From Eledone cirrhosa (Eukaryota), in NCBI GenBank assembly GCA_964016885.1, contig OZ024742.1:49910001-49974000 (forward strand): a stretch of DNA of 64,000 nt, written 5' to 3'. Numbering within the stretch: position 1 is the first letter of the stretch; the number at the start of each line of letters is the position of its first letter. Made by a program: the position numbers and the translations under genes. The notes under the pieces were generated by a model, which ran no database searches, had not been told where the DNA came from, and saw only the letters and a list, made by a program, of their open reading frames with translations. Of the stretch, positions 1 through 64,000 are shown in pieces.

Positions 1-92
1 ATCTTGCCTCAAGTGGGACAATTCCCATCCAGACCCATGCTAGCGTGGAAGATGGACGTTAAATGATGATGATGATGATGATGATCATGATG
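1..92 (+). mobile_element. 3' tail of RTE-type LINE or partner SINE, ending in (GAT)n
   Basis: cccatgctagcgtggaa...ttaaatgatgatgat matches the 3' end of the RTE copy at ~17730-17776. Confidence 0.7.
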
Positions 93-984
93 AAAACACA
101 GTTGCCTGAGCTGAGATACTGTAGTATTGATTTTGGTTGTAAAACAACTGTATGCTATGACCAATGGTGTTTAAATCCTTTTATATAATAGTATTAATTT
201 GATAGAAAGATGGAAAGTAGTTAAGATTATATAATTCCTTTTGGTAAATTTTGCAGAACCCCAAGTACAAATATATTGTTGTAGTTAATGTAATCTTTAC
301 TCCATAATTATACCGTGAAAATTAATGTTTTGTTAAAAATTACTTTTTGTGAATTATTATACATTCTTGGTGTAAAATATGATCATCTCATTTTTGTGGA
401 TCATTTTCTCTAAAACAATTTGCATAGAATACATATGGCATGACTAATGTACATATGGTCCTATTGACAATAATATGTGTGTGTGTATGAATTTGTCTAA
501 TTGTTCATTTAACTACTAAAATAATGATATATCTTCCTCTTTAAATTTTCCTTCTCCTCTTTCCAACTCCTCTTTCCAACACTTTATCTATCCTTCGTTT
601 CTTTTCTGTCAATTTTATACTACACAATTATAAACCATCGCTGGTGAAATTCTGAACCATCAAAAGTATACTTTCTTAATTTCTCTGCTTTACTGTTGAA
701 TTGAATAAGTGAAGCAACAGCTCATGTGAATTATAGAGACGTTAATACAGAATTCCTAACACTTGGCTGCAAAACATATTAATAACATATTGAATAAAGA
801 TTTAATCCAATTCCACCATTAGAATATACAACTTTCCTTTGATTACCAGTTCTAAATATTTCTATGCACATTCATCATTCATGACTTGGGAAACATGAAA
901 GTCACATATTCTTAATTATTTTCTGGAAATAACATTATTAATGGGACTTTCCTACTCATTAATAATCAATGTTCATTTCTCACA

Positions 985-1170
985 TTGGCACAGAGTCAGG
1001 CCTATTTGGAAAAGTACATTCAGTGGCGTTAACCCAACTATATAGCTGGTACTTATTTTATTAACTTTGGATGAATATGAGGCAAACTGAAATCTATGAG
1101 AATTTAAGGATGGTACTAAATTCTGGAAATCTTTTAGTCTGACATGTCTACCATTTCTGCAACTCAGGCA
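985..1170 (-). mobile_element. degenerate tRNA-headed Deu/Nin-type SINE
   Basis: ctggtacttattttatt...ggatgaa...ggcaaa resembles the reverse complement of the SINE core at 63320-63440. Confidence 0.55.
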
Positions 1171-1434
1171 CTTTATAAGAAATCAATATTTTCCACAGTT
1201 TGTGTTTCCAATATGTATCTGTATATTCCACTTATAAATATTTCAAGCAGAGTTAACAGAAATGTCAAAACATTAGACTAAACTATTAAGTTTTTTATTT
1301 CATCTTTTACATTCTGATTTCAAATATAAATGTGATTGACTTTTTTTCATTTTTACTTGGTTGATAAGCTAAAATAAGAATGGCTTTGATTAAATTGATC
1401 TAAAATGATTGTTTTCTGATCCTTCGATTTCAGT

Positions 1435-1640
1435 CAGTAAGGGTTGGTAGAATGTCAGATAACATGCTTTTGCAGTATATGTTTTGGCTTTTTACATTCT
1501 GCTTTCCAATTCTACTAGAGTCAACGTTTCTTTTCATCCTTCTAGGTCGAAATAAATTACCAATAAAGTGCTTGTGTTGATTTAATCAACTTTGCACTTT
1601 CTCTATATGTGTTGATCTCAGGCCTAAATTAGAAATCAAT
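1435..1640 (+). mobile_element. degenerate tRNA-headed Deu/Nin-type SINE
   Basis: ttggtagaatg head, ttttcatccttctaggtcgaaataaattacc core, gcctaaattagaaa tail. Confidence 0.6.
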
Positions 1641-1803
1641 GTATGTGTTTGAAAATATATAGTAAATTACCACTCACAAAATCACTAAATATATATTTTA
1701 GGTAGACTAAGTGTTACCCATAAATATTTACTTGTAAAAACTGTATGATAGTCATCCTCTTCTGATAAAATCCTTTTCTGACTTGTTTCTTCTTTTCTTT
1801 CAG

Positions 1804-1946
1804 GAACTCCTGATTCTGATGGAAAAGTACCAAGCATGAAAGGAAAAGCCAGTGGAAGAAGTCACCTTGCAAAAGCACAAAACATTCTATTGTGGACATG
1901 CATATTTCTGGCACTCATAAGCCACCATATTTTAAAAAATTTATGA
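1804..1946 (+). CDS. probable terminal coding exon of a GPI-anchored or C-terminally anchored cell-surface protein (upstream exons outside the window or not seen)
   Basis: Strong acceptor ttgtttcttcttttctttcag|G. Phase-1 frame gives (G)TPDSDGKVPSMKGKASGRSHLAKAQNILLWTCIFLALISHHILKNL*, stop TGA 1944-1946: small-residue cluster ASG, polar spacer, hydrophobic tail. Confidence 0.6.
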
Positions 1947-2307
1947 AAGTTCATTTTCCTGTATGTGAAGGTATGCCATCCTGTATACTGCAAGTTCAAA
2001 TTAATTTTGGAGATTCTCATTGGTCAGCTGGAACTGTAAGCATCAGAAGGTATCTTTTGAACACTTACATATACACACACACCACAGGTGTGCATACACA
2101 TATACATGCATGCAGACACACAATACAGAAATACATACATATATAAATGAGTAATGAAATCTTAATATTTGGATGGAAAATAAACAAATGATTTGTTATT
2201 TTGGTGGATGCTGGATACAGCATAATAAAAGTCAATGAGGTCTCTTGAACATTTTGAAGATTGAAAGCTACATATAATATATATATAAGATTGAGAGATT
2301 TACACAG

Positions 2308-2325
2308 TATATATATATATATATA

Positions 2326-2398
<73 letters not shown>

Positions 2399-2536
2399 GA
2401 AAACATTTCTATGGACTAACTCCATTCTTGACCTAATAGTTGGTCAGTATGACTCTGATGATAGAAATAACCTCGCCAAATTTTATGACTGAGAGCAGAA
2501 ATAAATTTTTGCACAGACACACACACACAAACACAC

Positions 2537-2596
<60 letters not shown>

Positions 2597-2629
2597 GCCA
2601 CAGGAACATAATCACACATACAAACATAC

Positions 2630-2712
<83 letters not shown>

Positions 2713-2767
2713 ATATATATATAATGTATGTTTGTATATATATATATATATAATGTATGATTGTATG

Positions 2768-2812
<45 letters not shown>
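2308..2812. repeat. cluster of (TA)n and (CA)n microsatellites
   Basis: directly visible dinucleotide tracts; source of the YI-repeat ORFs. Confidence 0.95.
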
Positions 2813-2814
<2 letters not shown>

Positions 2815-3224
2815 GCACTCAGAAACTTACCTAAAAAAGGGAATAAAAAGAAAGTAGATATACATACATATAAATAACCACGTCCATTTATATTTGTTTT
2901 GTACACATGCGTATATCGATATTGCTATCTATATCTATATGTGCACCTGTGCTCACCTCTTGTTGTAGCACGAAGGATTGTTGCTGAGTGTGAACACGAT
3001 AATTCAATAATTGGTGCATTATTCTAGAAAAGGATATAAACACAAGGAACAAAATATTGTTCTTCACACTAAATTTTAAAGAATACAACTAGAGGAACTT
3101 CAGGGGAAAAACGTTATGTTCAGTGTGCAGAATGCTAATACAATTTTCTTTGTTGATTTGAAAAAAATATTAATAATATTGTTATAGAAAAGTTTTGTAC
3201 GATTTACTAGATTAATAAATATAA

Positions 3225-3750
3225 AGATATATATAATATAGGTATATATATATAGATATATGTATATATATGTATATATATATATAAATATATATATATA
3301 ATGTATGTATATGCATATATATATGTAAATACATTATGTATACATATATGTATAAATATGTATATATATATATATATATATATGCATATATATACATATA
3401 TATATGCATATATATATATGTTCATATATATATACACATATATATATGCATATATATATATATATATACATATATATATGCATATATATATGTATATAAA
3501 AATACATATATATATGCATATATATACATATATATGCATATATATATGCATATATATATATACACATATATACATGCATATATATATATACACATATATA
3601 CATGCATATATATATACACATATATATGCATATATATATATATACATATATATATATATGCATATATATATATACATATATATATATATGCATATATATA
3701 TATATGTATATATAGAATATATAAAACATATAAATATATTTATATATAAC
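3225..3750. repeat. compound TA-rich microsatellite/minisatellite with recurring tgca and taca interruptions
   Basis: repeated atatatatgcatatatatacac-like units. Confidence 0.9.
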
Positions 3751-4132
3751 ATTTACATTTTACTAATATTTTAATACATGCATATATAAAACATGTGTGG
3801 ATACTTGGAAGGATATGCATTCAGACATTCAGAAATTAAACACTTATATATGCATAATTATAAGCCTATGTGTATGAGTATATATGTACATATGCATGTG
3901 CATGCTGTTGTGTGTGCATGTGTATTTTTGTATATATACTTTAATAAATATTTCATTTAAATGGCCAATGTGTGTTGTGTGCCTGAGAATGAATGTGCTG
4001 TTAAAGAATCTGTTTGAAATGACTACTATGGGAGCTGTTTCCAAACTTAGCACTCTTCCTTTCTTATTTGTTTCTCTCCACTCCGTATATGGATATATGA
4101 GTGTATATATACCTATTAATGTGTATGCATAA

Positions 4133-4190
<58 letters not shown>

Positions 4191-6529
4191 CTATATACAC
4201 ACACACACACCACACACACACACATATATATATTTATATATATATATATGTACATACATATATTCATTGTATAGTCTCTAGTATTATTTTAGGACAGAAG
4301 TTTTTCTATTTTTGCTAATCAGTAATAAAGTCAATTAAGGAGGGGCAAAACCTGGGACAAATTTGGAGAACTTTAGCTGCTGAAGATCTTTGCATTGTCA
4401 TTGTTATATGGTCAACCTGACCATGGTTGTCATTATTATTATTGTTATTATGTTTTGTTTTCTTTGCTGTTGCGATATATCTATATTAACATTGGAATAT
4501 TTGTATCAATTCTTTTATACACTTGTTCGGATTATCCTCTTCACAAAAGAGATTACATTATCAATGATTATAAAACAAGTGGAGAATTTGTGTGGTTAGA
4601 GGGAGGAGATGGAGATGATGATGAAAACTGAAGTAGTAGTTATGTTCATGCTGGTGTTGGTAGTGGCTGTCATTTTGATGACAGTAGAGAGTTTCATAAA
4701 TTTTGATAGATACCATTTTATACTGTCACTGAAGATGCATCAGATATCACCGACATTACAGAATTTAAAATGTGTCGTAAAACAAAAGGAAAACGCAAAT
4801 TTATTTGCAGATGGTATTTCATAAAGAAAAAAACAGTTGTTTTGCTGAGACAGACTTTTTAACATTTCTGTATGCATAGCTTCACACAATTATATTTGAA
4901 TAGGAAAGATATTTATTTATTTATTTTGCATATATATAGATTGATGGCTATATTGATCATTTTCCATAGATTCTAAAGTATCTATTTTTACAGAAATTTG
5001 ATAACTTTTGAGTTGGTTCCCATGATATATTCCAATGCACGTTTCTTCAAGGAAACATGTATGATCTTTCAATTGCTTGTTTTGGTTGTTGCTTTCATTT
5101 GAAGTTAGTATAACTTTTGAAATAGTTACCCTTTTTATTTGGAATTGCATTATATATATATATCCTCTTTTCAACCTGTATTTTAGTAGAAGTACTGAAT
5201 GTTATCTAACTATCAGATACAGTTCTCGGCATTGGTTTTCCCCATATGTACACGTATTTTATTTATTGGGTTTTGGCACTTCTTAATTGCAACTTCTCTT
5301 TTAATTAAACCAATTCCTTTTATTCTATTCATTCTCTGATCTGATTTCAACCTGATTTTGAATATATTATTATGATTATTTTTTCTTTTATTTGGAAAAG
5401 ACTTTCATACAGAACTTATTTTAGTACAATTTCAATATTCTTCACATTCTTCCACCCATAATATATTCATAGCACTTCTGTTCTCTCTATATATACTTAT
5501 ATATATGTAGAAGTACTTAAGAAATTTTGTTTGAGGTCGGGTATCATACCTTGCAGTAACATGTTGGCTATTTAGATCACACTCTAGTATTATTTTCATT
5601 TTCTAATTCTTTTTTAATACTAAAATGTAACAATTCTCTCTTTTCTTCCATTTGTGAACAGTTACTAAAGTTATGATTTACTATGGAGGTACAATGACTA
5701 TGGTGCAGTACATGATGAAATATTTTGATACAACTGTTTCTTAAAACATATATGAAGGACTGAATATACAATACATGTACTTTAAATCTACCAAGATACA
5801 GCAATATATATATAAATAAATATATATATATATATATATATATATGAAAAATAAGATCCAGCATTGAAGTTTTCACTTCCTCTCAGTCAATGCCTGACAA
5901 TTGCTTCATACAGAGAAAATATAGAAATACAAATACTGTTGCTAATTCCATATATTTCTTACATATTGTGTGAGAAAAATTTATAAAACATTTATTGTAC
6001 TTAATATCAATATATGCAGCTGTTAGCAACTGATGAATCAAGTATTTTCTACATAGTGTTTAGTGAGATGAAGAATGAAATATTTTTTTATATAATTTTT
6101 AGAAACATGATGAATGAAGATGTGTGGGGCAATTTGTTATATGGCTGTCAGCAAGTGTTCAGTTTAGGTATATGTTTAAATATCTGTTAGCAAGCGCTGA
6201 GTGAGACAATTGTTTACATCAGCTATCAAATATTATGAACAAGTTTACTGAAGATAATGTTTATATAGATTGTGAGCAACTCTTCAATGAAACAATGTTT
6301 ACATAGCATTTGCAACTTGTTCTGAATGATGTTTCTTGGAGGTTACTGATGTTTAAAGCAATCACTTAACAAACACCTATTTCAGTAAATTTCTTTTAAT
6401 TAATTCACCACTATTGCAGAATTCCTACATACATTATCTGGTGTTGTCATACACAATTTAGCCATATATTTTAACAGTTTCAATTATATTGTTGGCTTTG
6501 TGCCTAAAACAGAAACCCTTATTTTTATG

Positions 6530-6745
6530 GTTGAGGACAGTTAATTGACAGTTTCAGGCAAGAATTAGACACAATGGGGTTTGGTATTTAGATTTGACTT
6601 TCTGGATTCAAATAACGCCAAGGTCGTCTTTGTCTTTCGTCATTCCGGGTTCCATAAAATAAAGTATCTGTCAAATACTGTGGTTGATTTAATCAACATT
6701 GTCCTTCCAAAAACATTTGCTAACCTTGTGTCTAAATCATAAAAC
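6530..6745 (+). mobile_element. Deu/Nin-type SINE
   Basis: ggattcaaat B-box, aggtcgtctttgtctttcgtcattccgggttccataaaataaagta core, ccttgtgtctaaa tail. Confidence 0.65.
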
Positions 6746-7588
6746 ATTATTTTTACAACTTAAGTTTTCATTTTTGGTTGCTTTTACATGACACATATTT
6801 ATCGTTTTTATTTTTTAGTAATATTAATGAAAGTAATAATAATTACTCACATTTTTTGTAAGTATATTATTTGCCAATATTCTATACAACTTGATATCTG
6901 CTTTATCTCTACTTTCTAAAGAAACTCGTTCTTTTTGGGACTGTAAGGTAAAGGTAGTGTAAACGGCTCTCCAGCTATCAAGATTACAGAGTTATTTTTA
7001 TGTAGGGCTTTTATAATGACATTTCATTCTTTTACATTCTTATTGTAAAGAGTGAACCTGTGTATAACAGTATTGATACAAATACTTATGTGTGTATGTG
7101 GAGCTGTGGGCACAAATGTTCTTGTTAAACTTCATTATTCAGCCTTTTGCAAAAATTTATTCATTGCCCACTGGCAAATATTGACTGCCTTATTCAATGT
7201 TCCTGTCTGAGATTGTATGTTCTATGTATACAAATAATTTCTTTAATCTGACTATCCAGAGAAGGATGTCTAGTCACGTAACAACATGTTTTGTGTATTT
7301 CATTTTAGATATTATCAATGTGTCCAATTTGCTTCTTTTATCAAGGAGACACAGCTGCTTCCCATTCTGGCATAGGTGGGATTACCAGCATGGTATTACG
7401 ATTATCAATGCATAATTTACATGCGAGGGTATTGTAAAACACACTGACATATATATAGACACTTGCATATTTTGTACAACAATATTAAAAGATATAGATT
7501 TCCCACATATTCACACATGGACACACACAGAGGAATATATATATATATATATATGTTTGTGTATCTATATATATTATATATGTTTATA

Positions 7589-7652
<64 letters not shown>

Positions 7653-8772
7653 TATGGTTATATATATATATATATATATGCAGACACATACATTTGATTA
7701 GATGGAAAGTTATACTTCAAATAATAAAAATAGGTTAATATATCATGTTGAAGATTGAATGTCCTTCTACGTACCAGAAAATTGGGAGAGTTTTAGAAAC
7801 AATTATTCTACCTTCCTCAAAACTGTTCTTGAAATTTAATTAAAATGTTATTAACCATTAAACTGATAAATACATTGAAACCTACAATACTAATTAAAGT
7901 AATGTGGTAACATGTAATGAAAGAATGGTTGTATATACGTGTACACTACATAAAAGTGGGTGCAGTATAAAAAACAAGAAGTTTTCGTTGGACTCATCCA
8001 ATTCTAGGCTTGTCCTATTATGTGACATCTTCCTGTGTCCTTTTACTACAGTGTCAGCTCAACCCTAGCAATCTGAGAGGAATTTTATGGGCAAAACTTG
8101 GTCAGCAGCCCAGCAGCAGATATATTGTGCTTGTAATTCAAATGTTCAGCCACAAAGTGCAACATTGATTCTGCCAGATGATTATGTTAAGGATACAGAT
8201 ATCTGTAGAATACTCAGCCATTTGCTAATTCAATGTGTAGATATCCCTGTTGATCAAAGGACTTAATACATTCTGTCAAAAGCACTAGAGTGACGTTTAC
8301 CTCATATGTAGATATGTTAATATGTATACAAATATTCATGCATATATATATATATATATATGATTTTGTGTTGGTTTTGACAATGTGTGTTCCAGTTGTT
8401 TGATCAAGGAAATTGCATGATTATTGAATCATAGCATAAGTTGCTTATGTTTCATTAGATATTTGTTACATAGAATTAATTCTCAGACACAGTGTGTCAT
8501 TTAACTGGGTCATTGAATTATAGCTACATGCAGACACAGACAAACGTATGAAAAATGGAAACAGAAACAACAAATCAAATGATACAGTACAATGAAGAAA
8601 TATGTTACTTTAACACTTGATATTGTAGGAAAGGAGTCTTAATGATTCAGACACTAATCATTCAGCAGAAGAGATGGAATGACAAATAAATGATGTACTA
8701 GAAAGATAGAGAGTGAGAATGAAGGAACAAAAAAATGTGTATTGTAGAAAAAGCATATGTATGTTCAGCCAC

Positions 8773-8848
<76 letters not shown>

Positions 8849-9438
8849 ATATATGAGGGCTGACAGGTGTGCTTTTTCTAATTAATTTCATCTTTTATTT
8901 CTTATTCCATCTTCTAAGGTAGTACTAGTGTCTGAATCGTTTTGACTTCTTCCTCACTATATCAAGCATTAAAATAATATATTTTTCCATTGTACTGTAT
9001 TGACTGCTTTGATGTTTCTGTTTACTGTTCACTTACATATACATGTGTGTCTGTTTTTGTGTGTTTATGTGTGTTTGTAGCAAACAGTTATTCGATTAAA
9101 TATAATGATAGGCAAGTTAGATTATTACTGTATGTACATTGATTGAACAGTACGTCACATACTAGAATAATATATATCTCATATACAGTCTTTATATTAT
9201 ACATAATATACAGCAAATGCAAGAGTATCATTATGCCTATATATATCTTGGTTTTGAACCATATTTTCATAAAGATTACCTGTTATATATTATTGAATTT
9301 CTCTCTCTTTCTCAATCTATATCTGTCTGTCTTTCTCTTTGTTTATAGTGTGGTGTAAAATTAGGAAAGAGGTATGACAGGCTGATAAATAGTATAAATA
9401 TTTCCCTGTGGCACCCCGATTATATATATATATAATTG

Positions 9439-9477
<39 letters not shown>

Positions 9478-9606
9478 AGAGTGCATGTGTCTATCTGTTT
9501 TTGTGTGTGATTTGCATATTTGTTAGAATGGATTATTCTCAAGTGGAATTTTGAATGTATATTTCTAAATGTATATATACTCAAACATACACATAGCATT
9601 ATAACA

Positions 9607-9700
<94 letters not shown>

Positions 9701-11279
9701 ATGTATATGTACATAAATACACTACACATATGTACATATCTAAATATGTATGTATTCATGTTCAGAATTGTGTTTTCAGATTTTTTCTGTTAAATCTATG
9801 AACTGAAAATTTCATCTTAAAGTTAATTAATTGCAATCATTAGATGGGAAAGGAATTAATGAATGAATATAATGCTGTGAAGACATCCAAATTGTAGAGA
9901 AGACAGAAGTAATAGAACATGAAACATCAAGGATTTCATGAACAGCATGAACAGGAACAAAACTGTTAGCAGTAATAAAAAAAGAACAAAAAAAATTCAA
10001 ATTAAATACCAACACACATAAAAATATTCTCTATATAAATGACAGTAATTTCACATTTTAGACACTCCTGGTTAAATAAGTGACTGTGGTTATAATTATA
10101 AATATATTGAAAATATATATATATTTTTTTCTATCATCAAATTATGAGTGAATGATGAGAAAGATAAAAAGAGGAAAATAAAACATTTAATAACATTTTA
10201 CAGGAAAAAGAAGAAAAATAAAGACAATTTTATTCATTAATGTTTTTCTTCTTTCGAACTGAAAAAGATGATAAAAAAATTATAAATTTCTTAGAATGTG
10301 AAAACAGGAATGTGAAAACAGAAATTTTTAAATGAATGTTTTGAAGAAAAAAAAAAAAACTAGAAATTTCAAAAATTTGTAAAATGAATTTAAAAAAGAA
10401 ATGAATTACTAAAAAAAAAGAAAAACAAAGCTCAATTAATCAAAATACTGTCCGTGCCTTCAGCAAAGTTTTGATGTTTTCAAATAATAATAATAATAAT
10501 AATAAAAATAACAACAACTAAAATACAGTTACAATTTCATACACATTCATACTCTTGCATACAGAATAACACATTTTTATACAATGAGAAAAACGATAAC
10601 AGATATATACATACACATTTAGAAATAAACAATAATCTACAAAAGCACTTCTATGTATATATATACAAATCTTCACAGACGTGTATACAACATTATGGAT
10701 GTACATGTTCAAATCTATTAGCTTCTGATTCATTAGAAATAAAAACAACAATAACAAAACTAAAAACAAAATTAAATACATATTCAAACAATGAGATGAC
10801 TATAGATCATGTCACAATTTCTAGATAACAATGTTTTGTGGTAACTTTAGAGTTAGAGGCCTATTACTTCAGTTAATGTTATGCAACATATTAAACTGAA
10901 AATCAAAAAACGCCATGTGCTACTCAAACAATATTTCTGTCTCATAAGCACACTTTATCTCCCTTAGAAACACACACAAGCACAAACACACACATATACT
11001 ATTTACAGCCCCCTCGCACACACAGGCAAAGTAGACACTCAGAACAATAACAATAATTATTGCTACATAAAGCAGCCAAATAATGAAATTATGAGTATAT
11101 TATAACAATGATGATGATGATAATAATAGTATTAATAACAATAATAAAACAGAAATACTAATACCAAATGAAATTGTCTAAACGAAAATTGAAGAAAAAA
11201 GTTATTCTTATAATTTTATATAGCTACTATTTTGTGTAGCAAAAGTACAAAGCCGTTTTTAGTAGAAAGAAATGAAGGA

Positions 11280-11327
<48 letters not shown>

Positions 11328-11889
11328 TTACAACAGAATATGTATCAATTAAAAAACAAAAACAGTTAAAGAATTTGTAAGCCCCTCCATCCATTTAGCC
11401 ATAGTTTCATAACATGTCCATACACGCCTTCCTACAAAATGTGCTTGTAGTTGAAACATTGCAAAAGGAAACAATTGAAAATTAATAACCAATAAAGAAA
11501 ACATCAAACACATATGTTTATTCCAGTAATAGAATGGAATTTATTACGAGAAAATGAATTCACGAGTAATTTGGCAAGAATTTGCATTAATATTTATTTT
11601 GTGTCTCTTTCTTTAATAAACAGCTTTTCATTTATATACATTCAATTTATTGAGCATACAATCATATATATATATACATGCATATATATAATTACAATTT
11701 CATTATTAATATTATTTCTCTAATCATCATTATTATTATTATTGTCATCATTATTATTATTATTATCATTCTCGTATCAGGAAGTTTTCTCTTTTAACAA
11801 ATAGTTTGATCCTCCATGACTCATGGCTAAAATGTGCATCTAGTTTAATATAATGCATATACTTAAATACAAACACACACATACATAAA

Positions 11890-11950
<61 letters not shown>

Positions 11951-11998
11951 ATATAATATAATATACACACATGCATATGAATGTATGTATGTATATCA

Positions 11999-12039
<41 letters not shown>

Positions 12040-12148
12040 CAGACACACACACACACATATATGAATGCAACAGCATATACATATTACATAATTGTTTTGC
12101 TCAAAATACACATATAGCTAACCCAAAATATATATCCTTACTATATAA

Positions 12149-12191
<43 letters not shown>

Positions 12192-13116
12192 CATTATTAT
12201 TGTTATTATTATTATTATTATTATGAAGCAATTTTGTATTTGATGCCTAGTCTAGTAAATATATCGATGCCATACATATGTTGTATCTTTTAGGTACTAG
12301 GCACAAACACATTTTTTATAGTTTATATCAATCAGTCTATTATACAAACTAATTAGCTTGTATTATTTTTATGATTTTCCATCATCATTATCATTATTTT
12401 ATAATAATTCTTCTTATTATTTGCCATATTCATTTAATAAAGTTTTCTTTTATTTTTTAATCCTTTTCAGTTTACTGACTTCAACTGACATTGCGTTCTT
12501 TTCTTATTTTGTAATAACACTTACTATTTTACGTTACGTAAATTGTCAAAATAAAAAATATATATACAAAAAAAGAAACAAGGAAAAAAAGTTGTTTTCC
12601 AAAAAAAAAAAACATACCACAGAAAAGTTTATAATTTGTGTCAATTTTTTGTTCAATTAACTATTTGCAAACTCCAATATAAATAAACAATATAATTATT
12701 AAAATAACTGGAGATTCCATTCTTGTTTTCCTTTTTATTACAAAAAATAATAGTCATGATTTTTCTTCTGTTTTTCCCTCCACTTTCTTTCAAATTACAC
12801 ACAGTAGTTGTGGAAGTTGAAAGCAATTCTACATTCATTGACAAAAGGTTTGCATTGTAATCATTTTGTATTTATTTTTAAATTTTAATCTCCCCATCCA
12901 CCCCACTTATTTTCTCATTTTCACACCTCCATTGAAAGGTGTAGACAAAACAGCCCCACCCCCAAATTTTGAATCAGCAGGTTTTACAAGGAATATATTT
13001 CAATTAGAACAAAATGAAACTTTAAACAGCTAATTTGGATTATGGAAACTAGATTTGTATTTGATCCACTAAACCGTATACTGCTAGATATATACAGACA
13101 TGCATGTATGCTTATA

Positions 13117-13380
13117 TATATAAGGAAAATTATAAAAAAGTTTTTGAAGCGCGCACCTGGTATATATATATAATGGATATTTGTAACATGTACAAAAATA
13201 GATGTTAGCAAAGCCTGCTTTCTCTGGAGAAAACAAGCATGGCTAACATCAATTTTTGTACATGTTATAAAGATCCTTTATATATAGCAGGTGCACTTTT
13301 CAAACCCATTTTTCATCGTTTTCCTTATATAACGTGATCTGTATAGAACATCTTCTAACGTCCACACTTTATTTCACTAT
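13117..13380. mobile_element. palindromic MITE-like foldback element, possibly Tc1/mariner type
   Basis: ~105-bp imperfect arms meeting at tttctc-tg-gagaaa (13225-13226); ends ttcactata in TA; related half copy at 29385-29545. Confidence 0.6.
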
Positions 13381-13464
13381 ATATATATATTTATATATAT
13401 ATATAGATATATAAACCAAAATATACACAACAAATATATATGCAAAATGCATCATATATAATGT

Positions 13465-13517
<53 letters not shown>

Positions 13518-13984
13518 ATAGGTGTGTGTGTGTGTTTAATTTTATCCATGCATACAAAAATGCATATTTTTGTTTCATATAATTAAACACATACCTGCCT
13601 CTCCTGTAATGTAAAACTATATAGCCTATTCATGTGAAGATAAAGAAGAATTATGAAATTAATCATGATGATGATCTAAGTGACATAAATTACATATGAC
13701 TTTTATTTAACAAGACAAAAAAGAGAAAGTTATGCATCTCCACATAACATCTTCACAGAATGTTAATCTTCTTAAGAGTAATATGTTTACTGCGCATGGT
13801 TTACTTAAACAATTTCAATTTTGATATATTTTAAGACTATTTGAAAATAAAAATGAAAATTAGGTTCATGAATAAACAAATAAAAGCCAATTCTAAAATA
13901 TCATGTGTTTCTTTTATTTGTTCCTTATACTTTCTTTACCATTTCTCTTTGGTTTGTTCCTCTCTCTCTCTCTCTATATATATA

Positions 13985-15114
13985 TATATTTCTAAGGCAG
14001 GTAAAATTCCCGAGATCCATGGACGAGTTCTCTCCAGTGGTCTCTGTCCTTCATTATCGCTGCCATGTCCTGCATCTCCAACATACCAGTGTCTGTCCTT
14101 AGGGCATCAACATATGTTAACCTTGGTCTTCCTCTTCCAGTGTGTCCATGTAGGGGCCCCACAGGAGCACTGAGTGCAATATCAACTCTGGATGTCGCTG
14201 AGCATGTCCAGCTAACCTCAGTCTCTTCTGTGTCACTTTTGAACTGACTTTTGGGAGGCTCCCATACAGCTCTGAGTTTTTCATCCACAGTGTATACTGA
14301 TTAATGTTCAGAGCCATCCTCAGCATTCTCGTGTTGCACCCATCCACCATCTGAGTGAGTTTCTTGGTCAGTGTCCAAGTCTCAGATGCTGAGGAGGATA
14401 TTAGAGGGAGCTATAACAAAGTGCCATCTTGTGGTCATGGTTTTCATTGACTTTAGGAAGGCCTTTGATTCTGTGGACCATCACTGCCTGATGAAGATCT
14501 TACAGGCTTATGGATTCCCCAAAAAGATAGTGAACCTGATATCACTGCTCTACACCAACACCAAAGCCCAAGTCATTACACCTGATGGGATGACAGAGTT
14601 CTTTGAGTTACTGGCTGGAGTGATCCAGGGAGATACATTGGCTCCCTAACTTTTTATCATCGTGGTGGACTATTTTGTGCGCCTTGCACTGGAGAAACAC
14701 CAGGACTCTGGCTTTACTCTAGCACTGGATCAGAGCAGGAGAGTTAAGGCGAAAAAGATATCAGATGCAAAATTTGCCGACGACATAGTTTTGGTGACAA
14801 ATAGAGTGGAGGAGGCAGAGGATTTGATGCAAGAGGTTGAGACTGTGTCGATGAGTGTGGGGCTGAGAATGAATGAGACTAAAACAAAATATCTGGTAGA
14901 GAATGTTGCGAAGCCAGAGGGGATCACTAATGTAGGCAGGGAGCCGCTAGAATTGGTTGAGGACTTCCTGTATTTGGGAGCAAAGTTTGGATACGGCTGA
15001 TGATGTGGTTGAGAGGAATAGCAAAGACTGGGCGGCGTGCCACAGCTTGAGATCGGTGTGGAAACCGGACCTTCGTAAAGACCTGAAAGTCCACCTCTTC
15101 ATTGCTGTAGTGGA

Positions 15115-15120
<6 letters not shown>
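13985..15120 (-). mobile_element. RTE-clade LINE fragment with inverted 5' part
   Basis: Minus 14385-13992 encodes the C-terminus (ETWTLTKKL...RLRLAGH...GRGRPRLTY...DRDHWR). Plus 14386-15120 encodes the RT core (FIDFRKAFDSV, GVIQGDTLAP, FADD, FLYLG) ending at AVVES. Confidence 0.9.
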
Positions 15121-15200
<80 letters not shown>

Positions 15201-15333
15201 GTGTGTGTGTATGTATATGTATATATATATGTGTATATATATGTATATATACATATATGTAGATATATATGTATATGTATATATATATACACACACACAG
15301 ACATATATATATATATGAACAGATATAAACATT

Positions 15334-17776
15334 CAATGTAGAAGAGCACTGGGAGTTCCTAAAAAATAACTTACTAAAGGCGAAGGATGAGATCTGTGGC
15401 TGGAGTAGGACCACAGGCAGGAGGAGAGTGACTTGGTGGTGGAACAATAAGATAGATGAGGCAGTTAAGGCCAAGAGACAGGCATGGAAAGAACAGGGGA
15501 AGCACTGTACATTACATAGAGACCAGGAGGGAAGCTAGGAGACAAGTATACGTAGTTAGGAGGGAAGCAGAGGATAGAAAATTTAAGCAAGTTTTGCAAC
15601 GTGAGGACCGCAAACAGGTGTTCAAGATTGCGAGGCAGTATGTCCGAGAGAATTGTGATGTCATTGGAGAGAAGTGTATCCGGAATGATAAAGGTGAGCT
15701 TGCTCTCACAAGTGCTGAAAAGAATGATGCGTGGAAGAGACATTATTATAGATTACTAAATGAGGAGAATGCATGGGAAGAAGAGACCCTACCCCAAATA
15801 GACTCTATAGAGGGGCCAGCAGTACAAGTCAGCAGCAGCGTAGTAAGTAAGGCAATTAAAGATATGAAGACGGGGAAGGCAACCGGTCCATCGGGTATAG
15901 CTGCCGAGATGCTGAAGGCATCTGGGTCGGTAGGTCACACCATAACCACACGTATTTTTAACCAGGTAATACTAGAAGGTGTCATACCAAAGGATTGGTG
16001 CAGTAGTATCATTGCCACCTGCTACAAAGGTAAAGGTGATGCACTAGATACAGGAAACTATAGAGATATAAAGCTGATGGACCAGGTAATGAAAGTAACA
16101 GAAAGAGCTATAGCACAGTGGATTAGGGACTGTGTGAAACTAGATGAGATGCAATTTGTGTTTGTGCCAGGAAGAGGCACCACTGATGCCCTCTTCCTCG
16201 TGAGGCAGTTACAAGAAAAGTACCTAGCTAAAAGTAAGCCACTCTACCTGGCATTCGTCGATCTCAGGAAAGCCTTTGACAGGTGTTCCCCGTGCTATAA
16301 TCTGGTGGCCTCTTAGAAAACTAGGAGTAGATGAATGGCTTGTGAAAGCTGTACAAGCCATGTATAGGGGAGCAGTTAGGATTAGCAATGAGTATAGCGA
16401 GGAATTTAGCGTGCAGGTCGGAGTCAACCAGGGCTCTGTTCTTAGCCCTCTCCTGTTCATCATCGTCCTACAGGCAATAACAGAGGAGTTTAAGACCAGA
16501 TGCCCATGGAAACTCCTGGATGCAGAAGACCTCGAACTCATAGCTGAATCTATGGTAAAGTAGAGAAGAAATTCCAAACTTGGAAGCAGGGACTAGAAAG
16601 AAACAATCTCAAAGTAAACCTGACAAAATCTAAGGTCCTTGTAAGTAGACAAGAAAACAGAACCCAGATCCCCTCAGGGAAATGGCCTTGCTCAGTGTGT
16701 AGGAAAGGTGTAGGTAGGAACTCAATTCTCTGCCCCAAATGCAAATTATCGTTACACAAGAGATGTAGCGGGATCTCAGGAAGCTTAATTAAGAATGTAG
16801 GCTTCACACGTAGGAGCTGTATTGTGACTGCAGACAGCAAACAGCCACAGGAAACAAGTACTACCAAACTCTGGGAGGACACTATAGAAACAGTAGACAG
16901 CCTCTGCTAACTAGGTGACCGAATTAGCAGTGGAGGTGAGTGTTCGGAGTGTACAATAACTAGCGTAAGAACGGGATGGAAGAAGTTCAGGGAGCTACTG
17001 CCACTGCTAGCTGCAAAAGGCTTTTCTCTTAAAATGAAAGGAAGGCTGTATGATGCGGTAATACGAACAGCAATGTTACATAGTAGTGAGACCTGGGCGC
17101 TGTCTGTGGAAGAATTGAGTAGATTAGAAAGAAACGAAGCCTGCATGCTCCGATGGATGTGTAATAGTAATATACGCGAATAGCAAAGCACAAACGAATT
17201 GAGAGAGAGACTGAGCATAAGAGGAATCAAATGCTGTGTGCAGGAGCGGCGGTTGCGTTGGTATGGACATGTGATGCGTATGAAGGCTGACAGCTGCATA
17301 AAAAGGTGCAGAGTACTAGAAGTCAATGGAAACCGCGGAGTGGGGAGACCCAAGAAGACCTGGGATGAGGTGATAAAAGCCGACCTTACCCAACTACACC
17401 TCTCAAAGGCGATAACACACGACCGTGACCTATGGCGTCACGCAGTAAAACAGAAAACCCGACCGCCCAGGGGTACCAGCCAAAGCTGAAGCATATAGAT
17501 AATATTCCCCCACTGCAAAATGGTCGTGGAGGTGCCATGGCAAAAAGCACACAGCCCACACTGTAAAGTGGACATGTAGGCGCCACGGAAAAAAAGCACC
17601 CAGCACTCACTGTAAATGAGGTTGGTGTTAGGAAGGGCAACCAGCTGTAGAAATCAAGCCAGTATCAGTTCCCGTAAGAGCAAGACTAGGTCAGCCGACT
17701 GGATACTGCCCACAACAGGACAACCTGTCTAACCCATGCTAGCGTGGAAGAACGGAATTAAAATGGTGATGATGAT
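15334..17776 (+). mobile_element. 5'-truncated RTE-clade LINE, pseudogenised RT with PHD-like Cys/His insert, 3' UTR and (GAT)n tail
   Basis: TWWWN, KATGPSG, YKGKGD-NYR, FVDLRKAFDR, GVNQGSVLSPLLF, degenerate YADD (DAEDL), RRLRWYGHV, GRPKKTW; several frameshifts and stops. Confidence 0.93.
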
Positions 17777-18040
17777 ATATGTCTGCTGTGTGTGTGTGTA
17801 TATATATATATGTATGTATATGAATGTATGTATATATATACAAATATATACACACATTCATATACATATATATATATATAATATATTGAGAAACACACAG
17901 ATACATGAGGACACACATATACATGAATATATCGACATCCATCCCTGAGTTAATGGTGCCAACCTTAACCGATGTTGCTCTATGAATAACTGGGACAAAC
18001 CAATCCGAATGGATTAGACTGAACCAGTATCAGAGCTAAA

Positions 18041-18270
18041 AGTACATTATGAAGAGAGAAGAAACATTTAGATATAATTACTAATAAGATGTATCATATC
18101 TAAACTGCTTCTAGATTCCTCGACTACCTCACAAAAGCTCTATATCTCTATGATGTATTGTTTTTGATTATGCCTGAAACTACGTAGTCGAGTAATCTAG
18201 AAGCAGTTTAGGTATGATACATCTTATTACTAATTATATCTAAATGTTTCTTCTCTCTTCATAATGTACT
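18041..18270 (+). mobile_element. ultra-short PLE remnant: degenerate hammerhead, 3' tail and inverted tail copy
   Basis: IR arms 18041-18127 / 18184-18270; spacer holds ctc...tgatg...gaaac-tacgta-gtc-gag; followed by (TA)n. Confidence 0.55.
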
Positions 18271-18504
18271 ATATATATATATATATATATATATTTCGTT
18301 TCTGAATTTGTTTAGCAAGATTCTTTATTTGAAAACGTGTGTTGAAACCGATATTGTTATACTTTGGGAGGGTCATGTTGCCAATAAGAAACACACGCAC
18401 CAGCCGCTTTCACTTCAATTTATTATAATAAATTTATAAATTTAGGAATTTATAAATTTCAGGTTGGTTGGTTGGTTCCACAACCAGATGGTTGTTTATA
18501 TATT

Positions 18505-18546
18505 GTCAAAGTTCTTTCTCACACATTCGGTGACCTCTTCAGTGAC
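18505..18546 (-). ncRNA. minimal type I hammerhead ribozyme (slightly decayed)
   Basis: reverse complement: gtca-CTGAAGA-ggtcaccgaatgtgtga-GAAA-gaac-tt-tgac. Confidence 0.55.
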
Positions 18547-19711
18547 TGGGGATTCTTTTCTTTGTTTTTGTGCCTATCCTTTGTTCTGTCCTACGCCATC
18601 TTGTTTCTGTGTGTGTGTTGTGTGCTCAGTCTGCGCAAGCGCCACATCCGGATGTCTGTGTGTGTTTATATTCGTTTATTTATTTGTTTATTTACATGTT
18701 ACTGGTTGGTTGTTTGTTCTATGTGCGTATGTGTTTTCATTTTGTCCTTAATTGTAAATTGTGATGTTGCTGTTTCACTCATGTTTTCTATTTAATTTTG
18801 GTTGTAATTCTTTTATGTTTATTGCCTCTGTGATTTGTCTAAACATTGCGTCTTTTCTGTGTGTAGATTCTATTTTTATTTCTATCTTCTCTAATTTACC
18901 CTTATGTTCTATTTTAGCACGTTGGTAGAGTACAGATGATTCTTTACTATCTTGAAGGTCTCGCCAGTGTTCATTTATCCGTTCCCCTACACTACGGGCT
19001 GTCTCACCTATGTACACTATATGTTTATCTCTACATTGTCCTTCAGTACATCTTATGCTATATACTACATTTCTAGTTTTACAGTTAATATGGAGGCTTA
19101 ATTTACAGGTTATACATTTCTTATCTATACAGGGGGGTTTTTGAAAAGGGTATGCCCCCATATTAACTGTAAAACTAGAAATGTAGTATATAACATAAGA
19201 TGTACAATGTAGATGGACAATGTAGAGATAAAAATATAGTGTACATAGGTGAGACAGCTCGTAGTGTAGGGGAACGGATAAATGATCACTGGCGCGAGAC
19301 CTTCAAGATAGTAAAGAATCATCTGTACTCTACCAACATGCTAAAATAGAACATAAGGGTAAATTAGAGGAGATAGAAATAAAAATAGAATCTACACACA
19401 GAAAAGACGCAATGTTTAGACAAATCACAGAGGCAATAAACATAAAAGAATTACAACCAAAATTTAATAGAAAACATGATTGGAACAGCAACATCACAAC
19501 CTACAATTAAGGACAAAATGAAAATACACACGTACATAGAACAAACAACCAACCAGTAACATGTAAATAAACAAATAAATAAACGAATATAAACACACAC
19601 AGACAACCGGATGTGCCGCTTGCGCAGACTGAGCACACAACACACACACATAAACAAGATGGCGTAGGACAGAACAAAGGAGAGGCACAAAAACAAAGAA
19701 AAGAATCCCCA

Positions 19712-19754
19712 GTCACTGAAGAGGTCACATAATGTGTGACGAAAGAACTTTGAC
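19712..19754 (+). ncRNA. minimal type I hammerhead ribozyme
   Basis: gtca-CTGAAGA-g-gtcacat-aat-gtgtgac-GAAA-gaac-tt-tgac; stem I gtca/tgac. Confidence 0.65.
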
Positions 19755-19900
19755 AATATATAAACAACCATCTGGTTGTGGAACCAAACAACCAACCGGA
19801 AATTTATAAATTCCTAAATTTATAAATTTATTATAATAAATTGAAGTGAAAGCAACTGGTTCGTGTGTTTCTTATTGGCAACATGATCCTCCCAAAGTAT

Positions 19901-19994
<94 letters not shown>

Positions 19995-20157
19995 GTTTAC
20001 ATATACATAAAGTCATAGATATATATGTTGCAACTAATCCGTAAGCAACTAATCACATTCTTTCTAACTTGACCACTGCCACGTCACGATTCTTAGCCAT
20101 TTTTGAATCTATTTTTGGTGCGATCACTTTGGAAAACTAAATGTCTAATTTTGAATT

Positions 20158-20238
20158 TGTCTCCTTATGAATCCGATACTCCGGACATATCCTATTAATT
20201 GGATGTCTAAAAATACGGATGAAACCTTGGTAGAGATA
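20158..20238 (+). ncRNA. type I hammerhead ribozyme with extended stem II, copy 1
   Basis: tgtctc-CTtATGA-atccg...ggaca(ta)tcc..ggatgtct...cggat-GAAA-ccttgg-TA-gagata. Confidence 0.65.
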
Positions 20239-20815
20239 TAATTACGGTATGTCCACATTTCTTCTAAGTTTGAATTTGCACCTAAATGTGTATGGTTGAT
20301 GGTATATTTAGTCAGTTTCTACATGCTGTTGAAATGTTGGATAAATACTCAATTGGGGCCACCGCGAAGAGGCCGCTTTCGGTTATTTGTCTGAAATTTC
20401 TTCATAAGAGCCTTTATTCTCATAGCTTCGTCTAATTGATTTTTTATATGGTTAATTATACTAATTGGGAGGGGAAATGGTATATATTTTATCTAAGAAT
20501 TCTAAGGACATGATTTATGATATATTGCTCTGATTATTTTATTTATTTATTCTTCATAGAGCCACAGCGTGACCGGTTGCAATATATATATCTATGACTT
20601 TATGTATATGTAAACCTTTATATTTAATAATCTCCCGTTAGGTTGAGATACAATTGGGCGATATTTGGCTGCGCTTTCTAGCAACAAGCCTACCCGCCGT
20701 AAGCAACTAATCACATTCTTTCTAACTTGACCACTGCCATGTCACGATTCTTAGCCATTTTTGAATCTATTTTTGGCGCGATCACTTTGGAATACTAAAT
20801 GTCTAATTTTGAGTT

Positions 20816-20896
20816 TGTCTCCCGATGAATCTGATACTCCGGACATATCCTATTAATTGGATGTCTAAAAATACGGATGGAACCATGGTAGAGATA
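20816..20896 (+). ncRNA. type I hammerhead ribozyme with extended stem II, copy 2
   Basis: tgtctc-CcGATGA-atctg...cggat-GgAA-ccatgg-TA-gagata; consensus with copy 1 restores CTGATGA, GAAA and CCATGG. Confidence 0.65.
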
Positions 20897-21177
20897 TAAT
20901 TACGGTATGTACACATTTCTTCTAAGTTTGAATTTGCACCTAATTGTGTATGGTTGATGGTATATTTAGTCAGTTTCTACTTGCTGTTGAAATGTTGGAT
21001 AAATACTCAATTGGGGCCACCGCGAAGAGGCCGCTTTCGGTTATTTGTCTGAAATTTCTTCTTAAGAGCCTTTATTCTTATAGCTTGGTCTAATTGATTT
21101 TTTAAATGGTTATTTATGCTAATTGGGGGAGGAAATGGTATATATTTTATCTAATAATTCTAAGGACATGATTTATG

Positions 21178-21210
<33 letters not shown>

Positions 21211-21749
21211 GACATATATATATATATATGTGTGTTTAATATGTTGGTCCTATAATTTGTTCGTATAATGAGAGAGAAATATTATCAATGACTTTTATGA
21301 TGATTTATATATTTTATTGTTTTTCTCATTCATATGGTTTGGTGGATGGATCTGCAGTATCAGTAGAGCGCAAGTTCAAATGTTTCGATATTAGTCACAG
21401 TTTTCTACATTCTATTCTCAAATCCTCCCAAGTACAACTTTGCTGTTCATCTTTTCCGGGTCGTTAATTAAAACATCACTTGATGATCAGCAGATTGGTA
21501 GAATTGTTAAATTGGAAAACCTATGGTACGTGTGCTACTGCTGCTGTTGAATTAAAATCCATTTTTGTTATGGGCAACTGGTAAAACTGCTAGTAGTTGT
21601 GACCAGCAACTAGTATCAACAATGGAAATACCAAGTGAAGCAGTTTACGTAGTCCAATTTGATGATCAGCTTCTTTCCCTTCTTTGCTTTGCGTATATAT
21701 TTTCCTCCCTGCTAACTTCCAACAGAAACTGCTAGTTCAGTTGGCTGAA

Positions 21750-22950
21750 TTTACATATCAATGAAGACTACCTTCCCATGTCGTTTTGGTTTGTATTCTC
21801 TAACTGCTTGGAAGATACGTGTCAATTTCAATTAGCTAATATCTGGACAATGGTTCATCTCCTGTTGGTCTCTTTGCATGTGTTTAGACATGTGCCAACA
21901 CTTATGCTATATGTCTGGTAAAGAGATCCAGCTAAAAGTATATTATACAGAATCATACCATGACTGAAGATGAAATAAACAATACAATTAATCCCTGTCT
22001 TCAAATATATTACCAATCTTGGACCTTGTCAGATAGGACCATTGCAGTGAAAAACGTTCAGATGGAATAAACATTTTTTCATGTCTTGTATAGCTCATAT
22101 ATCTAGGTTCTACAAACCCTGATAGCTTTACTGGTAGTCCTCTGAATGTTCGTATCAGCGCATGATAATCTGCAATATGGATCGAGGAAAGCAAGTGACA
22201 CAACTATGCATAGCTGCCGGACACATACCTTTAAACAGCAGCAATGGAAACAACTTTTATCACTGGCAAATCTACCACGTTCTTATCAACTCATATAAAG
22301 CTATGTGTGATAGAGAAATATCATACCAAAGACGAATACTTATCTCATATATACTTTACGCTATCAATGTTTATGATTACGGTAAAGATTAAGATTCTCC
22401 TGCATTTTCATAATCAGTTATTATCCCACTAAGCACCATATAAATACTTGTTCTTCTGTAGATAATGGTTCTCATTACATATTACGGCATGTCTTATTAA
22501 CATACATGGCGATGTGATTTGCCTTCTCAGATATACATGATATTGAAGTTTCGCATAAAGTCGTCTGGGTCCATTTTCTTATTCACTCTGACCTCACAGC
22601 TACATAGGGCATTACAGCGACAGAACGTAATGGGCAAAATGTACTTCAATCTTTTGAATAGATTAAAGTTTAGTGTATCGAATGTTTCAATGGCTTTTGT
22701 CTGAGAGAGATTGCTAAGGTAGAGCAGACAAGAGAACAGTCAATATCTTCATGTAATATAGTCAATATATCGCATAAATATTGCTCTTTAGCAGATAGTT
22801 TTCTATACCTGTTTCCAATGGAAAACTTTCAATCACTTCCTTTGTTAATCTATCGTGTCTTCTTTTAATATTATTGAGCTTGTCTGTTTAAATTAGGTGT
22901 CTGGTTTTCTTAGAGGACGCATTTCTAGTGATAACTATATACTAGACATT
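21750..22950 (-). mobile_element. highly degenerate non-LTR retrotransposon RT remnant
   Basis: minus-strand traces in expected order: GPDDF (~22560), then IHIADYHAL (YADD-like, ~22170). Confidence 0.4.
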
Positions 22951-23444
22951 GATAAAGCATAACAAAGCATGACCAAACTATACATCACAACAAAAAATTG
23001 TCTACTTTTACATATCCAATTGACATTTTTTATATCGTCTTAGTTCCAGTCATACAAAACTATATAAGTTGATAAACTGATTTATGCAGTATAAACATAA
23101 ATAACAAAGTAATTAATTACCATCACTTCCATTAAAATCTATATAGCGATTCTATGAAATTAACTTGATCATGCATGCTCGACGATATACAAGAATAATG
23201 ATTCCTTTTATCAGCGTAGTATCTGGAATGAGATATTGAAACCCATGTTTCTGTCATTAACAGTAATAATTAAAGAGGACAAATAATTTTAGCTAGGAAA
23301 TGAAACTTAATTAGAAGATCTTTATGACAATCGTTTACGATTGTTCACCTAAGGAAAAATAAACATTAATTAATCAATGAACGTTGTTATTAACATTAAC
23401 AGGAATAAACATTTGACAGCTTAAGCACCGTGTAAATCACCCAG

Positions 23445-23600
23445 TTAGGCGATGACCTGGCAGAGTCTTTAGAACGTCGGATAGAATGCTTTGTGGTATT
23501 CGTCCCAGGTCTCTCAGTTCAAATCTCGCCGAGGCCAGCATTGCCTTTCATCCATTAGAGGTAGAGAAAAAAGTATCAGTGTAGTAGTATTGAGGGCCAA
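23445..23600 (+). mobile_element. Deu/Nin-type SINE
   Basis: ggcgatgacctggcagagtc A-box, cagttcaaatctcgccgagg B-box, ttgcctttcatcc core. Confidence 0.75.
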
Positions 23601-24184
23601 TTCTTCCTCGATATCTCTTTCTCAATACTTATTCTTCACTTTCTATATTTTATCGGAAAAAGTCTGCTATGTTCAGACCTGGAGAGAGAAGGGCTCCACC
23701 GGAATTAAAATGCTAAAAAAACACAGTATTTCTCTAAGCTGCTCTTAGGATTCCACCAGGGGTTTTCAGCACATGCATGTACATTAATCCGATAAATGTT
23801 CTGGTGTATGTTTGATAGGAATAGCAATAATCTGTGGTCTCTCTGTGGGCGGGGCCGGATTTATCGAGGAAGATGGGGGTAAATGGCCTTGACTCCCTTA
23901 TTAAATAGGGCATCTCCTTTCCAAACATGGTCCCTACTTCCAACTGAGCTCATACAACCATTTAAGAACGGGTCCCTGATCATAAACATACTTTTACTTT
24001 TTAGAGTGTATGTTTTTAAAATTGTAATTGATATCGTTCTTGTGTCAATTTATCAAATGTGTACTTTAGCGACACCAGTTTGGGAAAACAGGCAAACTAT
24101 GGTGCATATGTAAGTATGTGTAAGTATGTGTAAGTATGTTTATGTATGTATGTATATGTGTATGTAGAGTTTTATAAAGTTGAC

Positions 24185-25430
24185 GTCAAGCCTCTGGAGA
24201 TATTCCTTAATCAGGTCCAGCCAACTCGTTCGGGGCCTGCAGCGGAGCCTCTTCCAGCCCAATGCTGCTGCGTCGAACAAGATTAAGGCCCTGGCAGAAT
24301 GATCTGTCCAGGAAAGATAAAATGTTCGTATCCGTGGATGTGGCGGATGGCTTTGATGCAGGAGGCTGCGGGCTGATTCGTTGGAAAATTGTTGTTACCA
24401 TATGATGCTCTCGATAGGCCTCAGGGCTCTGCTATCGAAACCGTCAATCCTCTTGACCAGGGTCTTCGTGAGTATCATATGCAGTGACTTCGGCGAACAG
24501 ACCACATCTGTGGTTGATCACTGAGGTCAGGTCCATTGTTGGTTAATGTGGAGCTCAGCTAAATGAAGGAACTAACAAACTGCATGAAGTCAGGGCCAAT
24601 ATGGAGGACTTGGGCATCGCTGAGATGCATCAGCTTGGTCTTCGCCCAACTCGCCTGAAGGCCAAACTTTGCTGATTCCTCCTGGGATATGATGAGTTCA
24701 ATCCACAGTTGGCTGATCGAGTTGCTGAATAGTCGGTAATGTCGTAGTTCCCGAAGGTAACTCCAGGAACACGCTCTAATGCCTAGGTCAACAGATAGTC
24801 GATACGCAGTCGAAGAGGCCATGGTGAATACGCAGCTCTGTCTGAAGTAACTGAAGATGGGAAACTTGTTGGGTTGCTTCTCATTCACCCGTACGCAGCG
24901 CTCGGCATGCAATAGACTCGTTCGAGCAGGGCGGTGATCTTGGGAGGTGCGCCGACGAGATTGAGGATATTACAGATAGATGCGAGGTAGACAATGTCGA
25001 AATCCGCCTTGTGGTCGACGAAGGTGACTTAGAGGCGAGTATCTTTGCGGAATTCCCGAACTCTTAGGATAATGAGACGATGGACAGGAATGTGCTCGGC
25101 GGTATAGTGATTTGGCCTAGATCTGGCTTGTTGTAGGCGGCATCTCCTTTAAATGGCAGGAAGGGCATGACTCAGCAGGATCCTGGTGAAGAGAGTGCTC
25201 AGAATGGAGAGGTGGGTGTTGCCTTTTTGATTGCTGCAGACGCTTTTTCGCTTTTTCACTCCCAGAAGGGGAAGATGATTCCCCAGATCCAATTATTGGG
25301 GAGCCGCTCTGACAACCACACACTGTTGATGGTGCGAGGGAGCCATGTTATATCCGTCCGTCTTTAACATCTCCACCCTGATAGTGCAGATTTGCGGTTG
25401 TTGAGCTTCATCAGGGTGGCACTAACATTG
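24185..25430 (-). mobile_element. degenerate RTE-like LINE RT fragment (GC-rich island)
   Basis: minus-strand VTFVDHKADFDI, ESAKFGLQASWAKTK, RPRTSWLDLIK motifs in order. Confidence 0.75.
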
Positions 25431-25704
25431 TTGGGGATGATAACATCGAATTTGAACGTGTCGTTCGTTGCGGTAGTGTTTGCAGTGGTGGTTAAGCTTG
25501 GATCGATTGGGAAAGGTGGGTGATGAAGTAGAAAGCTGAAGTGCTCCTTCTAGCGTTCGAGATTTGAAATTGATTAATAGTTTGTAACGAATTTCATCGT
25601 TAATTTTTATTGTTGCTTTCTTTTGTTTTCTAATAACTTATCACAATTAATTATTTGGCGATGACGCTATCCACTATATTATCGTTGAACATTTTTACAA
25701 TACT

Positions 25705-25900
25705 AATGGTTTCTGTTTTAGGCACAAGGCAAACAACGTTTCGCGATGGGGGATTATATTGACCCTATTGAATTACTGATACTTTATTCTAATTGACCCC
25801 GTAAGGATGGAAAACAAAGCTAGCTTCGTCGGGATCTGAACTCAGTAGGTAAAGCGCTAGAATGTTATGCCGCAACGCATGGTGTCCAAAACTATACAAT
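25705..25900 (-). mobile_element. Deu/Nin-type SINE
   Basis: ggcacaaggc...tgaccccgtaaggatggaaaacaaag...tgaactcag. Confidence 0.7.
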
Positions 25901-26280
25901 TCTACGGAAATCTGGTTAAAATGATTTATTCAAAATCATTTAAATGATAAGCTCACAAATATCTTGAATATTCCTTCAAACATTAAAACAATATATTTTC
26001 ACAACAAACTAATACAAAATATGCAGTAACAGCAAAAGAAAAAAAGAAAAAGAAAATGAATGATTATGATCTGTGTTAGAAAACATGTTACTAGTGACCA
26101 TATTTTTCAGCAATTTGACGTGTTCGTGATATTTAAGACATAACTTGAATATCTAAGTGCACACTTTAAGAGGTGCCCATAGCTATATACATATAAGATT
26201 GAGTATATTTTATATCTAGCGATATGAATAAACATTTGAATAAACATTTGAATGCGATATGAATAAAGATATGAATAAAT

Positions 26281-26695
26281 ATTTGAATGCCGTCAGCTAT
26301 GAATTTCGGAAACTGATAGCGTAGAGCGATCTATCGGATTTTAGCAGAAACAACGGTGGGCAACTGTCCACGACGACCATCGTTTTTGATTCTTCTCGTT
26401 ATCAAGACAGTGTTCCATTACCCTGCTCTCTGCTGGAAATTATTATAGGTGAAAATATATAGTTTTAACATATATGTATGTGTGCTGATTAGTCTCATTT
26501 GCATACAGAGCCCTCGGCCAGCTCGACCGAAACAGAGAGCAAAGTAAGGGAACACTGTCATGATAATGATCAGAGTAAGAAACGATGATCGTCGTCGAGA
26601 GTTAGCCACCCCTGCTTCTACTGGAATCTGCTAGATGGCGCTGCGTCATCAGTTTCCAAAATTCATAGCTGAAGGCTTTCAAACTTATATATATA
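26281..26695. mobile_element. MITE-like element with ~150-bp imperfect terminal inverted repeats
   Basis: tcagctatgaattt/aaattcatagctga, acgacgaccatcgttt/aaacgatgatcgtcgt, gacagtgttcc/ggaacactgtc, gctctctg/cagagagc pair in nested order. Confidence 0.75.
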
Positions 26696-27012
26696 AGTTC
26701 AATCCGTACTTCTTAATACATGAAAGGAAAGGAACCCCGTACAGAACGTAGTTTTTTCCAGGAAATCATTAAATATGTTACAGAAAAATGGGAAGTTCGC
26801 TTTTAGCTTTATGACTTTCATGAAAAGTAGTTCAGATAAAATGTCATTACAACGTAGTAAATGAACAATGGAAGAACATTGTAAATGCATATAATGATAT
26901 TAATGTTTGAATAATTAACTGCACTCTGTAGCACTTAGGAAATATAAATAATTAAAGTTCTCAAACTGACATGTTTTAAATATGCGAATGTAAATTGTAT
27001 TTTTATATACTA

Positions 27013-27876
27013 CTAGCAGTGGTACCCGGCGTTGCACGGGATATGGTATTTTGGAACGCGGGCCTAATCGTGGAAAAACTGCATGCCTGGACAATATGTA
27101 AAGACAATAAACCGAATACTCTGCTGGCTGGATAATCTTTAAGATTTTCCTCGATGAGGCAGGAAAAATACAGGTTTTCAGCTAATGCGGGCCCCAGGGG
27201 ATCAAGAAAATAATTTTTTTTTATGTGCATAATATGCCTTGACATTTCGGGGAAAATCGGCTAGACATAACGCCTCCAAACTGCCCTAAAAAGCTTCAAA
27301 AATGAAGTTTTTCACCTTATGCGGGCCCTAAGCCATAAAAAAGTTGGATTTTCTTTGATCACAGTATGAAGAAGAGAGTGACTAATACATAGTTACAATT
27401 TCAAGGAAATTGCAGTTTTTCACGTATTGCGAGCCCTACGAGATCAAAAAGTTGAATTTATAAGTAATATATTACATAAGTAATACACATGTAAAGTTTG
27501 AAAAAAATCGGTTGAGTACTTCTCGAGTTTTAGGGATTCAAACTCACACACACACACACATACATTCTCAGAGAAGTGACGTAATGCAGACATCCAGACA
27601 TACAAACAGATATTATAAGGGCGCGACGTTATATGTATGTATGTATCTAAAAAGAGAAAGACTAAGAAAAGAGAAAGACTAAGAGAGATCGCTAAATCGC
27701 CTAATGCAGTCCCCAGGGCAATGAAAATTTGAAATCTTTTTTACTCAGAACACTCCCTGAAACATAAGTATTACATGTGTAAAGGTTGAAAACAGTCGGT
27801 TGGGTGGTTCTTGAGTTTTAGGGATTCAAACTCACACACACACACAGACAGACATCCTCAGTTTTATATATATAGA
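27013..27876 (-). mobile_element. non-autonomous Helitron
   Basis: minus strand A|TCTATATATATAAAA start; 3' hairpin cccgtgcaacgccggg then CTAG|T; AT target, no TSD; internal subrepeats and CA tracts. Confidence 0.8.
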
Positions 27877-28268
27877 TTAACCATTTAAGTGTTATTTTAT
27901 ATTTTAAATTGTTCTAGTTAAACGGATCTTACAAATCACATGGATAAAAGATCATTCGATGCAGTGTCAATGTGCGTGTATGAGTGTGTGGACATATCTA
28001 TGTGTCCCACCTTTTCTGACAAAAATAAAACAAAACACAAACGATTTCACCATTGAACCTACAACACTTGAAATAAAAACGTATGGTGCTTTCTATATAA
28101 AAAATTAAGGTTCAACATGCATACGAGTATACGTGGCATATGCACGTATGTGTATGTGAATAATTTATTCATTACGTCGTGATGTTTGGTTGTAAGAATA
28201 TTTAAAATTATATAATAGTTTTGTTGCTTTTCTCCTATATTTCTTGTATCCGACCATTGTTCTTCTAG

Positions 28269-28374
28269 AATAAATCTAAGATGGTTTGTTTGTACAACAC
28301 AATACATCATTTTGTTATGGAAATTACTTTATGCTACAATATCCTTGGCTTCAAGCTACAAGAAACTTCACCAG
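28269..28374 (+). CDS. candidate exon of a small spliced ORF
   Basis: pyrimidine tract ...ttcttctag| and donor CAG|GTAAGA; open frame NKSKMVCLYNTIHHFVMEITLCYNILGFKLQETSP, phase 1. Confidence 0.35.
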
Positions 28375-28619
28375 GTAAGATTTCTGTTTTTGTTTATTTT
28401 TTCGCTCCTTTTTTGTTTTGTTTTGTTTTCCAGTTTTGCTATTTCCTACACCTTTCTTTCTTTATTTTTTAAAAATATAATTACATTGTTATTTATTGAT
28501 GGATTCGATTGTTGTAATATATTCTATATCAGCGCGTGACAAATTGATGTCGATAGATGTGGTGGTAGAGGGGTAATAAATAGAGCAATCCACTATTTTT
28601 CATTCGTTTATAATTCATA

Positions 28620-28790
28620 GTTTAGGCACAAGACCAAAAGAGGGAAAGTAATTACATCGATTCTAGTACGTGATTGTATGTAATCAACTCTGAAAGAATA
28701 AAAGTTGACCTTAGTGGGATTTGAACCCAGAATGGGAAGAACCAGATCACATATCAGTCACCGTAAATTCTGCCAATCCACCGCCTTATT
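28620..28790 (-). mobile_element. Deu/Nin-type SINE
   Basis: ggcacaag...gggatttgaacccag...tctgccaatccaccgcctta. Confidence 0.7.
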
Positions 28791-29235
28791 AGGGTTTATA
28801 ATATAAAATGACAGCCGTTACTGTTTCGACTCATGATGACATTTGAAGGATATTAAGCTGGTATTCCTAGCAAGTCAAGTGATTAAGTTAAACTCATGGA
28901 ATTGGTAAAGCACTGGACCAAATATTCTTTGTGGTATTTAGTTATATCCCTTTATGTTCTGTGTTAGATGTTAACTATTTATGACACCTCCCAACTGTGA
29001 AAATGTGTACCAGTCAGGCATTTTAATCCATAAGATCAATCATTCTCTCCAATCATACTCCCCGATTTCTTGAATCTATGAGAGAAATGCTCTATGATTT
29101 GAAGTGGAATGGTGATGGAAAGACGGCGACGATCACGGAGTACTCTCCTAAAGTTAATTAAATCTACTCCAGTACATTTTTTTCAAATGGGATAATTATC
29201 TAATATATATTTTTGTTTTAATTTTTTCTACACAG

Positions 29236-29327
29236 AAGCGATAACGAAAAAATCAGTTGTATCCCTTACTTTGGAAAAGACAGAAGAAGCGGACCAAACC
29301 AATCTGATTGAGAATCAGCATGCATGA
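29236..29327 (+). CDS. candidate terminal exon, phase-compatible with 28269-28374
   Basis: acceptor ttttaattttttctacacag|; (E)AITKKSVVSLTLEKTEEADQTNLIENQHA*, stop TGA 29325-29327. Confidence 0.3.
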
Positions 29328-29384
29328 TGTTTAGTGAACGAAACATTTAACTAAATAACAAATGTGTTTGATGATCCAGAACAG

Positions 29385-29545
29385 AGAAGGCAAGATTTGC
29401 TAACATCGATTTTTGTACATGTTATAAAGATCCTTTATATATATACCAACTGCGCCTTTCAAACCCTTTTATCATTTTTCCTTATATAAGGTGATCTCTA
29501 TGGAAAGTTTTATAACGTCCACATTTTTTTATTTTTCACTATATA
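29385..29545. mobile_element. half copy of the foldback element at 13117-13380
   Basis: shares gctaacatc-atttttgtacatgttataaagatcctttatat...taacgtccaca...ttcactata. Confidence 0.75.
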
Positions 29546-29630
29546 TATATTTGTTTTTGTTTTAATGTATTGAGTACCTTACCTACTGTGGTTACCCCCG
29601 ATTGAACCCGGGGCTGATATATATATATAT

Positions 29631-29833
29631 ATAAGTGGTTACACAACAGTTAGTTCACCTAACTCGTCCAATGGACTGAGTGCTCTACCACCACGGATAT
29701 TACCTTCCAGTGCTCTACCACTATATATATATATATACATATATATATAGTGGTAGAACACTGGAAGGTAATATCCGTGGTGACTCAGTCCATAGGACGA
29801 GTTAGGTGAGCTAACTATTGTGTAACCACTTAT
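29631..29833. repeat. inverted repeat with (TA)n centre
   Basis: arms ~29631-29722 / ~29749-29833 (ataagtggttacaca...taccact and its reverse complement). Confidence 0.85.
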
Positions 29834-31277
29834 TTGATTGGTATCTTTATTTTGAATTCTTTAAATCGGAAAATTCCTCAACTTCATGGTGGAATTTATC
29901 GTGACGATGCCCTTTTTACTGTCTTAAACTGCAACTTAGTTAACCTTAATATTATTAAGAACAATATACGTGATCTTAAAATTGAATTTGATAACAACGT
30001 CAAACTAGCTAACTTCTTGGATATATCCCTTAATCTTGACACAGGCCTATATTACCCTTACCATAAAAACAATGAGAATCTAAATTATGTTGATTTTAAA
30101 TCTAATCTCCCCACTAACGTTAAAAATGCTATAGTCAGTAATATTGAAAAGAAATCTCAAATCTATCCTCTAATAAAGATATCTTCGACGCTAATGCCAA
30201 TTACTATAATAATGCGCTTTCCAAAGCTGGTTATCCTGATAAAATTAAATACAGTAAAGAAACCAATCATCGAAGGACTTATACTAAAATAGTTAATTAT
30301 GAACATTCCAATAAATTAAATAAAAGACCTAGATACAAAAATATGATTTGGTATAATGCTCCTTTTTCTCTATCCATTACTAATAATATTCCTAAACTAT
30401 TCTTTAGAGCATTAGATAAATGCTTCCCTCCCTCACATATCTATAGTAAAATCTTTAACAAACATACAATAACATTTTCTTACTCCACCACTTCCAACAT
30501 CTCTAAAATTATCTCTAAATACAACAATAAAATATTAAATAATAAATTACATCCTTCCAACACTGAGCTTCGTAATAATAGCAAGAGTAATCCCGACGTC
30601 ATTGTTAACTCTAGGCTAGATTTTTAAAATTTAAATACGACGTCAAACGTACTTCATTGAATGTTCATAATACCAATCTAAATCAGGAAACTATTATTCC
30701 TATCGTAAATAACTTCTCCAATCCAATGCCTTCTATAAATAATACTAGGTCACTTGTTAATAACTCTGTTAATTTCTCTAATCGTAATTGTAATTGCCCT
30801 GTTAGAACTAAATGTCCTCTTAATAACCAATGTCTTGATAAAAACTTAGTGTATGAATGTAAGGTTATAACTGGTACTAATTCTTTTACCTATTTCGGTT
30901 CCACTTCCACTTCCTTCAAAGCAAGATTTTCTAATCACAAATCGTCTTTTAAATACCGACTTAAAAGAACTAACATGGCACTCTCAGAACTCATATTTTC
31001 TTTAAAGGACAAAAATATTAACTATAACATCTCTTGGAGGAAGGTTTGCAACGCCTTTCCTTACTTGAATTCTTCCCTATGCAGAACATGTAATCTCTGC
31101 CTAGCTGAGAAATTTACCATTATATCTAATTTCAATTCTATAATAAATAGACGCACGGATTTATTTTCGCTCTGCTTATCCCATAGAACATTCCATAAAG
31201 TAAACAGCTAATATCTCAATACCTAATTAGTTTAAAATCTTCTTTTCTCAAAGGCTTTTATATCTTTTACAAATATA

Positions 31278-31568
31278 CCTTAAATTTTCTTTTTTCTTCT
31301 CTCCTTCCGTGCTCGTTATAAACCTACTACTTACTTTTACATATTAAAATACATAAAAACAAACTTAAACCCTAACTAATTCATTTTTTAATATATTATA
31401 ATATTACCATTAGAACATTTTTGTAAACATATATACTTTTCGACGTTAGATATTTTTTCTTCCTTAAATTTTCTTTTTTCTTCTCTCCTTCCGTGCTCGT
31501 TTTAAACCTACTATTTACTTTTACATATTACAATACATAAAAACAAACTTAAACCCTAACTAATTCAT
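31278..31568 (+). repeat. ~105-bp direct duplication in the Naiad 3' UTR
   Basis: ccttaaattttc...ccttccgtgctcgtt...aaaccctaactaattcat at ~31278 and ~31462. Confidence 0.85.
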
Positions 31569-32059
31569 CTAATTTCGTAATTCATTTATTCTTCTCCTTC
31601 TTTCAAATTATATCCTTATTATCCTTAATATTTTTATTTTAATAATACATATTAATAAATTAATTTTTTGCAGATATTATTAAATCCTTCAATATACAAA
31701 CCTTAATTTAATACTATTCTTAATTCCTTTTTCTTCAATCATAAACATCAACATCCATAAACCTCTTTAACTTTTAATTTCAAAATCTTTTAAATTATTA
31801 TCTTCCAACGGTTTTTTAATTTCTCTCTGTGAGACAAGGTTTTCTCAGTTGTAAAGGCTATTTCTCTCTCTCTATCACTCATTTCTCCTCCTCTCTCATC
31901 CTTCCTTCTTATACTCCTCCCCCACCATCCTTTATTTTTCTTTCTTCCTTTTCCTTACCTTTTCCTACCACCCCCTCATTTTTCCCAATCTCATATATCC
32001 ATCTTACTTTATTTTACATATGTTGAGTTAAAACTTCACTGCTTCATATCATGTCTCCC

Positions 32060-32130
32060 TATTTTATCTGATGAGAACACAGATATCATCCTATGATGAT
32101 ATTTGTTTTTGAAATGCGCATAATAAAATA
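32060..32130 (+). ncRNA. minimal type I hammerhead ribozyme
   Basis: tattttat-CTGATGA-16-bp stem II (gaacacagatatcatc/gatgatatttgttttt)-GAAA-tgcgca-TA-ataaaata; predicted AUA cleavage after 32122. Confidence 0.88.
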
Positions 32131-32159
32131 CTTGGAACTCTTTTAACCATCTTTTGATC

Positions 32160-32220
<61 letters not shown>

Positions 32221-34239
32221 TCTCATTCACTTAGCCTTCTCTCTTTTTAATATGATTGATTTAGACCTATCTCCCACCGCCACTTTCTCTCTGTTATGCA
32301 TTAACACTTGCCAATGTACACACATCTATACAATGCATGCATACTGTATACTATCTGCTATTATAATGGTTCTATAATTATAGTTGAGATTTTGAGTTAC
32401 CTTAGAATGGCGAGGAAGCTGGTCGTTAACATAACACCTTATCTCTGCCAATCCCTTTCTCCATATTCTGCTCTGTTCCTTTTCTTCTTATCTCTCCTCC
32501 TTCGTGTGCATGTGAGTAGGTGTACATGTATATTCAAATGATAAAAGGGCATTCTTTAGAATAAGTATGCTCGACTGATTTATCGAAGATAAATGCCTTA
32601 CAGGAATATCAAGTTGATGCTAGTGGCTACTTTAATCTACGACCTTGGTGTCATTCATCCGTTTATCAGCCAGACAGCTATTAATAACCAGAAAATGAAA
32701 ATCTTTTCAATAAAAAGTACATAAAACGTAAGAAACAGAAATCTGTTTTTACACAGAAACGTGTGAAATTGCCTTCGGGCTTGCATGTGAAATAACACAA
32801 TAGATCAGTGAAACCACTATCATTGCTGATCATAGCAGCATTTCCTTTTGAATGTATCAAATATATACTAAATTATATGAAATGGCAAATCATCAAAAGT
32901 TATAAGGATGAAGTAAAATACAAGGTTTGTATAGATGCTCCATTCAATGAGGATAATGAGTGTATGTATGAGGGAGGGGGGTGGGTACATGATGTACATG
33001 ATGTTGATGATGTTACTATAATATACGGATGATGGTAATGTTAATACCAATCATTTATTAACCGCAAGGGAAATGAATGAAGGATATAACAAGAGAGGCC
33101 GCAAAAACAATGTGGGTTTAACAAAACGTAAAAAAATAAAAAATGCAAAATCAATGTGTTGAAAGCAAAGCGTATAAAATACTAAATTTTTCACCATCGA
33201 ATAGTGATGGACTTCCAAATTGATGTTTGATTTAGTCTAACCCCGGTTTTTATATGCAACCCCGGAAAACTTTCAACCTCTTTTCTTTTCGGAGTACATT
33301 TTCTCACCACTACCGTAGAAGGATTGGATTGAAACTCCTACTCGTATCCACTTCCAATCTCTGTGAAGAATGAGTAAACATCAGTGATACTGAAAGTAAA
33401 TACAATATTGACTGTTTCTACATCCACCATAGTTAGCTTTGGAGATGCTATAATAGCAATCAGGGACTTGCTGCTGACTCCTGCTTGCTTTTTCTAGCTT
33501 GTATCTTTCTGGACAGATATCAGGGGGCATTTTATATGACACGTGTAGCAATTCTGCATTTTATACTGTGTCACCAGGGAGAGTGACCATACTTCTGCTT
33601 CTCCAATGAGATATACCTTCAGGATAATCATTAGGGTCGATCTGTGTGTGTACAATATAACAGGTCCCATATTTCAGAGGATCATCTACACATTCACCAC
33701 ATGGTATCTACACAAATACCCCGCACAGGTTAACCAACATTGAGAAAATGTCGTTAATCTTTTCTGATTAAACTTTGTCAAAATGACTTGCGAGCAATAC
33801 ATTCTGATATATTCATTTCGTAATTTCCCGTCTTTGAACGTTGACGTTACTCTTTCATGACACTTGATATACTATCTTGTAAGGTGCAGTGAAATGGAAA
33901 CGAACATTTGTAAAATCTTTAAAAATATTAATTATAGTTTTCTATTCATGTCAGACGTATCCTGACACAACTGGATAGATATCTGTATTGTTTTTTGTCT
34001 TAATCTTTCACAATGCTAAATGGATTATTTAATTCAAATAAGGGAATTTGACTAATTTAAAACTATTGTATTTAGCACCGGACCTAAATTATTCTTGCTG
34101 CTTTTTCTGCACATATGTAAATTGAAAGCTACTATGGAAGTAATGCATAATATAGCAAATAAATTTGTTTAAACTTCACGTTCGCCTGGTGTGTAGCTAC
34201 ACAAGGATAACATTTAAATATTGCAGCAATACACAACTT

Positions 34240-34345
34240 TAAGAGTATGCATGTATATATGCTAGAATCCATCATTATATATTTCATAATTTATAAGAGT
34301 ATGCATGTATATATGCTAGAATCCATCATTATATATTTCATAATT
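34240..34345. repeat. ~54-bp tandem duplication; overlaps a 64-bp direct repeat (34197-34260 / 35180-35243)
   Basis: taagagtatgcatgtatatatgctagaatccatcattatatatttcataattt occurs twice. Confidence 0.85.
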
Positions 34346-35233
34346 TCCTTATGTAATATGAAGAAATACTGGAGCAGTATAGGTAAGATATCGTGATGAG
34401 AATCAAGAAAATCATCGCCCATACACTATATACTCATGACCAAGTCGTCTAAACATATTGCCTATCATATTCTAATCATCATAATTCAGTATGTAATATT
34501 ATGAGAAGTCTTAACTAATTATATCCTGTCATATAAATATATTTAGAAGATTTAACCAACAAGTGTAGCCTCATATATATTAATAGCCAAGAATTCCGTC
34601 GGTATTTTAGTTAGCTTAAACCTTTAAATTAGCAAAACGCTTAAATTATTTGAATGTATATGACACAGTCATATATCTATTACACATGGTAAAAAGGACA
34701 GTAGGCTCGCAAGTCATATAGTTGACAATTGTGTCATAAGTCTTAAATCAAATTACTTTCGTTAGATCGGCTTCCCAACAACGAATGTGACGTCGCTCTC
34801 TTGCGTAGATACCGGAAAAGCAAATATCTACAGTTGTAGAGCTGAGAAACATATCAAATCAACTGATATCTTATTTTTAATGTACGTCACTTCAAATTTG
34901 CGATTAGATTTGGGAGATTTAATGCAAATTCTGACTATTTTTTAAGACGATGGTTCTGCTCCTTACATAACTAAAATAAAACTATGTAGATACATGTAAC
35001 AGGTTGAGCGAGCACTACAGCAACATCTATTTTCCACCCACTCTCTTTATGTTGACACACAAACACTCACGCGCACGCACGTACACATGCACATTCGCAT
35101 TCGAATAGAAGTGTCTATGTAATATTCATATGCTTCAGTTGGGTAATTTTTGTATATGGTGCAGCTTGCTGCATACTTTCTACACAAGGATAACATTTAA
35201 ATATTGCAGCAATACACAACTTTAAGAGTATGC

Positions 35234-35276
<43 letters not shown>

Positions 35277-38200
35277 TGTGTGTGTGTGTGGGTGTGTGTG
35301 GGTGTGTGTGTGTATGTATGCGTGCGTGTGTGTGTGCGTGCATGTGTGTGTATAGATGTACATGCGTATGACTTAAGTTGGGGCTAAAAAAAGATGTTAG
35401 TATTATTTAACCGAGGGTTGCTATGAGCTGAAATGAAATGAAATCAAAAGAATGAAACACACTACAATAACGATGTAAATCAATGAATAGATAAATACAA
35501 TCAATATATGAATAAATAAAGAAATTGTAGCTACAGAAATAAACAAATAAATAAATGATTGTAGTTCAAGGAATATTCAAAGCAGAAAGAGAATAAAAAG
35601 AAATTATAGTATTTTCCAAGTAGAATTTATTTATAGTGAGTGATAGCATTTTGCTGAAGGATATAGTCATTTTCCTTCTATAGATTTTATCCCACACCAC
35701 ATCACTTGTTATATCGTGCTAATACTAAACTTTTATTCATGTCCTCCATTTTCTCTTAATGGTTACAGACCCCTGTCGAAATTTCAATCATGGAAACAAA
35801 ATTTAATTTTCTTTCCTCTGAAATTGCAGACAGCTGTCTTGAAATTATTATTATTGTTATTTTTCTTATATTTTTAATTCTTTTTAAAGCGATAACAATA
35901 TATGTATTTGTTGTCATTGACGTATTAACATTTGTTGGTCTGTCTACTTGTGTGGTGTTATGTACTATCAATAGAGTAGGAATCTGCTGATGAAGGTTGG
36001 AGATGGCGCTTTTTGTGCATATCTCTAGCTTTCATGTGCAGATCGATAGCGCAACGTTTCAATGCCAGATATAGACCTGCGATTGAACGAAACTATTTTT
36101 TTTTTCAGCAGAACACAAAGCAAAGCAAATAGACTTAGTTTGCTAGTCTTCACAAGCTTGTCAGATTTGTTAACTGCATCCGATATACAAAGTGATTGGG
36201 AGAAGTGATGCCCACAGCTACTCAGCGTCATTCACTGCTTTGCACTATTTTCATGGTGGCTGTAGTGAGATAGCATATCTATGAAGAAGTTGTAAATAAT
36301 TCTACATGCATCCATTTAATAAACATTCATTTATGTTACTTCCAACCAATGGTTCTACTCCGTTCATTACGTTTATGTCCCACTGAGGCCTATCACCAGA
36401 CTTTTGGGCTCAGTGTGACAGAATATCTGGGTAGGCATTCTAAATCGCAATAATTCGGAATAAACATATCACCGTAAAACAACTTTTAAAACTAAGCTTG
36501 CAACATGGGAAGTAGAGGAGAGGTGCCATTCAGTGCTGTTTTTAGTAGCGGTTTCGCATTACACCCCTATTTTCCTAACTTTTTTACTGAATCATCCTTT
36601 CCTGGAAATTGACGCGTTTAGAATTTTAGCCCCTTCCACTGTTTTTACCGCACGGAAAGCAATCTAAATATGAAGCTAATCATCATTTACATAATTCTCA
36701 ATAGAATCTGGAAAAACCTGAACATGTGATGACAACCGGCGTCTTCGCTTGACTAGCAATATATCTGGCATTCTCCAGTTTGAAATGTAGATAAATATTT
36801 ATTAGTATCGTAAAATATTCTATCATATTTTTCCAGAACATTTATAACATTCTAATCTAATGCACTGTGCTACAGATAAGCTTTTAATATATATTGTAAA
36901 CATCATAAGTCGATTGTGCAAACGCCTTATAGCTAATTGATAGGTAATAAATAACGCATGATTAAGTGGAAACAGTTTTAATTAATTTGAAACTTTTTAT
37001 AAAACACAACATATCTTTTACTTGAACTACTTAAATACAGATTAAAAAAAAAGATATAAGGATAGGCGGATAGGTGACGAAATGGCAAAGCCGGTAGATT
37101 TTAGGATACATTGCAGTATTTGTTCTGTATCTTTACATTTAATGGGAATCGACACATCAATATATCAAAAATAAATTATTTCATTTCATTGATTCGAGCA
37201 CGTAGCACAAAACTCTGCGTAAAGGTGTATTGAATCATTAACTGATTACCGTGTTCTCTTTCGTTGATAAAGAAAACGCAAATTTCGTATAATGTAGGTA
37301 ATGGTCCATTAACTACTGATGGAGTCATAACGGCACCATTCTGAGACACGGCATGACATGGGGATTTTAAACATAGCCGAGCCCGTCTCTTCCTAGGCCA
37401 GAACACAGTCAATTTCAGAGAGAGTCAGGGTGGGGAGAGAATCGAGACCAATACTGGACTATTAATCTATTTATTGACCTCTAAAGAATGTAAAATAATT
37501 TTGAGCCTCAACTAAGTCCGAAGATTTGTTAATCCGACACCATAGCAACTCTGCCATTACATACACCGACTTGTTATTTATATTACTTCAAATATATTGT
37601 TTTATCAGAGATAAAGTGTGTTCAATATTTGGCCAGTAAATTATCGTAGTGTTTATTCCATAGGTATCTGATGTACTTGCAAGATATAATTTCTTTTTTT
37701 AAGTAAAAATATACATATAAAAAGGTAAATAGAAACAACAATAAACCTTTCTGACCATGTTCTCACATTTCCTGCAAGCATACGCTCGTTAGGGAAATGC
37801 GAGAATCTATTGAGGGTATGTGAGTTATCCAATTCTGAAGGTATCAGCTTGTAAAATGAGGTGTCATATCAATTTTATAATTCGTATTCGGACGGTAAAT
37901 TCTAACCTGCAACATCGCAACTTGATAATTTAGACGCTAAACAACCGAAACAAAGCAAAATGGATTTTCTAGCTTACTAAATTCATTGTCTCGCTGCCGA
38001 GTACATGCTCGTACGAATCCTGATTCCATATCATAAGAGAAGAAATATTAGAGCCATGGATGAATTCCTGTTATTTACATGAGTGTGTGTTCGTGTTACT
38101 CTATTTTGAAGGATATTTTCGGTTTCTAGCAACCCCAGTTAACAATTACTCCCCGTAACAGATTTATGTGTGTCTATACCTGAATAAATGTTATTTTGCA

Positions 38201-39877
38201 TTAGCTCTACAACAATAGCAGATATTAAAGTTTGTGAAATATGTCATTTTCTGTGTTCAGAGAGGAATAGGAAATAAAAACATCACCGTCAAGCACAGCT
38301 GATGCCCAGTCATCAGAGAATTTCCTTAAATAGACATTACATAAATTGAAAATCAACTATTAATAGGTCGCAGTATACTTGAATTAGTTTTTCAACGATT
38401 GCTCCCTCTTTATCTGTTTCTCTTTTTGTGTATTATCTTTCTATTTAACGTTTTGTCAAACTAACTATTTATTATTTCTAACTCACAATTTTATCTCTCT
38501 CTTTCTATACACTTTCTATCTATACTCTATCTTCCTATCTCTATATCTGCTCTTTCTCACCTCTCTATATGCGTATCTATCTATCTCCAACTACAATAGG
38601 AATGAGCGCGCAAATACGTACATGTATACACGCACATTCTGTTTTCAATAGTAATTTATGAATAGTAGGTACTCGAAGGATCCGAACGAAATCTAATGCA
38701 CAGTTTCGTTTCCCAGTTGAGGGAGGTTAAACTTTTAAATGGTTTAACACATAAATCCACGAGAAAAAAAAGTGTCTGAACGTCAAAATCAACTAGCTTG
38801 TATGAAGTGGTGATCTCGTGTCTCAACATCAAAAGGTCCTTCTCTGATATTAATCAGTGACCTCGTGATTAAGTAAGGTCACTAGGAAAAATAATTTCCT
38901 TCCAAATATACAATAAATAAATAAATTACCCAGAATAATATTTCTTATAGTCATGCAAGGTGGCAGTTCTTCTGTCGATTCAGTAAATAAATTAAATATC
39001 CAGAATGATAATGTTTTTTTATATTCATGCAAGGTGATGATTTGGCTGTCGTCAGGATGAAAAATGTTTCACTGTGTATTTATTTATGACTGTTAATCAT
39101 TCCGAAATACACAGAATTATAACAAACTCAGTGTTTCAAACGTGGAAATGAATAAAACAGAGTTATATACAAATATTGTGAGGAGCACGGACGTTAAACA
39201 ATGAAGATATTCAAAAGTTGATATACATATTGAAGCCAATAAATAATTATATAAAAATATGTTGACATTTTATTGTTGCAGCCGTTATTGTGGTGAAGTC
39301 TAAGTTATCTACTGATTGTATATTTACATTTCGATTTTTCTCTTAGAGTTAGTTTTATATTGAAGGAAAATTGACTGTTATATTCAGTTTAAGAGCGGTC
39401 TCTTATTGTCTTTTGATAATTCTTTTTCTGTTGAATAAAATATGTTGAATGGGAAATCCATGAAACGTTACACAACTTTGCTCTCAGCGTCTTTGATATC
39501 TCAGAAAAACTTTTAGTTCTGGGAATAAAGAAGTGAGCAATGGGTACAATGAGTCTGTACTAACTCTTACAAGTCTCATCACAACACGTATTTCGAAACA
39601 AAATTGATTTAAATGTATCATAGACCAAATATTCTTCCCTTTTACCTTACCTATTTTTAATGTAAATTATCTGATGTGTTACACAATTTTGAGTATTTCT
39701 ATTTCTGAGTTGTCAGACTTGGCGTTGTTTATTTGATGTAGGCATCGTACAGGAATGTTTGTTTCCAAGTATGATACTATACTTGATTTATTAAAGAGAC
39801 CGTACGCATCAATTTAAATGTCTTGGTGATTACCTTACTATGTATTGAGATTATAATTCTCAGTACATTTCAAGAAA

Positions 39878-40030
39878 TGTGGTGAATTGGCAGAGCCGTT
39901 AAAACGTCGGATAGAATATTTTATGGTATTCGTCACGGCACGCTGCAAATTTTGAGTTCAAATGTCACTGAGGTCTTCCTTTGCTTTCATCATTTCGGGG
40001 TCGATAAAATACTAGTCGAGTACTCGGGTC
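39878..40030 (+). mobile_element. Deu/Nin-type SINE
   Basis: ggtgaattggcagag A-box, gagttcaaat B-box, ctttcatcatttcggggtcgataaaat core. Confidence 0.8.
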
Positions 40031-40749
40031 GAGCATTCCACTATATCTATTTCTCTCTATCACGTGCTCTCACTCCCACACCCCCTTTTATCTCCCTCAC
40101 CTCTTTTTCTCTGGAAGAAATCGGCTGTGTTCCAGCCTGGAGAAGAGGACGAGTTTCGCCAGTTTCAAAATGTCTATAAAACGCCGTATGTCACTACCAA
40201 GAGTTACGGGTCCATAGATAGGTACAGTATGCCTAGATTCAGTGTTTGTTCCTTTATCATTATTTAATTAATCTCTAACAAATTATGCTGTATGATTCTT
40301 AATATTTAGCTATATTATGCTGTCATAGATTATTTTAATTATACTCACTCATTATTTATTGCAATCATCTTGATAATTCTTTTTATATTTCTAAATAAAA
40401 AAGCATTCTTGAGGAAAATATGCGGCATACAAACATCTAGGAACATATAAGATTACGGTCCGGCTTCTGGAAAGTCCCTTATATACAAGTATTTGAAAAA
40501 ATATAAAATACAGCATATTTATTTTAAGGTTTCGAGTAAAGATTAAAGCATCGTGACGTTTACATAATAAAGATACATGCAACTTAGTGAGAGTCAAACT
40601 CATAACAAAAAAGTGTCTGCTTTTTACTTCATTAAATAATAAATAAAATTTTATGTTAGCATAAAAAAGATAAAATCAATCGGTGGGATTCACTTAATTT
40701 CAATGTATGTGTCACAATAAGAAAAATCGAATGACTAGAATGGTGTGCA

Positions 40750-40950
<201 letters not shown>

Positions 40951-41434
40951 GAAAGCTCTGGGCCTTTGACATATTAATTCTACGCTCTAATCAATTGATC
41001 TAAGCAGTTTTCCTTGTCTTAACTTTAGAAATTAAACGTTGACGGGACACAAGCACACAGTCAAACATTTAGAAATATATAATTGCTATTCATAGGTATT
41101 TTTTCCTCCCTAAAATTATTTCTTAAAGAAATGATATTTGAATATTTGAATGAAATATGAGACACATTATACGTCTGGTTTTACACCAACAGACAAGTCC
41201 CGGATTTAAAAAAAAATGAATAACTAACTCCTTAGGGATTATCAATTTTCGTATTCTCAAAATTCAATCTAAACATAATTATTTAGTTATTTTTCGTAAT
41301 TTATTTCCTGCATTTCTTTTCCTTCTAATTCCCGGCATGTAATAGATAGAACTTCCTGATGACATATTTATTCTCACGGTGATTCCCGTTACCACACCAT
41401 TTGTATGACACCTAATTTTTACTCAGTTTTGAAT

Positions 41435-41740
41435 TTTTTTATTCATTTACTTTTACAATCAGTTGACTGCGGCTATGTTGGGTCACCACCATGAATTAGT
41501 CGATCATATTGATACAGTTTTTTTTTCAAGTCTGGTATTTTATCGAATTATTTTTTCAAAACTCTAATTTACGGGACACGCACGCATGCGACTTTCTTCT
41601 GTAGTTTCCATCAACCAAATTCCTCTCAAGTTAATGTTCATGAACCTATAGTAGCCACGAGCACAAAATGCCACGCGGTGGAACTGAACCCAGAACCAAT
41701 TGGATGCGAAGTGGACTCCTTAACTATTCTTCCATGCCCG
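41435..41740 (-). mobile_element. second tRNA-derived SINE family (related fragment at ~43960-44110)
   Basis: ttgactgcggctatg...agtttccatcaaccaaat...gccacgcggtggaactgaaccc (reverse B-box). Confidence 0.65.
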
Positions 41741-42604
41741 TGTCTTCCAAATGAAAACTAACACTTTAATATGTAACAATAGTTCTGCTCTTAGTAGCAA
41801 CTGGTAATTTACTTAATTATCGGAAACCGTTTTCTATAAGAAGTTGTTTTGTATAACACATATATAGCTGTTTGTATACATATATATATATAGACTTATA
41901 TTCATATTGCATACAGACACACACGTGGGAATGGGTGGGTGAAAGGTATGGAGTAAATACTCCATCGATGATATTCGTCAGTATTATACTAAAAGTAACA
42001 AAAACATATTTCTGATATTTGTTATTTTATATGCCGTGAGACAAATCTTTACTCTGCATTTCTATATTCCATAACTGAGAAAAGACTTCTGTTCTGCAAC
42101 GTTATCTAATCAGAATAAATGTTGCAAATACGTATATTGAAAAGAACCACGGCGTCCTAAATGTTAAGCTTTCACGTTTTGTTCCGGTTTAAACACTTTA
42201 CTGAGTTATCAATGGAATCTTTAAGAAATACTCATATTTTCTTCATTTCTATGCACTTTCCGTTTCCACACCAACGAACATTCAAGTTTTATAGAGAAAT
42301 CCATTTACAATATAAAAAGAACGTCCATTTTCAGACTGAAATCGAAGAAAAGAGTAGGTTGGGAAGGGTTATATTATGGCATCAAGGAAATAAAAGGAAT
42401 ATAGCGTCTTCATGGCCAGTCGCCAATTGTGTTGAGAGAATTTACCTGACATTTTTACTAATCGTAGCTTAGCAACAGTTTCTTTTGACACCCAATCAAC
42501 TTCTAGCATGTGGGTTATGTCGAAGTATGAGATTGTGGTAACCACACTAACAGGCTACGAAGAAGGAAGGGAGTTTGATGACAAAACGCTTCTTATGAAG
42601 AAAA

Positions 42605-42800
42605 CATTTTCTAATATTGGCGTAAGGCCAGCAATTTGGGAGAAGGGAAATGTCGATTATATCGACCTGTGCATCTAACTAGTACTTTATTTTATCCACC
42701 GCCGAAGTAGGAAAGGGAAAGTTGTCCTTGGCAGGATTTGAATTAAGAACTTATTCATGACTAAATGCTGCAATGCATTTTGTCAGACACTCTACCAACA
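42605..42800 (-). mobile_element. Deu/Nin-type SINE
   Basis: aaggccagcaattt...agtactttattttatc...ggatttgaa...ctgccactcc. Confidence 0.75.
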
Positions 42801-44399
42801 CTGCCACTCCATCACCCTCCTTATGCAAAAAATATATGTTATGATTGATGTATTTCAAATTAAATGTCTATAGGTTCACATCTTAGAAAGTGCTATCGAA
42901 GTTAGTGTTTCTGTTTAGCACCAAGTAAACCCTATTCGAAAAGAATATGGATAGAAGCCGTTTCATCCGTGACCATCTCGTCTTATTTTTTGACCCATAT
43001 CATGTATTTATTATATCACTGCATCCTCTAATGCCTCTGTAACAGGTATGAAAACAACACAAAAGGTTTCTGTAGTAGAGAAACAGCTGGTCATTCCATA
43101 AATTAATTAGAGAAATATAAGATTTGCGACAATATTCAAACAAAAAAAAAAAATGAAAATTACTGAAAGGTTATGATAATTATACACCATCAAAATTCGA
43201 CGGAATCAATTCAAACTAATGATTACACGTCACAGATCGCTTTAATGAAGTTGAAAACATGGAACTGAAACAATCTGAATCTTATTATAATGGAATCTAG
43301 ATGAGGTGAACGAGTCTGGAAGGTGATATAAACCAAATGACGCTATGTAATTTTCCTAGAATCATATATCGCATTAAAACATCTTCAATCAAGTGATCCG
43401 GCAATTTGTGTTGAATACATTGAACAGCTGAAAATGATTTCTAAACATCAGATAATTGAGAACATAGAAACAAAGAATAAAATAAAGTCTGTGATTTTGG
43501 TGTGGCTAACTACGTCATATATTTATAGAAAGAAGTAGTGATATGGTTCTAAAGGTCAATGTCGGGGATAAAATCATCAACATCGAAATATCTTGTGTTT
43601 TTTATGGAAAATAATAAGTAAAAAAAGAATCACTTTCAGGTGTTATTCAAATTTATATAAAAGCCAAGGCAATTAAAGAAACTGAAAAATATAGATTCCG
43701 CAAGTTATTTATGAAATTGGCATACAACTTACTGCAATGTTCAATGTAAAACTCACTATGTTAACGTTAATATTCATGGAATTAAATGGAACTCCGTCAG
43801 TTTCGACGATAAATTTTCCAGTCGTTCGCTCAAAGGAATAACTTACTCATGAAATTAATGTCTAATTGGCTGAGCTTTCCACAGACTTGTAACTTATCCT
43901 AATTCTCGGTAATTTAGAGAGACAGTGTATGACAAGTCTGGCTTTTCGAATTATAGCTAATGTCCATCTGACAAGCTTCCTAACAAGTTCCATCTACCTA
44001 TTGTCACCTCGAAACCAAAAGTCGACCTTAATCTTGCTCAAGATCCCAAGCTGTGGGATCGAACTTGGGACCTAATGATTGTGAAGCGAACTTCAAAGAT
44101 ATTAGACGATACTGGGTCTACAGTGTTAATATTTTAGTTGAAACCTTCAGCCAGTTAACTGTAAACCCAACGACTTATGAATTGACTTAAATAAACCAAA
44201 ATTAAGATAGTGAAATTTCAAATTAAACATTTTGATGGATGATTCATTGAAGTTTTTGTGGAACTTTGACGCTCTAATGGTAACTGATAAGAGAAAAGAA
44301 GTTGTCATCGTTGCGGAATGTGAAAAATCCCCTGCTTGATGTGACTGTGATAAATGTTGATAGTTTTACATTAATTCATGAAATTGACTCTCTCAGACA

Positions 44400-45480
44400 G
44401 TTTGGGAGATTTAGAGCTGTTAAAGATACCATTTTCCATGAAAGAAATATCTGATCATGATATTGTAAAGCCATTACCAGTGCACATTGAAGCATTAGTC
44501 AAAGCAAAGCCTATGCAAATAATTAACGAAGGCATTTTTAGAGAAAGTTCTTCTGAGTAGTAGTAAATGGACCATTTCTTTAGTGGTTATGTGAAGGCGG
44601 ATAATCGCAGGATCGCAGGATATATGGCAACCAAAACGCAGGTGTAAATAAAAGAATTTACTAAGATTCCTATTCAATTCCAAAAACACGGAAGCGATAT
44701 TTCATTTTCATTCCGGCATGAATTGGATTCAAAGGTGGGGTGGGTTATAATTCATCAGATAGAAATATGTTTCGAAGTAAGAGTTGTTACTACGATGAAT
44801 ACAATGATGGGACCTTTATATGTATATGTCTTCAATGTAGAGTTAAAGCAACCGTTACTGTATTTCAGAGAAGCAATTGAACATGTTGCAAGAAACTGTA
44901 TTGGCAATGTTGTTATTTAACTGTTAAATGTATAAATCAAGGTATATGTAATAGTTGGATGTTTTTACCATTTGTTGTGGGAGTTAAAGGCAGTACCCAT
45001 GACAAATTTCAGCATCTCCTTGACTGGAAAGAGGAGGGTGCCTTCAGGCGGGAGAACTGACTTTAATGAGTGCAACCGAATTGGCACCACAGAAGAAACC
45101 CAATTGCTAGACAATTGTTTCAAATTGAGCATCCCATTATATGAACCTCTCATCAGACCTGCTGATCAATTAAACTAAATTTGTGATAAAGGCTGACGAA
45201 TTATCAATTTAGTTTTTTCTAGAAGAATTGCAAATGTAAACAAAGAAAGAATAAGAGACGATTAGAATCTTTTTGTCAATTTTTATGCCAGGTACATTGA
45301 TTATTACTCAAACTGCATAGTTGCCCCTTGGAATACCTTGTAAACTTGTTTAACAGAAATGGCATTTGAGTGAATTAAAGTGATGTTAGTATCAGACAAG
45401 TGGTCCAGATATACCATAAAGTAGGTTACCTTAACTGATAAAAGCAAAAGGCCTATACCATGAAAAACCTTCGTACGATA
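44400..45480 (+). mobile_element. degenerate Ty3/Gypsy-like pol remnant (RT into RNase H linker)
   Basis: PLPVHIEALVK...INEGIFRESSS, IHQIE....RVVTTMNTMMG-LY..., then AFE*IK.ML, in Gypsy RT order. Confidence 0.55.
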
Positions 45481-45724
45481 GCTCACCTGAAGAATAATTT
45501 TCAAAAGTATCAGTCACGACTGAAACAACACACTCAAATTATGAAATGGAATATTTGGCTTAGATTATGGGGAAGTGGAAGAGCAAACCATGGCTAAAAG
45601 AATGGCTAAAAAAAAATGTGATTTACCAAAAGTCGTATTAGGCGGGTCTTTTAAATGAGAGCCTTTGAATATATATTCTAAAATGATTTTAAATACAAAA
45701 TTCTCTTAAATGCAACTTATTAAC

Positions 45725-46115
45725 TATTGTTTCTACTTTTGGCACAAGGCCAGCAATTATTCCAGTGCATTACTGGTACTTTATTTTATCGACTCCGTGA
45801 AGATGATAAGCAAAGTTAACCTCGGCGGAATTTGAAATCAGATCACAAAGGGCCATAACTCTATGCTCCAAACCATGACGTCCGATCCTCTACCTATACT
45901 GCCAATTCAATGCAACTTATTAATAATTGTTTCTATTATTGGCACAAGGCCACCAATTATCCAGTGTATTACTGGTACTTTATTTTATCGACCCCGTAAG
46001 GATGAAAGGCAAAGTTAACCTCGGCGGGATTTGAACTCAGAATGGCAAGGGCCGTAACTCTATGCATCAAAGCATGGCGTCCGACCGTCTACCGATACTG
46101 CCAATCCACTGCCCT
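45725..46115 (-). mobile_element. head-to-tail dimer of a Deu/Nin-type SINE
   Basis: two ~200-bp units; tgcaacttattaa at 45711, 45911 and ~46116. Confidence 0.85.
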
Positions 46116-46244
46116 TGCAACTTATTAATAATGATGGTGTGATGGATGTTGTCAAATTAGAGGTCTTGTGCATGAATTAGAAATCATTAACGTTGTTATT
46201 GGTTCTCCTATATTTAAAGCTTTATATAGTAATGGTTGTTGTTA

Positions 46245-46460
46245 AGGTGGATGGATTCGTAAAATCGTTTGACATCGGATGAAATGCTTTGTTATATTTA
46301 TTTTGGTTCTTTACATTCTGAGATTAAATACTGCATAGGTTACCTTCGTCTTTCATAATTCCATTCTGGAGTCGATGATAAAAAGTCGAACACTGAGCTT
46401 GACTAATCGATTCTCTACTCCGGCCAAATTGCTGGATTTATGCCCCAAATAGAAACTATT
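46245..46460 (+). mobile_element. Deu/Nin-type SINE, older copy
   Basis: aaggtggatggattcgtaaaatcg head, attgctgga...tgcccc tail. Confidence 0.6.
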
Positions 46461-46931
46461 GCTGATGATGCTTGCTGTTGATATTTACCTACATATCAAC
46501 CCTGATCTAGCAGATATATGATGATATATTCCAGACATGACCATCCCGTGTTTTGAGGAATATCAAGGAGATTATGTCCTTGGTATTAGTGGAGTTTCAA
46601 GCTAACAATCCTTGTCTATGTTAACGTTTCTCATGTTGAAGCCGAGATGGTGAATAATGATAGTTTTAACTGATATTTTTAAATTAGAGGCAGCTAATTA
46701 TGTTGTTGTCTTTGCTGATGTTGTTAGTTAGCTTATGGTGAAGTTTATTCTAGTACCGGAAATAATTGGTAAAATTGTCTGGTAAAGAAAGAGGGTGAGA
46801 TTTGGGAGTAATGATAATTAGAGAGAAAGACAAAGATATTGAGTGATGGAAAGAGTGTGTGCGTGGTTGATATTTGTATCGGTAAACATAAACATAAATA
46901 CACATACATACACATATATATGTGCATACAT

Positions 46932-46992
<61 letters not shown>

Positions 46993-47234
46993 AGAGGGGG
47001 GCAGTGAACACAAGGATAGGCTTTGAAAAATACAATTTTCTCTTTTCTAAACAAAAAGAAAGGCGCTGATGTTTTAGCAGCGTTGGGGGACTCTTTTGTC
47101 CCGAATTATCTATTATCATAACGCCTGTGTAAAATGATGAGAAAATAATTGCAGCAAATCTGTGGCACCAATAAAACTGGTCGTTAAGTTAGATGTAATT
47201 TCAGTACATTAAATTGGAGGAGTTATACAAATAT

Positions 47235-47307
<73 letters not shown>

Positions 47308-47443
47308 ATGCGCGCGCGTGACTCTGTGTGTGTGTATGTGTGTGCGCGCGCGCGCGTGTGTGTCTGCGTTTGTGTATGTGTGTCTGTGTCTGTATGTGTG
47401 TCTGTGTGCGTGTGTGTATATATAAGAATATATGTAGAGAGAA

Positions 47444-47962
47444 AGAATCATATATCGTTTGAAAAACACATAGTATTTTGTACACGCATATATATATATA
47501 TATATGAAACAAATATTCAGGAAAATATCCATACATTAAGATGGCAGACACGTCATTTCTTTCCTTAAAATGCTGCTTCATAGCCCAACAGAACGAACCA
47601 AAACCATCGACCTAAAAACGTATTTGACACCACGTGGAGTAGATATTTAAAGCAAAGTCCCAGCTCTCAACAGATATAAAGGTATTTTTTACTGTGTGGG
47701 ACATATTAAGTCAATTTTTCTGATAATTAGACTTGTCTTTCGTTTCCATACCAAAATTGGAAGTTGTTAATCTATAATTGATTACTCAGATCGATGGTTT
47801 TGCTTCGTTCTTTTCGTCTAGGACATAGCGCTGTAACGAAAGAAATGACTTTTTTATCATCTTAATGTATATATATATATATTTCCTGAATATTATTTGC
47901 TCTTTCATTCTATGTATACATATGTACAAAATACTACGTGTTTCTCAAATAATAGGTTCTTT
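47444..47962. mobile_element. MITE-like element with ~165-bp diverged inverted arms
   Basis: tagtattttgtaca/tgtacaaaatacta, tattcaggaaa/tttcctgaata, aaaaccatcga/tcgatggtttt pair in nested order. Confidence 0.65.
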
Positions 47963-48074
47963 AGGTAGTCTGAAGTTGCAGATAACTAGAAGATCAGTTG
48001 AGAGCTCAGCTCTTCTCTTAACACAAACATCCAGCACGATCAAAGAGATCAGAGACAAGAAAATGAATTATTGA

Positions 48075-48770
48075 TCTCTATCCGTGATTCCCCTTATACC
48101 ATGTATATTTATGTTTGTCTCTGTACTGGAAGATGTTTATAATAGTGAGTTCATTGTTAGAACAGATGTCTAGTAAGACCTGTCCATTTGTAATTGGATC
48201 GGGGTCACCATTCCTTCCAATCACTCGTTTCCCTGTCAGCTGGTCTGTGACAACATGTGCATTGAAGTCTCCCATCAGGATATATGACTCAGTCTTAACT
48301 ACAAATAACGCTGCAGTGACGTCATCGTGGAAGTACCTGTATTCGGACTCATTGTTCGGGGCATAAAATTGCACCACCCATAAAGATCTATGTTTCAGCC
48401 TAAGCTTCACGAGGCAAAACCTCCCTCCATAACACATTCTGTCAGCCGAGAGCTTGTCAGTCAGTTCTGGCGCCAAACCTAAATAGTAGAATTTCATCCT
48501 GCATCCAAATCTACAGTTTCAGAGCCATGAAACTTTGCTGAGTAAACCCCGATATATCTAGCCGGTAGCATTAGTATCATCCAATTGTTTTTGCTCCTTA
48601 CCTGTAAGGGTTGCAATGTTCCAAGTTCCAACTGTCAAGGTTTGCTCCCTTATGGACCCACTTAGTGGTCTTGGCATACGTAACCTTTGTGCGTCTAACC
48701 CACTCCTTCCATGACAGGTTACAGGCTCATTGGCAGTTTTTGTGGCATTACATGTAGATTGCAATATATT
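48075..48770 (-). mobile_element. RTE-like LINE 5' fragment encoding AP-endonuclease (GC-richer 5' leader probably extends to ~49270)
   Basis: LTVGTWNIATL, VQFYAPN, ILMGDFNAHV, NGQVLLDIC..NEL, KYTWY. Confidence 0.85.
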
Positions 48771-49559
48771 GTTTTAACAGGCGCCTCTCCCTAAAGCCTG
48801 AATGCCTCCCTTGATAACACACGTGGCGAAGGATGATGTGGTATGGTTCGTCTTTGGTTTCCTCATCATATTGCAGTTTCAGCTTTAGTGGTCTTATTCG
48901 CGTTAGTCACCAGTCTGGTATTTTGTCAGATTAGACTTTTTTATCGGCGGTCTTTACTTGTCTCGTCGTAGCTACAGCACAGGGTTGTGATAGTCTTCTT
49001 GAGAGCTAGAGGTGTCACCCATTTCTCCATCTCCCCTAGTAGTTTAGCGCTGTTCGCCGGCAGTTGCCCGCTTATATCGCAACTAACCATCATATCTGGT
49101 GGCTGTATCTCTCTCCTCCACCTGCGACCAGTTCTCTAGTAGAACAGCTCTGTCAAGCATAGAGAATGTTTGCTGAAGGAAAACATTCCCACTCTTCTAC
49201 AGTACTGATGTAGTTCGGTGCGATATATACTGACTAGCCAAGGATAGTCACAGAAAGTGATATCCGGTGCTGCTGGTAATTTCATACACTATTATACTTT
49301 TAAACAAAACACCAATACCTTTTACTTTTATGACATGTATGTATACATAATATAGTCAACAAATTAAAAAAAACATGATCATCGGCCGTCGAAATGGCCG
49401 TACACAATTTTGACCCTACCTAAGCAACTGATGGTCGATCCAGTGTCACAGTCTCTGACAAAACAATAACAAAAGTGTAGGTGGTGTATCAACAAAACAA
49501 AGAGCAGGGCCTTAATTCTTTAAGTCTCTATCATTAGCTCACTTCTTTCATTGATGCAA

Positions 49560-50170
49560 ATATTCGTCGTGTATCATTATATCTAGGTAGTGAGAATGGT
49601 TGCCCCTACACCTGTGGAATGTCTAGGAAATCATTATAAACAGTGTCCCCATGACAACTCCCTGAGGGACCGTAGCTGTAATAACCTGTTTTATCTTTTA
49701 GGAAGCGATAGAGTCGCTCTACCAATATTCCAACGATTGCAAATCCCACAATATGTGACATATTCCATCATCAAGCTTATCGAATGCCTATGCAACGTCC
49801 ACATACATCACCTCCATATTTTCGCACGGTAGCAGCTGATTCACTCTCCTGTCATTATGCTTTAAATGTTGTGTAAGCAGCCTCGTCCCAGAAAAAGCCA
49901 CGCTTGGTGTCAGCTGGTCATTTCATCCCAGGAATATGATCAGTTTCTTTCTGGTAATTATTTCCGCGACTTTCCTGATATGTGAGGTTTTCAAGATAGG
50001 CATGCAAGTTTTATTATGTTTTGCCTTCTCCTTTATGGGTAGGGCATAAGTAATTTAAGGAAGATTCATCAGAACAATTTCTCCTACTAAACATTCATTA
50101 ACACGTTGGATGCATTATAATAAGCATGATTTCTTAATCCATTCCAATGGGGACTTCTCTCAAAACTAGC
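49560..50170 (-). mobile_element. degenerate CR1/Jockey-like RT remnant
   Basis: minus-strand PILKTSHIRKVAE, VMYVDVA*AFDKLD, VPQGVVMGTLF. Confidence 0.7.
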
Positions 50171-51494
50171 TAAACACACGTGGGAATTTTGCTTATTGAA
50201 AACCTACAGCAATGTTTAACTTATTCTTCAGATTTTTAGACGTCAAAAGTAAAATTCCGAAACACACACACACACACTTACAAACATACTATCGTACCAG
50301 GATGTACATATACAGATATATGCGCATAAGCATACACACATTAGCAGACACAAATTTCTACCACAAACTCTTGTTATAATTAATTCAGTTTCTCGTTTCT
50401 TCTCACTGTTCGAAACCAAACGGCACCTATACTATATTTGTCTGGTCTTCGGAGACAATCTAATTTGATCACTTCTGCACAATTAATCGTTAAAATCAAT
50501 TTGTTTTGATTAAACTTTCCCTATTTTTGTTTTGCTCTCAATTCAAATTTGTTAATTATTTTCAAGAACGATAAAATATAAGCAAGATGGGAATTTCCAA
50601 CGTAATTTCCAATTATAATTCTGGGGGTATTGGTGGGTATAGTTGCTGAGGTATGAGGGGTGAGATGGGTACAATAGGCGGAGAGACGGAGTGGAGGTGA
50701 TACAAGAGCAGCTGAGTGGACTGGAGCACCGTGAAGTAAAGTGTCCTGCTCAAAGACTCACAGAGCCGAATAACGTAACATTTGAATGTCATTTGTCTAT
50801 ATTCTCATCTGTGTCAGTTGAACGTAATACATATTACAACGTAAGTCGGATGCGTTGTCAATCACCAAAGCACTAGGATAACTCTACTGATTATAGGAAA
50901 TAACTGGACTGCTCAAGTTATCACGATGCGTACTCAAATATATCTCTCCAATCATAATCAGATAAGATTGCAGTTAAATGCTTAATATTTTGTATTGAAT
51001 ATGATACTCTATATCGTATGTTTAGTAAGTTAAGCAATGATTGTACTAAGTACAAATAACCTTAATGAGCTGGATTCGCCATATATATGCGTTGCGGTTT
51101 GTGATACATACATATATGTATTTGTAACACACAAGAAAATAACTAATCCGAAAGTATAGTAACTGCTTCTAAGCAAACACAATAACCACTTTCAGTCAAC
51201 ATTACCACCCGCCTGTAAACTCTGTATCATGTATTAATTTCTCCCTCCAGCTTTGAGATCTTTTTCACTGCTACAAGTGATTCAGTCCCCTTTCTTGACC
51301 TGTGTATCTCGTGATAATTTCTCCCTCCGCCTTTGAGATTTTCTCATTTGCTGAGAACTTGTCTGGAAAGCGTTCTCTCCCTGAGGAGTTCCTTGATAAG
51401 CTGGTGTGCCTCACAACGATATTGTACATCTATAATGTAAGATTGTTGCAAACTGACCAGCGAAACTGTACAGACAGGACTTTGAAGAAAAAAT

Positions 51495-51539
<45 letters not shown>

Positions 51540-51758
51540 GGTATAATTTCACCCAACTTGTAGAAATCTTATAATGAAACGAGTCGTCTGGGAAGTGATA
51601 TATTTGATATATCTCATATGAAATGATACAGCCAATTCTCCACACAATACAATATAGTTACCACCCGAACGTTTAATTAGGAATATACTCAGATATTTCC
51701 TAAAGTTTGTTGAGTGAGTTGGAATTTGGCCGGAGTATCGCTATTAGCTTTCTCCGTT

Positions 51759-51831
<73 letters not shown>

Positions 51832-52049
51832 GTAATAATTATTATATATATATATATATAGTAATAATAGTAAATTTGAAGACTCAAATCCAAAGAGGGC
51901 TCGATAAGGATAAATATATATCAAATATATAAGAACTGTAGACCAAATGTTTCAGAAGATCCCGTTAAGGGTGAAAGCACCGATTCTTTGCTTAAACTTT
52001 AATCTGTTATTTTAATATATATATATATATATCAGTGGCTGACTCATTT

Positions 52050-53450
52050 ACGGGGATACCAGGAATGCTCCTGTCCCTGGCGAGTTCCTCTATAGTGATC
52101 CCGTCTTAGAAAATTTTTAATAGACATCTTCGCTGAGAGAATTTATATATTTAACAATCTATTGATTGTATTTATTTGGTTTGCCATTTAGAGTGTGGTT
52201 ATGTACCGTTATATACGATGAAAGTTTATATAATTCCATTTGCTTTATAGCTTTTTATAAAGCTAGCCGCATCGCGTAAGTGACTTAACTGAACACATTA
52301 CATTTTATATGGCCTGTGCTTGAATTAAACAACAATCAGCTTTATGTAAATAAATAACAACATTTTTCTAGAAGGTGGGAATAGGCCGATTAATATAATA
52401 AACTACGAAAATTATGATAATATTAGTTGACATGTGTCATCAATATTAACGGCAATAACGTTGAAGATTTGGAGTCCAAGACTGGTATGTCAAAATCGAA
52501 AGGAACGATGAGCCGGCAATGACAAGAGTTTACAATAAGACTAGAGATTGTAGTTTTGAGGCAACTCTGAATCCATTTGCCTCCAGGTCTACACACATGT
52601 TCATGGATTATAACGTCTTTTCTAGTCAAATATTAAGGTATAGTAAAATTAGTAACTGTGTTAAGGTTTTATGGGGAAGGTTTGGAGTCTATTTCCGCAC
52701 ATGATTAAAAAAGGGTTTTATAAATTGTAGATAGGGCACTGTTATCATATCGTTGGCATGAATAAGTAGATTTTAAGGTCTGAGACTTTTTCAGGCTTGC
52801 AATTGAGTAGAAAATGGTTGAGTCATCAACAAGTGGGTGATAGTAGCTTCTGTAGGTTGTGGTATATAATATTGTGTTATTTTTTTAAATAAAACTTTTA
52901 TTATTATTACTTGTTTTATTTAGTAGCTTACAATTCGCCTGTGATTAGCGTTTGGCACATTTTCAGGTTGCTTTTCTTCTGAAAAACTAGGTTTAGATTG
53001 CTGAGATCGATTGAAGAACATACATGACTAATACTATGAGTGTAACGGCTGAGGAGAAAGTGGACGCGGTACCATAGAAACATGATTGGTGTGTGTAAAC
53101 TTTTAAGTGTTAGAGATGGAGATATATACAAACGCATGCAGTGTAGTATTATGATATTAATAACAATGTAATAACATACTGTCTAGCCAGTTGCTGAAGT
53201 TAAACAATATAATATTATGAGGAAGCTAATCATTTAATGATTTATTGTTTTCATATAGTCGTATAAGGTATGTTACGTGCAGGTGCCAAGAAACGAGACG
53301 TATGTAAAGTGGTTGATATAGTATCGCACAATACTAACGTGTGAAATGTGTTCTGAATTGTGTATCGTAAATATTATTAGGAGTTTCTCGATGTGGTCAT
53401 ATTCTAAAAGCCCCTGATGGATGTACAACATGAAGAGAGCGAATCATATG
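52050..53450 (+). mobile_element. very degenerate PLE-like RT remnant
   Basis: TRVYNKTRDCSF...P...YNVFSSQILRYSKIS resembles the PLE thumb motif YDKRDDF..FP..YGV..SQL.RY; possible GIP.G..AP motif near 52052. Confidence 0.4.
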
Positions 53451-55465
53451 GGTACTAGTTAGCTGGCAATCGAGACATATTCCAGTGATTGTTATCTCTG
53501 TGTATCATCGTAAAAATGCATGATAAAGTCCAAGATTCAATATATATCTCCAAAATGATTTATACCGATTGCTTCAACAGCCATGAAATATGAATCCAAT
53601 AGAGGCGTTTGAAATAAAAACACCAATAAAATATCTTATTTTTCTAATGCTAAAATATTTCCCAGTCTTATTTTATTTAGGATATTTATAATCAGAATTT
53701 AAGGCTACACTATAACTAGAATTACAATTTAGTTACTTCATATTTTGTTTTAATATTAATATTTCAATGTATAAAATGTTTTTATCTAAAACTCTATACA
53801 CATGTTTTATTTGTTTAGGATAGATAAACACGTAAGAGGAAATACAAGTTCTAGCCAGCTTTTGTTTACGTTAGAAAAGAGGGAGAAAGGGAGAGATGAT
53901 GATGGCGATGTCGCTGTTCTTTTTCTGAAAAATATATTTCAGTTATTATCATCTTCTCTCCAGTACTTCACACACACACACACACATATATAAATACGCC
54001 CCCACACACGCATTCTGGTTTCTGCTGTCTTATAGGATTTTGGTTGCAAAAATATATCAAACACGACGTATATACGTCCCATTACTGTTATATCAGTAGT
54101 TGACTCCAGTAAATATATCTTCACCCAATTAAACAAACCTTTGTTTCGCTGTCTCATGTTTTAGTTTGGAAAATGACAATGTGGGGTTAGATTCATAAAG
54201 AAATGTAGTCTCGTGGAATATTATCTTTACTAAAAATTGGAGAAATATATTTATTTAAGCATCTGGATAATATTTCAATTTTGTCTAGATCCTGTGGCAG
54301 TAAATATTCCATACTGCATGAATGATTCCGAGATATTTCAACTGATTTCCTAAGATAGCAGTCTCCACATATTGTTTATGTGTCCTACTCATATTTAAAC
54401 GTTTGCTTGTATAATATTACTGCTGTCTGTAAAATCACGAATATCTTCGCTCATTTCACTCATGAAATATTTGGTATTTAGAGATATGTTTACCATGAAT
54501 ATGATTAGCAACAGAAAATGTGTATTTATGAGGATATTAGACAGACTTTTGTTTTACTGGTTCCAACCAATTGATTGTGACCACCCATGTGAAATCAACG
54601 TTTTAAAGAACATATTTAATGTATAATCTAATAATATAAGGTCACAAATTATACGATTAAATCATTCGTCTTAAGTACTTGAAGGATACTTTGTTATTGT
54701 GCTCCCTCAAAGAACAGAATACAAATTTCACTTCAGCTGGATATGAACTCAAACGAACAAAAAAAAAAAACGTTAATCAACGAATTATTTCTTCTGAAAA
54801 TCGATATAGTATTTTTTGGTTAGCTATACTCAACTACTATAGAAAAAAGAAATCAGGAAAAAATCCCCCGGAAAACCTAATTTTTAGTGAAATCAGTCAA
54901 TCATATGATTTAGTAGTTGAATGAATACTGTCAATCTTCGACATTTAAGAGTAGAAGAATCAATTATTGATTGGCACAGTATATTTCTTAAGACCATCAT
55001 ATTAATATCGTTGTTACTGCAATGGTAATCTATGATAAGAAAAACAAATTGAAATACATGTGAGAAAAATCTAGATAACCACTACCGGAAGTTTAGCAGA
55101 AAGAACGCCTGCAAATTATTTTTTTCTGATGGCATGACAGATACTATCACATATAATGGAACTTGATGTGTATGGTAAAAGAGCCAGCAGCTCTTTTTGA
55201 ACTCTACACATAATCTATATCACATACATGAAAATGTACTAACATATATTAGCGCAGAAATGCATGCAAACAACTAGTATGTATACACACACGCACACAC
55301 ACACACACACGCACACGCACACGCACACACACACACACGCACATATATATATATATAAACATATGTCGACGGTTTGGCAGAATCTTTCGATCGTCGTAAA
55401 GAGAGCCTTCCTCTGACTCCCTTGCATAAATCAGATGTGTTTCTACCTGAATTGGGAAGGTGGGA

Positions 55466-55533
<68 letters not shown>

Positions 55534-55620
55534 GTTTAACAAGGTTCAATGAATTGATCAATGAATAAAGTTTCACAATAGATTAGAAGCACTCTACAAG
55601 GAGGTTTTCTGGAGTTATTA

Positions 55621-58600
55621 ATATTACTTCAAAATATTAATAAATATAGACATTCATGTGATAAAATATATTTTATTATACATATTTCAGAGGTCTGAAG
55701 GAAAAAATCTTAGATATAAAAAAAGCAAATAAAATATTGGTGAAGTCAGACAAAACCAACAACTTATATGGGATAGATAAAACAGAATATAAAGATTTAA
55801 TTTTAAAAGAACTGCGAAAGAATTATAGAAAGGTCCCGTCTAATGATCTAATAGACATTAATAATGACGCGTTTAAAATAATAGCCAAACTTGGAATTGA
55901 AAGAAAGACCGAACCTTTTATACCTAGGCAGCCAAGGATAAATTTTAAGGATCACAAGAGATATTTTGAAGAAGACTTGCCGGTTAGACTGATAGCTCCT
56001 TCTAAGTCGGACATTGGAGTAATCAGTAAAAATATTATTGATAGAATTTTAACAACATTGAAATTGAAGTCAAAGATGAGCTTATGGTAGGACACTAGTG
56101 AAGTAATAGACTGGTTTAAAAATATAGAAAATAAGAAAAATCACAAATTTATTCAAATGAACATAGCAAGTTACTACTCATCTATTACACCTAACCTCTT
56201 GAATAAAGCTTTGTCTTATGCTTATAAACATAGAGATATAACTAGATTAGTATCATATTAACGGCTAGAAGAACCCTAATTAATTTTAATAATGAGTTTG
56301 GGACCCGCTCGGATAGGAATAGAAATGTCGATGGGATTATCTGACTGCACAAATTACTGATCTTCTGGGAATTTTTATCCTCAATATGGTAAATAGAAAA
56401 TTGCCGGAGATTACCGGTGGTTTATATAGGGATGATATTTTATTTACTGTAGTTAAGCATAGCAATACAGAACTAAATAGGGTTAAGAAAACAATAATAG
56501 AATTCTTTAAAAATTATGACCTCAAATTAGAAGTTGAAAGTAGCACTAAAGTAGTTAACTTCCTTGATGTCACCCTTAATTTAAATTCAGGAATATGTAA
56601 CCCCTTCTATAAGCCCAATGAAAACCTAAATTATGTTAACTATTACTCAAATCACCCTAAATCCGTGAAAAATGCAATAGTCAATAGTGTTCAAAAACGC
56701 TTAACTAGATTATCCGCTATCAAATCCATTTTTGATTAAAAAGCTGGATATTATAATGAGGCATTACATAAGGCAGGATATAAAAATAATATTGAATATC
56801 TAGATATTACTAATTCGAATTATAAATTAGGTAAAAATACGAATAACATAAATAAAGCGGACTCTAAATATTATTTAAATATAAATAAAAATACTAATGT
56901 CGTGAATAAATCTCGGAAAAAAATCAGAACCAAAGCTGTTATTTGGTATGCACCTCCTGCGTCTTTAGCTATCAAAACACCCCTGGCAAATTTATTCTTT
57001 AAGGCTTTAGATAAATGCTTTCCCAGTACACATATATACCATTCTATATTCAATAGACACACAATTAAGCTATCTTATTCTACAACTATGAATATGGCTC
57101 AGAACATTGCAAAAATAAATAGTAGAATCCTTCATCATAACCAACAAACAATTAGGGATAATGGCAATATTAACATTAGCAATAATATTGATACTGTGAA
57201 TAACAATAACATTAATTTACGCACTCACAATAGAACACCTCCAAGTATTAGCAATGTTTAAATTATAGTAATAACAGTAAATCGAAATGTAACTGTAGAA
57301 ATAGATCGAATTGCCCCCTGCAAAATAATTGACTTGATAAGAACCTAGTTTATAAATGTACCGTTAAAGCAAATAACATCACCTACAACTATATAGGTGC
57401 AACTTCATCGAGCTTTAAATTAAGATATTCTAATCACAAACACTCTTTTTCGAATCCGGATAAGACATTCTCTACCTATTTATCACAACTTATATGGTCC
57501 TTAAAAGACAAAAATTCAGAGTACTCAATATTTTGCTCAAAACTTTGTAATAGCCAAGTCTACGTCAATTCCTCAGTATCACCTAACTGCAATCTTTGCG
57601 ATATGGAGACCCTATTAATAATTACTAATTATGATAACTTAATTAACAAAAAAAGTAATTATTCTCAAATTGCTTGCACAAAGCTACATTTCAAGCTTCA
57701 CAAAAAATCAGGAAAAAACATTGAATAAATGTGAAATGATTTAGACGTTTATTAATAACTCTGAGCGTGAAACAATATTGTCTCAGATTAAAAATTCTTG
57801 TAATGCTTTTATTATTTATATTATAATTAATATTAGATTAAGTGTTTCTACCTTAACATTGAAATTGTTAACCTGATCTCTTGTTGAGTACGTATGAACT
57901 TTAGATTGTTTAATTACATTTAATTTTGGTTTTTGTAATTTCTAAATCTTATATCTTATATATTTGATACCTCTAAAGTATTCAGACTTGTAAACCGTTT
58001 AATTACTTTGAATGTTTGTTTACGAGAGGATATGATTGTACATTTATAGTATAACAGTCTCCAAGTTGATAAATTCTTTTTGTACTTAACTTGATGTAAA
58101 ATTTTGAATACAGTAAAATCTAGTTGAATCAAATTTATAACACTCTTAACAGTAATTATATTATATATAAGTGACTAATATCGTCTGAAACCTTAAACTT
58201 TATAGTCTATATATAAATTATACAAATGTGTATATCTAGATAAATCTGGTTTAATAATATCTTATTAAATACATTTATAATGCTTCATGGCTTATTAATA
58301 ACATCTTAATTTTAATGTTTTTTTTACTAATATATTGATTATATTCTTAATTTTAATATACTTTAAAATATACTTGTGATTACCTTTGGAGTTATGATAA
58401 ACATACAGTTATCTCTTTCACGTTACATTTGCTTGAACTCTGATATAATACAATAATATAAATCCTTTAAAATGTTATATTCTAAAATCTCATGTCATTT
58501 GATTAATTGACTATTTCTAATTAACTTAAGATTTGAAAAAAAACGGTCACGCATCATGTGCCTAAATATTCTTTCCCCTATCTAATTACACGCTATTTAT

Positions 58601-59122
58601 ACGTTACAATGCATATCCTCCTCCCTTTGTTTATACGATTAAACTTATTTTCCTCTCTCTATCATTTGATCATTTCTCCATTCTCTTGTTCCTACAATCA
58701 AATCTCCTTCTTTTTCTCTCTTCCCTCATGATTTGCTATCTCGATCTCTCACTTCCACTACCAGCAATAATGAGGTATGCATATATTATTATTATTTAAA
58801 TTTTTAACAGTTATATAAGTTTATCTATTATATATTATTAGTTATTTATATATCTTTATACACATTCTCATACGCACCCTCTGTATTATATGTAATTTTT
58901 CATGTTTTAATTTAATGTATATAAATATTGAGTTTTGTCATAACTAATCGCTGTCATGACTAAATTATAACCATCAACCTAGTCAAGGTATGTCAGGCAT
59001 CAACTTATTTTATCTGATGAGGACGTACTGTTGAAATAGCTCAGTACCTCTGAAATATGTATAATAAAATATATTTGATCACATGAATGTCTTATTTATT
59101 AATATTTATTAATATTTTGAAG

Positions 59123-59128
<6 letters not shown>
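55621..59128 (+). mobile_element. 5'-truncated Naiad-like Penelope element with inverted 3'-end copy at its 5' junction, pseudogenised
   Basis: KSDKTNNLY, KDHK, RLIAPSKSDIG, GGLYRDDIL, VNFLDVTLNL, KPNE..YV...SNHP, IWYAPP, CNCR..CPL, YIGATS, CNLC; 55621-55694 is the reverse complement of ~59046-59128; (TA)n downstream. Confidence 0.92.
59006..59071 (+). ncRNA. minimal type I hammerhead ribozyme
   Basis: tattttat-CTGATGA-ggacgtactg..cagtacctct-GAAA-tatgta-TA-ataaaata; predicted AUA cleavage after 59063. Confidence 0.87.
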
Positions 59129-59168
<40 letters not shown>

Positions 59169-59190
59169 AGGAACTTGTTCTTTGTTTTTA

Positions 59191-59246
<56 letters not shown>

Positions 59247-59745
59247 TAAAAAGGAAAAGAAAATGCTGACAAATTTGTCCCAGTGAAAAATAGGTTAATT
59301 AGAAATAAGTATAAATTAGTAATAAGTATTAGTTAGTATTCAGTTTTAGTAGTTTTACTTTTTTACCAGTTGCGCATTTCTTATGGTTTTCAAAAATAAT
59401 TTTCAGATAGAGTGTTCGTGATTTTTGCTCTAATCTGATCAGTTCTGGAAATTCTTCCCATTTTATGTGAAAAAAGTGGCTTGGGAGGTATTAAGATTTG
59501 GTTGGTTGTTGAATGTCACGTGAATAAGCACTATACATTTCGTACCAATTCGTGTTGCAAAAATTCTTGTAGTGAAAACAATTTTGATTGGTCGGTAGAA
59601 GTCACGTGAATGTTTAAATTGATTTTAGCGCGAGCTGGTTTCGCGCCAAATGTAGGTTTGTCGAAGTGTGTCCTTTTCCGCTTGATTGAGTTGCAGTCAT
59701 GCTGAGAGGTCAACAGTTCAGGTGTCTATTAAGACAAATATGTGT

Positions 59746-59905
59746 GTAGCAAAGTGGTTCACTGTTGTGATAATGGAAATGAATCGGTCAGTAGGAATGT
59801 GTGTGTACGTGTGTGTGTCTGTGGGTAGGTGGGTAGCAAAGTGGTTCATTGTTGTGATAATGGCAATGAATCGGTCAGTAGGAATGTGTGTGTACGTGTG
59901 TGTGG
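59746..59905. repeat. ~87-bp tandem duplication
   Basis: gtagcaaagtggttca...gaatcggtcagtaggaatgtgtgtgtacgtgtg occurs twice. Confidence 0.85.
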
Positions 59906-60040
59906 GTGTGTGTGTGTGGGTGGGTGGGAGGGGGGGGGGTGTATTTTAACATGTTGAAACATATTTTTCAGCTCTTGTCTTATACGGAGAAGTGTGTGTG
60001 TGTGTGTATGTCTGTCTTTATGCTAGTGTTCGCGTGTGCA

Positions 60041-60094
<54 letters not shown>

Positions 60095-60095
<1 letters not shown>

Positions 60096-60300
60096 ATAGA
60101 CCAGTAATTTTGTGGTACTGGTAAAAATAGCGCACATTATTTGATATCATGCTTTCCAGCATAGTTATGTCCCTTTATGATCTGAGTTCAAATCCCGCCG
60201 AGGTTGACTTTGCCTTTCATCCTTACGGGGTCGATAAAATAAAGTACCAGTAATGCACTGGGTAATTGCTGGCCTTGTGCCTAAAGTAGAAACAATTATT
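60095..60300 (+). mobile_element. Deu/Nin-type SINE, young subfamily
   Basis: ctgagttcaaatcccgccgagg...gcctttcatccttacggggtcgataaaataaagtaccag nearly identical to 63320-63440 and the reverse complement of 45930-46040. Confidence 0.88.
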
Positions 60301-60603
60301 TGATATTTTCAGTCATTTGCAAAAACGATTCCCTCAAAAGAATATCAATAACATCAATAACATCAATAATAAAAGAGGTGAAATGATATATATATATATA
60401 TATATGTATATGTATGTATGTATACATATATATATACAGACACACACATATATATATATACTGTATATATATATATATATATATTTATTAATAAGAGGAA
60501 TTCCAACTTTGTCTGATTTACTCGTTTTATTTACAATCCTTTAAAATTTATAATGGTATTATAATGAAATAGTATGATAGAATATTAAATTCTAATTGTT
60601 AAT

Positions 60604-60642
60604 TGAACAAGTACTTTCATGCTTTCGCAATCTTCAGGTTCA
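60604..60642 (-). ncRNA. minimal type I hammerhead ribozyme (sense to the PLE)
   Basis: reverse complement: tgaac-CTGAAGA-ttgc-gaaa-gcat-GAAA-gtac-TT-gttca. Confidence 0.8.
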
Positions 60643-60949
60643 TAATATGTGGTGACAGTCAAGTTTGCAATTTTCAACTGTAATAAGATGGGTAAATTTC
60701 CTACCTTTTATACATTTTATACAGGGAAAAGTGGATCCAGAATGCTAAGCCCTGCAAACTGTATTTCGACCAATCAGTGTGTAGTTTAACTGAATTACTA
60801 AAGCTGATTGGTTTAAGCGTCACGGCTGGCTGAGCATGTCTAACGACCAATAATTAATCATATCCAAAGCATCAATTGTTTTGCTATTTTTTTAGAAATG
60901 ATGAAAATAGCATTTTCTATTAATCATCACCATCAACATCACTTTAATT

Positions 60950-60985
<36 letters not shown>

Positions 60986-61881
60986 GGTGGTCGTCGTAGT
61001 CATAGTGGTAGTAGAAGTAATACCCCTAAGCGTTATTATTGTTCATTTAGCTTGGGTTTGAATTTATCAATAACATTCTTTTCTTTGATTTTTCTCTTGA
61101 TTTCACTTGGGCTGTGTAATTTGTAGAATGGGAATATTATAAATATTCCCTGACCACATGTTGCTAGATGGTTACTTAGGGGTATCTGACGGCCATTTGG
61201 GTCTCTGATTTGTTGACGGTTTACCCGTGCCCGTTCCGGTAGTGCATTTCCCGTTTGACCGACATATAGTTCTTCACAATTCGGGCATTTAATGCAGTAA
61301 ATTAGATTTCTGCTTTTGCAGTTCATATTTGCATTTGGGAATATTTTTCCAGTTTTTGTTTTCATATATTGACCGGCGTGTATGGATTGACATGTGCCGC
61401 ATCGACTATCATTGCATTTAGATACAGTGAATGATTGGTCTTTGTTGTTAAGGTCAAACTTTGCTTTTGTTAGTAATTGCTTCAAATTTTTTGGCTGTCT
61501 TTTACTAAGAGTCAAAGATCGATCAGTGATTAAGCCTTTTAATTCATTACTTTGAGCAATGATCCGTAGGTTTGCTTTGGCAGTGTTGAAGATATTCTGG
61601 TGACATGGGTTGTGTGTCATTATAAATGGTATGACCAGTTCTTGGTTTCTTCTTCCTTGGGTTGTCCTAAGTTGTTGTATAGGTATTTTTTATAGCCCGC
61701 TGTATGCCATTTTCTATAAGTAGAGATGGGTATTTTTGTTTGAGCAAAAATTCTCTTAGTTCTGTTAGGCGTTTGTACCTGGTATTCGTATCTTCTACAA
61801 TGTATAAAATGTATAAAAGGTAGGAAATTTACCCATCTTATTACAGTTGAAAATTGCAAACTTGACTGTCATCACATATTA

Positions 61882-61920
61882 TGAACCTGAAGATTGCGAA
61901 AGCATGAAAGTACTTGTTCA
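61882..61920 (+). ncRNA. minimal type I hammerhead ribozyme (inverted copy)
   Basis: tgaac-CTGAAGA-ttgc-gaaa-gcat-GAAA-gtac-TT-gttca; identical to the other arm. Confidence 0.8.
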
Positions 61921-62480
61921 ATTAACACTTAGAATTTAATATTCTATCATACTATTTCATTATAATACCATTATAAATTTTAAAGGATTGTAAATAAAAC
62001 GAGTAAATCAGACAAAGTTGGAATTCCTCTTATTAATATAATCTTCTATACACAATCATACACACCCGTGTATATTTACCTATCTATCTATCTATATATA
62101 TATATACATACATATATTTGTGTTTGTGATAGCGAGACAATAGTAAGATTGATAGATATATAGAAAGAGCATCCTATATTTTGTAATACCGTCCCTATGT
62201 ATTAAACGCTGTCATTGGAACCAGATGTGCTTGAAATGTTTTGTTATGTAACTTTACTAACACTTCCTGACCGAGGAAATATTTGAATGGAAGACGCATT
62301 GGCAATAGTCGGTTAAGCCTGAATAGCACAAATACGCATGCAACATATCGTTCATATAAACAGTTACACACAAACACACATACACACACACACACACAGA
62401 TACACGTATATAAAAGCCATGTATTTACTCAGAGGAAGAGAATAACAGTTGGTGGTGGGGTAGAGAATGCTGGATTGTGG

Positions 62481-62549
<69 letters not shown>

Positions 62550-63044
62550 CTAGTTAAGCTATGTGGCGAAAGTCGAGCAGTGTGTAGGAGTGTAGTGTTA
62601 TGTCATTAATTGAATCACTAAGCAATTTACTGTTTCTCCTAATTTTTTAATCACTTGTATTAAATAGTTCATTTCACGTCAACTGTAATATTCATTAAGC
62701 CAAAACAAACATTGTCTCGTTTCCTGACATTTCTCACACTTCGCTCTTTTCCTAATCGTTATTGCTGCTACTGTTCTCGTTGTTGTTGTTTTGCTTCAAC
62801 TACAGTCTTTTAAGTTTTTGTGAAACTTTACTAAGAAAATGTATGTATGGAACCGCAAGTCCTGTTGGAGAAGTAATGAGGGAGATAGCGATAGAAAAAG
62901 GGAGTGAGAGACAGGAAAGATTGACCCCAGCACTGGATCGGGCATTCTTTTATTGACTAAAATGATAAACGGTAAATGCCCACCTACAGATTTCACTTCC
63001 ACCAACATTTCTGGCCTTGTGCCTAAATTAGTAATAATTATATG

Positions 63045-63440
63045 TTGGTGGATTGGCAGTATCGGTGGAGCGTCGGACAACATGTTTCTCTGCATAGAAT
63101 TACGTCCCTTTACGTTCTAAGTTCAAATCCCGCCGAGGTTAGCTTTGCCTTTTATTCTTACGGGGTCGATAAATTAAAGTACAAGTCACACACTGGGGTC
63201 GACTTTTCCCTCCCCAAAACTGCTGACCTTGTGCCTAAATTAGAAACCATTCTGGATTAGCAGCATCGGTAGAGGGTCGGACGCCATGCTTTGACGCATA
63301 GAGTTACGGCCCTTGCCATTCTGAGTTCAAATCCCGCCGAGGTTAACTTTGCCTTTCATCCTTATGGGGTCAATAAAATAAAGTCCCAGTAATGTACTGG
63401 GTAATTGCTGGCCTTGTGCCAAAAAGTAGAAACAATTATT
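63045..63440 (+). mobile_element. head-to-tail Deu/Nin-type SINE dimer, preceded by a further SINE tail at ~62990-63035
   Basis: two A-box/B-box/core/ccttgtgcc units in tandem. Confidence 0.88.
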
Positions 63441-64000
63441 TAGTAAACGAAAAATGATATTAAATATAAACTCTCTAGTGCTTTTAACACCGGGGAAATA
63501 GATTTAGTTGAGATAAAACGTACAGTCTCCTTAGTCTACTATGTAATGTGTCAAGAAACACAGCCTCAGTCAAGGATCATCTAAATGGTCATTCGATTTG
63601 GTCACGCTAGGACAACTATTTACATATCGATTGAATCATAGGCCACATTAAGATAGAAGTATTCAACATATGGGGCTCGGATACTTTTAGATTTTTACGT
63701 ACGGTGTGATATTCTATACATAATTTCTATGGGCAAAACTAATAGTGTGCCATAATAATAAGACGTCGCTGACCTCTACATTAGATAATACAGCTAATGA
63801 GACCTCTAAATTTATGATAATCACATATGGAACTCGTTTAAAATTACTTGATCAGGATTGACCTAAAGAGTAAAAAGAAAGAAAACAAAAAAGAGAAATG
63901 CAAATAATAATTAGGTACAGCTGAAACATGTACGGATATGATTGGGACCTGTCTAATAATTTAGTGAAGAAAATCTTGATAATAATTTATGCGAAGGCGC

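Follow-up and report, generated by a model that had tools for sequence, protein, structure and literature searches.

We believe that the tandem repeat in this stretch of DNA belongs to a family of non-LTR retrozymes that is likely copied in trans by PLE enzymes, probably from circular RNA. Judging from genomic sequence, we give this reading a probability of about 0.7. We have little doubt about one part of it, that the family is mobilized by PLEs and is non-autonomous. It is an ordinary-sized retrozyme-type element; what is distinctive is the architecture of its ribozyme, its long tail, and the explicit PLE signature of its insertions.

The window locus

The window is a stretch of 64,000 nucleotides from Eledone cirrhosa (contig OZ024742.1, positions 49,910,001 to 49,974,000). 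A first-pass annotation made from the letters alone described two direct tandem copies of a 658-bp unit, an inverted piece capping the 5' end, and TA tracts on both flanks. The cap and the tracts are as described and so is the period; the second copy turns out to be partial. The features are these:

20039..20696 then 20697..21183, + strand: direct repeat with a period of 658, 466 of 487 aligned bases identical
20039..20696, + strand: copy 1, a complete 658-nt unit
20697..21183, + strand: copy 2, partial (unit 1-487, 487 nt), terminating at start site 1 in (TA)n
19984..20034, - strand: short inverted arm of 51 nt, unit 538-588 reversed, its 3' end at start site 2, toward the left TA tract
19905..19990, no strand: left (TA)n target tract, common to the right end of the adjoining Neptune-like PLE
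21178..21199, no strand: right (TA)n target tract
20158..20238, + strand: type I hammerhead of copy 1, core and loop III mutated, predicted cleavage position after 20232
20816..20896, + strand: type I hammerhead of copy 2, two core positions mutated, predicted cleavage position after 20890
20811..20839, + strand: predicted 4-bp pseudoknot of 20811-20814 (5' of stem I) with 20836-20839 (stem II internal loop), from covariation
20243..20490 (copy 1) and 20901..21148 (copy 2), + strand: predicted rod of ~245 nt lying between cleavage site and start site 1, from folding against shuffles
20526..20626, + strand: 101-nt 'tail', bounded by the two 3' end sites of the family (unit 487 and 588); the window copy reads through it
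18280..19908: a young, very abundant Neptune-like PLE inserted as a two-armed palindrome, with the endonuclease end, the 3' region and a minimal hammerhead near 19716

Hammerhead 1 reads CUUAUGA with the loop CCUUGG, and the 5' strand of its pseudoknot is mutated; hammerhead 2 reads CCGAUGA and GGAA. The annotation argued that damage at different positions hides a canonical consensus, and the majority sequence of the family is canonical. The window locus itself would not release a monomer because both cores are mutated. It is an inert, decayed copy, a dead one, of a dispersed family without ORFs.

At the arm junction (window 20024-20056) 10 nt of the unit start are duplicated, a repeat that suggests microhomology-aided joining. 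About 110 nt upstream of each hammerhead (window 20039-20090 and 20697-20748) lie CCAAT-like and CRE-like motifs, which we take to be a possible internal promoter. A GTAAG in the same stretch could be a splice donor. The Rfam hammerhead models gave no match to the window region at E<=1; only microRNA models matched, on repeats. Elsewhere in the window, hammerheads of other families with a long stem II lie beside TA tracts at 32068 and 59014 (+), and related motifs occur in many of the loci of the family search. An 87-nt inverted repeat at 18041-18270 (97%, 56-nt spacer) is probably another two-armed insertion.

Size and composition of the family

The first-pass annotation proposed looking through the genome for further copies and for intact cores, and both are there. 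Exact searches of the 3.0-Gb genome, whose counts are lower bounds, found at least 816 matches to a 26-nt motif from the 3' half of the hammerhead, 1,063 to the site 1 motif and 336 to the site 2 motif; the control searches (reversed, for the 26-nt motif) found 0 in each case. Comparing the unit with the genome gave 3,994 first-look candidates, of which 40 were scored, and 39 of 48 cores are intact in BLAST-selected copies. The roughly 160 loci examined are a small part of the family: 28 top BLAST loci, 57 found with the hammerhead motif (among the first on contig C1), 11 with a short stem II, 43 new site-1 loci, 19 of subfamily D, and an array. The 11 are all the matches to the short-stem-II pattern, and every one is a family member.

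Unit lengths of the subfamilies range from ~658 to 686 nt. Copies of subfamily A diverge by 1.7-8% from their own majority sequence, subfamily B has units of ~666 nt (75-78% identical), and subfamily D (loci L179-L199, 88 motif matches) has units of 686 nt (79% identical). The units stand in tandem with one type I hammerhead in each. As the annotation held, there is no coding capacity: the longest stop-free frame is 65 aa in the doubled majority unit and 79 aa in subfamily D, with no match to a PLE protein. Li et al. (Li, Clavereau & Pollet 2026, preprint 10.64898/2026.07.22.740005; like the other papers cited, used here in excerpt) call a retrozyme 'active' when two consecutive units have complete hammerheads. 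Two adjacent intact cores are found in 8 of 12 tandem-hammerhead loci (hand count), so the family is active in this sense; the window copy is not. Contigs from three sequencing runs of one sample, whose kind is unrecorded, also contain the repeat, and such contigs cannot show RNA ends.

One locus is a long array of ~29.5 kb and ~45 units (45 hammerhead halves) on contig C1 at ~92,986,470-93,016,030 (loci L172, L173, L200 and L201). Its units diverge by ~5.5%, with a 5-unit periodicity and an altered stem II, and it is bounded by one 588 end and one 487 end like ordinary insertions. It is a satellite grown from one insertion and shows DNA-level expansion at a single locus. We considered the array as a master source of the dispersed copies and rejected the idea because its stem II allele occurs in only 1 of 198 other loci.

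The ribozyme and the fold of the unit

The annotation was right that stem II is long, with 50 nt separating CUGAUGA from GAAA, and wrong that the hammerhead is minimal. In stem II a 5-bp helix is separated by an internal loop from a distal hairpin, and the 5' strand of that loop would form a pseudoknot with four bases upstream of stem I. Across 40 diverse copies the named structure has 92% of its cells paired and shows 53 double-sided changes, where shuffles give 21; sliding the partners drops pairing to 30-46%. The double-sided changes reflect a few lineage events, since the copies are related and were picked for intact cores. The pseudoknot helix is 97.5% paired, both of its sides have changed in 10 of the 40 sequences, and its U-A and C-G forms co-occur (89,2/1,16). 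Covariation thus supports an extended stem II and a predicted pseudoknot, and this is not the minimal PLE-type hammerhead.

In subfamilies A-C stem III is of the palindromic dimer type (105 of 113 parsed copies). For the family this supports the dimer-type stem III of the annotation, in which two palindromic CCAUGG loops could pair to release a monomer; it does not carry over to the window locus, where both cores are mutated. Subfamily D has a stem III of three G-C pairs with a non-palindromic loop in 13 of 13 motifs, which were selected for that form. At L113:2030 there is yet another form, in which stem III has 2 bp. Loci not selected by ribozyme motif have 21 mismatches in 836 core positions (2.5%), against 7.1% elsewhere; measured by recurrent alleles the conservation of the core is marginal (P=0.049).

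The 245-nt rod folds better than shuffles in window copy 1 (z -3.1, 0 of 200 shuffles) and in 15 copies (z -2.5 to -9.2), for a stretch that was chosen after the fold had been seen. The majority of the 59 pairs in the rod are conserved from one subfamily to another, and 6 show double changes. The whole unit folds no better than shuffles (z -0.7, 20 shuffles).

Insertion ends and the pairing rule

The evidence for PLE mobilization, which the annotation had proposed, is in the insertion ends. In the 57 hammerhead-anchored loci, a sample not selected for ends, 81 of 97 arms have their 3' end at unit 487 or 588, and TA abuts these canonical ends in 76 of 81 cases (76 of 77 in a site-anchored sample). 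The two sites are 101 nt apart and each ends in an ATAT/TAT stretch matching the (TA)n target; subfamilies B and D have homologous sites. The 5' ends of the arms are variable in position. Arms lying back to back use one site of each kind in 34 of 35 hammerhead-anchored pairs and in 22 of 22 from the separate sample, or 56 of 57 pooled (P ~1e-16 against 49% expected), a count that leaves out the pairs with one unresolved end (18 in the first sample and 4 in the second). The window copy obeys the same rule. Many arms are at least one unit long (41/81 hammerhead-anchored, 14/77 site-anchored), and those that go beyond unit position 1 re-enter at unit 658 and then traverse both end sites.

These are partial tandem and inverted insertions with the tail at one end (the 56 of 57 resolved pairs) and a microsatellite target, as expected of an element mobilized by PLEs. 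The Neptune-like family next to the window copy ends in ATAT at two sites, which lie 60-70 nt from each other, and its resolved pairs are mixed in 9 of 10 cases (hand count, with ends at 3861-3872 taken as site 2). For the PAc PLE, PMC11167929 reports that reverse transcription in vitro has two internal starting points, with the tail lying between them, and that extension proceeds on both DNA strands; Craig et al. (PMC8557442) describe a PLE tail that is often at one end only. PLE mobilization is a strong inference because the end signature matches both this Neptune-like family and that literature.

The template

Units of one insertion diverge by 3.5-3.7%, against 9.5% between loci, and subfamily-type differences fall from 5.1% between loci to 0.9% within an insertion. 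The units and arms of one insertion are derived from a single subfamily template. In a few insertions (L007, L014, L020 and L164) subfamilies are mixed, which one circle could not yield unless the template was switched or recombination followed. Of the 24 arms in the site-anchored sample that reach the cleavage site, 23 run past it and the other stops within 10 nt. A circular template is favored, not proven, by arms that run past the cleavage site of a ribozyme whose core is conserved. The best fit would be a circle made by cleavage and re-ligation, as has been proposed for retrozymes and for PLEs, and we think it probable.

The best alternative is that PLEs mobilize the same non-autonomous family from an uncleaved linear multimer transcribed from tandem loci, with the hammerhead serving 5' processing or folding and no circle involved. 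Arms would pass the cleavage site on this scheme too, and chimeric insertions and long arrays do exist. The PAc work (PMC11167929) can also be read in its favor: unprocessed RNA is used in vitro and uncleaved RNA is the main substrate, hammerhead mutants are without effect on insertion, and no RNA-seq reads terminate at the cleavage site. Against it, variants specific to upstream or terminal units are absent (38 versus 34 with 8 nt trimmed). An apparent polarity signal of 183 versus 62 was rejected as an artifact of end alignment which that trimming removes; terminal units do have somewhat more non-consensus bases (249 versus 188). Nor is the 45-unit array the source of other copies, and inversion breakpoints do not recur between loci (by eye, both arm samples). 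A lineage copied this way would presumably lose length each round. We consider this explanation unlikely, and continue to prefer the circle.

The search for a partner

A second alternative would reduce the repeat to the pLTR of some autonomous PLE, its copies being 5'-truncated PLE ends. The ends, the inversions and the hammerhead are all PLE-type, and the ~160 loci sample only a small part of the family. What speaks against this is where the arms go: past unit 1 they enter unit 658 and cross both end sites, and the 41 of 81 arms noted above cover the whole unit. In the loci examined they loop back into the unit and never into a PLE ORF, as the annotation expected of a non-autonomous retrozyme rather than truncated pLTRs. 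Using tblastn with the Neptune frame we found PLE pieces only as separate neighbors, and none in the 19 subfamily D loci; the Neptune frame has no match in the doubled unit (best E 1.4). Flanks common to loci near the ends are few and mostly lie 14-127 nt off the element. This explanation is already largely refuted and we regard it as very improbable. A third idea makes the repeat a satellite or minisatellite that DNA-level recombination has spread, its hammerhead a fossil. This suits the array with its unit divergence and periodicity, but it can be dismissed: dispersed copies number in the hundreds, their 3' ends are fixed at two sites while their 5' ends vary, pairing of the ends follows a strict rule, the array itself is bounded by 588 and 487 ends, and the covariation is at the RNA level.

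If the family is a non-autonomous retrozyme, some PLE must supply the enzymes. The annotation suggested an autonomous PLE with a shared 3' end; there is none among the PLE pieces in the examined loci. No ORF with RT and GIY-YIG was found in the unit. Comparing the unit with 33 Neptune loci turned up no shared sequence beyond AT-rich matches or neighboring family copies, and the same was true of the 3' regions of other PLE endonuclease pieces and of two further RT-bearing PLE pieces.

The Neptune-like PLE adjoining the window copy, with which it shares a TA tract, belongs to a family of 33,574 first-look candidates in the genome and has an intact 995-aa frame elsewhere (L061:1537-4521). The clade call is based on a cysteine linker preceding the GIY-YIG motif, a feature that PMC8557442 describes; the one Pfam match, to RVT_1, is below threshold. 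We would name this family as the partner only tentatively, with the odds somewhat against it. Other PLEs are at hand. Frameshifted RT + GIY-YIG elements of another family, without similarity to the unit, lie beside family copies at L119:4300-7001 and L117:1-2600, and a 217-aa frame in the window (61036-61689, -) with a weak GIY-YIG match comes from a different family of PLEs (27% to the Neptune frame).

Relation to known systems

Animal non-LTR retrozymes (PMC7229834; 10.64898/2026.07.22.740005) are likewise ORF-less tandems with one type I hammerhead per unit, found as monomers to long arrays and co-occurring with PLEs. The axolotl HHR_Amex1, which cleaves as a dimer, has the same one-pair stem III and palindromic tetraloop (PMC7229834). 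The annotation considered the family larger than those known, and it does exceed the 150-450 bp of PMC7229834. However, the preprint of Li et al. reports animal retrozymes of 51-972 bp and a mean of 650 bp in ray-finned fish, so we have dropped size (658 nt) as a novelty. The family differs from these retrozymes in its extended stem II and pseudoknot and in its full PLE end signature. In vitro cleavage was seen in only 1 of 9 predicted retrozyme dimers of Xenopus, where 24 of 57 retrozyme families have a TE match.

The EN+ PLEs Neptune and Poseidon (PMC8557442, PMC11167929) also make partial tandems with an inverted 5'-truncated copy, an often one-ended tail and microsatellite targets, and their two internal RT start sites lie downstream of a hammerhead. 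Our family differs in having no ORF and a tail of 101 nt (~113 in subfamily D) where PLEs have 30-40 bp, and the one-of-each rule is quantified for it. Both of its start sites match the target; those of PAc are non-homologous (PMC11167929). The Chlamys elements such as MRC1 (Craig et al. 2021) are ORF-less PLE derivatives with pLTRs and head-to-tail copies too, but they are algal and their 3' sequence is common to autonomous partners, none of which was found for the present family.

According to Perreault et al. 2011 (PMC3088659), ~40% of hammerheads have a pseudoknot that links the regions of stem I and stem II, and base pairing between these regions is what our ribozyme has in common with them. 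It differs in that its 50-nt stem II has the partner strand in an internal loop and a further hairpin as its cap, and is combined with a dimer-type stem III. Among titles and the starts of abstracts from largely non-subscription literature, Repbase not included, we found neither this family nor a quantified one-of-each rule; the family may already be catalogued.

A proposed mechanism and its meaning

In our model a locus with two intact hammerheads would be transcribed and the ribozymes would cleave the RNA; those of the palindromic subfamilies would do so as dimers, those of subfamily D possibly as monomers. A host ligase would close a circle of ~658 nt. A PLE RT/GIY-YIG complex, likely dimeric, would nick both strands of a (TA)n tract, and two cDNAs would be primed, one per start site (487 and 588), where the ATAT/TAT stretches match the target. 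The cDNAs would proceed backwards around the unit, often beyond one full turn, and their far ends would be joined, giving permuted partial tandems and back-to-back arms. Rarely, an insertion would later grow in place into a long array. The most specific form of this idea has one dimeric enzyme making two cDNAs from one RNA circle at two fixed sites on opposite (TA)n strands, with a pseudoknot-stabilized hammerhead that switches between dimer-dependent and monomer-competent within the family. It is a speculation that we think somewhat less likely than not to be right.

The case for PLE transport of animal retrozymes has hitherto been based on co-occurrence and pLTR similarity, and the origin of the tandem and inverted insertions of PLEs was called undefined in PMC8557442. 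The family links these two questions through an integration signature that can be counted and that is common to an autonomous PLE in the same genome. It also gives the existing in vitro PLE assay a short template whose start sites are known, in circular and linear forms that could be compared, and it would supply natural variants of dimer-type and monomer-type ribozymes. If one enzyme dimer does read one circle, this would explain tandems, inversions and one-sided tails together, and the genomic copies of circular-RNA retrozymes would be a record of the PLE integration reaction.
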